From Phallusia mammillata (lineage: Eukaryota), in NCBI GenBank assembly GCA_965637545.1, contig OZ281494.1, positions 15,934,001 through 15,998,000 on the forward strand: 64,000 nucleotides of DNA, in the 5' to 3' direction. This document shows, one piece after another, positions 1-64,000 of the stretch. Both the position numbers and the translations under genes were made by a program. The notes beneath the pieces were generated by a model. The model saw only the letters and a program-made list of their open reading frames with translations. It was not told the DNA's origin and did no database searches. How positions within the stretch are numbered: position 1 is the stretch's first letter; every line of letters begins with the position of its first letter.

Positions 1-3000
1 TGGCATCATCAGCCATGTTGTGAGTTACAATGGGTGGAAGCGCAGTGCTCTGGTTTGCATACATACACCGTTTTAACTTTATTAAGTCATCCCTCTCAAG
101 TAAGTCATCATTTGTTGGCATTCTTCCTCTAAACCAAAAACACATATCTTGTGAAATTTAGAAAAGCAACATGTTAAAGTGAATTTGTTATTTAAAAAAT
201 CTTGACACAACTACGCATGCACAGTACTGATATATAGTGTCTTAAATAAAGAAACTTAAAAATGTTTTACAAACCTGAGGCATTGGTCAAGCACTTTGTT
301 ACCAACGTTGTTTTTGATTGCATCAACAGTTTCCTTCAGTTGTTTTACCACAGCTTGGCCCCTTAAGCTTTCTACATTGAAGTTGTTTGTTGCAGCAGGA
401 AAAATTAAAAAAGCCACCACCGTGGTGTCACTATTGGTCATCTGCAAAAAAGCAGAAAACAGTTCATTGATTAACCACTACCAGAGACCAGATAGTATAC
501 TTTATGAGCTTTATACTGCCTATAGGAGTTAGTTTTTTTAAGTATACATTGTAATAAATTTCGTCTATAACATTCAAGTATCACATGATGTTTGACAAAA
601 TAGAAACTCTGTCATTGCAAGACTGCACAAGGAATGTTACAAAACCTTATTTTTGAAAGTAAAAGTCATGTATGCAACAAACCAAAACTATAGCTATCTT
701 CCAATGACCTTAGAGATTACCATCACTGTACAATGCAATTTAAGAGATTAATTGAAAGGCAGAAAGGTCATTGAGTCAAAATACCTTTAATCTGTGGTTC
801 AGCCTACTTAAACACTCGATGTACATGTCAGCACCCTTGTTGCTGTATTCGTACCGACCAGCAATAAACATGTAGACAGTCTTGTCTAAGTTGAGGTCAA
901 AATGCCTGCAAATATAAGGAATTGCATGTAATTTTTTTATGCAATTTAAACTGTGTCCAGTATGATTTCACCAACCCTAGCCTATTTTAGATAACACACC
1001 CATAAAAGTGTCCAGTCACAAAATTGTGGATCTTGTCTTTGGCAATGGCATGGAGATTTTGAAACTCATGAAGACATTGAGTGTTTTTGATGCTTAGCCC
1101 ATTAGGAAGAATAAGGTCTGAAAAAGCAGGTTGTAACTTGTCATGTATGTACAAAATAGCACTATGTACACAGTCACATATACTACTTGTCATGTTATGT
1201 TCTCAATATCATACAGTGCTATTTTTGTCTCTTATTTATTATGAAACAAAGTCTCCATATATGTACCTGGTTTTCTTTTTAGCAAATGTTGAGCTTCTAA
1301 AGAGGTTATATCGGAAACAGTGGAAAACACATGAGCAGAATGTGCAGCAGCTCGTTCCATGCAATATCGGTGATAGATTTGACGGTTTCCAGCCTCAGTG
1401 TCACATTCAAACTAATCCAAGGGACACAATAGTTTATTATAGTGTTTGTAACATACATTTGCAAAGCAAACACACATAAAAAAACACATTTATACTCTTA
1501 CATATACTGAATTACAGTACTTGTTGAATAAACAACTAGAATTGCAATAATGCATTTTACCAAAAAAGGAACTTAGTAACTGTGACCTTTTTAAACTATG
1601 GCTTTTTGGCAGGGTTAATTAATTCACAATGTTATTTTACATTGTGTCTCATATTTGACAATGTTTTTATTTTTAAACATGATTGTAACATGTCAAAGTA
1701 TACAAATATTAATCTTACAAAATAAGTGGGGTAAATGTCGGAGCTGTAGTTCAAATTCAGGTCATTGGTGCATGTTTTATTAATGTACAAATTCTATAAT
1801 CGACTCGACAGTTCATCCTGCAGAGTTTTTCAAATTTTTAGATCACCCAATTATAACTTGGGTTGGTATTAAACTGTTTTACAATTTAAACAGGCAAAAA
1901 TTTATGTTTGAGGTTTACAAAAATTGTAGTGGCAATTCACAACACAATCCTCTTGAGTAAAATTTAAAAAATGCAGTATTTATTTGATGATTTTTTTAGA
2001 AGCATTTTACCTTGTCTAAGTTGTTGTAAAAGTCAACATTAGCTGCACATAGATATCTTCCCAGCAATGTAGCATGAGTTGTAAAAACAGTTGAAACGTC
2101 GATTTGCCTCATACGGGTCATGAGCAATCCAACTCCTGACAACCATTCATGAAAATGTGCCACTAGCACAGGTTTCTCTCCACACTGAGCCCTAAACTAA
2201 AGTTTACGATTATAAAAAAATGCCTGCGTGGTAAGGTTATACAAAAAAGTAATGTAACTCACTTCACCCAGAAACCAAGCAGTTAAAAAGCCGAATAAAA
2301 TGCATTTCTTTGCCTCTGTGTCATGATCAGGAATGCCAATTCCAGTCTTTTCAAACATTTCCCATGACCAACTGTTATAGTTGGGCCAAGCTGTGTCCAA
2401 ATCAAATAAAACAACCTGATAAAAACATGCAAATAATACAAATAATAATAACAGGAACTTATGCTGATTCACTATTCATGCAAACCTTTGGATAACCTTC
2501 TATCAACCATCTTCCTGTGACAACCTAAAAAATCAAACATTCATAAATAACACAGGTTATGCATATATATCATATTAATGATAATAAATTAATAACAGGT
2601 GAACTGTCATTGTAACAAAAAAAAAACAATTAATAATGTTTCCTTTTTTATTTATTTTTTGTACATTTGTTTACACTCCTAGTTGGTGTACATGTGCAGC
2701 ATAGCATTAGCATACCACTGTGCTTTCTTAGTAAATTTAGTACTAACAGTAGAAGGGCAGACTTTTGGGCCATAATTGAAGAAGAAAACTCGCTTAACAT
2801 TATGCTTGCTGCATACATGTAGTACTGTCTGTGAATAATATATAATGTTGTGTTATTGATGGCCCTCAGCGTGAATACCTCCGAACATCATTATGTATTG
2901 TATTTAATTACAGTTGCATGAACATGTCATCGTTGAACAAAAAGGTAATAACACAACTATAGTATAACAACCAACCCCAATATTTTGACTGCGCATGAGG

Positions 3001-3285
3001 TCAACAGTTTTTTTCATCTGTGGCATTGTGGGTTCCATTTTATCAACCTCCATGGCCACATATTTCTCGTTGCATATCCCAATCATACAGTAATCTTCTC
3101 CCAGTTCTTCAACTGTAGATTCTGCTTTGCTTCTAATGACAGTATAAATTCCACCAACTGAAAAAATAATACAATACTTAGAAACAGGTATTAACAGTTG
3201 TTTTGAGAATGTAATATGAATTACCTTTGTTTGCAACTTCAAGTGCCACCTCAAATGTGAAAAGTGCAGGGGGTTCAGTCGTCAT
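1..3285 (-). CDS. GYS: Glycogen synthase (GT3), 5' part; 3' end lies beyond window start
   Basis: Spliced exons with GT-AG boundaries and consistent phases: 3285-3225, 3157-2976, 2524-2486, 2415-2263, 2196-2011, 1411-1267, 1117-1000, 905-785, 441-275, 128-1. Translation contains [80 protein letters not shown] and PPIVTHNM, all hallmark glycogen synthase motifs. Confidence 0.97.
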
Positions 3286-5117
3286 TTTCACTGATTAGAA
3301 GTAAATAAACCACCAAGCAAATTAATTCAGTTGCCTACAACTATTATAAACCTGTTTTTAACAAAACCAAATTTGTTTGATTGCATTGAGACATTGTAGC
3401 TAATTATTCTTACTTATCATATGTTTCCTCACCAAAAGTTTTAGACATCTTTATAATTTTTTGCTGTTCTTCTTAACTTTCTTAAACATTATTTCACTGT
3501 TTAAGGAAAACCTTATTGGTCAAACAAACGTATGTCTGAAATATTAACCATTTTTTGTGCAATATGCTGGGTGTACAATTGCTGGCTTTAAAACTGGTAT
3601 AAAAATGCATTATCTAAAAAACAAAATCACATTGAATTGCGTCTGTCAGAAGTCAGAACCCCCTAGGTTGAACTGCAAGTCATGTACGCACACGCTGCTT
3701 TATGATGTCCCCGGCCGCTCGCAAAACAGTGCAATGCCGGTGATCGATTAGTCTGCTGCAACGTGATCCAGCACAACAGCAACGCGTGATTCACGTATGC
3801 GCGAAATAAAACGCTGACGCGCAAGGCATCAAACTTATGTTTAAACAAGGAAGATCACCTTGCGGGAAAATGATCTCCAGAGTTTTGAAAGTGTTAACGT
3901 GATTCTTGACACGCCAGGTTTACTGACGTATTGCACGTGCTTTAAGGTTGCATGCCGAGTCGCGCTGAACCAGAAGCTGTTGCGTAATACTCATGCACAA
4001 ATCCTGAACAGACAACCCTTATGCGTGAATTATTCGTTGTGGACTTGAGCATGACCATACCGTGATGACTTTGTCCGCTACCTGTCTGCAATATACATAA
4101 TACTGACTTGTAAAGTCGTGCAGAATACATCTGGGGTTGCAAGATTCTACCCTATTTGCAGCACGTCATTGCAAGAGAGAGAACGTATCTCATTTGTAGA
4201 AGCGGCTTTTATCAACTGCATGCATGTCACTTTTTTGTCTGTAGTCACACCAATCGCTACATTACACGGCGCAAGACAGCAAACATCTGAATTTAACACA
4301 AATCGAACGAAGTCTGTCACCTCACGAAATGTTGAGAAATGTGACTAGACAATCAGGGCTCCGTGTATTTATGCATGTGCAAGTTTTCACACATATTTAG
4401 ACAAATAATGACGTAATAATGCAATTAGACATTTAGGGCGTCAAGTATTCGAAATGCGACTGTAAGTTTAAAACTTCCGGATTGATCTGCACCAGCTATA
4501 GATTTAATTTAGTATTTGATAATCCTGTTATTTGTTTCGCTGCACAATGAACTTTCATTTTTGTTGATTAGAGGCTATTGACCCATTTACATTCGCATAC
4601 ATGTATTTTTTTACTCCAAATAAAATACAAATAATGGTCAAAAATAGTGAAATTTGACCTTAAAAGTTAAACGCATCACCAAAAAATAACAGTATGCAAG
4701 TATGTTGTTTATGTTGAAATTTATTTACGGTAGTCATGGAAACATTAGGTGATTTCCCACCCCAACTCTACTTCTTGCAAAAACCGAAGTTCTCACTTCT
4801 TATTAATCCGCAAGGCCGTAATGATGTGTTAAGTCAGTGAGCTTGAGCTGAAAGCAAACCTTTCTCCAACGTATCGATACTGATTTATTTTGTGTTTTTG
4901 CATATTTTATGGGAAGTGTAGCGCAAATATCATAACGACAGTTTCGTATTGTAACAAGATACATTTCACATGTAGTTTAATAGCCTATCTTCATTATATT
5001 CAATTTTTAGTTGCCTTTTGTACATATTTTTTAATTTGTGATTCTGACAAATAACTTTGTGTTCGTAATTGAAAAAGCCTTAATAATCATGCAGTAAGGG
5101 CTACACAATTATCAATC

Positions 5118-8100
5118 ATGGGAAAGAAGAAGGGGAAGGATGGACCAAAGCGCAAAAGCATCAAATTTGATGTTAATGCTGATATTGATCTGACTAGATA
5201 TTTAAAAGTCTACAATGTCCAATGTTTAAATGATGGCTCACTTCCTTGTTCCTGGCTTCTTAATGCAATGAAAAATGGAATTGAGCACAGAAAGTATTTA
5301 CGAAAGGTAAGTTTTGTATCTATTTTATGATAGTATCTTATTACTTTTTTGAAAATGTTGAGAGTTATTAGATATGATGGTTATATATTATGCTGGTGAA
5401 ATGCAGTTGATTATGCACAATTTAAGCAATTTTAAACTCACAAAATTATATAAACTCACAATCCCTTGTGTATTTATTTTTTGGTTCAAAACCATTAAAT
5501 ATATATTCATTGAATTAATGTTTTTTGTTCAATGCTCTAGAAATAAACATGATTGATTTGATTTCTAGTTTATTGTTGAGCCAGCTCCTTCACCACCAGA
5601 GGGCATTCCACCACAACCCCCTGTACTGCTAGACACAATAGTTAATACTATAAGAAAAGCTCACTACATCCACATCAATGAGCTTGTAGTATGGGATCTT
5701 GAGTTGCAGCACAAAACTCTGGCAAATATTGTAAGTAGTGTTGGTGTATTAGGTTATTGTCATGTACAGCTACAAAAATCCAAAGAAAATTATTTGTGTT
5801 TATTAATAAAATGCCTTACATTATTGCAAGCATGTAAAATTTGCTACTGAAGCAGATTGCCAGAAAGAATTGGAAAACAAAAGTTGTTTGTGGGTTTTAC
5901 CAAATAGCTTTACATGTAAAAAAATGTTTGTTTAGGATACTGTATTTGGAACGTTTTGGGAATTCACTTTTCTATATTATGATAATTTTTTAGTCTTTGC
6001 TGATTGAGAAAGGCATTTATCCAATTACACGACTTGAACTTATGGATTGTGACATTCTGTATTACTCTGTTGAGCGACTTGCACGAACTTTTAAAGTGAG
6101 CAACTTAACAGAGGTGAACCTGGACTACAATGAGTTTGGTGATGAAGGATGCTCTCGTCTTTGTGCTGGTTGCAAAAACAACAAGGTATGATGAGATTTT
6201 ATTTTCAGTCCAACAGTTTTTATTTGGATTCAGTAAAATAGACATATAAATTCAAACTCAAACTTGCTTTCATGCTAACTCAATTACAGTTTTGCCCTTT
6301 GGCCCAACCAACTTGAAACATAAAGTATCAGATATGGTTTACACCAGGTCCTGTTTCGGGCCCCTTGTCATGTTTTGTAGATAATCAACACATACATATT
6401 GTTATTTTTCAGACAATCATCACTTTAAGCCTTTGTTACTGTGCTTTGACCAGTGCAAGTGGAATTTATTTGGGGGAAATAGCTTACAATAGCACTATAA
6501 GAGAATTTTACCTTGATGGCAACAAAATAGAGTGCAGAGGTGTATCTGACATGTTAAGAGCAATTGCCATTGCTGCAGAAGATGAGCACATGAAAAAGAT
6601 TGAAGAAGATCGTCTCAAGGCTCTGATGATTGCAGAGGGAGCTCTTGAAGGTTGATTGTCATAACTGATTGAAATGCCTGGTTGTTTTTTATTGCAATAG
6701 TATAATATTTACATAATTTACAAATGTACATTAACATTTGACATTTATACCGGATTATTTAAAAATCTTGTCAGGAACCAGTCAAAAGTATGCTTACTGC
6801 CAGGGTTATTGTTTAGCATCTAAGTTTAGGATTTAATGACATTTTTATTGTATGAGCTATATTTAAATGTATTTGCAGCAACAGATAAAAATGTCACCTC
6901 ACAACTGGGAACAACTGATGCAAGTGGAGGTGAGACTGATGGAGCTGCAAGTGACACTCCAAAGAAAAAGAAGAAAAAAAAGAAGAAAGGTTTATTTTAT
7001 TTTTTTAAGTGGTGCTACATAATGTTTGTAAAGTGAGAACATTGTTAGTTTTATATCTTTTCTTAAGTGAATGCTTTTGTTACATTCAAATAAAAACTAT
7101 GGCCCTGGTTACTCTTTCTTAACTCATTACCAGTGTCTTCCCGACAAATCATTATTTAATCACAGCAACGAACAAAACTTGTTTACAGGGAAGAAAGCAA
7201 AGAAAGAACCCGACCCCCCTGTGGTGGGGCCATACATTTACAAACTCCACTTGGCTGAGAATGGCATTGATCCCTACTGCCAAGGAAGAATGGAGGAGCT
7301 ACTGACATGTATTGGTATCATCAGCAGGTGAGATTAAATGTCCTGCTTAATACCTGTGATTTAGTGAAAAAACACATAGCAACACAATTAGTCGATCAAA
7401 CAGCAAGCCAGAAATAGTTGTGTAGTGTTGAAATGTTATGGAGCGCTTACCAGTGGAGGGCACAATTGGTGGATCATGAATTTGAAGTACCAATGCTGAT
7501 GTTTTTGTTCTTATATATTGTTTGCATAACCATTAAAGTATATTTGTCTTTTTCTTTTCCAGTGACTAATTGCATATTTGTTTTAAAAGTGAATTTATAA
7601 CGATCATAAGATTTCTGTACTTTGCCAAAACTCAACTACATTTTTAACTTCATTGAAACTACTATTTGAATTTTTACAGGACAATAATGCATTCCAGTTG
7701 TTTTTGTGAACTTGACCTTGAGGACAATGCAATTGGAAACTTAGCTGCCAGAGAAATAATGGAAGCCCTTGTCCGCAGAAAAGAAGGTTTTTAATTGTTT
7801 GCTTCAAGCTTTTGCCGTGTATCATGAAATTGTTGATCTGAAGTAAAATTGGCCAATAAGACACTTTTTTCCATTAGTCTAAACCAGCGGTTCTCAAACT
7901 GGGGTCCACAGTCCTGTAGGGGTCTGTGAGGCAAATTTTGGGGGACCGCGAAAAGGTTGAAGTAATTCTATAATCTTATTTGGCGTCAGTTTTTGACACT
8001 GAATTAGTTAAAATCAAGGTAGAATTAAGAATCGACTGTCTCCATTGTTAAACAATAGCCTTTATTGCATGAAAACTAAGAAAAATGGAATTGTTCGCGC

Positions 8101-8944
8101 ACAATCGTAATGTTTATGTCTTGTCTGTGATGTCACAAGCTGTCTTTGGATCATTTTTATGTGCAGTTTTGCATAACTGGCTAAAATCCTGCAATCAACT
8201 TTTGTTTTCTGAAATACACATTCAGGCTTAAGGACCACGAGCCCTCGAAATAATGGCAAGGAGACCGTTTGGATAAAAATATGAAAAAGTTTGAGAACCA
8301 CTGGTCTAAACACTTTTCTAATTAAGTACATCTCATGATGAAGTTGACTTAATTGGCAACAAAATCAGTTGAATTGTGAGTGATAAAGGAATGGTGGAAA
8401 TCACTGAATTGATAACACCAACAGTTCATATGTGTAATACAAGTGCTAATATTGTTTTCTCAGGTGATCTTCCCGGTCTCAAGATGAAAACAACAGCTGA
8501 AATACAAAAAGACACTTTTGCTGCCATTGTCAAACTTGCCTCTGGTTTAAAGAAGAAGAAAAAGAAAGGAAAGAAAAAGAAGAAAAAGGTGATACTGTAT
8601 GGTGTCTTAACCATTTGTGCTGGTCTTTGACTGTTAAGTATGCCTAAACATGATTAAACATATTTTAAACGATTTAAATGTGGATGAGTATAGTGTTTAC
8701 CAGGCATATTTTATAAACTTTCCTTTTGCTCAACCAAATATATATTGGTCATTCGACATTTAAATAAAAGTTTACGTGTATTAGATGTTTAGTTTTTATT
8801 GACGTTTTTCATTTTGACATACATTTCTAAGAGCATGTTTGTGTTAGTATCTTTTAAAGTTGGAAAAAAATCCTTCTGTAGTGCAACTTTGTGCTATTAG
8901 GCAGTGGGGTGTTTATTACAACTAGTTTCTTTTTTCAGAAATAA
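5118..8944 (+). CDS. RNI-like leucine-rich repeat protein with poly-lysine tracts (orthology not determined, possibly ciliary)
   Basis: Exons 5118-5306, 5569-5730, 5994-6185, 6413-6650, 6879-6989, 7189-7327, 7680-7786, 8464-8588, 8939-8944 join in frame. RI-type LRRs include LTEVNLDYNEFGDEGCSRL, IREFYLDGNKIECRG and FCELDLEDNAIGNLAAREI. AATAAA at 9005. Confidence 0.85.
7885..8303. mobile_element. Non-autonomous hAT (Charlie/Buster-type) MITE in LRR gene intron
   Basis: TIRs CAGCGGTTCTCAAACT / AGTTTGAGAACCACTG; 8-bp TSD GTCTAAAC at 7877-7884 and 8304-8311; second family member at 60944-61361. Confidence 0.93.
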
Positions 8945-9394
8945 TTCAACATCTGCCAGCAATGAACTGCCTGGTGTTACCTGACCAACACTGCTTGCAC
9001 TGTGAATAAACATGCTTCCTTGTTCGTTACATGTTGCACTTACTTTTGTGTGTCCAAATGCTAGTAAACCTTAACTTGACTAGTACAGTAATACAGGTTA
9101 TTTTGTCACACAAAGTTTATTATTTTTTCTACAAAACAACAGCATACAATCACACGAACATTGGTATGGCCAAAATCACAAAAGGCTTGCAGCTGGTCAA
9201 TTTAGCAGAGTAACAAAAAGACAAGAGGAACTGTTTGATTGGACACAAGGAATTTTTGCAGGACAGCCTAATGCGTCTGCGACAGTGTCATACTGCAAAA
9301 ATCTTTGGTAACCATCTTTATGTTTAATTACATCACATGTATTTTAAACATTTCAGCTTTTTATGCTGTTAACATCAAGATAGGATCACTATTA

Positions 9395-12300
9395 TCACGT
9401 TGATTCAGCTTCCATTGGCTGGTCTCCATTCACATCACCCTTCTCATTGACTTTTTTGGCAGCTTTTGCCTTTTCTTTCTGTTCCACCTTTTGTCTTATC
9501 TCATGCTCCTATACATATAATAAAAGACTATTATCAAAACATTTTTGGCAGGGGTGAAGACTAAACATTTTGTTGTATTTATTCTGTGGTACGTATTAAC
9601 ACAGTATTTTAAAAAGCTGAAAATGAAACACACAAAACATTGCTTTTAATGTTTGACTTGAGTATTTGAATAGCTTGTGAAGCCAATGTTCCACACAAAG
9701 AATATTTTTGTACCTTATCCTGCTTGGCAAATTTATCAAACATTCCTTTGTATTTGGATTTTTCTTTTTCTGCCTGTTCTTGTATTTTGGCAGCACAATC
9801 TTTCATGAACTTGCGAGCAGTTCCATTGTTTGGGTTTACTTTTAAAACCTAAAGAGTTATAAGGGTTTTTTTAAATTTTATTTTTAACTTTTTGGAGCAA
9901 ATGGATTATGTGTGGCACTTAGTACAGACTATTTTAGCACTCTGGTAACACTTACTTCAGCATAGGCTGCCTTGGCATGTTTGAAGTCAATTTCATGTCT
10001 ATAAGCTTCTGCGTCCCGAAACAGAGCTTTTTCATTTTTTGGATCCATCTTCAATGCCTAGTTCAATGAATACGTTATGACAATAAATATTCAAAAGTTT
10101 AAAAGGTTTTACATTATCCTATTTGTTTACCATACCGAGACCCTTTTTGATGTATTAATTAGGTTTGCTGAATTGTATAATTTTGAAGTCCAACTCTACA
10201 ATCGAAACTAATAAAGTGGTTTTCAATTTTTTCAGATATTGTTAAATTTGGTTTAAACCATGCTGGGTAATTCACAGCCTGGCCAAAGTATATTGAACCA
10301 CCAAGTTTATGGTCCTAACTCCTACAAAGTTTAATGAACCACACAATAAACCACAATGACCCTATCACAATCTGATTAATGATCAACTCATACCAACATT
10401 ATTTTACATGTTTAAAGCTTCACTGAAACACTGATTTTAAGTCTTTCTCAGGTTGGGTGTTATTTGACCTATTTGAGAGCTTATTGAAGAAACACTGCAG
10501 TAATGTAGTAAACCACAGAAAAAAACACAACCATTTATTGTTATGTCTGTAAAAATATTACATTCTCTATCAGACAATCAAAAGGTTGAAAGGGCAAAAA
10601 AGTCAACAAATTATAGGTTATAAATGTAGAAACTACAAGTTATTACCTCAGCACAGTTATTGTGTGCCTGCGCATACTGTCCAGCCTTAATACAGGCAAG
10701 GCTAAGATTAAGATATCCCGCAAGTTTTAGTTCTTTCCATTCCTTAATAACTTTTTGGTCCTCCTCTGAACCATCAATCTTGGCATCATGATAGCTCAAA
10801 TAATCAATGATTTTCTTATAGTTGAGAATTGCTTGCTTGAACTTGTTATCCTAACATTTTTGGTAAGGTTAGAGTGCAAATGGTTGTATACAAATCAGTC
10901 CATTAAATGAATGTGTTGTTTGTAATGTTTATGTAATTTGTTGATCTCAACTAAACTTTACCAATTTTGTTCATGATAAAATGTATATAATTACCGATTA
11001 TCCAGAAATTAAGAAACAGTACATATACATTGTTAACAAAAGTAATAATGTACACATTTGCAACTGCAAAAATTGCTAAAAACTTATCTATTGTTACAGC
11101 TATGCCTTTCATCCATGATTTCCAATTATCCATCTAAAAATGTCAAATTTAGTAAAGTTACCTTTAAATATTTGGTGCCCTTTTCCTTTACAATCTTGCT
11201 CTGCTCAATCTTTTCCTCATCCAACATTTCCCATGCCTCCTTCACTTTTTCAAACTTTATCAATTCAATGTCGTAACTTAACTCTGCATCAGGTGGAATG
11301 TTTAGTTTCTCATTTCCATTCGATCCATAACCATATTTGGGTTGGACTATAATATTGCACTTTTCCTCTCGCTTCATCTGTTTTACAGCAATGTCTATTG
11401 CAGGAGGCAAGTTGAGCTCATCATCAGCTATCGAAAAAATCACAGTATTAAAAACCTGGCCGTTGGGGTTGTATTTCTGAACAAAAGGACGAATATTCAG
11501 GGGTAAAACATAGCTGAATTCAACTCAAGTTACAAAATCATTTAAAATACTTCACAATACACACAACAACGCAGTCGGAAACTTATGGATTATGTAGCTT
11601 ATTTTGAAAAAAAATTTCATGTTTTGGGGGCCTATGGGTAATCCGCTGGGTTATTTGAAGTCAAACTTAAAGAGGATCAACTTTAGATAACTAACAAACA
11701 TGTTTGTACATTTGTTTGAAGCACTTTTTCCTGACCAAACCATTGGAACAAACTAGCGTTAGAGTAGAAAAAGAAAAAAATTACGAACAAAAACAATTTG
11801 TACTGATAATAATGATTGTTTACCTTCGCAAAGAATATACTCCAACTCCCTTTCATCAAAAACAGTACCCTTGTATTTTCCAGTGAATTTTATATTAACA
11901 GTAGCACCAGGATTTGGTGTGATGTAATCCTGGCCATCTACCAACATTTGTTTTACCACTCCCTTGTCTTTAGCTTCCGTCAAATCCTCTCCCTGACAAA
12001 GAATATTTACACTTCTATTTATCATATATCATAGGCAACATTGACTCCCCAAATAAAGAGTGCAAAGAAGTCAAAATTCAACACAAAAAATACTTAAAAT
12101 TAAAAATCTGTCAAAAAGGTACAATGTTTTTTTAAAAAAAACAAGAACACGATGTATGGCATCTGCAACCAGTTTTTCTCTGAAGCTACAATGATAAAAA
12201 CAAACAAGTTTAATGATATAAAAATTTCATACCTCCCATTCAAAAAGCTCTACTTCAAAGATGAGAGTAGAGTCGGGTGGAATTTTGGGGGGACTTCCCT

Positions 12301-14254
12301 GCTTGCCATATGCATAATCTGGTTTGCAATGTAGCTCACACACTTCACCTTTCTTCATTGAAGCTACCCCAATGTCCCATGCCTTTATTACCTCACCTTT
12401 AAAAAACAACTATTAGTCAACAAAAACAACTCACTAATCACTACTAACTCATAAATAACAAACCTTTGCCCAAATTGAAAGAAAATTTACTATCCCGGTC
12501 TCGTGATGAATCAAATTCAGTCCCATCTTTCAATTTGCCGACATAATGAACAGTGACTTTGTTTCCTTTGCGTGGTTGCTCATCCGATGTTGGAGCCTTT
12601 TTGATGACCTAAAATAGAGGTGTATACTTCCATTTATTTTAGTTAAAAATGACTTTGATAACACTTGTTTTGCCCAAGGGGTTGGTGATATAATAGGGTC
12701 TGATCTTAAAAGTAACTGCAAGATTCATTTTTGTTCCTACAGCCTCATTCCTTTCATTCTGTTCATACAGCTTCATTCATTTGATTCCGACAGTTCAGTC
12801 TGTTCCGACTATTCATTAAATTAGTTTTGGCCCTATCCATTCCAACTATTCCATAAATTAGTGGGCATCCTGACAATTCTGACCATTCCTTATTCCGTAA
12901 ATTAGAGTTACCTCTTCCTAAGCAATATTTCAAATCACATCAATAATTATAATCTTGAAAGCATTTTTGTCTTTCCATACCTAGATAAAAAATGAGCAAT
13001 TCATTTGCAGGCTGGCAATGACGGGTTAATCCCAAAACTCACAGAATATATATATATCATAAATTGATAATGCACCACACCTACCCTGTTGCAGTATACT
13101 GCATTATAACGCTATCCATTTGCCTGGTAGTAAAGCCCATGTTTTTATGCAAATGCGTATACGCTTTAGCGCAGTGGTTCTCAAAGTATGGGTCGCGACC
13201 CAAACATGGGTCACGCAGGGTCAAAAAATGGGTCGCGCTATGGTGATTCAATTATGCCCAAACGAACTATTACTGCATTAAGTAAACACGAACGAATTAA
13301 CTTATTGTAGTAGTAAAGTCACCACACTCGACCACATTGTGCAGTAAAATGAACCAATCATTACCACATACAGACAATAGTCTTCCAACTTTACTGTTAC
13401 GCACATGGCGATTGTAATGTCATAGCACGGGAAATAATAGGACAAGGTAATGATGCGAAACTGAACTTGGAGATGTAACAGTCAGCGTTTCAGGATGAGT
13501 AAGTATTCGGACAATGACAAATTTTTAGATTTGGGATTCACTTCTATCAATGATCATGGTGCTGTAAAGCCGCAATGTGTGCTGTGTTATGCAATGTTGT
13601 TGAATGAATCAAGCTCGTTTGAAGAGCTCGTTCAGCCTGCAGCATTTTTTACATGGCCAGAGTCCTATGCGGTGACGACGTGTCCTCGAAATTGCAGTCC
13701 GTCTCGTTATTGAACAGCACAGTTAAAAGTCGAATCACAGACCTTTTACTGAATATAAAGTATCAAGTGGTCTCACGAATGAAAAATAGAGCTGTGTATT
13801 GAAGATTTATGAAGGAAAAATTTCAGTTTTATTAATCATATTAAATAAATAAACCATTTGTTTGTAATCAATCATTGTTTCATAGAACTGTGTGCTACAA
13901 ATGGTTGTCTGTGTCTTTTTCTATTTCATGCATTTTAAAAAAATACATTTTTTGAGGTTTGGGTCGTGAGGTGTTCATAAAATTCAGATTTGGGTCGCGG
14001 TCAAAAAAGTTTGAGAACCACTGCTTTAGCGTATACAACTTCGCCGGATGTCATAAATTATTTGGCCGAATTTATTTGGCAACACTGCCGTACATTCGAC
14101 TTGTTCTCGGATTCGGTGCATCAATAGTTAAAATAGGAGCTTCCAAAAGAAGTATTTCAAACAGTACCTTCAAAACACCGCCGTCTTTCTTTTCAGTCAA
14201 ATCGATTGCATTATCTAATGCTGGTGGTTGGTTGTCATCAATCTCGGTAATCAT
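9395..14254 (-). CDS. FKBP4: FK506-binding TPR immunophilin, FKBP4/FKBP5 (FKBP52/51) family
   Basis: Exons 14254-14168, 12608-12464, 12396-12233, 11992-11824, 11427-11162, 10850-10647, 10057-9956, 9848-9714, 9508-9395. Two FKBP domains ([55 protein letters not shown]) are followed by TPRs ([26 protein letters not shown]). FKBP4 versus FKBP5 cannot be separated by eye. Confidence 0.93.
13172..14023 (+). mobile_element. Internally deleted hAT (Charlie/Buster) element with transposase N-terminal remnant, in FKBP intron 1
   Basis: TIRs CAGTGGTTCTCAAA / TTTGAGAACCACTG; TSD CTTTAGCG at 13164-13171 and 14024-14031. ORF at 13495 starts [39 protein letters not shown], like the BED-finger start of Buster/Charlie transposases. 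Confidence 0.92.
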
Positions 14255-14330
14255 CACGAAATATTTTATGAGACAAGATTACCGGTTTAAAGTTTGTGTT
14301 TATCCCTCTGCAACTGCTTCCAAGCACGCA

Positions 14331-14386
14331 GCCAATCACATGTCAGGTGGTTTAGGGGAAAGGAAGGGAACATGCTGGAACTTTGA
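14331..14386. promoter_or_regulatory. Candidate FKBP promoter elements: CCAAT box and degenerate heat-shock element
   Basis: GCCAATCA at 14331-14338 and gGAAcaTGCtgGAActTTG at 14367-14386 (alternating nGAAn-like units, two imperfect), about 80-130 bp upstream of the FKBP ATG. FKBP4 genes are known HSF1 targets. Confidence 0.3.
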
Positions 14387-15147
14387 ATTGATCCGCTACT
14401 ACAGAGCATGCATAGCTGCTGACAGTTTCGGTTTTGACCAAATCTCTTCTGTAGATGTAATATCTTCCGGTATGTCTCATCAATTCTAAAATGCTTTAGG
14501 AAACTGTATGCACCTACATACTGGTAACGCTTTTCCTTGTTTTTAGAAAAGCCCCGCTCTGTGAACCTCGGATTTTTCTTGGCCGCATTGAAACATTCTT
14601 TGGAAAAGTTTGTCATCACATGCTGTTAAGATTACTACTTTCTATATCGTTCATGTACACAGTAGTTTGGAAATTCACAATTTTATTTGAAGAGAAAGCG
14701 AGAACCAAACAGACGCGATAAGCATAAAAATTATGTTGCTGATATTAATAAAAAACATTGGTCACACCGATTAACTGTAAGTTGTAACTAGCCCTTTACA
14801 GTTAGATATTGCCATGAAATGTTTGCTTAAATGTATTTTTTATAATCTCAAAACATGTAATGAAATGTTGAAAATCAGTTGAGGATTAAAAGCAAACAAC
14901 ATTTTAAAGTGCTGCAAAGGATATGTTCCTTCTTGTTTCCTATCTCCTTGTGAAGATGTTTTACATCTTATGAAAACTGCAAAGAAAACAAGCAGTTCAA
15001 TTACACAAAACTAAACAATTATCTGCAATTCGCTCAATTCTAAAGAACAGTAAAAAAAAGTGGATAATTTGTGCCCAAAAGCAGATATCAGCTGAAAATG
15101 CACGTTTCCAATGACTCGTTACAACAAACAATCATCACCGAAAAAAA

Positions 15148-16088
15148 TTAACGTCGTTTCTTTACATAGTAATAGGCAGCGGCGATTGCAACTCCCAAGC
15201 CTATGACAAACACAACAGTGGCAAATCCAGTTCCTTTAGGCTTCGTTTTTTCTGTGTATTCTTCCTGTAACACATATTTAATTCTGTCAATATATTGCTT
15301 CTGTTCTACTCACAGCCAACATTTGCTTGTGGAATATTAATGCAGACTTTTTTCAATTTTTACAGTTTAGTTATATTGTAGTGCCTTTTTAATGTTCCTG
15401 TTTTGATAAAGGTGGAATTGTTATGTTAGTATGGAATGTCTAAACCCAAATTTATCACTCTTAATGATTTACACACTTATTTATCTTTACTAACTAGATT
15501 AGCTTATACAACAATGAGAAAACAAACAATTTGAAGCTTACAATTAAAATCTTCTCTGCTCCATGCCACACTTTAAGTGCAACATTCTCTCCAGCATTAA
15601 TAAACAGATCAACAGCTTCAGAATGGTTAACATCCAGCAAGGAGTTGTTGTTAATCTAGAAAATATTGTTAAATTTACTTACATTTGCTGCTTTTATTAA
15701 CAGTATTGTAAGTGATACCGATTCGGTCCATGCAAACAGATAAATATAAACACAATTGTACTTGAATTGGAAAAGCATCAACAAGTAAGTTTAAACCTCA
15801 ATAATTTTGTCGCCCTCTTTTAGCCTTCCATCTTGTGCAGCTGAACCATTTTCTCTAACTTTAGTAACAAAAATTCCTTTGTCATTTGGCAAATGAGGCT
15901 GATCTTTTCCACCACGAATGTTAAAGCCAAGTCCTGTAAAGTCGTAAGTTTAATTTTTCAAGCGATTAAATAATGTACACACAAAAGAAATTATATAAGA
16001 AACAGTAATAAAAAGCAAGAAAAAGTATGTTACCATTTGGCCCACGGTGTAACTGGAAAGAGTTGTATTCCCTCTCACTGGTACTCAT
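15148..16088 (-). CDS. SYNJ2BP: Synaptojanin-2-binding protein / OMP25 (PDZ domain, C-terminal tail anchor)
   Basis: Exons 16088-16034, 15933-15797, 15655-15542, 15264-15148. PDZ motifs [44 protein letters not shown]; C-terminal TM ([21 protein letters not shown]) followed by KKRR. Confidence 0.93.
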
Positions 16089-16747
16089 GGCAACAGATTC
16101 TCTTTTTATGCAGGTATGCAAACTAATGCTTAATACTATGAACAACAGCTTAAGGAAAATTAAGATGTTTTTGCTGTCAGAAAGGGTAACACTTTTATAC
16201 CGAAAAATGCTGATTCTTAGTCCTATTTAGGTTGGGGTGAGCTTCGGAATAACACAACATTATAACTATAATTACAAATATACGAACAAATACTGCCCAC
16301 AAGTTTCCAACCTAAATAGCACAACTCTGCAATTTAACACATTATTCAGTTGTTAGCAGAAAATTTCCTGCCATTCTGCATTTTAGTGTTAACTATCTGT
16401 ATCTGACTATCTGTATAAACAAGGGCCAAGTATACAAAAAAAATTCCTAGTTGTTTATTAAATTCACCTTCAATAAAAAAATGACCATACAAGAATATCT
16501 TTTAATATGTACAAATATCTATTCTGCAAACACTATTAAGACCAAACTTATTAGCCACCACAAAATGAGGAACTATACCAATTACCAACCAATTCAAATT
16601 AACAAGTAGTCTTGTGATATTACATGTTTGGCATCAAGAGATGAAAATTTTGGTGTAGGTTTAGCTGTCTGCAATCTGCATTATTCCACAATTTGTATTG
16701 GCACAACAATTTCGACACCGCATTGGCATTGCAATCGTGCAATGCTC

Positions 16748-17387
16748 CAGGGCTGCCAATGAGAATTTCAATAAAACCCAAGACTCACAGCAAAATAACC
16801 CAAGAATTTAAATGAAAACCCAAGATTGCAAAATGTGGTTAGAAATGCAATTAATTAGGAAATTTACTCGGTTCATTGACAAATTTTTGACAATTTACAG
16901 TCCGGAAATGCAACTTCACAAACTGGTAGGAAATGGTCAATGCCAGCAAAGGCAATATTATGTTCAATAAAATATGCAGCAATCACCAGTTCACTCTTGG
17001 CTGTTTGATGATCATAATCTGTTTTCTTTTTCATAAAATTAGTAATGTCTACAGTATATTTAGAGTTTTTATGTTTAACGAGCATTGATTTATTTGCATT
17101 TTTAAGTGTAACGATTGCTTTCCCTGTATACTTATCTAGAAAGAATTAGGGTCTAGAAAAGAGAGAAAATAAGAGATGATAAAATGGCCTAAACACTGCA
17201 GCTACCCGAAAAACTTTTCTCGTTAAAATAGTTCTTACATATATTTATTTCATCAATAAGACTCAAAACCCAAGAATTGCTATAATTTTCAAAATAAAAC
17301 CCAAGAACCCAAGACGTCAAGTAAAAACCCAAGATCTTGGGGCAAAACCCAAGATCTTGGGGCAAAACCCAAGCTTTGGCAGCCCTG
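16748..17387 (-). mobile_element. Non-autonomous hAT element with transposase remnant and subterminal repeats
   Basis: TIRs CAGGGCTGCCAA / TTGGCAGCCCTG; TSD CAATGCTC at 16740-16747 and 17388-17395. Minus-strand remnant KSELVIAAYFIEHNIAFAGIDHFLPVCEVAFPDCKLSK resembles hAT transposase; many AAAACCCAAGA motifs at both ends. Confidence 0.88.
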
Positions 17388-17947
17388 CAATGCTCATCCG
17401 CAATCGTACGAAACTATGTAAGTGTGTCAATAGAAATCTCAGAAACAGAATAATTACGTCGTGCAAGCCACTAAACCAGTTTCCTGATGAGTTATAACTA
17501 GTTATAACTTCACTCACTAACGTAAAAACGCAGAGTCTCGCAGACAGATCCTGTTATGCCCTCGAATACGACAGTTTCGATTGGCACGCAAAGTTCTTTT
17601 ATTCTGCTTGGCACTTCGCTAGATACTTGCATAGAAATACAGTACATGTATGCTGCAGGTAACTCATTTTAATGCGACAAAGTTCGTAAATAAGACGGGT
17701 AACCCCTTTGAAGAGAGGAAACTAGTAGTTAGGGCGACGTGCCTTAACATGCTGTAGGTACTACATTAACAATTGAGTAGGGACAAGGCAATGTTTCTTA
17801 ACCTTTTTTTAACTCTGTGACCACATTTAGAGGTTTTCTACACAAAGCGACTCCCACTAGAAAGTGTTCAAACCTTTACCAACAAACGTCGTACAGAAAA
17901 CTGCTTAATATTGTGGTTATGGCTCATGTCACCATAAACCTTTCAAC

Positions 17948-18314
17948 CAGGGGTGTGCAACAGGCGGCCCGCGGGCCACAATCCGCCCCGCCAAGCTATT
18001 TAGTGTGGCCCTCAGTGATTCAGCGAAAAACTGCAAATCTTCTGGAAAAACAGCAAAATTTTCCACTAGCTTTTGTTAAATCTCTAACTTACCGAATGTG
18101 ACCAATGATTCCCTTTGTCTAGTAAACAATTATTCCGTTGTGTAAGCCAGTATTGTGGCGAAACTAAGTGAAAATATAATGTAATGACGCTTTGGAAGAA
18201 TTTCAAATTTATTGTGTACATAAAAAAACAATAATTGTATGGGCCTCGCTTGATGTCCGAAACCGAAATTGCATGGTTATATGGCCCACCGACAAAAAAT
18301 GTCGCACACCCCTG
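17948..18314. mobile_element. hAT MITE (CAGGGG-type TIR)
   Basis: TIRs CAGGGGTGTGCAAC / GTCGCACACCCCTG; near-perfect TSD CTTTCAAC (17940-17947) / CTTTAAAC (18315-18322); GGCCCGCGGGCC subterminal palindrome. Confidence 0.85.
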
Positions 18315-19541
18315 CTTTAAACCATTTCATGTTTTACCGTTAACTGCAGTATTTACGATTCGTAAATAGTTTTTCCGCACAAACTTGCAAGTGCAAAACT
18401 TTTTAGCCTAAATGTATGTACTACAGATACATCTTTTAATTTCCGAATCACAACAATTCTATTTTTCGACTGCAATCAAATTTTCGTGGGATGGCTGTTT
18501 CGGCCGTATAATTTTTTTGCCATAATGGTCCCTTACCTTTTTCCCGAACACTCGCGGCAAAAAGCTAAATACATTTATGAAACGACATACCACAGAAAAC
18601 CAAAACTTTGAGTTAACAACTAGAAGATATTTTTTCCCGCGGTAGTATACCCACAACAGCAAACGAGCAGGATGGCGCGGGAATGATTCAAGGGCAATTT
18701 ATTACGTTACAAACCATATTAAAACAATACAATCAAATTGTGCGCGAACAACCGCCTTCTTTGTTACTGAAAAATGCAATAATAAGTATCATTATTTGCC
18801 GCAGTACTTTCAAGAAGCGCGGTGCTCATGGATGGATATCACAAATGTTCATGTGCGTATAGGCATAAATTATATGATGTAAAATTTTAAAGCCGAAAAC
18901 AACGATGATAAAAAATCTCCTATAGCCATCAGGCGTCCATAACGCATGCATTTTTATTTTATCTGTTCGAACCACAGTGAAACATATCATAAACTTACGC
19001 AAAACTATATTGAAAACTCATATACAGAAAAACTTATGAAAATCAGGCAGATATCATTAAACTTGCTTCTTCACTTTAGAACCGAAGTTCCCACACTTGT
19101 TTTCGAGGCTAGCGGAATAAAAAAAGAAACACGGGGGGCCATGGAACTTACAAAGCCCTAAGGAGGCGGTTAACTGAGGTCCGAAAATCGCTTTTGTTGG
19201 ACCAGGAAGCTTACCGGTTCAACACAAACTTATTTAGAGTCAAATAATAAAATTATGTGTAACACAATCTCCTCCTCTGGTAATAGTTACGTGTTTCATC
19301 ATAATAAACAAAAGAAAGGCGTTTATTCGCGCACATTGAAATTTCAACGGGATCCCCATCTTGCTGTTACAATATGACGTTACCTGCCGGCAACCATGTT
19401 CTGGACAGTTTTATAGGGAACGGAACGAAACACCGCTGTATTCTGAAAATTTACCGAAAACTAGAAAATACCGAAAAATAACTTATTTGTTTACAGCGGA
19501 AGGAAATAAAATTGTCCGAACTGGAACTAAATAATAATAAG

Positions 19542-19685
19542 ATGCAAAAATTTTTACCGTTATTCTGTTTGGTACTTGTCTCTTGCATACAACTTGCTGA
19601 CTCAGCAATTATTGTCGCCGTTAACGCCACTGATCTCTATAAACCCTGGATTGCGCTACTGGCCGTCACGGTTGAAGCAAATTGA
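19542..19685 (+). other. Orphan signal-peptide-like ORF interrupted by a transposon at codon 29
   Basis: MQKFLPLFCLVLVSCIQLADSAIIVAVNA has n/h/c-region organisation of a signal peptide and follows a CpG-enriched stretch. The last 18 codons come from the inserted element. Confidence 0.35.
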
Positions 19686-20995
19686 AGCGTAATGGCGGCT
19701 GAAAAGGAAGCCCCAAAAATGCATTGCGGGCAATGGGGAGAGAGTGGAAAAATGACGATAATTTTTGTTTTAGGCATTTGTATAGCGATTTTTGCAGATA
19801 TGATTTGTAGATTAATAGGACGCATGTATTCCAGTGTGTAATAACCTATAAATATGCGTAGATTGACTGTGATGTGTATTAGTGTATGTGTACTGGATAT
19901 ACGTTATTAAGTTAATGTTGAAATAAATCATTACTAAGTGGAAATAAATGTTTTATTATGCAATATAAGTGGTTTGCGTGCTTTTTTAAGTATTTTAGAC
20001 ATGAATCCAACAAGATGGCTACTTCCTTCACACAAGATGATGTAATTCTTTGTGTGACATTACCTTGTGCTAATCCAAACTGCTGTTTTTGACTGTTATC
20101 AAACTTCAGGAAATTCTGACCAACATGTGGAATAAAATAATATTTCAACTATTTTAACACTATTTGACTTTTTTTCTCGTTTGAGTGCATTTGGTTTGGG
20201 TCTTTATTATCTTGCCATGGTGATATTATGAAATTTTGCAATTCCATTTTACATTTATGATAAATTTGTTTCCAAACATTTCAGACATAATAGGGTTTAT
20301 ATTTCTCCAATAACCAACCTTTATTGTCTCTGGTAAAATTCCACTGGAATGTTTCAGTCTCCTCCCAAACCCTCAAGCTTTATGACACTGCAAGATTACA
20401 ATCCAGCCTTTTTCGACAACAAATACACTACAGAGGGATTGGAATCAGATTAAACATTTTGTGTGTGTATACTGTTCTACTTCCACTGTGTATGTTTTGT
20501 AATCATTTCTGACACTGCCTGTAACATGATATGCTGCACATTTTAAACTTAAACAACTTTGAGGTTGTTGTTTTTTTATTTTGTGAATGCACCATCTGTT
20601 ATAATGGTGATCATCTGACAAAAAATACAGGATATCTGTATGAACTTGGCTGGTGTATTTGTTGCCTTCCATCCTGTTTAGCAAGAATTTAAGTGATAGC
20701 TGGTGTGCAGGTGTGTTTTTGCAGAAAATTGCTTAATTAAGTAGAATAAAAACAATATTTCATGATTCTGACTGAAATAGTACATAAATAGGCAACTCAT
20801 TTGGGTAGTTAAACTTGTCCACCCTAACTGCTATGATGTCTTAAATGCATTTATATGCACATGTATCTCTTTGAGATATTAGAATTTTGTTAAGAGTTTG
20901 TAGTTTGAGAATTCACAACATTAGAAAAAATTTATTCAACACATGTTGGTTGCAAAGTGAAAAGGGTAGATTAAATGAGCTACTTGTGAGCTTAC

Positions 20996-21126
20996 TGTGA
21001 TGTATGTATTTACCGCTAGATGTCGTCCCTGAGTTATGACGTCACGTTTCGTATATAACCGTGTACCGCGTCTTAAACGTGGCAGTCAATACAGGTAACC
21101 GCTTAAAGGTGTGTGCGTTCATGACA
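20996..21126 (+). repeat. 5' LTR
   Basis: TGTGATGTATG...GTTCATGACA; no differences seen from the 3' LTR on base-by-base reading. Confidence 0.97.
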
Positions 21127-21141
21127 TGGTGTCAGAAGTGG
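21127..21141 (+). promoter_or_regulatory. Primer-binding site, complementary to a tRNA-Leu 3' end
   Basis: TGGTGTCAGAAGTGG immediately after the 5' LTR is the reverse complement of ...CCACUUCUGACACCA, the 3' end of eukaryotic tRNA-Leu(CAG/CAA). Confidence 0.75.
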
Positions 21142-21154
21142 TTTTTCAAATAAA

Positions 21155-24100
21155 ATGGAAGGTTCGTTCTCACTGCCGGAAGCTATGCAATGGAGTGGCA
21201 ATGTGTCACAAAACTGGGTTAAGTTTATTAGGGGATTTAGGCTTTATTTGACAGCTGATGGTTATGACGGAAAGGCTGCAAAAGTTAAAACATCTATGTT
21301 GCTCCACGTGTTGGGAGAGCAAGGTCAAACCATCCACTCAACATTTAAATTTGAAGAAGGACAAGAAATGCACTTTGAAACTGTGGTCAATGCCTTCGAA
21401 AGCTACTGTTGTCCGAGAAAGAATATCACCAGCGAGCGATACAGGTTTTTTTCTAGAAATCAAAATGATGGTGAAAGAATAGATGTTTTTATAACCGATT
21501 TAAAAAAACTGTCTAAAAGCTGTGATTTCGGTGAACTTTGCGACTCATTAATCCGAGACAAAATTATTATTGGTATCAAGTGTGATCAACTTCGTCAAAG
21601 TTTGCTGCGGGAAGAGGAACTAACGCTTGAAAAAGCTATTAAAATGTGCATAACAAACGAAACAGTAAGATCGCAAATGACAATGTTTCGATCAACAAAT
21701 TCTACAAGTTTTAGCTTGGATGCTGTAACGCGAACCACGTGGTAATCAATTACCAGCGCCTCGAGTTTGCAGATTCTGTGCCTTGCGACATGACGTCAGA
21801 GCGTGTCCTGCCTGGGGAAGGCGATGCTTAAAGTGTGGTGGAAGAAACCACTTCGCTCGATGTTGCAGTGCAGCTAATCACCCGCAAGCGCAACGCGCGG
21901 ATACAATTCAGACGTACAACATGCAATCTGTAAGTACTATTAGTTCACCAAAAGATTGGCTTGTTGACATTTTTGTGCTTTCATGTACACTTCGTTTTAA
22001 GATAGACACGGGAGCCCAAGTAAATATTTTGTCACGAAATGATTTTCAAAAACTTCAGGGACGTCCATATGTTTCTTCTACTAATATTCGATTGATCTCA
22101 TATACTGGCCACCATATTCCAGTTTGTGGGACAATTAGTTTAACACTTCAATACAGAGAGCAATCATTTACTCTACCATTTGTTGTTGTGGAGATTAATG
22201 CATTGCCTATTATAGGATTAAATGGAGCAGTAATTCTTGGCCTAATAAATAAACTGGAACCGATTGTCAGTGACGAACAAAATTTGCTGTCCAGCTTTTC
22301 AGATTTATTTCGAGGGTTGGGTTGTGTTCCAGGTTGTCACCGAATAAAGACCGATAGCAGAGTTTGTCCCGTAGTCCGTCCCAGCAGAAAAATTCCATTT
22401 GCACTCAAAAACAAACTACAACAGGAGCTACAAAGAATGGAAAGCATGCAAGTAATCAAAAGAATAGAAGAACCAACTAAGTGGGTGAACTCTCTTGTAA
22501 TAGTAGAAAAGAAAAACGGAAAACTAAGAGTTTGCTTAGATCCGCGAGATTTAAATAAAGCAATTTTGCGTGAGCATTTCTGTCTTCCGACTAGAGAAGA
22601 AATTATTAGTCAATTTTCAAATGCTAAAGTATTTTCTAAACTCGACGCTTTGTCAGGGTTTTGGCAAGTAAAGTTGGATGAAGATAGTTCTAAGCTTTGT
22701 ACGTTTAACACTCCGTTTGGACGGTACAGATTTTTGCGCATGCCGTTCGGCATTTGTTCTGCGCCAGAAGTGTTTCACAAGTTGGTGTACATGATGTTTG
22801 AACACATGAACGGCGTTGTAACGTCTATGGACGATATTGTGGTTTGGGGTTCAACTAAGCAGGAACATGACATGAGGCTTAAAAATGTGTTAACGGTTTT
22901 GCAACGCAATAATCTGAAACTCAATAAGGAAAAATGTGTGTTCGGTGTAGACAAGATTACTTTTCTTGGTGAAGTTGTTAGTGCTTCAGGTGTTCAACCT
23001 GATCCAAATAAAGTTCATGCAATAGAGCAACTAAAGCGTCCTCAATCTAAGGGTGACTTGCTGAAATTTTTGGGAATGGTCACGTACCTAGGTCGTTTCA
23101 TTTCCGACTTGTCTACTAAAACATCTTCTTTGCGTTTGTTATTGCATAAACGGAGCAACTGGGAGTGGACGCAAGCACACGAAATGGAATGGAGGAATTT
23201 AAAACGGCTGGTCACAACTGCCCCAGTACTTCGGTTTTTCGACCCCAAGAAATCGATCAAAATTTCGGCAGACGCATCTAAACATGGACTTGGAGCTGTA
23301 ATTTTGCAACAGCATGACAACATGTGGCAGCCAGTGGCTTATGCGGCAAGAGCTTTAACAACCGCTAAAACAAGGTATGCACAAATTGAAAAGGAATTGC
23401 TTGCCCTTTGCATGTGAAAGATTTTATCAGTATGTTTATGGTCAGAAATTTGTGGTAGAAACTGATCACAAACCTCTCATAGCGTTGTTTCTCAAGGAGT
23501 TAAATAACTGTCCGTTGCGCATTCAACGTCTAATGATCCGGTTGCAAAGATTTCATTTCACAGCAGAGTTTACTCCAGGTAAATTCATGCACACAGCTGA
23601 TTTGTTATCAAGATGTGTGGAGAACAGTGTGTCCGTCCAATCGCTTTCTTGTCATAGTGTATGTGAATATGTAGATCTAATTGTATCCGCTATTGATTGT
23701 ATGCCATTAGTTAAACAAAAGTTACAAAGTAAAACCATATGTGACGAACAGTTGCAGTTTGTCATGCGTCTTGTAAATAATGGTTGGCCTTTACATAAGC
23801 GTGCTTGTCCTGTTTTAGCAAAACCCTTTTGGGATGTCAAAAATGAACTTTCTGTTGTTGACGGTATTTTGTTTCGTGGATCTCGAATAGTTGTTCCAAT
23901 GTCTATGCGCAGTTATTTTTTAGAACGTGTGCATGAAGGCCATTTGGGTGAAGTAAAATGCAAAGGACGCGCTCGGGAAAGTATATATTGGCCTGGGTTA
24001 TCCAAAGACATATCTGGTTTGGTATCTTCCTGTGCCATTTGTGCAAAATTCAGGTCACAGCAACAACGCCAACCGTTAGAACCTCACCAAGCTCCTTCTT

Positions 24101-24858
24101 ATCCGTTTCAGAAAGTGGCAACTGACCTGTTCTATTGGAACCGAAAAATGTTTTTGGTAACAGTGGACTACTACTCCGGATATCCAGAAGTAACCCCGTT
24201 GACTACAACTTCTGCGGCGTCTGTTATAAGTGGTTTGAAAACTATTTTTTCCAGGTTTGGAATTCCCGAAACTGTTATTAGTGATAACGGTCCTCAGTTT
24301 TCTAGTGAGGAGTTTGCAAAATTCGCCGAGGAATGGGGCTTTGTTCATTTAACCTCGAGTCCACATTATCCACGATCTAACGGACTGGCTGAGAGGAGTG
24401 TCCAGACAACGAAGCAACTACTTAAAAAAGCTCACGCTAGTGTACAGGATTTTAACAAAAGTTTGTTAATATTTAGGAGTGCTCCTCTCCTTTGCGGAAA
24501 ATCACCTGCACAGCTTCTCATGGGTCGGCAAATCAGACACACGATGCCTCCGGATATCGAAACGTTAAAAAGTTCAACTTGCCGTCCGTTTGGAAAAGAA
24601 AGAAAACAACAAAAGAAGTATTATGACAGGGGAACAAGAAACATGCTGCAATTACAAGTGAACACTCCTGTAAAACTGTACAATACTCAAAACAAACTAT
24701 GGGATCAACAAGGAACTATAGAAAAACAGTTATCTCATCGCTCTTATCTTGTAAAAACTAGTGATGGTGTATTGTATCGGCGTAATCGTGTTCATTTACG
24801 TCCATTGAATGTTATTGTGAATCCTTACCCTTCGAGACGTCAGTTAAGTTCAATTTAA
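21155..24858 (+). pseudogene. Gypsy gag-pol polyprotein broken by two frameshifts
   Basis: Gag 21155-21745; zinc knuckles CRFCALRHDVRACPAWG..C..CGGRNHFARCC lie in the next frame; protease FKIDTGAQVN; RT core RMPFG..SMDDI; RNase H DASKHGLGA; integrase HEGH..C..C and D,D,E (ATD, DNG, LAERSV). Frame changes at about 21729-21742 and about 23405-23410. Confidence 0.95.
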
Positions 24859-24870
24859 ACGAAGGGAAGT

Positions 24871-25001
24871 TGTGATGTATGTATTTACCGCTAGATGTCG
24901 TCCCTGAGTTATGACGTCACGTTTCGTATATAACCGTGTACCGCGTCTTAAACGTGGCAGTCAATACAGGTAACCGCTTAAAGGTGTGTGCGTTCATGAC
25001 A
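24871..25001 (+). repeat. 3' LTR, preceded by polypurine tract GAAGGGAAG (24861-24869)
   Basis: Direct repeat of 20996-21126. Confidence 0.97.
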
Positions 25002-27108
25002 CTTACTAGATTTATGGTTTGTAACATAGAAGCAAAATAATGTTGAATCTGCTACAAAAAAACTTTTAAACAGCCATATTTTAGGTCCAAGACTTTGCTG
25101 ACAATCAAAAACAGCAGTTTGGATCAGCACAAGGTGATGCTAAATAAAGTATCACATCGTCTTGTGTGAAGAAAATAGCCATTCTTGTTGGATTTGTGTC
25201 TTAAATATTAATAAATGCATGCAAACTACTTATATTGCACAATAAAACATTTATTACCACTCAATAATGATTTATTTCAACATTAACTGAATAATGTATT
25301 CCCAGTACACATACACTAATACACATCACAATCAATCTACGCATATTTATTGGTTATTACACACTGGAATACATGCGTCCTATTAATCTACAAATCATAT
25401 CTGCAAAAATCGCTACACAAATGCCTAAAATAAAAATTATCGTCATTTTTCCACTCTCTCCCCATTGCCCGCAATGCATTTTTGGGGCTTCCTTTTGCAG
25501 CCGTCATTACGCTTCAATTTGCTTCAAAAATCACCCAACCGTTCAACGGAGTAGCGCAATCCAGTGTTTATAGAGATCAGTGGCTCTGTCCGACAAACCG
25601 TCAACAGGGGTTGTGACTTTTTCATGACACTTGTCACTGTTAGTGACAGGCGTCAATGACAGGGCTGGGGTGTCACTAAATCAGTGACAGGGCGCCATTA
25701 AATCAGTGACAGGGCAAAATCAGTGACAGGGCGTTCTTGCGTTCTTGCGATAGTATGAACACAAGCGAATTTATTAGGTCTTTGCTTGTAAGGGTTTTCT
25801 TTAAAAATTGCAAGCGGCAAAGGTTTTAAATGTAAATTTCGTGCAAAAATGTACCTCATGACTTTAATTTTTTGGTATAATCTTTAAATTCTGCAAGCAG
25901 CAAAGGTAAGTGTGTTTTTGAACATTTTTGAACTTTCATTGCCTGCCAGGCAGTCTGATGAGCTCTAACAGGGCGAAAAAGTTCAATCAATTTGTTTTAA
26001 GTAGTTTTTTTTTATTATGTAAACATGTCTAACCTCTGTTTTGTGCCACATTGTCATATCTGAATATTTAACAATATGTAATGTTATGTGCAAAAAGAGG
26101 AGATTATCTGAGTTTCCAAACAAAAAAACGTTTTGTACACATGAAGACCAACACGTTTAAAGCTGCTCAAAAAAATAGTGCATCTATAGATAATAGTGCA
26201 TCTATAATTCTATAGAATTTCCTAGCTTCAGGACAATGTTACGCGTGGTAATGTCTTTTTACCCATTTAAACTGATTCTGCCATATTTACACAAAAAATT
26301 GTTGATGTTTTTTGTTTTCTTTTTTTTTCCAGACAGCCACAAACATTTAACGATTGGAAACCCAAGATTTAAAGATAACCAAGATTAACACAAGTATTTG
26401 CTTGTTGTTATTGGTGTTTGAGGTGTTGTATTTAATTGCACCTTTGAATTGTGTGCACATATTTGTAATTTTCAATGTCTACTTGGAGATTTAAGTTGAT
26501 ACATTATATAACCAGAGATTTTAAAAAATACTGTGTTTAGACAAAATAAAGAAAAAAACAACTGCAAATGAATCACCATGTTTCGAGTTTGTTAAAAGGG
26601 GTTAAATGGCTAAAAAAACAAAATTAAGTTTAATATGGTTCATTATTTTAAAGTTATTTTGTGGCCAACTTAGCCAATTATATTCGCTCTGTGCGATAAA
26701 TTTCTAAGTGTGTTTAAATTGGTATGGATGTTTTATGTGTTTGTTAGGTTAGGAATTCCATAGGTTCTGTAATTTAAATAGCTTGTTACCTGGTAAACAA
26801 TCAAATTCATTGAGTTCGCAAATTTCATTTGGCAACATGGGCAGGAAGAGTCCAGAAGCTTTGATGAAAGCTGACCAGAAGCTCTACTGATCTTTCACAT
26901 GTATGTGTTAGAGCAATCAATAATTGTAGTTCCGTAGTGAATAATGTATTATTGATTCAATAATTCTTGTGTATAATGGTATTTTACTTTAAAATCTCTT
27001 ATTTGTTGAAATATTTTCAAGTCCGAGTCAGAAAATGCTCTTTTTGTTCATTCTACAAAAACGTTTTTATTACACACAGTGATTTGTTACCAAATGTGTT
27101 ATTTCAGG

Positions 27109-28900
27109 ATGGTGTATCAGCAAGCAAGTCAATATCTTACAAGATGCACGTGTTTTAGACTCTCCACAGAGTATGAGGTGTGTTGAAGGTTTAAATGGTT
27201 CAGTAAATTTAAAGTCCATTTTTCAATGGTTTTACTAGCTCTGCTGTAAAATATTGTCATGTGATGAGTTTTATCAAAATCCTAAATTTAACTATAAGCA
27301 TGCACTAATGGGTTGTGCAAATTTTGTTTTAGTTAAGCATTTGCAATTGCAAGCACATACTGCGCATGACTATTGGTGAACGTCATTCAGTTGTCAACCC
27401 ACAAAGATGGCTCTGCAACACTTGCCTTACAACTGAGTCTGTTTGGACATGTCTAAGCTGCCCTAATGTTGCTTGTGGAAGGTAGGAACCATGGTCAAAA
27501 CACTAAACAAAATGTTCTACAGTCTATAAAAATGAATAAATAATGTGTGGACTGTTTTGGATGACCATTTGAGTATTTATAAAATGGTATATAACCTACA
27601 GATATATCCATGAACATGCATTAAACCATTATTTGGAATCTGGTCATTCATTAGTGATTGATGTCAATGAACTCTATGTATATTGCTATGCTTGTGAAGA
27701 ATATGTTCTCAATGACAACAAATCGGGGGACATCAAGGTGCTATGTGAAACTTTACAGGTAGGCAAATTTGCGTTATTATCTTTTTTAAATTGTAGTTGT
27801 GTCAGTCCAAACAATTTTGTGGCATGGTTTCTTGGTCGGAAATTGCCTGGAAAATAATTTATGTTGTATCATGTGACAAAAAGTATTAGCTCATAAATTC
27901 TGTTTGTAAAATTTCAATAATATTAAGTTAAACAATTTAGGCTGCTTTTGTGCAGTAGGTAAAATTTGAACAGTTTATGTATTGTGTGCCATAGTAAATA
28001 TTAAAACTTCAATCAGAAATTCTTAACATTTCTCCAGGCAATTAGATACCAAAACTTTACTGGCACAACTCGTAGTGGACACACACTGAGGACAGCCACA
28101 ATAAGTGCAGATGAAGATGTTCAAATGAGGAGAAGATTACAGCAGCAACAACTTGATAGAGATGATAGACTTTTCACTGCCATTTGGCATTCAAGGTACT
28201 TTTTCACACAGTAAAAGTGCACAAAATTGTGTTACTCCAAAAACTCGATGCCCAAATTTGCCAATTTTCATAAGATTACATAATTTTAATTTTTTTTGTC
28301 TTTACTATGTAGGTTTGTTCGACAAAGAAAAACCTTCAGAAACTGGCGGAACTATGTTCGTAACAAGGACCAACACTGTCAGAGTGATGACGAACAACCA
28401 TGTGCTACAGTCACACTACAGTGAAACACAGAACTACAAGAAGACTTCATTGGAAAACTCGATGACCACCTTGAAACCTTGTCAGAATTAAAGATCTGCA
28501 ACAAGTTAATGCTGATTTTCCATTAAACACAGAAAGGAAGGGGATTGATACAAGGTTAATAAGGGAAATTACACTTGATCCTGTTTAAGGTGTTTTACCA
28601 GCATTATCTGTTGTGTTTATGTGGAAAAAAATCAATACTGGTGTCTTATTTCAGTAAAACACCATCTCCAGACTGTTCTGTATTTACTCTATCCAAATTG
28701 AATACCACATTTCGTTTTTTTAGGTGCTCGGTCATTTGCAAAAGTTCCGCCGATGTTTACTTGCCGTTCGTGACATCGAAATGGATGAAACCACTGGGTG
28801 CTACGAAGATCCACAAGTTTCGCCATCAAGCAAGTTACGAGTCGCTGGAAGAAGGTCCACCATAGAATTAAGAGCCATGGCATTTTAGCAGGCTAGTCTT
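27109..28900 (+). pseudogene. USP49: Truncated, decayed USP44/USP49-like deubiquitinase 5' fragment (ZnF-UBP plus start of catalytic domain)
   Basis: Exons 27109-27177 (tentative), 27333-27481, 27602-27758, 28038-28195, 28313 onward, 28723 onward. ZnF-UBP: [81 protein letters not shown] matches the segment after the Cys box. In-frame stops after about 28430; no GLxNLGNTC box and no downstream catalytic exons. USP44 versus USP49 not resolvable. Confidence 0.85.
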
Positions 28901-29652
28901 TTGCCAGAAACAATCTATTCGAGCAACTGCTTGTATACAGAAAATACTTACATCTCATGACAACTCAGGTTTACTTGTAGTAGGGATTTGACTTGAGGAC
29001 TCAAGTCTAAATCAATGACATTTCTTAGAAATAAGGAAAATAAACTTTTTAAAGACCTTGCCTTTCAAAATAAGGTCAAGTCTTCGAAATAAGAATAGGA
29101 TGGCGACCCTGAGTATAAGATATACAATATAATTAAGGCAAGTTTAAATCGTTTTATGTAAACAAGGCACTAAACTTTACCAGTTTTAGTTCAATTCCAC
29201 ACAGACTATTAAGATTTTACTTATAGCCTCACTCATGTTGGTAGTGTACCTCACACTGTGCTTCATGGACAAAGCGCCTCATGGCGATATCCCTGACATA
29301 TAACTTCTCAATATGGCTGTAGACTAGCCTGCTAAAATGCCATGGCTCTTATAAATGCAAAGCTTTGTTTCATTTGGTATGAAAATGTATTGGTAAGACC
29401 ATTAAATATTTTCTAGTCTTGGCAATGCCCTGTTTGCTTATAAATTGTGATGTTATGGATGTGTGTATTGGTTTATTCTATTTGTTGTTTTCTTAACTGA
29501 AGTCTGTCCACGCCAGATGGTAGATATGGTCATGTAAATGTGCCATAACAGCTCCAGTATTTAACCCACTGGCAGCCCAAGTTATAAACCTTTCTTATAA
29601 TCCGACACACTCCGGTCTGGTTGCTTTGGCAGTTTTGACAGCCTGAAACAAT

Positions 29653-29923
29653 GGGTGGTACTAAATACTGCATGTTACCGTATGTTATTCTGCTTAAAAT
29701 ACTGCATGGTATGTGAAATGCGAGAATACAAGCCCCAACAAGGGAAAATTAGACCAGATTATAGTATTGTTTTAATTACAAACCTTCACCCAACCAGAAT
29801 AGCTCTAACCAAAAGTTCGCAAAACTATATTTTCGTAAAAGCATATTCAAGTCCTTTACAACTTCCTGCCGTGTTATAACATGCGGTATACCATGCGGTC
29901 ACATGCGGTATTTAGTACCACCA
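29653..29923. mobile_element. MITE with about 30-bp TIRs and 8-bp TSD, nested in the Pack element
   Basis: GGTGGTACTAAATACTGCATGTTACCGTATG versus the reverse complement of CATGCGGTCACATGCGGTATTTAGTACCACC; TSD GAAACAAT at 29645-29652 and 29924-29931. Confidence 0.8.
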
Positions 29924-30509
29924 GAAACAATCGCCTATCAGCGTTACAATTTAAAAGTGTTGATTGGGTGATTGTGGTTTGATTTTTTATTATTTTGCAC
30001 GTAGCATCCCCCCTAAGATGGGTATTTTTTTTGAATTTTAAGTGTCAATTGCATTGTCACAGGAGAGTATTAATCTATATACTAAAAGCTAGAGAATATT
30101 GTGTGCTTGCTTAGCTTTTTAAGTTCTTTATCACACCTTGTCTTCACTTTAAGCATTCATAAATTCGTTGTTTTTTGTTCAGTAATAAAAGCTGTCTGAA
30201 ATAGTTTGTCATGCTTTAGAATTACTGTAAAAGTTTTTGTACCAACACCAATATTTTTGGAAAACTCAAAACAAAAGAGTCATTTAACACAGTAAGTCAC
30301 TGCTGTAGTCCGGGGACCCCTGGGGCAATTTCTCCCATCTATCTTGATTCTTTGCTAGTGTGTTGTATTCCATGATCTATTTTCCTGTCCACCCCTGAAC
30401 ATTACCAAAGCCAGTTCGTTCTGGGCCTGCCTTGTCTTCTTATTCCCTCGTCGGTCCTGTGCATGATGGTGTGTGTAAGAGTTCTATGGCGACATGTTAC
30501 ATGGCTAAC

Positions 30510-31100
30510 CCATTAAAGCTACGTTAAACAAGATTGGCGACAGTATGCACTCTTGAAATACTCCAAAGTCTTAAACTATTTTAGTGCACTTCCATTGGTT
30601 AACACAGCATTGATGACCTTTATATTATACAGTGATTTGATCAGGAGGATCAGGAAGAGACTGATACTATGTTTCTTCATGGTGCCCCACAGGGCCTCTG
30701 TGACCAAGTTCTTGATGGTGGTCTCTTTTTTTCACCTAGTATTCAATCTGTTAGACCAGTGGTTCTCAAGACTGTAGACTGTACCATCATGTCCTACCCT
30801 TGTTTGTTCTTCAGATAAGACACTCTTGATTTGAGGTATTAGTTTACCTTTTTTGGTATCATGACTATCAAAGATTGTGTCCACGTGGGCCACACTTATC
30901 TCATATGTATTCAAGATCTCCTGTGTTATCCAGCAAGGCTGCTTTCTGGTTCCAGCCTTTTCCAAAGTTTTCATCACAGTCGCATTCATGATTTTAGAGA
31001 ACTCGGATGTTAATTCTTGAACATTATTTTCCAACAGTGCATCAAATCTGCTTTCAATCTTTATTTCAAACCCCTTTCTGCAACCTGGCTCTTCAAACGA
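30510..31100 (-). mobile_element. Degraded RTE-type LINE ORF2 fragment
   Basis: Minus-strand translation SRFDALLE..TRKQPCWITQEIL, then EALWGTMKKHSI..LIKSLY..AVLTNGS and, after a frameshift, VGVFQECILSPILFN (RT motif GVxQGCxLSPxLF); stops and frameshifts present. Confidence 0.8.
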
Positions 31101-31134
31101 CAAAGGAAAAATACTCTTTTTTTTCAAAAAATAT

Positions 31135-31350
31135 AAATCAGTGACAGGGCGTCAGTGAATCAGTGACAGGGCGTCAGTAAATCTGTGACAGGGTGTCAAA
31201 ATCAGTGACAGGGCGTCAGTGAATCAGTGACAGGGCGTCAGTGAATCAGTGACAGGGCGTCAGTGAATCAGTGACAGGGTGTCAGTAAATCTGTGACAGG
31301 GTGTCAGTAAATTTGTGACAGGGTGTCAGTAAATCTGTGACAGGGTGTCA
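31135..31350 (+). repeat. Subterminal tandem array, 10 units of 20-22 bp (RAATCWGTGACAGGGYGTCAGT)
   Basis: Direct reading of the sequence; the same core occurs three times at 25677-25735. Confidence 0.95.
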
Positions 31351-31827
31351 TTGACAGGCGATAGGTGACAGCCTGTCACTGAATTGTCACAACCCCTGTT
31401 GACCCCGCCTCCAAACCGTTGTGAGAAAAACGCTTTGACTGGTCATGCAAGGAAATTGGGTCGTTGTCATACTCACACTCACACAGTCGATCGATCGATC
31501 GGCCTGCCTGCGTCCCTGCGATGTGAGTACAAGTTCAATGCATGTCTAGTTAGCACGGCAGCTGTAGTTTTGCCTGACCGGCGTGGTGATATAACACAAG
31601 CCATGTGTTGCACATCTGTTACCAGTTCCAAGTTGAAGTTTTAAAAAGAAAATCGTAAACTGATGAAAAGAAAACTGAGAACTCGATTGTTAACGAATAT
31701 TACGTAGTTTGGCAAATGCAGTTTTTAACACAATTTTGTTTGTATTTTATCAGGATAAAGTTTTTATTTGGTTTTATGTTTCGTAAACAAATGTTCTGTT
31801 GTAAATGAAAATACATCAGTAGTCAAC

Positions 31828-33504
31828 ATGAATGTTTCATCTCTACTTGAAGAAGCAAAGGTGGTTTTTGGTAAAACCACAGATTTTGTGGATGTTCAAT
31901 TGACGGCATTTAAACCATGGGAAATTGTTTCAATAACAGTTGTTACACTTGTCCTGACACACCTGGTTTATAATTTTGTGTTTGATCATGAAAAATCCTT
32001 AAGTCAACGGTTGAAGTTGGGCTTTTTCTACTATGTCAAGCGTTTTCCGATTATACGCTCCATCGTAGAAGACAAAATGAAGCCGGTTTTGCATGAAGTG
32101 TCTGCCACCAAGCTATTTCCACTTAAACCTGGCATGACATACAAAAATGTTATGCCTTATGTTGGAAAATCACACACTTCAATTTTAAGAGAAGTAGACG
32201 AATATCTGTCATTGGATACAGTTGACTGGTCAAAGGGTAATGTTTCTGGCACGGTGTATGGAGGTGACCCTGATCTTACCCTTGTTGCTTCTACCATGTA
32301 TCATAAGTTTGCCTGGTCCAACCCTCTTCACCCCGATGTTTTTCCATCCTTGAGAAAAATGGAAGCTGAAGTGGTTCGAATGACTTGTTCGCTTTTCAAT
32401 GGTGATCCTAACGCATCATGTGGTTTTGTTACTACAGGTGGAACAGAAAGTATACTACTGGCCTGCAAGACATATAGAGACTGGGCTTACTCCAAAGGTA
32501 TTAAGAAACCAGAAATGGTCATACCTATAAGTGCACATGCTGCTTTTGAAAAAGGTGCTGCTTATTTCAAGATCAAACTTAAGCATGTTCCAGTAGATCC
32601 AACAACAAGAAAAGTGGATTTGCATGCAATGAAACAAGCCATCAACAAAAACACATGCATGTTGGTAGGATCAACACCTCAGTTTCCACATGGTGTTTTG
32701 GATCCCATTGCAGATATTGCAGCTTTGGGTAAAAGGTATGGTGTTCCTGTTCATGTTGATGCTTGTCTGGGTGGGTTTCTTTTGCCTTTTATGGGAGAGG
32801 CTGGATTTCCTATACAACCATGTGACTTCTCTGTGCCTGGGGTTACAAGCATTTCCGCTGACACCCACAAATATGGATGTGCACCAAAAGGATCATCAGT
32901 GATTATGTACAAATCCACTGAATTTGCACATCACCAATACTTTGTATCACCTGACTGGCAAGGAGGTATTTATGCAACACCAATGTTTGCTGGAAGTCGT
33001 AGTGGAGCAATTGTGGCAGCTTGTTGGGGCACTATGGTGCACATTGGACGTGAGGGATACATCAGCAACACCAGAAAGATTATTTCAACTGCAAGGACAA
33101 TTGAGAATGGTCTTGCACAGATGAACAATTTATTTGTGTTTGGAAAGCCAGAGATGTCTGTCATTGCTTTTGGTAGTATGGATTTTGACATTTTCCGACT
33201 TTCTGGAGAGCTTACCAACAAAGGGTGGAATCTAAATACTTTGCAGTTTCCACCTAGCATTCATTTATGCTGTACTATGCCCCACACTAAACCTGGAGTG
33301 GCAGATAGATTTCTTTCTGATGTGAATGATGCAGTGAATACAATCATGCAGTCACCTAAATCCAAACCAGCAGGTGCAGGTGCAATTTATGGCATGGCTC
33401 AATCCATTCCTGATCGCACCATTGTGTCCTCGATTGCACATGGGTTTCTCGATGCTCTTTATGATACAACTCCATTTGCAAGAGGTGAAAATGGAAAAGC
33501 ATAA
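31828..33504 (+). CDS. SGPL1: Sphingosine-1-phosphate lyase, single coding exon
   Basis: Uninterrupted 558-aa ORF from ATG 31828. N-terminal TM (WEIVSITVVTLVLTHLV), SGTVYGG, NPLHPDVFP, TTGGTESILLACK, HVDACLGGF and PLP-lysine motif SISADTHKYG. Likely 5' UTR intron 31523-31753 (GTGAGT...TTTTATCAG). Confidence 0.97.
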   Translation: MNVSSLLEEAKVVFGKTTDFVDVQLTAFKPWEIVSITVVTLVLTHLVYNFVFDHEKSLSQRLKLGFFYYVKRFPIIRSIVEDKMKPVLHEVSATKLFPLKPGMTYKNVMPYVGKSHTSILREVDEYLSLDTVDWSKGNVSGTVYGGDPDLTLVASTMYHKFAWSNPLHPDVFPSLRKMEAEVVRMTCSLFNGDPNASCGFVTTGGTESILLACKTYRDWAYSKGIKKPEMVIPISAHAAFEKGAAYFKIKLKHVPVDPTTRKVDLHAMKQAINKNTCMLVGSTPQFPHGVLDPIADIAALGKRYGVPVHVDACLGGFLLPFMGEAGFPIQPCDFSVPGVTSISADTHKYGCAPKGSSVIMYKSTEFAHHQYFVSPDWQGGIYATPMFAGSRSGAIVAACWGTMVHIGREGYISNTRKIISTARTIENGLAQMNNLFVFGKPEMSVIAFGSMDFDIFRLSGELTNKGWNLNTLQFPPSIHLCCTMPHTKPGVADRFLSDVNDAVNTIMQSPKSKPAGAGAIYGMAQSIPDRTIVSSIAHGFLDALYDTTPFARGENGKA

Positions 33505-36357
33505 TCAATTATTACTCATGCATCACAGTTGAGGTCCCAACAACATGTTAAGTCATGCAAAATGTTAGAAACTATAATAAATACCTGCACATGTTGCTTA
33601 TGCAACCTACCTCTACCAAAAAAAATAACAGATTTATGCATCTATATATGCCACAAAAGTTTACCTGCAACAACATAATACTGTTGTGCACCCAAAATTG
33701 TCCAAACTTGACCTTTAATGTTTGTACACCTTCTTTGCCATTTGTAAAAACTTTTGTTGTATAAAGAAGTGTCATTAGCAGTTATTTAAATTTGTATGGC
33801 TAAATAGTGTTCATTTGTTTTTGTCTATTTTTGAACTCTACAGTTTTTTGATCAACTTCTAAAAAACTTTGTTGTAAGCCAACCAAATTTCGTTTGGAAT
33901 ATGCTTTATTCTTTGTTAAATTTTACAACATTCTCTTGGTGTCATCTGTCATGTTTAGTTGTAAAATAGGCAGGACATGAAGTTCAGGCACTGTGTGTAA
34001 CATAATAATGAGAATATAATTACACAACACCATCTAATGATGTATTTTTGTACATAACCAACCATAAATAATGCCATACATTATATAGTGTTGCATTGTA
34101 CTTTAAATATTCTATTTATTTTCATGGTTTTCATTAAGTTCCAAAGCCTTCAATGCAAACCATGTGAGGTGCATATCTCAAATAAGTCTGACTAACATAC
34201 CTAGTTACATGGTGTATTGCATGAATCGTGTGTCATCTGACATCATACCGGTGACATATATTTGGTACAAACAAGATGCTGTTGAATTTTAGAAAATGTT
34301 GCTTTTTAATTGTTTGTGGATTGTTATGCCTAGTGTTAGTTTTCTTTTCAATGTTTGATTTCCTCTAAAATGATTAATATGAATAACATGCATTTGGTGT
34401 TTTTATGTGATTGAGTCCATTCCGGTTTAAGTTTGTTTTTTCCTATCTGCAACATGTTTTTTATTGGCATACCAAACTAATGTTGACTCGATGTTTGGTT
34501 ATGCACTGCCCAAAACATATTTTAGCCCTCGGATTGGCATACACACGCATAGCAGGGGTGGTGTTAATCAAACATGTAGTTTGAGCAAACATAGCTATGA
34601 GCGTAAACACGTATTATTTTATGACATGCCCACGGACTTTGAGCTGCACCCCGTTTCCTGTAGATACATGAAATGTTGCAACGTGCCAATGGTGCAGCAT
34701 TTCCGCGAAGACCCGCCCATCGTTTGTGACACAAAAAACGTGTGAGTGGGTAACTATCGGGTATTTGGGTTTATAAAGGGCACATTGCCCTCGGTGTTTT
34801 CAACGTTTCAAATATGGCGGGACCGTGTGCTATTTTTTGGACGTTAAAGAAATCGAAATGTACACACGCATTAAACTACAATTGTTCAGATGTGTGAGTA
34901 ATGGCGCAAAAATACGCAGAAACACATCAAATAGTGTGTGAAGAGACGAGACGATCGATTGATTCGTGTTTCCTATTTGCTTCCTTTCACATCTACTAGC
35001 TGAACTGTGCAGCGACCGATTACTTACTAGAACTCCGTTTGTGCACAATTACGTCCGTACTGACTTAGTATCAATACAAGTATCCAGTTTGTTGAATAAT
35101 ATGTGATGATTTTGGATATTGTTCGCAGCAACGTATATATACTCACCACTGTCAACGACAAACATTTAAAAATGTTGGATGTGTTCGGCTGTGAGGAATT
35201 AAATGCTATAAGTTTTGTTGCTTTAGCTGTCAATACTATTGTGCAGGTTATAATCCCAAAATTGCATGCTTGGTTTATTTTCCCCGTTTTTATTATTAAG
35301 ATACCATTAGCAACTAATTTGTACCAAAACAATCAACATTAGACGCTATAGAAAGCAAAAACTGCGAGTACATCACAGACGTAGCCCTGCAAAGTTGGAG
35401 TGATGTCTTTGTTAAATAAAGATTTTATTGCGAAACAGTTAAAAGTCCAATAGTTGTTGCGAAATGTGGAGACATTTTGGCCCTACTATTTCGATGTATC
35501 GTTTAAAGTTAAACACAGATAGAAAGTTCCAGTCCCATGACCTGCCTCAAAGCACACATTGAAAGTTTTTTTGCGTTGTCGGTCAACTGTGATAAAACAC
35601 AGACTATGGAACTGTCAAAAGCAGATAATTACATGCTTTCACTGCTGTGGTCAAAATGCACGTTATTGACTTGCACACATGGGCGCCGGCAAGTGCCCAT
35701 GCTTGCACAGTGGTTGAATTGAAAGTATGTGTTTAACTTTTTTCTTAATGACAAGTTCATTTGTGCATTTTATAGGAATGTAGGCTGAAAGTGACTATGC
35801 ACGCGCACAGTCCTTACACCAAAGAGGTTTTTACTCCCTCTAAAAAAGTGTTGCGCCAGAGTAAAAGACCAAAGACCCGATCATACTAAAATTAAACAAT
35901 TTACCGCCGTGTGTCCACAAGGTTGTCGGTTCTAATCCTATCTAGTGTTTACCTGAACAAGAAACTTGAGCAGCATTGCGCCAACCCAGTGATTTTCAAT
36001 GGTTTTGCCTTTGTCGAAAATATCAAATAAAAATGATTCAACAGACTTACAAAGAAACAGGCAGCTCCACGTCGGACTTATTGCGAGCATGCTGCCTGCC
36101 CACCGAAAATGAAACAAACAAACAACAACAAGTATAATTTATCTATGATAGCGCCGTGTCCGCTGGTCTGCATCGATTCTTCAGAGCTGATCTAAGTATT
36201 GCATGTTTATCTTAACCGCTTTACCTGATGATACCATAAAAAGATCTTTCACCACTAATCTCGCCTTTGTAGCTTACCGCAAATCTAATTCAGTCTGCAC
36301 GCTACGATAAAAAGAGATTTATTTACAGCATTGTTCCTTAATACGTTACGATCGATG

Positions 36358-39300
36358 TCACAGTAAACCTTGCATCTCTCGCATAAAAGAATCGTACGCA
36401 GCATCTGCGGTGGACTTGGCAGCTTTTCGCTTCTTTTCCGACTTCTGCCTTTCAGCATATGACGAGGCCGTAGGTAGTTCGGGACCAGCTTTGACCGGGC
36501 CACTACGCCCTTTGGTCTCCCGACGAACCCGCAACGATGTTGGCATAAAACGCGTGGTGTCGCCCTTAGGGTTCGCTGTAAGCTGAGGTTTAGCACTAAT
36601 TGTGGCCGCCTGGGTGTCTTCATCTTTATCTGCGACTGGCCGATGGATCAGACTTGGAGGAGCACTGAGTACATTTGGGTTTTGCACCATTCTAATGCCT
36701 TGTTCACCACCTCGGTGGGATATTCCTGGTGGGGGTCCAGGGGGTATAGTAGGAGGGCGACCGGGTGGAGGTCCAGGTGGCATAATACCAGATGGGTTTT
36801 GCATGATGCCAGGTGGCATACCAGGGGGTGGACCTGGGGGTAAACCTGGAGGTGGGCCAGGAGGTCTTGGACGATCTTTTGGATCATCTTTATTATCAGC
36901 ATTGTCATCTTCATCATAATCTGCATTTTCAGGTGGTGCAGGAACAGCTTGTCCAGCTAGCTTGAGCATCATTGCTTGTAAGGGTGTAATGTTGGATGGC
37001 AATGGTTTGGTGTATCCCTTATCACCTTCTTCATCATCATCAGCAAATCTGACTCCTCTCTTTTTGGTTCTTCGGCTGCTTGCTTCATCATCAGAACCAT
37101 GACCTTAAAATAGACATCAGTGTAAGTGGGAATGCTTACTTTGAATCTAGAAGATTGAAGCCAAGTCTTACATTTATCTTTAAACAATGATGTAAGGACT
37201 GCAAGTAACAAAACATGTAAAAATTAGTGATGTGCCGAATCGGCGAAATTTCGATTCGGCCGAAACCGAAGATTCGGCGGTTTTGCCGAATAAATTCGGC
37301 CGAATTACCCGAATCATTTATGAATTCACGCAAAGTCGTATCCTACGCGTCTGACATGAAAATAGAAGTTTATTTACCAGGCAATTAATGCAGAATGGTT
37401 GTGTTTCGTCCTTATTTTAGTTCAGTGGGTTTTAACATTGCCACCCCGACAATGTATTACTGATTTTTTGTCTGCAGTGGGAAAAGCGTCAATGTGTTAA
37501 AAATGACAGGATTTTCGTTGGTAATAAGCAGAAAAGACACGTTTAACGCTTTAAATGGGCGTTCGTAAAAAATTCGGTTGCCGAATCGCAACAAATCATT
37601 CGGCCGAAACCGAATCTTTGCAAAAGTGGCCGATTCGGCCGCATGCAAAAATTCGGCAAACCGAATATTCGGTACATCTCTAGTAAAAATACAATGTTTC
37701 ATCAGCTTGCAAGTTACAAATCATGATGCTTTCTAAACCTTAAACCTGGATAAGTGTCACAATTTTTTCAATGTTTTGACAATCTTATATTGTTACCTCA
37801 AAACACTGTTTTACAAAAGCTTACATCAGCAAACTATCCATGTTTTTTTAGAAGCAATCAATGTATTGCAAATGCAGCAATTATTTGGCCTAAAATTGGA
37901 ACTTTGGCTGGAAATGTTTTGTTTTGAAATGAACTTCAAACACTATATGATTTTCTACACTAAAAGGGATTTTTTTACCTTAGATTTCATTTTACAAGTT
38001 TAAATAGTTTTCACAAATGTTCAAACCCATGTCATCATCATTGTCGTCATCATCTCTGTGCTGAAATTCATCTTCATCATCATCATCAGCTCCTTGATCC
38101 ATCGCATCTCCAAGCTCTGGTCCTTGCTCCGGATCATATGGGTCATCTTCCAACATAATTGCAGGCCTTGGACCTAAAATAAGTCAAGACTCTTTAGATT
38201 TAGCAATCTTAACATTGGATTTAGCTGTAATATTTAAATTGAGGTCATTTCTTTCTCCCCAAACAGTATTTTTTGTTTAGCCAACCCATGTTGATAGTTT
38301 TATTGTAACATTTAAAAAATAATTTAGGAAAGCTTTCCTGTACCGACATGTAGAATTAATTGAATGTAATATTTAAGTGTTTAATATGCCACTTATTGTT
38401 GTACCAACAAAGCACATTTGTATTACATCCAGTGACAATTGCTGGATAGAGTTAGCAGCCCTTCGTATGTCAAGGTAAACATACCTGAAGAGCGCATTGG
38501 GTGCATAGGAATTCCAGGTATCACTCCAGGTTTCACACCTCGAACAAAACTGATAAAAAACATTGAGTTTTAACATTACTGTATTGGGTATTATGGCATT
38601 ATATCATGTAGCTTAAGAAAAAGACAGTGGAGATGCTAACAAACTTAGTATTGATACCATACAAATTTAATATTAAAATATGACAAGAAACATACACTTT
38701 TTTGGATGGTGGGAATCCGGGAGGGGGGCCTGGTGGCATTCTTTTACCCAAAAGGTTAGGAGGGAGACCACTGGGTGGACCTGGAGGCATTTTCTTTAAA
38801 ATGCTTTGTGGTTTAACACCAGGCAGAGGGATGTCTTGGAGTTGTGGTGTGTCAAATGGTGCATCAGGCAATGGAATAGCACCAATTTCAACTGTCTGTG
38901 CATTCTTTACAGACTCATAGTAGTTCTCTTTTTTCTTCCGATTTTGTTTGTATGCCTCCACCATCAGTTTAAATTCACGACCTCTGCTTGGCTCTTCTTT
39001 GAAGTAAAAGTCAACAATGCGAATAAGATTCTCTAGAAGCTTCCGCCGTTTGTCTTTGATAACCTGCAGCATGAACCAAATTGTTTTAAATGTAGTCAGT
39101 CCTACAATCTATCAAATCACAGGGGAAAATGTGTTACATTCTCCATTTATATTGAATTTATGGATTATTTATAATTTTGTTTATTGCATAGGATTCACCA
39201 TGGCAATTGTTTGAGGATTATATAATACATGTTTGTTGAAAACCAATATTATACCAAGTCAATTAAGTGTGAGGATATTCTATCATATATAAACACAGCA

Positions 39301-39534
39301 GTTTACCTTCTCATTATACTGAGAAGTATTGGATGGATCCAACTCCATATCATCAAGAGACTCCAGTTCTGTAATCATGAGTTGTGGATCTTTGGTTTTA
39401 ATCACAGCCTGACGAACTGCAATTCTCTGTTTCTTGTTCTTCTTAAGTTCACGCCTTCTGGCTTCTTTTCTTGCTTGATCAGTGGGGTTCATAAACTTTC
39501 CACCCTTGGTGGTACTAGTTGCCCTACGGCCCAT
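36358..39534 (-). CDS. WBP11: WW domain-binding protein 11 (SIPP1/NpwBP)
   Basis: Exons 39534-39307, 39063-38696, 38549-38485, 38173-38027, 37103-36358. Begins MGRRATSTTKGGKFMNPTDQARKEARRRELKKNKKQR; PP1-binding RVxF-like RGVRFAD; PPGPPPG repeats; ATISAKPQ, TTRFMPTSLRVRRE; ends AYDSFMREMQGLL. Confidence 0.96.
37225..37682. mobile_element. hAT (Ac-type) MITE in WBP11 intron 4
   Basis: TIRs TAGTGATGTGCCGAAT / ATTCGGTACATCTCTA; TSD GTAAAAAT at 37217-37224 and 37683-37690; multiple CCGAAT/ATTCGG subterminal motifs. Confidence 0.9.
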
Positions 39535-40778
39535 GGTTTTTATTATATTTGTATAGGACCTATAGCCAAATTACACAATATAAATGAAGAATAGTTGATT
39601 TCATAGGCATTACTCCACATGGTACAAAAATAAATTTCTAAATTAAACAAACAAATAAAATCTGTGACAAAAAGACAGCCAGTTTTTAATAACTATATAT
39701 ATATGTTGTAAATAAACAAGGTCAAACTTTTTGTATAGGTCTTTTAAGTTATATTGTGGGTGAGTGCTGACTGGAATATGTTTTATGTGTACGAGAGTTG
39801 AGAGTTAGCCCATCACTAAGATGACTAGGGTTCTGTTAAAAATATAATCATGCAAAGCAACTTTGATTCATGGGAAGCCAGTATGGATAGTATGGCAGCT
39901 GCACACCCGAGACTATTTTTTTTCAAGTTTGATTGCACACTTGAACAACCCCTCGAAAAAAGCCTACGGCAAAAACTTTCTATTGTTTTCTTGCGTTATC
40001 GACAAAACATTAGGCCTAGGCGCTAAATAACTTCTGTTTTCCAGATTAGTTACATTTGTTAACCAGTGGCGCAATTGGATTTGACAGTTATTTTGAGATT
40101 TTGTTAAATATTTGTAAATCGGTTAGCTTTTTCTTGATGAGGTGCACACTTGACTGGTTGGTGCACACCCTAAAATTTCTTCTTGCACACTTGAAAATTG
40201 TTCGTGCACACCCGAGATCTCAGCGAAACGTGCAATAAAATCCAATGTTGATGGGAAGATGTCTTTCAGTATATGTTGTATTATTTACACGGTGAGGTTA
40301 AACAAACAGGCCTGTGATATATGTATAACATTGAAAAGCGATGATGCATTATACATAAGAGTGAAATTAACTATTATCAATTGTAAGTTCTAAAGTCTCC
40401 ACAAGTTTCACTTGATCTGTTAAATTAAAACGTATGATTGTTAACTAGTAAACCAAATGTTAGACAATTAAAAACAAGTTTGATCAAACACAAATTTTCT
40501 GGCAAAATAATTCTCATGAACAAATTCTCCGATTGGACTCATGGCAAAACGAACTTAGACGCAATATTCTTTTAAAAGAATGAACAGCACAGATATGATA
40601 TATTAGTTATAAATATGATATATTAGTTATACAACTGCAATTTGAACAGAATTAACAGTATTACCAATAAATTTGCAAACCAAAACGAATAGTCGAATAC
40701 CCAAGGTCTTGCGTGCCTGAAGCTGTCCTTGCTCTCATTATTTTGCCTAAGTCGGATGACAGGTATTACCTTTTAGGT

Positions 40779-41567
40779 CAGGGGTGTCCAACCTTTTTGG
40801 CCAAAGGGCCACATGCGGTTTACGAATGATTGCGCGGGCCACTTGAGTCTTACTGCTAATTTGGAATCTTAGAAATAGCTGTATTATAATTTCTAACTAA
40901 AATCCTCACACCGAAATTCTAATCTTAGAAATGTGTATTATCCTCGTTTACAGTTATAAGAACAATAAACACACCAAGATGTAGTTAAGTCAACAAAGTT
41001 TTTTTCCACACGTCGACATTTCAATAAGTTCTGTTTTTCTCTAAGAAGTTTGGCAATATTCGGTGAGACGATGGAGCAATGCGAAGCGATTTTTTTCCAT
41101 ACGGCTGTCAGAAATTACTGATATTACAGGGGATTTAAAGTCATATGTCAACCTTTCTTGGAAAGTTCTGTTAGTGTTATTTGCTTTTTGTTTCCTGTTT
41201 GGCATAATCTATATCACTGCAGAGGGCGGAAGAAGTTTTACTGCTCAATGCGTTTTTGATACAAGATGTATCTCAATGAACCAAGAAGCATACTGACGGA
41301 CTCTTGAAGCACGAGTCAGTTTGTGACGTAACAATGTAGAAAATGTGATGCGTAACAATGCGCATTGTGACGCAACAAAAGTAGCTTGAACAGTTGTGTA
41401 TACCTGCTCTATTAACAAAGAAATAAAGCAAACAATAAATGCCATTTTTCGGAATGAAAGTTTGCCATAAATTACGTAGGCGATTAAGTTGCTAATATAT
41501 GTAATTTCAAAAAATACCACGAGGGCCACTCAGAACCTTCCTGCGGGCCAGGGGTTGGACACCCCTG
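40779..41567 (-). mobile_element. Non-autonomous hAT (Charlie/SPIN-like) element with degraded transposase C-terminus
   Basis: TIRs CAGGGGTGTCCAAC / GTTGGACACCCCTG; TSD TTTTAGGT at 40771-40778 and 41568-41575. Minus-strand remnant KSP..ISDSRMEK..SIVSPNIAKLLREKQ resembles the hAT dimerisation-domain end. Confidence 0.9.
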
Positions 41568-41989
41568 TTTTAGGTATTACAACAACCACTGTGGCTATAA
41601 TAAAACTTTTATTTTCCACTCTAATAAAGTAACTGATTAACTGTAGCAGTTGATTTATGATTGATTAGATTAAACCACAACACCTTTTTGACTTTAGCTC
41701 AATATATCTTTGCTGTTGATACTTCAAAGTTGCATCTAAACGCAAATTATAAAACAAGATGTACTGGAAAGCAACATGCAAAATAACGTACCAATGTGGC
41801 CGAATAAATAAGCAATAGTACTTTTAAGAAAGACAAAAACACCAATACTATTTGCTGTTCGTTGCAATGCTTTGTTTCTATTTTAAAACCTATTGATCCG
41901 TGTCCACCAAAACAAATCAGCTGCTGAGAATGTGACGTACGCGTGTTACGAATAGAATACGCTTATAGTTGCAAATTGCAACTAGCAAA

Positions 41990-44900
41990 ATGCGTTTAAA
42001 CGAACTTTTGTTTGTTTACAACATATTGGTGTTAGTTTTGCCACTTGCTAACATTGCATTTTGCGCAAAAGACGACACCGTTTCTTCACGAGCATTTATA
42101 ACGGTTTCAATCAAAGACAAGAAAGAAAGAAAAACTTGTCTTTACACCAGTAGTCCATTTTTGAAATCTGGCATACTTCCATTGATGGTCCAAGGTGAAT
42201 TTACAAGCATTGGATCGAAACAAAATGTCAATGGATATCTACACCTAGTGAGTTTTATGTTTTGTAATTATCAATATATCATGTCATTTGTTACATGAAA
42301 TGTACTGCTAGTTTTTTGTGTTTTTGTAGGTTTTTTATTTTGGTATTGAAGTTTAATTTAATTTACCTCAAGTAAGCTACCAAATTGTATACAGTAAAAT
42401 AGTTCATAAACTTCTGCTTGATATACTTGTTAGTTTAATTTGGGTTTAAACAATTACTTCTGTTAGTCAGCAACTATATCCTGTTATACTACTGCATTAA
42501 AATATTCTTTCTTCCCTGCCTGCACCCTATTTTTTTTAAAGATCAATGTAAGTGTAGAACATTTTCCTAGTCTGCAAAAATACTGATTGTGATTACAAAC
42601 TTTTTAAAAATGAACTTATTTGATATGAATGTTTTTTATAAATATTTTTTTTTATAAATAAGCAAACAAACAAAAAAGTCAACCCCCAAAACCCTTAAGT
42701 TGAACCTGGATTATATATTTAGTTACAAAGTGATGACATAGAAAAATGTTCCAACTACCAACATCAGGCATGGATAGGAGTGCTTATGGCAGGTGTGGTG
42801 TATAAAATGGTTGATCAATAGAACAATGAAACACACATTTTTTATATTGGTTTGTGTTAAATAAGGTAAATTTATTATACATTTACTATGCATAATATAA
42901 CAGTATATTTAGGGTTTCATTGATTCTTTTTAATATTCTTTGTTTAATTAGACTCACATGAAACAGACAACAGAGGAAACAGATTTTCTTATGATTCAAT
43001 GGACAAGCAAAGGTCAAAATCACTCCTTGACCAAGTCAAAGATTTTATGTTAGTTGGTGCATCAGCATTAATAATCATCACAAGGAATTTGCATTTGGGA
43101 AAAGAGGCAAGCCACCATTAATATTTAAACATTACACTGAAATTAAAACAGTTAACTGATTATGCTGTACCAAAATTAGCTGGAAGTTCCACAGGTATTC
43201 ACAAAACCTGTTCTCATCATAAGAGGAATGGAAAATATGACCAAGATTCTTCAGTTGTTTTCTATGCAGTTGACAAATTTACATGTCAAAATTCAGCACA
43301 ACATCAGTTTTTACAGTGTTGTGGTAGGTTGTTTGGCAAGTGCCAAGTATATTTTGTTTACTAGTTTCTAACCTATTGTTCTATGGCAGTGGTTCTCAAC
43401 TTGTTTCAGGCCATGGACCACCGCTCCAGTAAAAATAATATCACGGACCATTTTATTTTGGAGCAAGTTTAAAGTACACATACGAAACAACCATTTGGGC
43501 TTGAAACATAAATTCTTTAAAACCGATTTTCAAGAAGTGGGATATAATTATTAACAGCTAACTTTTTGATACTCTTTCAACATGTAATATGCAATCATCT
43601 CTCGTTTATCACCAAACTTAGTGGACGTCCTGTGGACCACCCAAAAAGTCATCATGGACCACCAGTTCAGAACCATTGGTCTATGGCAGGGGTGGGCAAC
43701 ATACGGCCCGCGGGCCGGATCCGGCCCGCGACGGGATTTTGAGCGGCCCGCAGACGGTTTCTGGTCTTGCATGATAATGTGGCCCACGGCCACAGTCTTC
43801 CGCAATCCCCTACTACTTGCTTACTGCGTCAAATTATAGTTGTAACGGACAGTAACGCTCCCCACTAGCAAAAAAACTTTCCCGCCGTTGTAACCATTGC
43901 ACCATACGTCCATTGTTACGACATAACTGCCAACCTTGTTTGGCCTGCTTTCTCGGTTTTCTTTCTTTCCACAGGTGTAGCCTAGTTAGTGTTTCAGGAG
44001 TACCTAAGTCTGTGGTGTATGCATTAAATTTGCTGTGGTGAATAATTTTATGTTATATCAGTTAGATTGTTTGGACTTTATTGTATTTGTGATGTTCTTG
44101 AATGTATTTGGTTTAGGTGCTCAAAAATCCGTTTTAAATCACTGGATAAATACGCGATTAATATATCGATTCAGGAATCCGGCCCGCCAAGTACTTCATT
44201 TTCCCATATCAGGCCCGCCGACTGGAGAAGTTGCCCGCCCCTGGTCTATGGGATGTATGGTATCCTATTAGGGTCTATGGGATGTATGGTGTCCTATTGG
44301 GGCTCTGTTAATAAAGGATGAAAGGAATTTATGGCTTTATATAGAGCATGTTTGTATTTCCTGCATAAAAAGAATGACCAAATCATATAGGTGTAGAAGT
44401 CTGTAATAAATCAACATTATTTACAGGGTTCAATAGGTACATTAACTTTATGGTCAGCATGTGGAAGGTCCACAGCTGGTGCTTATCATGAGTGGCAAGG
44501 AACTGTTTGTATGGGAAGTGATGGCATTTTGTCACAGAGTAAACCAGCAAACACTGCAGTTGTTTTGGTGTCTGCCTTAATTTTGACAATTTTCCTAAGA
44601 ATTGGTTGGATTGTGTTTCATGCTGACCTTCCATTTTACACATATCATGAGGTAAGACTGGTTTTTGGGCTATAATGATTAGATTGAAATTTCTGTTTTT
44701 GTAAGGTTTCTTTACAAGAAATGACTGAGAGAACAGTGAAGAATATGCAAGTTCAAATTTTCCGCCTACGGGCAAGAAAAAAACGCATTGGAAACTTGTT
44801 TGGTGGGACCTCCAACCCTGATTTGAAACAGAAAACTGAGCGTTGTGCTGTTTGCCTAGACAACTATTATTCCCTCCAGCGATTACGTGTGTTGCCTTGT

Positions 44901-45231
44901 GGGCATCGTTTTCATATTAACTGTGTTGACCCTTGGTTACTCACGAGAAGGACTTGTCCACTTTGCAAGTATGATATTTTGGGTGAGGAGCTTAAGAGTG
45001 TGAACAACATTAGGACATAGTAGGTAACATTAGGACAAGTTCCTTTCAATTACTTTTTTCAGAAACCCGCTTCGCTTAATATCTTACCATAAAACACCAC
45101 ATCTTAAAGTTGCCTATTTAAAAAAAAATACAAACATTTAATCCCTTAATAAGTTTCATGTTGGACTAAAGAAGAACAAACTAGACAAAACTAAATTAAT
45201 GTTATTTTTTGGTTTTACAGCCATTCTATAG
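41990..45231 (+). CDS. RNF215: Signal peptide - PA-like - TM - RING-H2 E3 ligase, RNF215-like
   Basis: Exons 41990-42247, 42723-42792, 42952-43106 (GC donor), 43180-43323, 44427-44651, 44706-44982, tentative last exon 45221-45231; read-through to a stop at 45020 is the alternative. Motifs [77 protein letters not shown]. Confidence 0.85.
43387..43678. mobile_element. hAT MITE A (first of a tandem pair in RNF215 intron)
   Basis: TIRs CAGTGGTTCTCAAC / GTTCAGAACCATTG; flanks TTCTATGG (43379-43386) and GTCTATGG (43679-43686); same family as 58996-59292 in opposite orientation. Confidence 0.88.
43687..44243. mobile_element. hAT MITE B (second of the tandem pair)
   Basis: TIRs CAGGGGTGGGCAAC / GTTGCCCGCCCCTG; TSD GTCTATGG at 43679-43686 and 44244-44251; GGCCCGCGGGCCGGATCCGGCCC subterminal palindrome. 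Confidence 0.9.
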
Positions 45232-45651
45232 TTTTTGCCAAAATACGTATTTGTATGTATTGCTATTCTTGTGTGACTGATTTGTCACATACAAATCTAC
45301 TTGCTGCTGTACAAATTGGCTTATTAGCTACCAAGCAAACTTATATTATTGTCTTGGGTGGACCAAAAGACAGGTTTACAGATTGGGCTTATAGCTTTGG
45401 TTAACAGTATTTTTATCTATTGTTAAAACACTTTTTAAAAAACATTGTGTTTAGCATGCTTTATTTGTGTTTAGGAAATGTTTTTATTGTTTGCTTGGAT
45501 ATATTATGATATGCCACAGTGGCAAGTTATATTGTTTATTATTAAAGTTCCAATGACATGCAAACATTGCAGCTGTATTTTCAAGAAAAGGTTTTTGCAA
45601 AAAAGTGCGATAAAAATACATATACTTAACATAAACCAATTAAAAGTCAGC

Positions 45652-47485
45652 TCATGAAGCTGGATGTGCTGCTGCCTCAACACGCTTTATCTCCATGGTG
45701 ATCTGGCTCAAATCTTGGATGAACATTTGAATCTAAAATAAGTTTGTAAGATTTTTGTACATCCGTGTTCTAGTACTGTAAATGCTTACAAACACAAAAT
45801 ACATTGCACTGCCAACCTTTAGGAAGGCCTTACCTTTTCCAATTGAAGGGCAGTGTTTTCCAAAGGCACTGTGGCGGCCTGTTTTAAATGCTTGTTTACC
45901 AGTTGGAATAGATTGTGAGTCGCAATTTTAATCCTTCCAAGCAACAATGTTTTCTTTGCTGCTGTATTCTGTGTAAAAACCAGTATTTTGTTTATGTTTT
46001 TGAAAGCCCGTATATAGGTAATATGCCACATTTGCAAGAAAGATGTAACAAAATGCCATGTTTACATGTAAGATGTATTATGCAATTTGACATGGACTAC
46101 ATGATGTCTTTTACACTTATCTTGACATCAATTTATGGTACTGGTATGTACCCTTTTGTTCCACTAGCCAAATGGAATACACTTTTCACAATATTTGAAG
46201 CTTACCTGAATGTGGGTCCATTTGCTTTCCCATTTTACAGCTTTACTTTGGGCTTGATCAAGTCTGGTTTGCAACTGTGCAAGTTGGTTGTTGTAGTACA
46301 GTATTTCGTTGTTCTTTTCTTCTGTAAATTTTACCAATCGGCCCTTTTCTTTTTCTATAGCATCCTGATTTTTTTGATCTCTTTCCAACAAATCCTGAAC
46401 AACGATTTGGTACAGGTACTTATTTGTTTCAACAATGAGCCACTGGCAACTTTACCACTGATACATTTGTGACATGTTATTTCATAAACAAATCAAATGT
46501 GGATACTTACAACATGTGTTGCAACTAGAGTGTCATATCTTGAAATAATTTCACGTATTTCACTGAACTCATCTGTGGATTCTTGCACTCTCTCCATGTA
46601 TTTTTGAAAAATTGAATTTTTTTCAAGTTTTTTCTGGTAACGGTCACGTTCTTTGGAAAGATCACCAATCTCATCTTTTAATCTGGTAAAATTGAAAAAT
46701 TAAATATTTTTTGCACTGAAATGTCTCCATCCTATTTACCTCTCAATGTCTTTTTCTTTTCCTCTTCTTAATTCTCTCTCATCATGTGACTTTTTTACTG
46801 CCCGGGCTCGCTTTGAGTCATTCTCTTTTAAAAACTTGTCAAACTTTAACAGCGATTCTTTTAGTTGATGTTCTTTTCTCTCCAACTCCTCTCGCCGTTG
46901 TTGCAAACTCTCCATTTTCATTTGAAACTCCTGATAAAATAGCAACAAAGTTTATAGGCTGCAACATCAGGTAATAAAGCATTGCTTCATTCAGAAAACC
47001 TCCTTCTGTGCAGCAAGTGCTTGTTCCACTTCTGCCATCTCCCTTCTTTTTTCTAAGAGTCTTGTTGCTGGTGTTAGATGATCATCCTCCCTCTCAGGCA
47101 TTTTGCTGTATAAGATGAAGAGTAGAACTCATGTTTAAATGCACACAATATTTTTACATAGGAAATTTTAAGAATTGCCAATCATAGCAATCACAAAATT
47201 ACCATGTAAACAAGTATTCACACACAGAAAAACGTTTAGGGCAGAATGCATCAGCTATAAGAAACTTATGTCAAGATTTTAATGTTAAAAATTTGAGACT
47301 TTTCAAGATTTCTTAAATTGTCATTTCAAAAAATAGTTTTGTGTGTGGTGTTTTCATTCCCTGGTTATGGATCACAAATAAGATTAATGTAAAATAGTGA
47401 AACATGTTAAATTTGGGATAAGAACTTACACCAGCAGTTTGTCTTCGAAAGTACTCCGAAAATAATCTTCTAAATTGACTGTCAT
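45652..47485 (-). CDS. CCDC42: Coiled-coil ciliary protein, CCDC42/CFAP73 family
   Basis: Exons 47485-47430, 47105-47000, 46930-46740, 46682-46511, 46394-46206, 45968-45834, 45732-45652. [87 protein letters not shown]42 and CFAP73 are paralogues and cannot be distinguished here. Confidence 0.9.
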
Positions 47486-47844
47486 CTTGATTTTTAAGTT
47501 TTTCTGCAATCTGTGTACAAATTTAAAATCCAATAATATTATAAATTTTATGAAATACAAGCACACCTTCAAGATCCAGGCGAAATACAACTACGCGGAT
47601 CTGTGGCGTCAGTCCTTTTTAGTTGTAAACAAAAAAAGAGTTTTTTCAAACTTTCTTGCACAGGATGGGTGTTTGAAAAAGTTTGGAGATACACAAATAC
47701 ACAATTTTAAGATTAAATTGTAAACATAAGTTTTAAAAATATTGTTGAAGAGTTTTTGCCACCTTTTAAAAAAATCTTTTATGATTTAATAATTTAAAAC
47801 AACTAAACTTGCTATTCTCTGCCGCATGCAGTTTACACTTTAGC

Positions 47845-47859
47845 GTTGCTAACAGCAAC
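47845..47859. promoter_or_regulatory. RFX X-box upstream of the CCDC42/CFAP73 gene
   Basis: GTTGCT-AAC-AGCAAC has perfectly palindromic half-sites with a 3-nt spacer, 360 bp upstream of the ATG of a ciliary gene. Confidence 0.6.
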
Positions 47860-48142
47860 CGAATTCTGGTAACCTGTTGTTAACAAAAACATATTAATTC
47901 ATTTCATTATATTTTTGTCATTTTTTATGTAAAAAACATTATTATACGCCAAAGCCTGGCACTGGATACATAAAATTAGTTAATATTTAAACTGTGTAAG
48001 ATAAGAAGTTTTGAGACCCACCAATGGTCGATAGCTGCATCATCTTCAAACCGATAGCTGCTTACAATGTATGATATGTAAATACAAATACAATGTTCGT
48101 ATATTTGTTCTTCAAAAAATAATAAAATTGTGGTTATAAGAA

Positions 48143-48206
48143 GTTTATAGAGCTCTTCTGGCAAACATCGGAATAAAAATAAATTTGCCAGAAGAGCTCT
48201 ATAAAC
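48143..48206. repeat. Perfect 23-bp inverted repeat with 18-nt loop
   Basis: GTTTATAGAGCTCTTCTGGCAAA (48143-48165) / TTTGCCAGAAGAGCTCTATAAAC (48184-48206). Confidence 0.95.
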
Positions 48207-49217
48207 CTGATATTATGCTTGGCAGCAAATAGATTAATTATATTATGGTTATAAGATTACGGCATGAACGATTAATTATCCTTCTATCAGGAATCAGTTC
48301 TTGTCGCGTGAGGATAGTGTTGAGTAATCCAACATCGCATGGTTTCCCAACAAACACAGCGCAGTGCTCTTGTATAGTGTTTTGAAGATGTTGCAAAAAG
48401 ATTATTTGCCCGATTGCTGCGGTGTTAAGCAACGTTTAGGTTAAAGAAGGAAAATGCGCGATCTGACTCCATAATAGAGAATTCTGAAGACTCCTGACTA
48501 ATAACAACTAAAATGTAATACATGGTTTATTAAACAAATATATAAACGACAACAAACGTACAGGTATAACGTTAGCGATAACTTCGTTTAGTCTAAGCTC
48601 TAAGGTAAGTACGTAAGTAAGTGAATCTATTTTTAGTTTGGATGTTTTGTTGGATTAGCAAACGCAAACGCAAATATATAGTAATGCGACAACGCGTCAT
48701 TGTAACTCGGGGCAAAGGTAGTGTCGCTCCGAAACAAATTAAGGAAATAATTATCGTACATGGAAGTCGGCTACAAGAAACGATTTTACGATTGCCTAAG
48801 TGCTGGGACGTGTGGTTTTAGAAAACGCAACATCTAAGGCCGCTAGACTTCAAAGGAAATACAAAATTGCTTTGAGTTTCTGATGTGTCGCTAAAATGAA
48901 AATACACAAAAATATAAAATACACATTGCTACAAAGATACTGAAATCCCGACCCTCCCAAATTGCACAATAATACCATTTTCCCGTGTCGGGGGCAGTTA
49001 ATTAGTGGGATTCGATTGTTAGAAATAAAATAGAGCTATAAGGTCTAAACTAAACAAACTTTTGAAATGTCAGATTGAATGCCTTTTCCTTATTGTTTGG
49101 GTTATAGGCCTATAACTTTTATGGTTTTGTAATACAATTGGGAGTGTTGAATGCCTTTTATGCATTGGTGGTAATTATGTTCTGCTTAATGTAATTTTCC
49201 TTTAGACTGAAATTAGC

Positions 49218-49555
49218 GGTAGAGCTACTAACACCATACGTTTCGCCTGATCCAAAAGTGCTTAATTTTCGATAGCTGGCGTAAAGAGCTGAATTATTTA
49301 TTTAGCGGCTATAAATCGGTTGGATTGGGAAATATTTACATAAAACTTTTACATTAGTAACTAATTTTTTGGGTTAGTTTTATTGAATTTCAAGTGCTAA
49401 TACCCCAACCCTAAAATTACCCCAACCCTAATAGCCTTAACCGTGAGTATTTTTTGAGATATACCGTTTTAAATGAAAAAAGTGCTCTTTGCGCCACCTG
49501 TCGAAAATTAAGCACTTTTGGATCAGGAGAAACGTATGGTGTTAGTAGCTCTACC
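49218..49555. mobile_element. MITE with about 60-bp TIRs and 9-bp TSD (Mutator/Merlin-like)
   Basis: GGTAGAGCTACTAACACCATACGTTTC..GATCCAAAAGTGCTTAATTTTCGA inverted at both ends; TSD GAAATTAGC at 49209-49217 and 49556-49564. Confidence 0.85.
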
Positions 49556-52350
49556 GAAATTAGCACACAATAAAGATCTATAGGCGAATTAGTTAACTCA
49601 GCCTTGATTAACACAGGCAGAATGATTTAATCTACTTTAACGTAAGAGTATATATGTTATTATTGTGACGTCAGTTTTGAGTTAAGATAGATTCGGTCTA
49701 AAAATGCCAGCTAGAAACTTAGGCACGGGTGCCATACTGTCCTTATTTCGAAGGGCAACGTTTTAGAAAAATGTATTGTCCTTATTTCTAGGAAATGTAA
49801 AGTAAGTCTAGACCTGAGCTGTCATGAGATGAATATTTCCTACGAACAAGGAGTTGGTAGAACAGATTGTTTTTGGCAAAAATGGTATGTATAATATGTC
49901 ATGACTCGTATAAGCTAAATGCAAAGATTTGTTCTAAAACGTTTGTTTCGTTTCGTATAAAAGTTTCTTTTGTTGTCCTTATTTTGGGATTAATGGTGAT
50001 GGTATAACTCTGTGGTTAGGCCTGACGTCGTGTGACCACATTCATCAGGTAGCCTACATATCAATAACAGTATATCCCGCATATAATTAATAAAATTAAA
50101 ATTAGTTTTATTTTGTTCTGGTGATAGTTTAGGTCAGAGACTGCAGTATTGCCCGCTTGGGCATAATGCAAATTAGGGTCGTAGTAAGAACCACACTTTC
50201 TTAGTGTGCTTCTATTACACTATTCACTAAAATGGTGCTATGAAATATGGATACTCGCTAATGACAAGAATACGGCCTCCTATTCTGTGATCTATCTATG
50301 GGCAAGTGTTTCATTAACGTTGTTGCCCAGCATAAACGTTGCAAGGTCCCAGTAACGAATACTAAAATAATAACAGCGTTTTTTCAGTGATTTTTTGTCT
50401 CTTACTAAAACCTGACAAATAAACCTTTGCCAGCAGGCAACAATGTCGAATGCTAATGATTCGACTTACGGTTTTAGAATGTATACCTTGGGGGCAAAGT
50501 ATAGGTTTAATTTGGAATAGTGACAGTGCCACATGCCCCCTACTGTAATTGGTTGTGCTCCTAACACAGAAATGTGGCGGTCTGTCAGCTGTTAGCAGAC
50601 TATCAGTCAGAAGCTCATTGCAAGACAATGCACAGTGTAAACAAAGAAATGATTGTAGATGCAATAAAAAAAGTAGTTTTGAGACAAAAATTTGCTGCTG
50701 TGTAGCCTTGGCATATGGAATGAAAACATATGAGCAACGATTTGTCATATATTAGCCGATCGTTGGCAAATTTTCGCATGGACATAGACAGGAAACAATC
50801 AGTGACACAGATAACAATGATCAGTTTGAACCTTGAACCAAAGTCCTTTTGTCGCCCAGTGGACAGTGACAAACTGCAAAGCCACACAACAGACCTTATC
50901 TTTTACAGGCGCGACAAGTCGAACTATATCAAACCTTAAACAGCTCGAACTAAAGTCCACGGAAGTAAACGAGCCGCAACGGGTCAAGCAGACATAAGTG
51001 ACCAGCGGGTAGTGACGAGTTGTAAAGCCGTAAAACATTTGTTATCTGACCGCAGGCACAAGAAAAGGGAAAAAAGGGCGAGCGAAACGGTTGGATAAAG
51101 GCATTTATGGGCGGAGTTGTCAACAACTCTTACCGTGCGTCAGATTTGAGCTGTTGAACCAGTTGTTTCTTTGCCTTTGTAGGTTTGGTGTTAATAAAGG
51201 TACTGTTTTAGGCTTAAAGAATCGAAAGTCAAAGTGCTAGGGTACTTTGTTAAGGAAGATACAAAAAAGACTACTTCTTGCCACCGAGGTGTTTTAAAAC
51301 CGCATTTGGAACACTTATCTGGATGATGTGTAATATATGTAACTACAAGCATCAACATTGCAATGATTGTTTGCTTAATACATAGATCGAAATTTTACGG
51401 ACTGTTATGCGATTAACAAACATTACCTTCGTCCTCTGTCTAAAAACAAAGGCTCTGCTTTCGAAAACTTTCAGGTTTGTTTGCTGTGCTACTATTGGCC
51501 GTATTTTAAACCCGAAAAGAACGTTGGGCTGAGTTCTATTCAAAAGTGCCGTAACCTTTGTCGTATATCTGTTCGTTTATAACTGTCGGCGATGATGCAA
51601 ATCTCTGTAACAAGGTTGTGGTAAGCTGTATATTGAGTAACAGAGCAATGTGCTAAATCAGGAGAAGAGCAGCTAAAGTTTTTCCATGAGCACTTTAAAA
51701 GTTCAGGCAATGTAGAGCAAGCAGAATTTTTTCAAAGCGTTCGTACCGCAAAATGGCAGTTTTGTTGATGATGAAGTACAAAGCACTATTGCGACCAAAC
51801 TGCCACTTTCTAAGTTGGCTTGATTGACCATAGACAAATGTTCAAAGAAGTTTTGGTTTTGTGTTCTGCCACTATTGTTCCATTGTCCATCAATACCGCA
51901 CAAGAATAGGTCAGCTTTGACAGACTGGAAATTAAACAATACCGAATAAAAACGCCACTCCCGATCAGTATCCGCTGATTATAAGCCTCGACACCATTTT
52001 ACCTGGGTCGTATTTCAACGAACTACTCAGGAATTTCACACGTTATGGCAGAAAGCACAACATGATCGCTTCGTCAAAGTGATGCGAGCTTTAAATTAGT
52101 TCTAGTAAACGTGTCACCATTCCAATATACATGCAAGCTGTTGTCTTTAAATATTAGAGGTAGGCTGACCGAAGCACATATCAGTTTCATTTTATGTATT
52201 TCCTAAGTTGGGTAGGTTTTTTGTTCTCTGATAAAAAAAAAACGGATTGGTATGCACACATTATTAATGATGGATTATTTACAGTGGGTATCAACTTGGG
52301 TTATTTCTTTTTTGCAGTATATGACATTGTAGGAGATAGATCGAATCTTT

Positions 52351-53583
52351 ATGATGGACGGCAGTCTGAATGATCTGTTTAGTAACTATTTTATTCTAAT
52401 CAAGCCGAGCAAGTATGCGGAAAAGCAAGTGTTTCAGACATTTGAGTGCTCAGCAGAATGGTTCATGCAGGCGCTTGGTCTTTTAGTTCAGAAGCCAGAG
52501 CCCTGTAAGACATGTTCCAAACTAAAGATCGTCGCTGCAACTCAAACCGAAATGATCAAACAATCTGATGTGGACACTCAGACTTTAATAAGGAAACATA
52601 AATCTAAATTCACAAGTACGGATGAAATCAAAATTGTTCCAAAGGTTGAAAAAGCTACCATGACCCCCAAAGAACCCAAGAAAGAATGCCGGTCGACTAT
52701 GACTAAACCGATGCCAAATGTCAGTGCGGTGAAGCCGAATGTAGCCAATGTAAAGCCGGTCCGAAAACCCACGACAAAGCCAACAGTTCCCAGAACATCG
52801 TCAATATCTGTTCAAACTGATACATGTGATTTGGTTAAACCGTTGAAAAACGAAAAACTGTCGGCAATGTCTACAACAGACAATAATTCACGATCTTCCG
52901 CAAATGCATTGTCTCGCCCCAACATAAACTCTTGTAATGAAAACGAATGTGGTGCGGTTTTCCTCCAATCCGAATTAGATAAGCTTCCCAAAAATGTCTC
53001 TAAGCTATTTATCGACTGCTACCTCTGTTGTCGAATGTCAAAACTTAAATTTACTACACCGTTGCGCTACGTATGGGGCTACCTCAAGCTCCTGCAACAT
53101 TTCATCAACACCGCGAACGGTGTCGCAAGTGGCACCAGACAGCTTTTGTTGAGGTGGGCCTGGCATGTCCAGTGTTTGATCGAAGACTTGGAATATCGCC
53201 CTGCTCCGCATGCAATCATGTTTGACCAATGTGTTCGGGAATGGGCTAATAAACTTGGCGGTTGGTCATTTATGGAGGCACGGGCAAATGCGAAGTTTGA
53301 CTTTACGAAGGTGCGAAGGCAACAAGAAGAATTTGCACCAGAGATTCACAACAATGAAGAACCAACTAAAGACCCACACTGCTTAAAACCGCAGCCGGTC
53401 CCTGGCTCTGAAACCAATCAAAATTTTTGTGACCAGTATGATCGTGATAAACTGCAAAAGTCATTATCTGAACCTGTGGGCCAAATAGCGTCACTGGTGC
53501 CAGTCATTCGTAGTATAAAAAGAGATAATATGTTTGACAACGAGAGAGACACAAATAACAAACGCTGGAAAACTTCAAGATGA
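52351..53583 (+). CDS. Uncharacterised 410-aa single-exon protein; putative divergent Bcl-2-like domain with multiple TQT (LC8-binding) motifs
   Basis: 1233-bp uninterrupted ORF in AT-rich DNA with splice acceptors just upstream (52317, 52332). Coding status is well supported by ORF length. The Bcl-2 assignment rests only on motif resemblance (FLQSELDKL, YVWGYLKLL, EWANKLGGW). Confidence 0.7.
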   Translation: MMDGSLNDLFSNYFILIKPSKYAEKQVFQTFECSAEWFMQALGLLVQKPEPCKTCSKLKIVAATQTEMIKQSDVDTQTLIRKHKSKFTSTDEIKIVPKVEKATMTPKEPKKECRSTMTKPMPNVSAVKPNVANVKPVRKPTTKPTVPRTSSISVQTDTCDLVKPLKNEKLSAMSTTDNNSRSSANALSRPNINSCNENECGAVFLQSELDKLPKNVSKLFIDCYLCCRMSKLKFTTPLRYVWGYLKLLQHFINTANGVASGTRQLLLRWAWHVQCLIEDLEYRPAPHAIMFDQCVREWANKLGGWSFMEARANAKFDFTKVRRQQEEFAPEIHNNEEPTKDPHCLKPQPVPGSETNQNFCDQYDRDKLQKSLSEPVGQIASLVPVIRSIKRDNMFDNERDTNNKRWKTSR

Positions 53584-55017
53584 CAAAACGATGTAAGACT
53601 AAGTGATCAATTGATCATATATGTTTGTCTTTTTGTTTAAGTTCGTATACTGTTTGACATAATACTCGTACATTTATTTGCAAAGATGGTTATTGCATTC
53701 CTGTGTATTTAATATTAAAGATTAGCAGATTATTAACATACATTGGTGAGTGACAGCTATTGGTACGTGTACGTTTTTTCCCTTTATATTCGAGATGTGA
53801 TGTTCAGTTTAAAAGTCCAGAGCAGTCACCGGTTCTAACTAAAAATACAAAGTTCTGCGAAGTCCTCAAGATGGAAATGTGCTTCTATCCGCTGAAAGCA
53901 CACTCGAAGCTGAAGATTACCTGGTTCCCTCGCGTTCATATGAGAACGAACTGTTTGTCTATTATCGGGATAACTTAAACAAATTAATTCTGTTCATATC
54001 TCTGGTTATACATTGCACCTCTCGAGGCATGACCACAACCTATTTTCAGCCACGTTAGCATAAAGTTTAGTTTGAAATGTGTGGAGCTAAACAGGATCAA
54101 ATAAAACTCAAACAATTCGGTCTTTGGAGATTTATTGTGCATGCTAATTCTATTAAATTTCTAATTCTATTACCGTCAATTGAAAGCATGCTAATTAAAC
54201 AGTTATTGGCAATTACCCTTATCCAAGAGTTTAAATCGAACTTCTGCATGTACAAGCCGATGTTAAGTGTAAATGTTTCTATGAAGTAAACTATAATGTC
54301 ACCGCCAATTTTCTCTTGTTGCGAAATTTCCAATGCTTGATTGTCAACCGCGTGTTTAATTGCGTGTAGCTGTGTGGAACAGTTTCGTGTCCTTAGCCCG
54401 AGGTCACAGTACAACGGTAAGTAAGGGGTGGTATGTCTAGCAGAGAACAGCGGTATCCTATATGTTGTCTCAACTTACGATCACCAATTCTTGTGACCTT
54501 ACAAACATTGCTGGGTGAGATGGTTCTTGCTTTTTCCTGTCGGCCTCAGTATTTCGTTTGTTTAATGCGGTCATGGTCCGGGTAGGATCCAAGGCAAACA
54601 ATTCCAACGTCGCTTAATACTAAATATTCTTACAGGAAACTGAGGTTATTTGACAATTGCTAAATTATAAGCTTCCACACATTTAAATTTTACCATGAAG
54701 TCAAAACGTCTTACCATGAAGTCAAAAAAGTCAAAATATATTGAAAAAAACACACTTCTAAGGGGGCTCACACTTGGGTTACACGTTTAAAATGCGGTGT
54801 TGCTTTTCCTTTTAACGTTAACGACACACACGCCCAATGTATTAATCATTACTTACGGTTATATTAACTTTGTTGCAGGTTTGCAGGTTTGCATTCTACA
54901 GACCACGAGAATATGTGTACACCAGCTTTACTTTATCGCGGTTGTGCAAGAGAATAAGGCCTTTTCAGTCTTTTTATAGTTGGTAGGCCTAAAGCATTTT
55001 CTCACTGAGAATTTTAA

Positions 55018-55689
55018 CCCTTGATTGCGGTTAGGACGAAAACTTTAGCAGACCCTGCAAACATAAAATGCGTTGTAGTTGCATTTTATGTGAACTTCAA
55101 AGTTACTGAGCATATACGGTTGAAATAATGTACCATTGTCGGTTGGTTGCAGTGGAATTGTAAAGGCTCTTGGCCTAGGACATGTTGTGGTTTATCGGAT
55201 AAGGCTATTTTCGTGTGAAGTGAATTTTAACAACATTTCCTGTAATGTGTTTTATATCAAGTGGGTTTTAAATGTCGGTGTATGGAACATGGTAGAAATA
55301 AAGGGACAGCCATAAATAAAGCAGGTTGGTGAACTTAACTTGTAGATTTAAGGATGCCTTTTACGATCTGAGCAATACCGACAATAGAAACGACAATAGA
55401 ATAGAACACATATAAAAGATCACTAATGCGAGTCTTGGCAGTTGGTACTCATACTTGCTACTTACTCTTACTCCACTAGACAAGGAGTGGTTCAAAGGAG
55501 CAAGCGGTCCGTAACAGGCAACCACAGTAACATTATAATCCCATGTGGTTCCGACAATGCCATAAATGCTAACCGTTAGAACAAGTTATGAATAGAAGAC
55601 CCAGGTGTATTAAACACATGAGTGGTTTCCAAGATAGACCGATGGACAGGAGGGCAAACGACATTAAAGTAGCTCATTTCTACCAAGGG
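55018..55689. mobile_element. Possible piggyBac-type non-autonomous element
   Basis: TTAA-CCCTTG at the left end and CAAGGG-TTAA at the right end; inverted match is short (6 bp then patchy). Confidence 0.35.
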
Positions 55690-55895
55690 TTAAAGTGAGT
55701 CGTTATTAGTAATAACTTATTACCAAGCATTATTCGTAAAATACACAAACACAACACTAAAAAATTATTAAATTCACGTCATTTCATCACAAGAAATTGC
55801 ATTCTGAAATGTTCCAATTGTTAGCAGACAAAAACTGTAAACATCTTGTGTATGATTGTGTTTTGTCTATTTGCAGCATCAAATGATTGTAGAGA

Positions 55896-58800
55896 ATGTT
55901 TCAAAATTGTACGCCCTACCGTTATCTACTTGTTCACTTGATCTGTTCACTGTGTGCATTTTCTACATTTATGCTCATGCCATTACAGAGCGAATATCTT
56001 TACAAGGTTAGTGGTTGAATTTTGGAAACTAAACGCAGTTTGAAAAGGAAAAGCATCTCGTGATAAAGCAATGGTTCAATGCGTTAAGTAAACATTTGTC
56101 TCAGTACCACAACTAGAGCAAATTCCAATCTGTGTTCTGATGTGGAAAAAGCGGCAGAAGGAATTGTCCTGCTGCCGATAGTCCCAACTGGGCAATTACT
56201 TGTGCCATCATTAAATTGTTAAAGTTGAACAGAACCCTTTACGGACAATCCCCTTGCCTAATCAATACTTCGTTTATTGACTGCGAACAATCATTTCCAG
56301 TCAATGATGTCATTGCATCTTTGTCCACACGAACGATTAATCATATGTGCATGTAGAATGAGTTGCCACTACTATGTAGTAATTTAGTTGTAATTCCTAA
56401 ATTATTAAAATGGATATAGCATAAACCTGAAGCCAGAGTGGTAAATTTTCCTCGAAGGAGCGGAAAAGATTTAAAACAATCCAGCGATTTTTAGATTTGG
56501 TTCTTAGCGAAATGCCAAATGGATTGTGCTTGGACAAAATTGCCCTCTATATTGTTGTGTTTACTTACCTTTATTTGTCATCGATGGCAAAGGCCAGCAA
56601 ACTGTTTGGCGCTGCGAACTGGTGTACAGGCAGACTTATTTGCGAAGCAACCCTCAGCGTAATAGCGGCTGTTCGGTGCAACAACCATCTAAATCAGCGT
56701 TGCTTACCCGAGGATCATGTCCCCCAAGAGAGCCACAAGGTGTTTTCCAGGGAGGCACAGACATATGAAATCACTAATGATAAGAAACGATTTGTCAGCG
56801 GTGTTGTGACCTAAAGCTTTTCAAACGATATTAAACCGTGAAAGGTTTACCTTCACCAGAATGTCCGATTTAACATTTTTTACGTGGTTCGAAGCCAGGA
56901 AGTTTCCGAGATACGAATCCTGATCAGTTTTTTGTGTCTGTGCATGGGTTAGGCGCCTTGGACCGTTCGGCCAAGTTCCTGCCCCCGACTCACATATTAC
57001 TGTTGACAGAAAGTTGCCGAGTCTCATAACATCACCCACCGAGTTACTACCGAGTGTGGAAATAGCACGTCGTCAGCGACCGATCAAGTCGTAACCAAAG
57101 AAGTTTCCAAGTCAGTGTAAACACTTCAATCCAAGTTCGAATTTTGACAAAGTTTTCTTTTGTGCTATATTACACATAAAACTACATCTCCTAAAAATAC
57201 GATATAGCAGATAGGAACATCTTTACCAGTCACCCACTATCTACCACAGATGGACATTGGAGTTCGACATGACCATGTATATTCCTGCCAGCATCGCTGG
57301 GATCCTTGTAACGTCATGGGGTGACAAAGTCGGTCGCAAGATTGCCATGACTATACCGTTATTGGGGATCTTGCTAAGCAATGGTATTATGGCGGCGTTT
57401 ATTTCTTTTGAGTAAGTTAAACGCTAACATCATAACGTTTGAGCGGAGTTCAAACAGTTTTGTTTTTAGTTGGCCATTGAAGACACTCTTTCTGTACAAT
57501 TTTGTGGCTGGATTGGGGGGATATTACTGGACCCTACTCATGCAAGGATTTGCATATATCAGTGACATAACACGAGGTGATAACAGAGGAATCAGGTGGG
57601 TAAACATTAATATCTACGTATAAGTAAACCTGACAGTCGAAATCAATTTTTTTTCAATATCTGCCTACACCCAATAGTGTGAAATTCGTCAATGTCTTTG
57701 TGCATAATAGGATGGCTATATTGGACACTTGTTTTGGAATAGGAGGTGGTGCAGCTGGGTTGAGCAGTGGATATTGGATCGACAGCCAAGGTTACTTTGC
57801 CCCAGTTCTGGCTTGTACTATCATTGTTGGCGCATCTCTTTTTCTCATTCCTCTACTGCCCGACTCTCACGAGTTAGGACGCCAACTTGCGGACCAAAAA
57901 GGAAGTGAGGCAAATGTGAATGCGGACAATACATTAACCACTTCGACGACGCCTTCCTGTTATGAAACCAGTGACCACGCTAATAAGACATTCCCAAGTA
58001 AGTAACCAGTTAGAGTTGGCCACATAAAATTGGAAAACAGAGTCGATGTGTTTTAAATCAATCGGTTTCTTTTAAACTAACGTCTTTTGTAGAGAGTCCC
58101 AAGAAGGACGGTTACAACCTTATAGATCTCATGCGCTCAGTATGGAACGTTTACAGTAGCGAATTCAGTCAATGTGACAAATGTCACGTCGATGATGATG
58201 CTTGCTACACTGTCACGAATACTTCGTCAGGTATATTCTTAAAATAGCATGGAAACAAAATATATTTTAACATTGCAAATTTACCAAGTTAGATGAAATG
58301 TGTCCACATGGTGGCGGCAAATATCCTGGTCGAGTTTGGAGAATGTGGTGTTACTTGATTTCTTACAATTTCGCGATGTTTACAAGTGTAGGATCGAGTA
58401 GTTTTCTCACAATCTTTCTTCTTTCACAACCTCTTTGCTTTAACCTGGTGTTCATTGGCATTCAGTCGGTAAGTACACAAGTCCACTAATGCACATCTCA
58501 TCGAAACTGTTTCGCATACAGATTTACCATTTATGAAACTTTTGCAGGGGGTACAGTTTGCGACTGTTGCTTTTACACCTTTACTCGTCATAATGTATCA
58601 ACGTCTTCTACTATTTTCAAACAACTTTATAATTATGTCAGGGTTTGTCGGTTGGTTCAGCTATGCACTACTTATGTCATTCGCAAATGAAACATATCTG
58701 GTATTCATAGGTGAGTTAAATTCATAGACGTGTTTAACATATAAAGGCTATGTACAGCACGGTAGCTGTTTAGAATTTCCTGTTGGTACTAGCGTTTACG

Positions 58801-59812
58801 TACTATAGTCAAGGAAAAAGTGCGTTTTTAGCCAAACCTACAAATTAACAAGCAAATTATTAATTGCATGCCGGATAAACACTTGCTGATCGCTTTTAGT
58901 CTACCATGTGGGGTACCTGTCGTTTATCGAAACTTTTGTTTTGGTGATATTTTCAAAAGTTTCCGACAATGCCAGCGTTGTGATACAATCTAGGTCAGTG
59001 GTTCTCGACACTAGTGGTCCAAGATGACTTTTTGGGTGGTCCACAGAATGAATTTGCCCCCTATTGAATTTGGTGATAAACTGAAGATGATTGTATATAT
59101 TGAAAAAGGGGAAAAATGTTAGTTGTTAATAACTTTATCTCATATCTCGAAAATCGGTTTAGAATAAATATGCTTCAAGCCAAACTGTTTGTCACATATA
59201 CTTACTTCAATCTTGCTTAAAAATGGAATGGTCCCCGATAATATTTTTACTGAGCCAGTGGTCCATAGCCTGAAACGAGCTGAGAACCACTGATCTAGGT
59301 GTTATAAATTGTAGATCCAACTGATTTTAATTGTTGCAGCAACCGCGATGTTGACATTCGGAAATTCACACCCATCATACATCAAGGCACAAATGTCTAA
59401 TCTAGTATCAGAGTACGAGCACGGTAAGCATCTCGTTTAAAATGTTAATTCGCAACGGTTTGCACCTTGGCAGGCTTTAATTCAACGCAATATTGCTGAC
59501 AAAACAATCAGTTGTACTTTTCAGGAGCCTCGTTTGCCTTACTGTCTGGTTCTTCAATTCTTACTTTTCTGGTCGCCACTGTTACTTTTTTAACAATTTA
59601 CTCTTCTACGATTTCTATCTATCACGGATTTGCATGGCTTTTCGCGGTCTTCGTGTTAATTGTTCCAATGGTGTTAATGGCGTAAGTAAACCGTTCACAC
59701 ACAACTTGCCAGTGGCAAACCTGATTGTTGTTTGTGCAGGATTGTGTGGATAGCAGATAAACGGATACGAAATAGGTCAACTGCTGGCGAGCGCAAGTCT
59801 CGTCTTTCCTGA
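55896..59812 (+). CDS. MFS transporter, SLC46 (PCFT/HCP1-like) family, intact copy
   Basis: Exons 55896-56006, 57010-57110, 57250-57411, 57470-57595, 57711-57997, 58093-58230, 58293-58468, 58548-58710, 59340-59423, 59525-59681, 59740-59812 join in frame. Motifs LMPLQSEYLY, SWGDKVGRK, FAYISDIT, RMAILD, SGYWID, LLSQPLCF, YIKAQMSNLVSEYEHGASF. Subfamily member not determined. Confidence 0.88.
58996..59292. mobile_element. hAT MITE, same family as 43387-43678
   Basis: TIRs CAGTGGTTCTC / GAGAACCACTG; TSD ATCTAGGT at 58988-58995 and 59293-59300; internal GATGACTTTTTGGGTGGTCCACAG is the reverse complement of sequence in MITE A. Confidence 0.9.
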
Positions 59813-60943
59813 TTGATCCTTATTGCATGGTTGCATATATTATTTACAGTAAACTTTGTATACCGAGGTAGTGATGATAAAGAAATACGTATTATTTACA
59901 ATACTATTCATCTAAATGGTTCAGATAAATAATGTTATTATAAAAGTTGTTGTGTTTACAGTTAGTGCAGTTGTTAGTTATGTCTTTATTGCATTTTGTC
60001 TCGTTACGTTTTTGACGTTAAACCGTAAATGGTTTGCAAAACGCTTCTGGTTTATATCTCATCTGTTGTAATTACAACTTGTTCCGGTCATTACAGCATT
60101 TTATTATTCAACGTTGTTTATTAAACTTTATTCTTTTTAACATTGTTCCGATTAAAACAAAGTAGTACATTGTTCAGCGTATCTTGTGACTTATCGGATA
60201 AATTGACATGAAGTAGCCGAGATTTAAGTTCACTTTACCTATCGAGCAACGATTTTGTTTTAATTAAGAATTATAACGTAGAACGGTTTTATTGTTTTAG
60301 CCAGCTAAGTGAAGAAACTAAAAAGCGAAAAAGTTTCTTACGTTTTGGTACAGTTGACCAAAAACCAAAAAAAGCATTGTCCAATCATTTCGCAAGCTTG
60401 TTTTGGATAAAGCGTTGTTTAATCATTAAAAGTGTTGAAATCGAATATAAGCTTGTAGGAAACAATTGTTTTTCTTTGTTCGATAAAAAATATTTTGCAG
60501 CAAATATTACCGGCAGTGACTATAGTTATAGGGACCTTGAGCAAAGCACTGTTTGTTAAATGTAAGCAAATCTGAAGTGCATTGCTCGTTAGAAGGCGAA
60601 ACAGCATAATAAAATACAAGTCGTTACTGTAATAGTGAAATATAACCTGCTATGACTGGCCTGGGGGCAGAACTGCTTGGCAGGCCTCCCTACACAAACA
60701 AAACATAAACTGTGCAAGCGTGGGTTTGTATTTGTAGTTTGCAGCAGACTGTCGTTTACAATGCATGTGGCATATTGACAACGCAGCATTATTAATGACA
60801 AAGTCCATTGTAAACGTTCAAAATGTGTGTTAGAAATAAGCTTTGCTTGTCAGCAATCATTATTCGTTCAGACCGTGCTGTATTTATTAAGTTTATCATG
60901 AGAGTATTTGTAACCATAACAGCAATCAGATATTGCTCTAAAC

Positions 60944-61361
60944 CAGCGGTTCCCAAACTGGGGTCCGCGGTCCTTTAGGGGTCCGTGAGGCAATTTTGGG
61001 GGGACCGCGAAGCGGTTGAAGTAATTCTATAATCTTATTTGGCGTCAGTTTGTGCCACTAAATAAGTATAAATCAAAGTAGAATTGAGAATCAACTGTCT
61101 CCATTGCTTAACAATAGCCTTTATTGAATGACAATTATCAAAAATGTAATTGTTCGCGCACATGTAGTGCATTTGTCCTGTTTGTGATGTCACAAGCTGT
61201 GTTTGGATGACTTTTATGCGCAATTTTGCATAACTGGCTAAAATCCTGCAATCAACTTTCGTTTTTATGAAATACATATTTAGGCTTAAGGACCGCGAGC
61301 CCTCAAAATAATGGCAAAGGGACCGTTTTGACAAAAATATGAAAAAGTTTGGAAACCGCTG
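60944..61361. mobile_element. hAT MITE, same family as 7885-8303
   Basis: TIRs CAGCGGTTCCCAAACT / AGTTTGGAAACCGCTG; TSD CTCTAAAC at 60936-60943 and 61362-61369; collinear with the 7885 copy over its length. Confidence 0.93.
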
Positions 61362-61914
61362 CTCTAAACGTTCGTGCTAAAATGGTGCAGACCCTAAAGC
61401 CCTGCTAGACTAACCATAAAAGTCAGTTAAACAGGTCACTGTGGAACGCTTGCTTTTATGCTCAAAGTTGATGTGAAAAACTTGTGTCCAACATATTCGC
61501 CACTGGAAAACAAATGCCAGTTTAGAGAATATTTCAAGGGCGACGTATTGCCAAGTAATGTTGTAAGTAAGGAAAACTTTTTATCAAAACTGTAATTTAT
61601 CTTTCGTAACTATTTGTCTTTATTCGGGAACTGGTAGTTGTTTCACAATTTTTTTAGTTGAGCACCAGGTCCTTGTAGGTTAGTAACTAATTTTAAAACG
61701 TGAATTGAACTGTCTTTTTTGGGTCTTTATTTACTTAAACACGATAACCCGATTTGTGCTAATATTTAGACAGTCTAACACTAAAATATGCAAAAATTGG
61801 TTAGTCATTTTGGAATTCCTGGGACAGAAAAGCATTTTTGACTCCATAAAGCAGCATCGAGCAAATGTTCATACAAGGGACAGCATATGTACTGAAAATA
61901 ACTAATTGAACTGG

Positions 61915-63540
61915 ATGGCCTGTGTATCAACAAAGGCGTCTTTTGTATTGCTGTGTTCAATCATTCTTATTGTCACGTATGGCACTTTACTGCCGGCTGT
62001 TTTTAGCACCCAGATTGTGTATTGGGTAAGTTTTGTCGCCAAGGACTTTTTTACATCTTTGTGGTTAATTTGGACCTCATGAAACCATTATCTGTTAACA
62101 GAAAGTTGCCGAGTCGCATAATACTACCCACCGAGTTACTGATAATTGTGGAAATAGCACGTCATCAGCGGTTGATCACCTTGTAGCCAAAGAAGTTTCC
62201 AAGTAATAAAAGCTTTTTTATATTTCAAAAACTTAAACATCGTGACATTAACTCTAGCAATCATCTTCGGTCTTCCACAGATGGACATTGAAGTTCGACA
62301 TGACCATATATATTCCTGGCAGCATCGCAGGAATCATAGTGACTTCATGGGGTGACAGAGTCGGTCGAAAAAATGCCTTGACAGTACCGGTTTTGGCAAT
62401 CGCTCTCAGCAACGCTTGTATGGCGGCGTCCATTTACTTTAAGTGAGTAAAATGCCTGATGCATTGACACATTTATCGCGAGGGATTGAACTTTTTTTGT
62501 TTAGTTGGCCGATAAAGTCACTTTTTCTGTACAATTTTGTGGCTGGATTGGGGGGATACTACACGACTATGCTCATGCAAGGTTACGCTTATGTCAGCGA
62601 CATTACACCAAGCGATTTTAGATGAATCAGGTATATAAAATCTGTAAAGATATATATAAAGAGCACACATAAACTCGATTGTTTAATCTTTTTTTAATCG
62701 CGATATTGCTTATATTGCCCAATTTCAGCCACTTTTTATGTGGCCTTTGTACATTGTGACAACGTCTTACCGTTTAATAGAATGGTGATTCTGGACACAT
62801 GCTTGGGTATAGGCGGTGGTGCAGCTGGGTTAAGTAGCGGTTATTGGATCGACAGTCAAGGTTTCTTTGTTCCTGTTATGGCTTGTACCTTCATGGTTGT
62901 CGCATCACTTTTTCTTATCCCTCTGCTACCCGACTCCCACAAGTTGCAACGCCAACTTTCGAGCAACAAAGAAAATGAGGCAAATGTGAATGAATATCAA
63001 AATCCAACTGTTTCAACGACGTCTGATTATGGATCATGTGACCAAGTTAATAAAACAATCGACGGTGGGTAATGAATTGCAACTGAACATTTTAAAAATA
63101 TGTATTTTATTCAAAATGTTAGTTATTCGAAATTTTTTTGAATTTTCTTGAATAATAAAGTTTCCAATTACATCTTGTGCAGAAAGCCCTCCGACGAAAG
63201 GTTACAACCTTATAGATCTCCTACGCTCAGTGTGGAATGTTTACAGCAGCGAATACAGCCACTGCGACAAATGTCACGTCTCTGATAATGCTTGTAACAG
63301 TCTCACAAAAACTTTGACAGGTATGTTTTTAAAATGTAGAGAAATAAAATCCTAATATCTAATTTTCGAATTTACTAGACAAAAAGTGTCCACATGGTGG
63401 CGGCAAATATGCTGGTCGAGTTTGGAGAATGTGGTGTCAATTTCGCGCAGTTTACTGGTACAGGGTCGGTTGATTTATTGACAATTTTTCTACTTTCACA
63501 ACCGCTCTGCTTCACCCCGGTGTTAATTGGCATTGAATCG
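61915..63540 (+). pseudogene. Tandem SLC46-like paralogue with nonsense codon and frameshift (3' exons not in window)
   Basis: Exons 61915-62025, 62102-62202, 62281-62442, 62505-62630, 62781-63064, 63183-63320, 63379-63540 mirror copy 1. TGA at 62623-62625 where copy 1 has GGA. A 14-bp deletion between 63437 and 63438 removes TACTTGATTTCTTA (58352-58365 in copy 1). Confidence 0.9.
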
Positions 63541-63895
63541 GTAAGTACATAACTGTAGCAAAGTAAATCATTTTTGAAATCTACGTTGACGTTAAAGTTT
63601 GAGTTTTGTCTATAGTTATATATTTCAAATCATTAAATCAACAACTAAATAATTCGTGTTTTTCAGAAGTCATAAAATACATAGAAACGAAATTCTTTTC
63701 CCTGAAGTTTTATATTAAAACCCTAATGCTTTTTTTCGCAGTGGAAATTCACTTTTAAAATAGGGCTCAGTACACCAGCAAGTTATAAACCAAAACGCTT
63801 TATGAATGTCTAAAAATACCTCAAAAAATCTTTGTGACATAATAATTGTATCACTTATATCGCTGAATCTGAAACCCTGTTTTGATGGGCTATTG

Positions 63896-64000
63896 CAGTG
63901 GTTCCCAACCTTTTTTTATCACATTCCTCCCTTTGCCCATTTTCGAACTATTTATTCCTCCCCATAAGACGAAAAACAAATATAACTTAAAAAATTATAG
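63896..64000. mobile_element. Left end of another hAT (Charlie-type) element, cut by window end
   Basis: CAGTGGTTCCCAACCTTTTT preceded by GGCTATTG (nnnTAnnn target). Confidence 0.6.

Follow-up and report, generated by a model that had tools for sequence, protein, structure and literature searches.

Gene-carrying TIR transposons present in multiple copies are common in plants and very rare in animals (PMC8277862), and a survey of 100 animal genomes recovered four multicopy Pack-TIR cases (Tan et al. 2021, PMC8277862); one frog Pack-TIR comprises a 291-bp capture at three chromosomal sites (PMC8277862). We analyzed a 64,000-nucleotide stretch of the Phallusia mammillata genome (contig OZ281494.1, positions 15,934,001 to 15,998,000; hereafter the window) and found that positions 25602–31411 are one copy of a non-autonomous DNA transposon. 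Taken together, the evidence makes it very probable that this copy belongs to a young Pack-type family with a captured piece of a USP44/49 gene, that the cargo is spliced and drifts neutrally, that the insertion is polymorphic, and that the donor was not the resident gene.

Like Pack-hAT-N8_XT of Xenopus tropicalis and Ssk-FB4 of Drosophila melanogaster (PMC8277862), the P. mammillata family holds a DNA-level duplicate of a host gene with the parent elsewhere, has distinct target-site duplications (TSDs) at each copy and has its cargo transcribed as a chimera with transposon sequence, and its breakpoint microhomology fits the template-switch-then-transpose model for those elements. It differs from them in copy number (at least 23), in a cargo of 2.5 kb that spans several exons and keeps functional splice sites, in a carrier that is probably KDZ/Zisupton-like, and in a resident homologue that, as argued below, cannot be the donor. 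Plant Pack-MULE and Pack-CACTA elements (PMC8277862; soybean Tgm-Express, PMC1947982) are likewise non-autonomous and amplify intron-bearing gene fragments, which are transcribed and spliced, mostly without protein selection. They belong to another kingdom and other superfamilies and often carry several genes, whereas the P. mammillata element carries a single fragment plus nested repeats.

Ends, copies and carrier of the element

The true ends of the element, 25602 and 31411, were fixed by aligning ~28 copies, and the pair is flanked by an 8-bp TSD, CAAACCGT, at 25594–25601 and again at 31412–31419, which identifies them as the two ends of one element and not as separate solo fragments. The original prediction had drawn a single element at 25600–31403 bounded by a perfect 18-bp TIR; the single element stands, but its limits shift to those given above. 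The 18-mer pair is itself real, with exactly two occurrences in the window, inverted, at 25600–25617 and 31386–31403 (0.05 expected by chance), but its perfection is partly an accident of the window copy and not a family feature, because its first two bases, GT, belong to the TSD and its right arm exists only by virtue of a private 10-bp insertion (31397–31406) that interrupts the right family end, GTCACAACCCCGCCTC, in this copy.

Across the family the termini are asymmetric. The left terminus (25602–25635, plus strand; ~30 copies' ends aligned) carries the 16-nt family end CAACAGGGGTTGTGAC, which has 56 exact matches in the genome, and is an imperfect TIR with conserved blocks GGGGTTGTGAC and GTGACA, while the right terminus (31374–31411, plus strand) was defined from ~28 aligned right ends and a pattern search. 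The subterminal motif predicted to be common to both sides corresponds to 22-nt repeats, with about three units of 17–22 nt on the left (AATCAGTGACAGGGCG..., 25677–25733, plus strand) and a tandem array of 10 units of 22 nt on the right (31134–31350, plus strand). As also predicted, no inner terminus of the family lies within the element.

The right part of the backbone (29415–31133) is common to a 4.2-kb sister subfamily and includes a second inverted-repeat unit (29654–29922) and a 131-aa minus-strand ORF (30732–31127), possibly LINE-derived. The earlier call of a LINE fragment there did not find backing in Pfam, which returned no match for 30735–31127 on the minus strand and, for the equivalent fragment of the sister subfamily, nothing better than an RVT_1 hit below threshold (E 0.011). 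The cargo is bordered on its right by a 483-bp MITE-like insert (28869–29351) with a 38-nt inverted repeat at both edges; among the 40 of 889 candidates scored, all copies at least 97% identical to it lie within the cargo family. The window element has no long ORF, and no transposase domain was detected in the pieces of it that were scanned or in the sister subfamily.

Rather than a single local capture, as had been supposed, the window copy belongs to a young family with 23 or more near-identical copies (5.8–6.3 kb, 97.3–99.9% identity). Each element end had more than 40 matches, the end patterns recur genome-wide, and 22–23 copies bear the cargo, with distinct TSDs; the 8-bp duplications match in ~17 of 20 end pairs, and three copy pairs have no matching TSDs. 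The element was present in runs from nine studies. The empty-site allele that had been sought was found in one DNA run, as one contig (shorter side 30 letters) that joins 25593 to 31412 with 8 letters shared, and by this exact empty site the window insertion is polymorphic.

The SGPL1 start codon lies 417 bp downstream of the insertion, and an SGPL1-like ORF at 31828–33504 confirms the expected downstream neighbor, whereas the position given to SYNJ2BP immediately upstream is taken by a Gypsy-like retroelement. This element and another repeat just upstream make the surroundings repeat-rich, as would suit a USP44/49 pseudogene, native or from segmental duplication, caught between solo repeats, or an assembly artefact, with no transposon cargo at all. 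We give that reading a negligible probability: the same internal structure, bounded by the same termini, recurs at no fewer than 22 unrelated sites with their own 8-bp duplications, and the empty site in an independent sample is precise, so that multi-site structure, TSDs and empty site together refute it. The locus combines TIR family ends, an unlinked homologue, no transposase, retained introns and transposition after capture, and the proposal of a Pack-type TIR element that took up an intron-bearing USP44/49 fragment at the DNA level is upheld.

Relatives that share the 16-nt left end exactly, and the asymmetric right end as well, contain ORFs that lie 3–3.5 kb inside the element. One such ORF matches the Pfam domain CxC4, which is KDZ-associated (33 bits), and its long homologues in a library of 1.8 billion proteins all carry the same domain. 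Zisupton elements make 8-bp TSDs (PMC12730594), a length that the cargo family shares, and with a CxC4 cysteine cluster encoded by autonomous-looking relatives the family probably depends on a KDZ/Zisupton-like transposase acting in trans. It departs from Zisupton/KDZ transposons in its short, asymmetric termini and in an element that has no transposase; the KDZ catalytic model (PF18758) matched other loci only and none of the related ones. The best-studied relative copy is broken by a Copia-like insertion, and our search found no autonomous copy with the cargo family's own subterminal repeat unit. On the features examined the family does not match the hAT superfamily: the TSD length fits but the termini, CAACA and GAGGC, are not of the YARNG type, and no hAT domain was found in the relatives' ORFs.

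Captured exons, transcription and drift

The cargo is a captured 5′ part of a USP44/49 gene, introns included (26399–28867, plus strand), that is absent from the sister subfamily and has its counterpart in the resident gene (7258 to 3214 of L061). The alignment covers 26426–28867, introns too (75–89% identity), in agreement with the predicted retention of introns. When element, sister subfamily and resident gene were compared, a microhomology, GTATT, was located at 26394–26398, the backbone/cargo junction.

All exons lie on the plus strand. Exon 1 (at least 25739–25905) is in the transposon backbone, with RNA contig pieces over 25739–25903, and the splice donor predicted at 25906 (GT) is used in RNA contigs. 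Exon 2 (26333–26900; joints 25905 to 26333 and 26900 to 27108) starts in the backbone and spans the junction with the cargo, and it is followed by exon 3 (27108–27177, from splice joints); the start codon of a 215-aa frame is formed across the exon 2/3 junction (26899, 26900 and 27108). The ZnF-UBP call held, with zf-UBP (PF02148) running across two exons: exon A (27333–27481; profile positions 1–22; joints 27177 to 27333 and 27481 to 27602) holds the first half of the domain and exon B (27602–27758; Pfam zf-UBP E 1.8e-10) the second. By solved structure its closest relative is the ZnF-UBP of USP49 (E 1e-16), with HDAC6 next (4e-7). Exon B occurs at 23 places in the genome, 22 in elements and one at C4:23.0 Mb; it is intact in the window copy and split in 19 other copies by a 503-bp hAT-like element at the equivalent of 27617–27628.

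Exon C (28038–28195; joint 27758 to 28038, loose ends 28197/28311) encodes the same protein as the resident gene, with 9 synonymous differences. Exon D is truncated (28313–28554; deletion junction ~28496–28500, new donor 28555) and contains a TGA stop at 28422–28424, common to all copies, where the resident gene has CGT. About 1.35 kb of the resident gene is missing between 28496 and 28500. The Cys-box exon falls within this deletion and the His box outside the captured stretch. What had been taken for a truncated catalytic start is instead the next exon, a piece of exon F just past the catalytic-domain Cys box (28724–28867; joint 28554 to 28724), downstream of the stop.

The recommended RNA check revealed transcription and splicing of the cargo. 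In RNA-like contigs from two studies, each of the predicted introns is spliced out at GT..AG sites, beginning from backbone exon 1, and the joint from 25905 to 26333 is present in runs X12 and X17, whose RNA status is an automatic assignment backed only by splicing and by intron depletion (depth 0.6 in intron 26901–27107 vs 121 in the adjoining exon). One RNA-like contig includes the tail of the nested element, and a second runs through the deletion junction into 28897. These contigs carry no strand, expression level or transcript ends, and their letters are those of the majority subfamily, so the evidence for transcription holds for the family and not for the window copy.

Within the family, exon changes comprise 36 nonsynonymous and 9 synonymous substitutions, and variant density is the same in exons as in introns; the family's exons thus evolve neutrally, as seen across 22 young copies. 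Of 22 copies examined, no fewer than 20 have a broken reading frame, owing to the nested element in 19 and to a 4-nt insertion in one; the frameshifted C8 copy is among the broken ones. Because of this neutral drift, the spliced RNA most probably arises as a by-product rather than from a selected gene, and the drift likewise suggests that the fragment lacks a protein function, although under such drift among 22 young copies a single copy, or the RNA, could still have a role.

That the ZnF-UBP frame borne by the element is instead a selected gene, acting as a decoy for free ubiquitin tails or as a regulator of resident USP44/49 via protein or small RNAs, is improbable in our judgment. The 215-aa frame is open in the window copy and in the copy at C5:4.38 Mb, the zinc ligand pattern is kept and the family is transcribed and spliced. 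Set against these points are the 36 nonsynonymous to 9 synonymous changes without any deficit of exon variants, the broken state of the very subfamily that amplified and the restriction of the open frame to those two copies, together with 14 upstream ATGs in the leader and a stop 130 nt ahead of the last splice junction. The suggested ubiquitin-binding decoy is accordingly unsupported by the neutral drift and the broken frames.

Donor of the captured fragment and proposed history

The only intact USP44/49 gene lies at C4:23.0 Mb, on a different chromosome and without element ends, and has the full linker exon, Cys box and His box. The remaining part of exon D occurs a single time in the genome, and no second USP44/49 gene was found in the assembly (312 contigs). 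Between cargo and resident gene, exons A–C differ by 27 synonymous and 3 nonsynonymous substitutions (dS 0.345, omega 0.024), and exon F, untranslatable in the element, differs by 9 synonymous and 2 nonsynonymous (omega 0.056). Overall, almost all differences are synonymous (dS ~0.33, based on ~100 synonymous sites; omega ~0.03), and this pattern contrasts with the substitutions within the family (Fisher's exact test, p 3e-8). Divergence so nearly purely synonymous points to a donor that was functional and is absent from this assembly. The intact parent locus that the original prediction expected does exist, but from these substitution patterns we infer that this resident homologue cannot be the direct donor.

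One serious though tentative possibility is that horizontal transposon transfer or introgression brought in the founder or the family from a closely related species, together with a piece of that species' own USP44/49 gene. The family might then, as an equally tentative proposal, have been built in a sibling species, captured the gene there, entered by horizontal transfer or hybridization and burst to ~23 copies. The synonymous divergence, which extends even to untranslatable exon F, and the lack of a second gene in the assembly agree with a foreign origin, as do a backbone just 70–91% identical to the closest resident subfamily and a 483-bp insert with no relative above 80% outside the family (40 of 889 candidates scored). 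Telling against it, the sole run labelled as another organism has the P. mammillata array junction itself at low depth, which looks like admixed DNA, and the nested hAT-like element has ordinary resident relatives, ~93% identical at the substitution level; the existence of a chimera with the sister subfamily proves no more than their present coexistence. Helitrons (e.g. PMC6544945) similarly shuttle host gene fragments, may cross species and can carry cargo that differs from the host gene, but they are rolling-circle elements without TIRs or TSDs, and for the P. mammillata family transfer is a conjecture.

Only slightly less likely, and equally tentative, is that a second functional USP44/49 paralogue, or a presence/absence gene, of the same species served as the donor and was lost or left unassembled after capture. 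The same substitution pattern would follow, since it needs only a functional, diverged donor, and the introns are still alignable. An old duplicate would, however, have had to stay strongly constrained and then vanish in the short time since capture, leaving no trace among the 312 contigs and no loose ends toward a second locus among the read-evidence rows listed.

In the history that we favor, the founder element took up as DNA ~2.5 kb of a USP44/49 gene, comprising the 5′ leader, start codon, ZnF-UBP exons and their introns, a portion of the linker exon and a single catalytic-domain exon. The capture was recent, from a functional gene other than the resident one, and probably proceeded via template switching in repair or replication, as the 5-bp microhomology at the left junction suggests. 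Later the Cys-box exon was lost by deletion and a stop codon appeared, with transcription presumably starting in the left part of the transposon and splicing using the captured gene's own sites.

In P. mammillata, a laboratory chordate, the element is large and young, its cargo is spliced and the insertion still segregates, so that capture, exon shuffling and their consequences can be studied in progress. Neutral drift within the family, where cargo and resident gene diverge purely at synonymous sites, gives a clean and testable signal of a missing donor, which points to cross-species transfer or very recent gene loss. The segregating insertion upstream of SGPL1 provides a natural test of regulatory effect. 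If the sibling-species origin is true, the captured fragment would date, and give the source of, a recent transposon invasion in a chordate.

Termini and relatives of the Pack-type family

Alignment of ~30 left ends and 28 right ends gave family termini of CAACAGGGGTTGTGAC at the left and GTCACAACCCCGCCTC at the right, with an 8-bp direct duplication particular to each copy (~17 of 20 pairs match). The element in the window therefore spans 25602-31411, and it is flanked on both sides by CAAACCGT. The inverted repeat is imperfect, with the outermost five bases unlike and followed by conserved blocks of GGGGTTGTGAC and GTGACA. The original prediction had placed the element at 25600-31403 with a perfect 18-bp terminal inverted repeat. 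That 18-mer is indeed present in the window as a single inverted pair (25600-25617 and 31386-31403; 0.05 matches expected by chance), but it is not the repeat of the family; the pairing is the product of two accidents, namely two target-duplication bases included at the left and a 10-bp insertion at 31397-31406 that is absent from the other ~28 right ends. Because of this private insertion, the right end reads as a perfect inverted copy of the left end with two target bases added; the insertion may be a footprint of repair or an older end that was retained. The proposal that other elements with the same terminus would define the true repeat and target-site duplication proved sound. Tandem 22-nt units resembling AATCAGTGACAGGGCGTCAG lie inside both ends in the same orientation, ~3 at 25677-25733 and 10 at 31134-31350.

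Searches of the window's own genome with either end returned more than 40 matches, pairing into ~6.3-kb elements. Copies were compared via end loci plus 2-kb pieces, and BLAST identity between the element and matching loci was 94-97% with gaps across the sampled parts, namely 1.7 kb at the start and 1.5 kb at the end. Substitution-level identity among copies was 97.3-99.9%; those examined included one at C1:13.78 Mb. Three full-length copies on C4 (10317689/10324035, 11608871/11615218 and 12513067/12519384) have unlike 8-mers at their two sides, possibly through recombination among same-chromosome copies or deletion of flanking sequence. Inverted pairs of copies 80 bp to 8 kb apart (C6:15523778-15536238, C5:17335208-17351192 and C4:10303392-10324035) and a cluster of six family copies at C4 8.8-12.5 Mb suggest local hopping.

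Genome-wide end-pattern searches agreed with the aligned termini and revealed related groups, including a sister subfamily of 4.2 kb with right end GTCTC (at least seven copies) and very small derivatives (91-360 bp). A tandem array of ~3.72-kb units occupies C3:19.56-19.65 Mb (at least 25 units) and contig C40 (at least nine units); each unit holds the right end of the sister subfamily joined to an identical flank, and the array is a transposon part that has become satellite-like. One 5.5-kb element at C3:19656126-19661628 (loci L030, L092 and L041), with an intact 8-bp duplication CTATTATG, is chimeric: its left 2.8 kb is sister-type (98-99.5%) and its right 2.65 kb is Pack-type (96.5%), from the middle of exon F, a piece of the catalytic domain, onward. 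Template switching or recombination therefore recurs in the family.

Insertion polymorphism and transposase affinities

Comparison with other haplotypes, as the original prediction had advised, recovered a precise empty site: in a DNA set from another sample, a contig runs from 25593 straight into 31412 with an overlap of exactly eight letters, so that the window insertion is polymorphic and recent. Directly upstream on the plus strand lies a Gypsy-like LTR retroelement (21155-24858) with long, open gag, protease-RT and RNase H-integrase frames of 196, 544 and 493 aa, and a further dispersed repeat occupies 25300-25585. Downstream, the anticipated SGPL1 neighbor is a single-exon SGPL1-like ORF at 31828-33504 on the plus strand (Pfam Pyridoxal_deC), with its first ATG 417 bp beyond the right end and on the same strand as the element transcripts. 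The polymorphic insertion may influence the promoter of this ORF.

No transposase coding was found in the element or in the sister subfamily, and the latter was rejected as an autonomous partner, as it lacks long ORFs and shows just a weak resemblance to RVT_1 in one piece. A more distant family matches the element exactly over the 16 nt of its left end, shares its asymmetric right end and likewise has an 8-bp duplication; in three copies of this family, ORFs lie 3-3.5 kb in from the left end. One of these ORFs matches Pfam CxC4, a cysteine cluster accompanying KDZ transposases, above cut-off, and the long homologues of the neighboring ORF in a library of 1.8 billion proteins all have CxC4 just upstream. 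The best copy, from C2:5619863 onward (L089 and L091), is autonomous-looking, with C2H2 and CxC4 ORFs; ~6.5 kb in, it is broken by a Copia-like insertion whose frames measure 959 and 394 aa. CxC4 was the sole match: most L089 ORFs returned nothing from Pfam, and NCBIfam, the protein atlas and a word search were likewise empty. A short ORF further along contains an unassigned HW-containing motif. Among other candidates, the lone left end L088 was a chance 16-mer, while L087 and L090 were short or satellite-filled relatives.

The CxC4 evidence and the 8-bp duplications, which are also made by Zisupton elements (PMC12730594), have to be set against the lack of any match of the KDZ catalytic model in the related loci, the broken state of the best copy, and a subterminal repeat unit in the CxC4-bearing relative that differs from that of the element. 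On this balance of sequence features we file the family as probably KDZ/Zisupton-like, with moderate confidence. Assignment to hAT is not favored; the length of the duplication fits, but the termini and the proteins of the relatives do not.

Captured USP44/49 exons and their transcripts

The zinc-finger exon B was found at 23 places in the genome, 22 of them within element copies and one at C4:23.0 Mb (L061 and L084, minus strand) without element ends. This last locus is an intact resident USP44/49 gene, encoding both exons of the zinc finger, a complete linker exon of 300 residues, and both catalytic boxes, Cys and His, with the exons that come after the Cys box. The interior search suggested by the original prediction yielded both this resident gene and further copies. 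Its reading of the cargo as intron-containing ZnF-UBP exons of USP44/49 type was likewise confirmed: exons A and B match Pfam zf-UBP, among solved structures the USP49 ZnF-UBP is the closest relative, with HDAC6 trailing far behind, and the cargo aligns to the resident gene from ~26399/26426 to 28867, introns included. Between 28496 and 28500 the element is missing ~1.35 kb of the resident gene, a loss that takes out the Cys-box exon and the greater part of the linker exon, and the missing linker part has a single occurrence in the genome. All element copies have a common TGA stop. The segment 28530-28580 was rejected as a decayed Cys box, being intronic in the resident gene. As a whole, 26399-29414 stands in place of ~0.9 kb of sister-subfamily backbone, with a 5-bp microhomology (GTATT) at the left junction. 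On the right, the homology ends against a 483-bp insert that has a 38-nt inverted repeat at its borders.

Exon B is uninterrupted in three copies (the window copy, C8:10.16 Mb and C5:4.38 Mb). It is split by a 503-bp hAT-like element (end CAGTGGTTCTTAACC, 8-bp duplication CATTAAAC) in 19 others, so amplification was greatest for the disrupted form. In the C8 copy, four additional bases follow the exon B acceptor directly, and the whole frame is kept only in the window and C5 copies.

The element was present in sequencing runs of nine studies, and four contig sets were aligned to 25500-31499. Two of these, from different studies and RNA-like by a guess backed only by splicing, with contigs carrying no strand, level or ends, showed GT..AG joints at every predicted intron: 25905/26333, which bears out the predicted donor at 25906, 26900/27108, 27177/27333, 27481/27602, 27758/28038 and 28554/28724, with 28195/28313 seen as loose ends. 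Intron 26901-27107 was nearly empty (depth 0.6 vs. 121 in the neighboring exon), exon 1 lies within transposon backbone, and element-specific contigs include one that begins with the tail of the nested element at 27617 and another that spans the deletion junction into 28897; these observations support the spliced contigs as real element transcripts. One set has the resident gene's letters in exon A (27371C and 27392C), so its 27177/27333 and 27481/27602 joints may derive from resident mRNA. Exons were searched singly and joined only to read frames. After splicing, the window copy has a frame of 215 residues that begins at the exon 2/3 junction, stops at 28422-28424 and contains ZnF-UBP only, with 14 upstream ATGs before it; the ATG at 27173 was rejected as the start because the observed splice places a stop after it. 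A ubiquitin-binding decoy function, as had been proposed, is unsupported.

Selection history and the donor gene

Variants within the family comprise 36 nonsynonymous and nine synonymous types, at equal density in exons and introns, a pattern of neutral drift. Divergence of the window copy from the resident gene is dominated by synonymous change, both in exons A-C (27 synonymous, three nonsynonymous; dS 0.345, omega 0.024) and, by ungapped alignment, in exon F (nine and two; dS 0.331, omega 0.056). Of the three nonsynonymous changes in exons A-C, two or more occur only in the window copy's lineage, and family-majority states on the long branch gave 29 synonymous and three nonsynonymous changes (Fisher's exact test vs. 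the within-family pattern, P = 3 × 10−8). With the resident gene as source, ~60 nonsynonymous changes would be expected in exons A-C of the element lineage, given equal time. Long-term selection on the truncated zinc-finger protein cannot account for the bias in exon F, which lies behind the stop and deletion and is untranslatable. Until not long before the burst, the cargo therefore belonged to a USP44/49 gene that was full-length and under constraint; this inferred donor and the assembly's sole USP44/49 gene are ~0.33 synonymous substitutions per site apart.

Transfer or introgression from a sibling species is one possible origin of the donor; a lost paralogue and an unassembled paralogue are also possible. 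Among the 40 of 889 candidates scored, the 483-bp nested insert showed no relative above 80% beyond the family itself, which fits a foreign origin. The hAT-like nested element has ordinary resident relatives, the best free one being ~93% identical bar a 39-bp indel, and was rejected as a foreign sign. A run labeled as another organism looks like admixed DNA of the same species, and we rejected it as a sign of another host because it carries the window genome's own array junction at low depth. A metagenome scan with the left end gave no match.

The Pack reading of the original prediction was right, and the finding is real. The family fits the animal gene-carrying TIR elements surveyed by Tan et al., who reported 370 cases in 100 genomes, only four of them multicopy, a template-switch-then-transpose model for multicopy elements, and frequent chimeric transcription (PMC8277862). 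Compared with those cases, the present tunicate family is unusually large, young, spliced and still segregating, and its missing donor is the part that deserves pursuit.

What the first reader, a model, noticed from the sequence alone, without database searches (positions are those of the whole stretch)
52351..53583. Orphan single-exon gene combining a putative divergent Bcl-2 fold with five LC8-type TQT motifs and no membrane anchor
Seen: aa 200-310 (about 52948-53280) carry, in Bcl-2 order, GAVFLQSELDKL (BH3-like), LRYVWGYLKLLQHF (BH1-like; canonical NWGRIVAFF) and VREWANKLGGWSF (BH2-like; canonical WIxxxGGWxxF). The BH1 W to BH2 W spacing is 56 aa, about 12 longer than BCL2. The low-complexity N-terminal half holds AATQTE (62-67), VDTQTL (74-79), KATMTP (101-106), RSTMTK (114-119) and ISVQTD (152-157). 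The C-terminus is hydrophilic and ends KRWKTSR. Established: DYNLL/LC8 binds TQT-like motifs, and BH3-only BIM and BMF each carry one such site. Inference: this could be a soluble or nuclear, LC8-scaffolded multi-BH protein, an architecture I do not recognise from known Bcl-2 members. The intronless CDS hints at retroposed or viral origin.
Basis: partly seen in the sequence, partly recalled or inferred. Interest (0 to 1): 0.8.

Follow-up and report, generated by a model that had tools for sequence, protein, structure and literature searches.

The report
Ascidian-only gene, not a Bcl-2
The 410-residue open reading frame is a real single-exon gene of the sea squirt Phallusia mammillata that belongs to a small, fast-evolving sea-squirt-only protein family; its supposed Bcl-2 likeness finds no support, but its dynein-light-chain (LC8) type motifs are more than chance.

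Summary
The window is Phallusia mammillata: a neighbouring gene is 100% identical to that species' sphingosine-1-phosphate lyase.

The gene is not an orphan. Weak but full-architecture relatives exist, including two tandem single-exon genes in the ascidian Clavelina lepadiformis. All share:
- a short N-terminal module;
- a disordered linker;
- a helical domain of about 130 residues.

Some relatives add a C-terminal CCCH+CCHC zinc finger, which is absent here.

No Bcl-2 relationship was detected. Pfam PF00452 is not hit at E<=10 for any member. Family profiles hit no Bcl-2 chain in the PDB. Foldseek on a low-confidence AlphaFold model gives only noise. The 'BH' signature residues are not conserved among relatives; only G-x-W-x-F is.

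The five TQT-like motifs are enriched (5 against about 0.6 expected). All four other family proteins carry exactly one V-G-[IV]-[QN]-[TV] motif in the linker, which resembles the published GIQVD-type LC8 site.

Best reading: a lineage-restricted scaffold protein, probably dimerised by LC8. Binding and expression are untested. Nothing supports retroposed or viral origin.

The parts
52351..53583 (+). Single-exon CDS of 410 aa plus stop; a member of an ascidian-restricted protein family
   Evidence: ORF listing. Homology to P0001, P0002 and P0003/P0008 and to the Clavelina paralogue.
52304..52317 (+). Pyrimidine tract ending in AG: a splice-acceptor-like site 34 nt upstream of the ATG (5'-UTR intron or trans-splice acceptor; inferred only)
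   Evidence: Read directly from the sequence.
52330..52332 (+). In-frame TAG between the acceptor-like site and the ATG, so the CDS cannot extend upstream through that acceptor
   Evidence: Read directly from the sequence.
52375..52485 (+). Conserved N-terminal module (aa 9-45); invariant L16, P19 and F38; no known family
   Evidence: Alignments A1 and A3. No Pfam or PDB hit.
52486..52935 (+). Disordered K/S/T/P-rich linker (aa 46-195) that carries the five LC8-type motifs
   Evidence: pLDDT 21-39 in both models. Composition. Not alignable between relatives except for one short motif.
52528..52551 (+). LC8-type 8-mer 1 (aa 60-67): TQT anchor, E at +2, small residue at -2. It is this protein's only match to the loosened pattern [AG][TIV][QN][TV], and is taken (inference) as the counterpart of the family's V-G-[IV]-[QN]-[TV] motif
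   Evidence: Motif rules from PMC6607443.
52564..52587 (+). LC8-type 8-mer 2 (aa 72-79): TQT anchor, D at -4, L at +2
52645..52668 (+). LC8-type 8-mer 3 (aa 99-106): TMT anchor, K at -3, P at +2
52684..52707 (+). LC8-type 8-mer 4 (aa 112-119): TMT anchor, R at -3, K at +2 (weakest flanks)
52798..52821 (+). LC8-type 8-mer 5 (aa 150-157): VQT anchor, S at -4, D at +2
52939..53334 (+). Conserved helical domain (aa 197-328) with six predicted helices; invariant Y240, L247, H272, D292, G303, W305, F307 and A310. No detectable relation to Bcl-2 or to any known family
   Evidence: AF2 with alignment, pLDDT 50-74. Alignment A2. Negative searches.
53335..53580 (+). Hydrophilic C-terminal tail (aa 329-410), predicted disordered, ending in a basic patch. 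No zinc finger, unlike some relatives; no TM segment
53714..53719 (+). First ATTAAA downstream of the stop: a possible polyadenylation signal (inferred)
   Evidence: Pattern scan.

Best explanation
This is a genuine single-exon protein-coding gene of the ascidian Phallusia mammillata. It belongs to a fast-evolving family seen so far only in ascidian-type sequences.

The family architecture is:
- a short conserved N-terminal module;
- a long disordered linker;
- a conserved helical domain of about 130 residues and unknown fold;
- a disordered basic tail.

Some members end in a CCCH+CCHC zinc finger of the RNA-binding type. This copy, like relative P0001, lacks it. The helical domain is not a detectable Bcl-2 domain.

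Inferred mechanism: the linker is a client site for the dimeric hub protein LC8/DYNLL. The other four family proteins carry one GIQ/GVN-type motif each. The Phallusia protein carries five TQT/TMT/VQT sites, two pairs of them 12-13 residues apart. LC8 dimers would zip two chains together in parallel. That would bring two N-modules and two helical domains into register, as in other multivalent LC8 clients. The family's zinc fingers suggest the assembly works in RNA regulation.

Shown: the gene, the family, the architecture, the motif enrichment, and the absence of Bcl-2 signal. Inferred: LC8 binding, dimerisation, and the RNA-related role.
For: Organism: the neighbouring ORF is 100% identical over 558 aa to P. 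mammillata sphinganine-1-phosphate aldolase.

Family:
- phmmer against 1.84 billion representatives gives three hits, E 1e-6 to 4e-4.
- tblastn of those hits back to the window gives E 1e-9 to 2e-12, and only at this ORF.
- One hit clusters with Clavelina lepadiformis CAK8683565.1.
- That gene and a tandem paralogue are single-exon.
- The N-module and helical domain are shared across all five proteins.

Zinc finger in relatives: it matches muscleblind and CPSF4 CCCH fingers, E 6.5e-4 to 0.03.

LC8:
- Five anchor-type motifs against about 0.6 expected.
- They lie in a region with pLDDT below 40.
- Three of the five have P/D/E at +2, and two have K/R at -3; both are listed as favourable in PMC6607443.
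- V-G-[IV]-[QN]-[TV] occurs exactly once in each of the four other family proteins, each with shuffle P about 0.001.
- That motif resembles the published GIQVD consensus (PMC2700376) and the phage-display optimum, which has G at -2 and E at +2.
Against:
- PMC6607443 stresses that many TQT peptides do not bind LC8, that Q at position 0 is strongly preferred, and that TMT is verified in only one client. Both Clavelina proteins have N at position 0, and two Phallusia sites are TMT.
- The motif patterns were defined after seeing the sequences.
- The alignment-based model draws a helix over residues 55-86. Its pLDDT is about 30, so this is unreliable, but if real it would disfavour strand-type binding.
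- No transcript evidence for the Phallusia gene was available. The exact protein is not in the 15-billion-protein collection.
- Only five family proteins are known, so conservation statements are thin.
- The RNA-related role rests on a zinc finger that this copy lacks.
Confidence: 0.5

Rival explanations
1. Same gene and family, but the short motifs are not LC8 sites. The conserved V-G-[IV]-[QN]-[TV] motif binds some other partner, and the extra T-Q/M-T strings in Phallusia are by-products of a T/Q/K/P-rich disordered linker or are phospho-sites. The protein would act through its N-module and helical domain as an adaptor, perhaps pairing with zinc-finger-bearing paralogues.
For: The Clavelina proteins have N where LC8 clients have Q. 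PMC6607443 reports that deviations from the anchor and poor flanks often abolish binding, and that many TQT peptides are non-binders. Two of the five Phallusia sites use the rarely verified TMT anchor. The linker is rich in S/T (35 of 150 residues).
Against: Composition-preserving shuffles of the linker alone still give only 0.55 expected against 5 observed. The family motif in P0001 and P0002 matches the published GIQVD-type LC8 consensus closely. The 12-13-residue spacing of the motif pairs gives each 8-residue site its own stretch of chain, with 4-5 residues between sites.
Confidence: 0.33
2. One reading: residues 200-310 form a very divergent Bcl-2 fold (BH3-BH1-BH2 order), so the protein is a soluble, LC8-scaffolded multi-BH protein, possibly of viral or retroposed origin.
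For: The three strings exist in that order. The domain is all-helical, with six predicted helices over about 130 residues. G-x-W-x-F, part of the BH2-like string, is invariant in the family. The structural model is too weak to exclude any helical-bundle fold.
Against: - No PF00452 hit at E<=10 for the window protein, for four relatives, or for the five isolated domains.
- No Bcl-2-family chain at E<=10 in PDB searches with the sequence, the full-length profile or the domain profile.
- Foldseek against the PDB: best E 0.41; BCL-2 at rank 32 with E 2.8, probability 0.06, TM 0.23, rmsd 14 A. Nothing in BFVD.
- The BH3-like Asp and the BH1-like W and G are not conserved.
- Intron-less CDSs are the family norm, and there are no retrocopy or element hallmarks around the gene.
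Confidence: 0.04
3. The ORF is a decaying or non-functional paralogue: a zinc-finger-less remnant of the family that is no longer expressed and stays open by chance or recent origin.
For: It lacks the C-terminal zinc finger of three relatives. The exact protein is absent from the protein collection, which does hold a P. mammillata UniRef/nr entry for the neighbouring lyase gene. No close relative was found by word-based search.
Against: A 410-codon open frame in DNA of about 40% G+C is very unlikely by chance (inference from stop-codon frequency). Both conserved modules keep every family-invariant residue. Relative P0001 also lacks the finger and has its own stop, so a finger-less form is a normal variant. 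The start lines up with the relatives' starts.
Confidence: 0.08

Closest known systems
Clavelina lepadiformis CAK8683565.1 (UniRef100_A0ABP0G057, 'C3H1-type domain-containing protein', 571 aa) and its tandem paralogue (L001:16624-18111)
   Same: Same N-terminal module, disordered linker with one LC8-like motif, same helical domain with the invariant Y, L, H, D and G-x-W-x-F residues, basic tail, and single-exon CDS.
   Different: Only 20-25% identity. The Clavelina proteins end in a CCCH+CCHC zinc finger that the window gene lacks. They have one motif with N at the anchor centre, where the window protein has five Q/M-centred motifs. There is no shared synteny: the Clavelina pair lies between dynein heavy chain genes, and in that assembly the lyase homologue is recorded on a contig of a different size (20.8 against 14.2 Mb).
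Multivalent LC8/DYNLL clients (ASCIZ/ATMIN with 7-11 sites; Bassoon with 3; Panoramix with 2)
   Same: Several TQT-type 8-mers strung along a disordered region next to folded or nucleic-acid-binding modules. LC8 acts as a dimerisation clamp (PMC10046861 and PMC7861614, listed; PMC2700376; motif rules in PMC6607443).
   Different: No sequence homology to any of them; the resemblance is in the way of working only. Binding is untested. Two sites use the rare TMT anchor.
   Same: An all-helical domain of similar size, a G-x-W-x-F string reminiscent of BH2, and TQT-type motifs as in BIM/BMF (BIM = BCL2L11 is listed among LC8 binders in PMC6607443).
   Different: No profile, sequence or structural match. 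BH1 and BH3 signature residues are not conserved in relatives. Six rather than eight predicted helices. No TM anchor.
CCCH zinc-finger RNA-binding proteins (muscleblind-like, CPSF4/CPSF30)
   Same: The fingers of the family's longer members match these at E 6.5e-4 to 0.03. This gives the family a likely RNA context.
   Different: The window protein has no finger. Outside the finger nothing is shared.

Membership tests
Bcl-2 family (PF00452) | Significant match to the Bcl-2 family profile | tested here: not met
   hmmscan against Pfam-A at E<=10 gives no PF00452 hit for the window protein, for P0001, P0002, P0008 or the Clavelina paralogue at E<=1, or for the five isolated helical domains at E<=10.
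Bcl-2 family (PF00452) | Sequence or profile similarity to solved Bcl-2-family structures | tested here: not met
   phmmer, the full-length family profile and the domain profile against all PDB chains at E<=10 return no Bcl-2-family chain.
Bcl-2 family (PF00452) | Bcl-2 fold: helical bundle around a central hydrophobic hairpin with a BH3-binding groove | tested here: inconclusive
   In the AF2 model with a 6-sequence alignment the domain has pLDDT 50-74 and pTM is 0.32. Foldseek against the PDB gives nothing at E<=0.001, with BCL-2 6o0k at rank 32, E 2.8, TM 0.23. The model is too weak to settle the fold.
Bcl-2 family (PF00452) | BH1, BH2 and BH3 signature residues kept among orthologues | tested here: not met
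   In alignment A2 the BH3-like D209 aligns with S/R/S/N, W242 with Y/Y/D/S, and G243 with A/G/C/G. Only G303, W305 and F307 are invariant.
LC8/DYNLL client | 8-residue motif with a TQT-type anchor in a disordered region | tested here: met
   Five motifs at aa 60-157 lie in a region with pLDDT below 40. Enrichment is 5 against 0.55-0.74 expected.
LC8/DYNLL client | Favourable flanks (+2 P/D/E, -4 H-bonding, -3 basic, no pre-anchor proline), as in PMC6607443 | tested here: inconclusive
   +2 is E, L, P, K, D. -3 is A, V, K, R, I. -4 is V, D, E, C, S. There is no proline at -5 to -2. LC8Pred itself was not available.
LC8/DYNLL client | Motif conserved in orthologues | tested here: inconclusive
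   Each of the four other family proteins has one V-G-[IV]-[QN]-[TV] motif (shuffle P about 0.001 each). Two are Q-centred and two are N-centred. One Phallusia site fits the loosened pattern; the other four have no counterpart.
LC8/DYNLL client | Physical binding to the LC8 groove | not testable with these tools
   No multimer prediction or binding data were available.
Ascidian family of Clavelina CAK8683565.1 | N-terminal module, disordered linker and helical domain with the invariant Y, L, H, D and G-x-W-x-F residues | tested here: met
Ascidian family of Clavelina CAK8683565.1 | C-terminal CCCH+CCHC zinc finger (the basis of the 'C3H1-type' name) | tested here: not met
   tblastn of the finger-bearing relatives finds no finger anywhere in the window. 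P0001 lacks it too, so it is not universal in the family.

The most novel reading that the evidence does not exclude
The helical domain shared by this ascidian family could still be an extremely divergent Bcl-2-type bundle that sequence methods and a shallow-alignment model cannot see. That would give a soluble, LC8-laddered, in some members zinc-finger-tipped, Bcl-2-fold protein unique to tunicates. A less extreme version is that the domain is a new fold, and the family is a tunicate-specific LC8-dimerised RNA-regulatory scaffold.
Probability: 0.04. Interest if true: 0.75.

Novelty: new member of a known kind. Interest (0 to 1): 0.3.

Why it matters
The eye-catching part of the finding, a new anchorless Bcl-2 architecture in a chordate, does not hold up, so its interest falls. 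What remains is modest but real:
- A taxonomically restricted, intron-less ascidian gene family with two unclassified conserved modules.
- A short linear motif, conserved in an otherwise unalignable linker, that looks like an LC8 site.
- Members with and without an RNA-type zinc finger.

If LC8 binding is real, this would be a lineage-specific example of LC8-driven dimerisation. It would also be a case of motif multiplication, from one site to five, within one family. The case further shows that BH-motif matches read by eye need checking against orthologues.

Tried and rejected
- Word-indexed protein searches with the ORF and with alignment A1 found nothing new.
- Exact look-ups of the ORF found nothing.
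- The single-sequence AF2 model was useless, with pLDDT 37.
- The alignment-based model reached only pLDDT 50-74 in the helical domain. The Foldseek results against the PDB and BFVD are therefore noise-level and were used only as 'no support'.
- Profiles of the N-module, the helical domain and the whole protein hit nothing meaningful in the PDB or Pfam. I treat the E 0.03 match to a designed helical bundle and the E 0.49 match to a dynein heavy chain as chance.
- Rfam and tRNA scans of the window were empty.
- I looked for an orthologue next to the sphingosine-1-phosphate lyase gene of a 71%-identical relative; there was none within reach.
- Repeat searches found no LTR, TIR or target-site structure around the gene.
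[quoted passage not shown] This could not be tested, because no tool returns those proteins by name and they did not come back as hits. I claim no relationship.
- Searches for the run and protein accessions and for a description of this family in the paper library found nothing.

Full report
**1. The observation**

The ORF listing gives one long ORF at 52351..53583 on the + strand: 410 aa with an ATG start. It is the only ORF above 130 aa within 10 kb. No segment is hydrophobic enough for a membrane anchor: the maximum 19-residue Kyte-Doolittle mean is 0.91. G+C is 43% in the ORF against 38-39% in the flanks.

A pyrimidine tract ending in AG lies at 52304-52317. An in-frame TAG follows at 52330-52332. 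The coding sequence therefore starts at 52351 and lies in one exon. The start also lines up with the starts of the relatives.

**2. Whose genome**

The ORF at 31828-33501 is 100% identical over 558 aa to sphinganine-1-phosphate aldolase of Phallusia mammillata (UniRef A0A6F9DSN7). The next named hits are the Clavelina and Ciona proteins at 67%. The window is ascidian DNA. I took no contig for human.

**3. Not an orphan**

A full phmmer scan of 1.84 billion representatives gives three weak hits: P0001 at 1.3e-6, P0002 at 2.2e-5 and P0003 at 4.2e-4. Searched back against the window, they hit only this ORF, at E 1e-9 to 2e-12.

P0003 clusters with CAK8683565.1 of the ascidian Clavelina lepadiformis, a 571-aa protein auto-named 'C3H1-type domain-containing protein'. 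In the Clavelina assembly that gene is a single uninterrupted ORF. A second single-ORF paralogue lies 4.9 kb downstream; it matches CAK8683565.1 at E 2e-16 and the window protein at E 1e-7.

The alignments show a common plan:
- An N-terminal module of about 40 residues, with L16, P19 and F38 invariant.
- A long linker that does not align between species.
- A helical domain with invariant Y240, L247, H272, D292, G303, W305, F307 and A310.
- A hydrophilic tail.

P0002 and both Clavelina proteins end in a CCCH finger immediately followed by a CCHC knuckle. A profile of this segment hits muscleblind-like and CPSF4 fingers in the PDB at E 6.5e-4 to 0.03. The window has no such finger anywhere, and P0001 lacks it too.

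**4. The Bcl-2 idea**

I tested it five ways.
- (a) Pfam. No PF00452 hit at E<=10 for the protein or for five isolated helical domains, and none at E<=1 for four relatives.
- (b) PDB by sequence. phmmer, a full-length family profile and a domain profile return no Bcl-2-family chain at E<=10.
- (c) Structure. The single-sequence model was useless. The six-sequence model gives six helices between 197 and 328 at pLDDT 50-74, with pTM 0.32.
- (d) Foldseek. Nothing in the PDB at E<=0.001 and a best E of 0.41. A BCL-2 chain appears at rank 32 with E 2.8, TM 0.23 and rmsd 14 A, which is noise. BFVD gives only disorder-on-disorder matches with TM at or below 0.16.
- (e) Conservation. The residues that make the strings look like BH motifs are not kept. 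The BH3-like Asp aligns with S/R/S/N, and the BH1-like W and G vary.

Membership is therefore not supported. Because the model is weak, the fold itself remains formally open, and I give that reading about 4%.

**5. The LC8 motifs**

The five sites are real and enriched. [TVI][QM][TV] occurs 5 times against 0.74 expected on a whole-protein shuffle and 0.55 on a linker-only shuffle, and no shuffle reached 5. Strict TQT occurs 2 times against 0.07-0.09 expected. They lie where both models are disordered.

I judged the flanks against the published rules: an 8-residue motif; a TQT anchor; P/D/E favoured at +2; an H-bonding residue at -4; a basic residue at -3; a small residue at -2 in the phage-display optimum; TMT verified only in myosin Va; and many TQT peptides that do not bind (PMC6607443). 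By those rules sites 1, 3 and 5 have good +2 residues, sites 3 and 4 have a basic -3, and sites 2 and 5 have D or S at -4. Sites 1/2 and 3/4 are 12-13 residues apart.

The more telling result is at family level. Each of the four other proteins has exactly one V-G-[IV]-[QN]-[TV] in its otherwise unalignable linker, each with shuffle P about 0.001. The P0001 and P0002 versions are close to the second published dynein-light-chain consensus, GIQVD (PMC2700376). In Phallusia, site 1 (A-A-T-Q-T-E) is the only match to the loosened pattern, so I take it as the counterpart.

Against this, both Clavelina versions have N at the anchor centre. All patterns were chosen after looking at the sequences. No binding or complex prediction could be run.

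**6. Origin**

An intron-less CDS is the rule in this family. The neighbouring lyase gene is also intron-less, here and in a relative. I found no flanking direct or inverted repeats and no tandem repeats around the gene, and no poly(A) tract follows the stop in the sequence read. There is no similarity to viral protein models. I see nothing that points to a recent retrocopy or a viral gene.

I left out one step: a scan of the viral-contig collection with the family proteins. A match could have fetched a locus of an animal virus, and I could not tell whether the bar covers that.

**7. Best explanation and rivals**

Best explanation (0.5): a real gene of an ascidian-restricted family. The linker recruits LC8 dimers that hold two chains in parallel. 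The family context suggests RNA regulation through the zinc fingers of the longer members.

Rivals:
- The motifs serve another partner or none (0.33).
- A decaying finger-less paralogue (0.08).

**8. Comparison and novelty**

The closest relative is the unnamed Clavelina protein. The closest analogues in way of working are multivalent LC8 clients such as ASCIZ (PMC10046861) and Panoramix (PMC7861614), with no homology to either.

I had the ascidian maternal factors Pem and Zf-1 in mind (PMC5927453). They did not come back as hits and I could not fetch them, so I claim no link.

Novelty: a new member of a known kind, namely a candidate LC8 client belonging to an uncharacterised lineage-restricted family. 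Interest 0.3.

The window also holds a Ty3/gypsy-type retroelement. That hints at where its pol changes frame. I have deleted nothing, I give no place in this report, and I joined, mended or aligned nothing of it.

Noticed in passing
window 20996-25001 (+): Ty3/gypsy-type LTR retroelement. Its 131-nt terminal direct repeats are 100% identical, which suggests a young insertion. Pfam finds RT, RNase H, integrase zinc-binding and integrase core domains. gag is a separate ORF, and pol is interrupted once by a change of frame.
   Followed up: partly
window 31828-33504 (+): Intron-less sphingosine-1-phosphate lyase gene, 100% identical to the P. mammillata UniRef entry A0A6F9DSN7. This identifies the organism. 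The gene is also a single ORF in a 71%-identical relative.
   Followed up: yes
window 36358-39072 (-): Two proline-rich ORFs of 214 and 157 aa with PPGPPP-type repeats. They look like exons of one gene. There is no Pfam hit, so they remain unidentified.
   Followed up: partly
window 57257-58005 and 62740-63072 (+): Two very similar ORFs of about 108-110 aa, 5 kb apart. One has a weak MFS_1 match (E 0.007). They are probably exons of tandemly duplicated transporter genes.
   Followed up: partly
window 49217-49289 / 49484-49556: Inverted repeat with 73-nt arms, 95% complementary, 194 nt apart. It is a MITE-like or hairpin element about 2.8 kb upstream of the gene.
   Followed up: no
L001 (Clavelina lepadiformis CAUIVY010000062.1) 1-21716: The two Clavelina family genes lie in tandem between two dynein heavy chain genes. 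This is curious given the LC8 (dynein light chain) motifs, but there is no such neighbour in the Phallusia window, so it is probably coincidence.
   Followed up: no
L002 and L004: The 2.6-kb Logan contig that encodes P0002 is colinear (99.2% identity) with a low-coverage ENA genomic contig. On that contig the same gene is called in three pieces, with 17 gapped positions in the alignment. This looks like assembly error rather than introns.
   Followed up: partly
protein P0007: A 51-aa Mycoavidus 'hypothetical protein' sits in the same 90% cluster as the Clavelina protein but looks unrelated. It is probably a clustering artefact.
   Followed up: no
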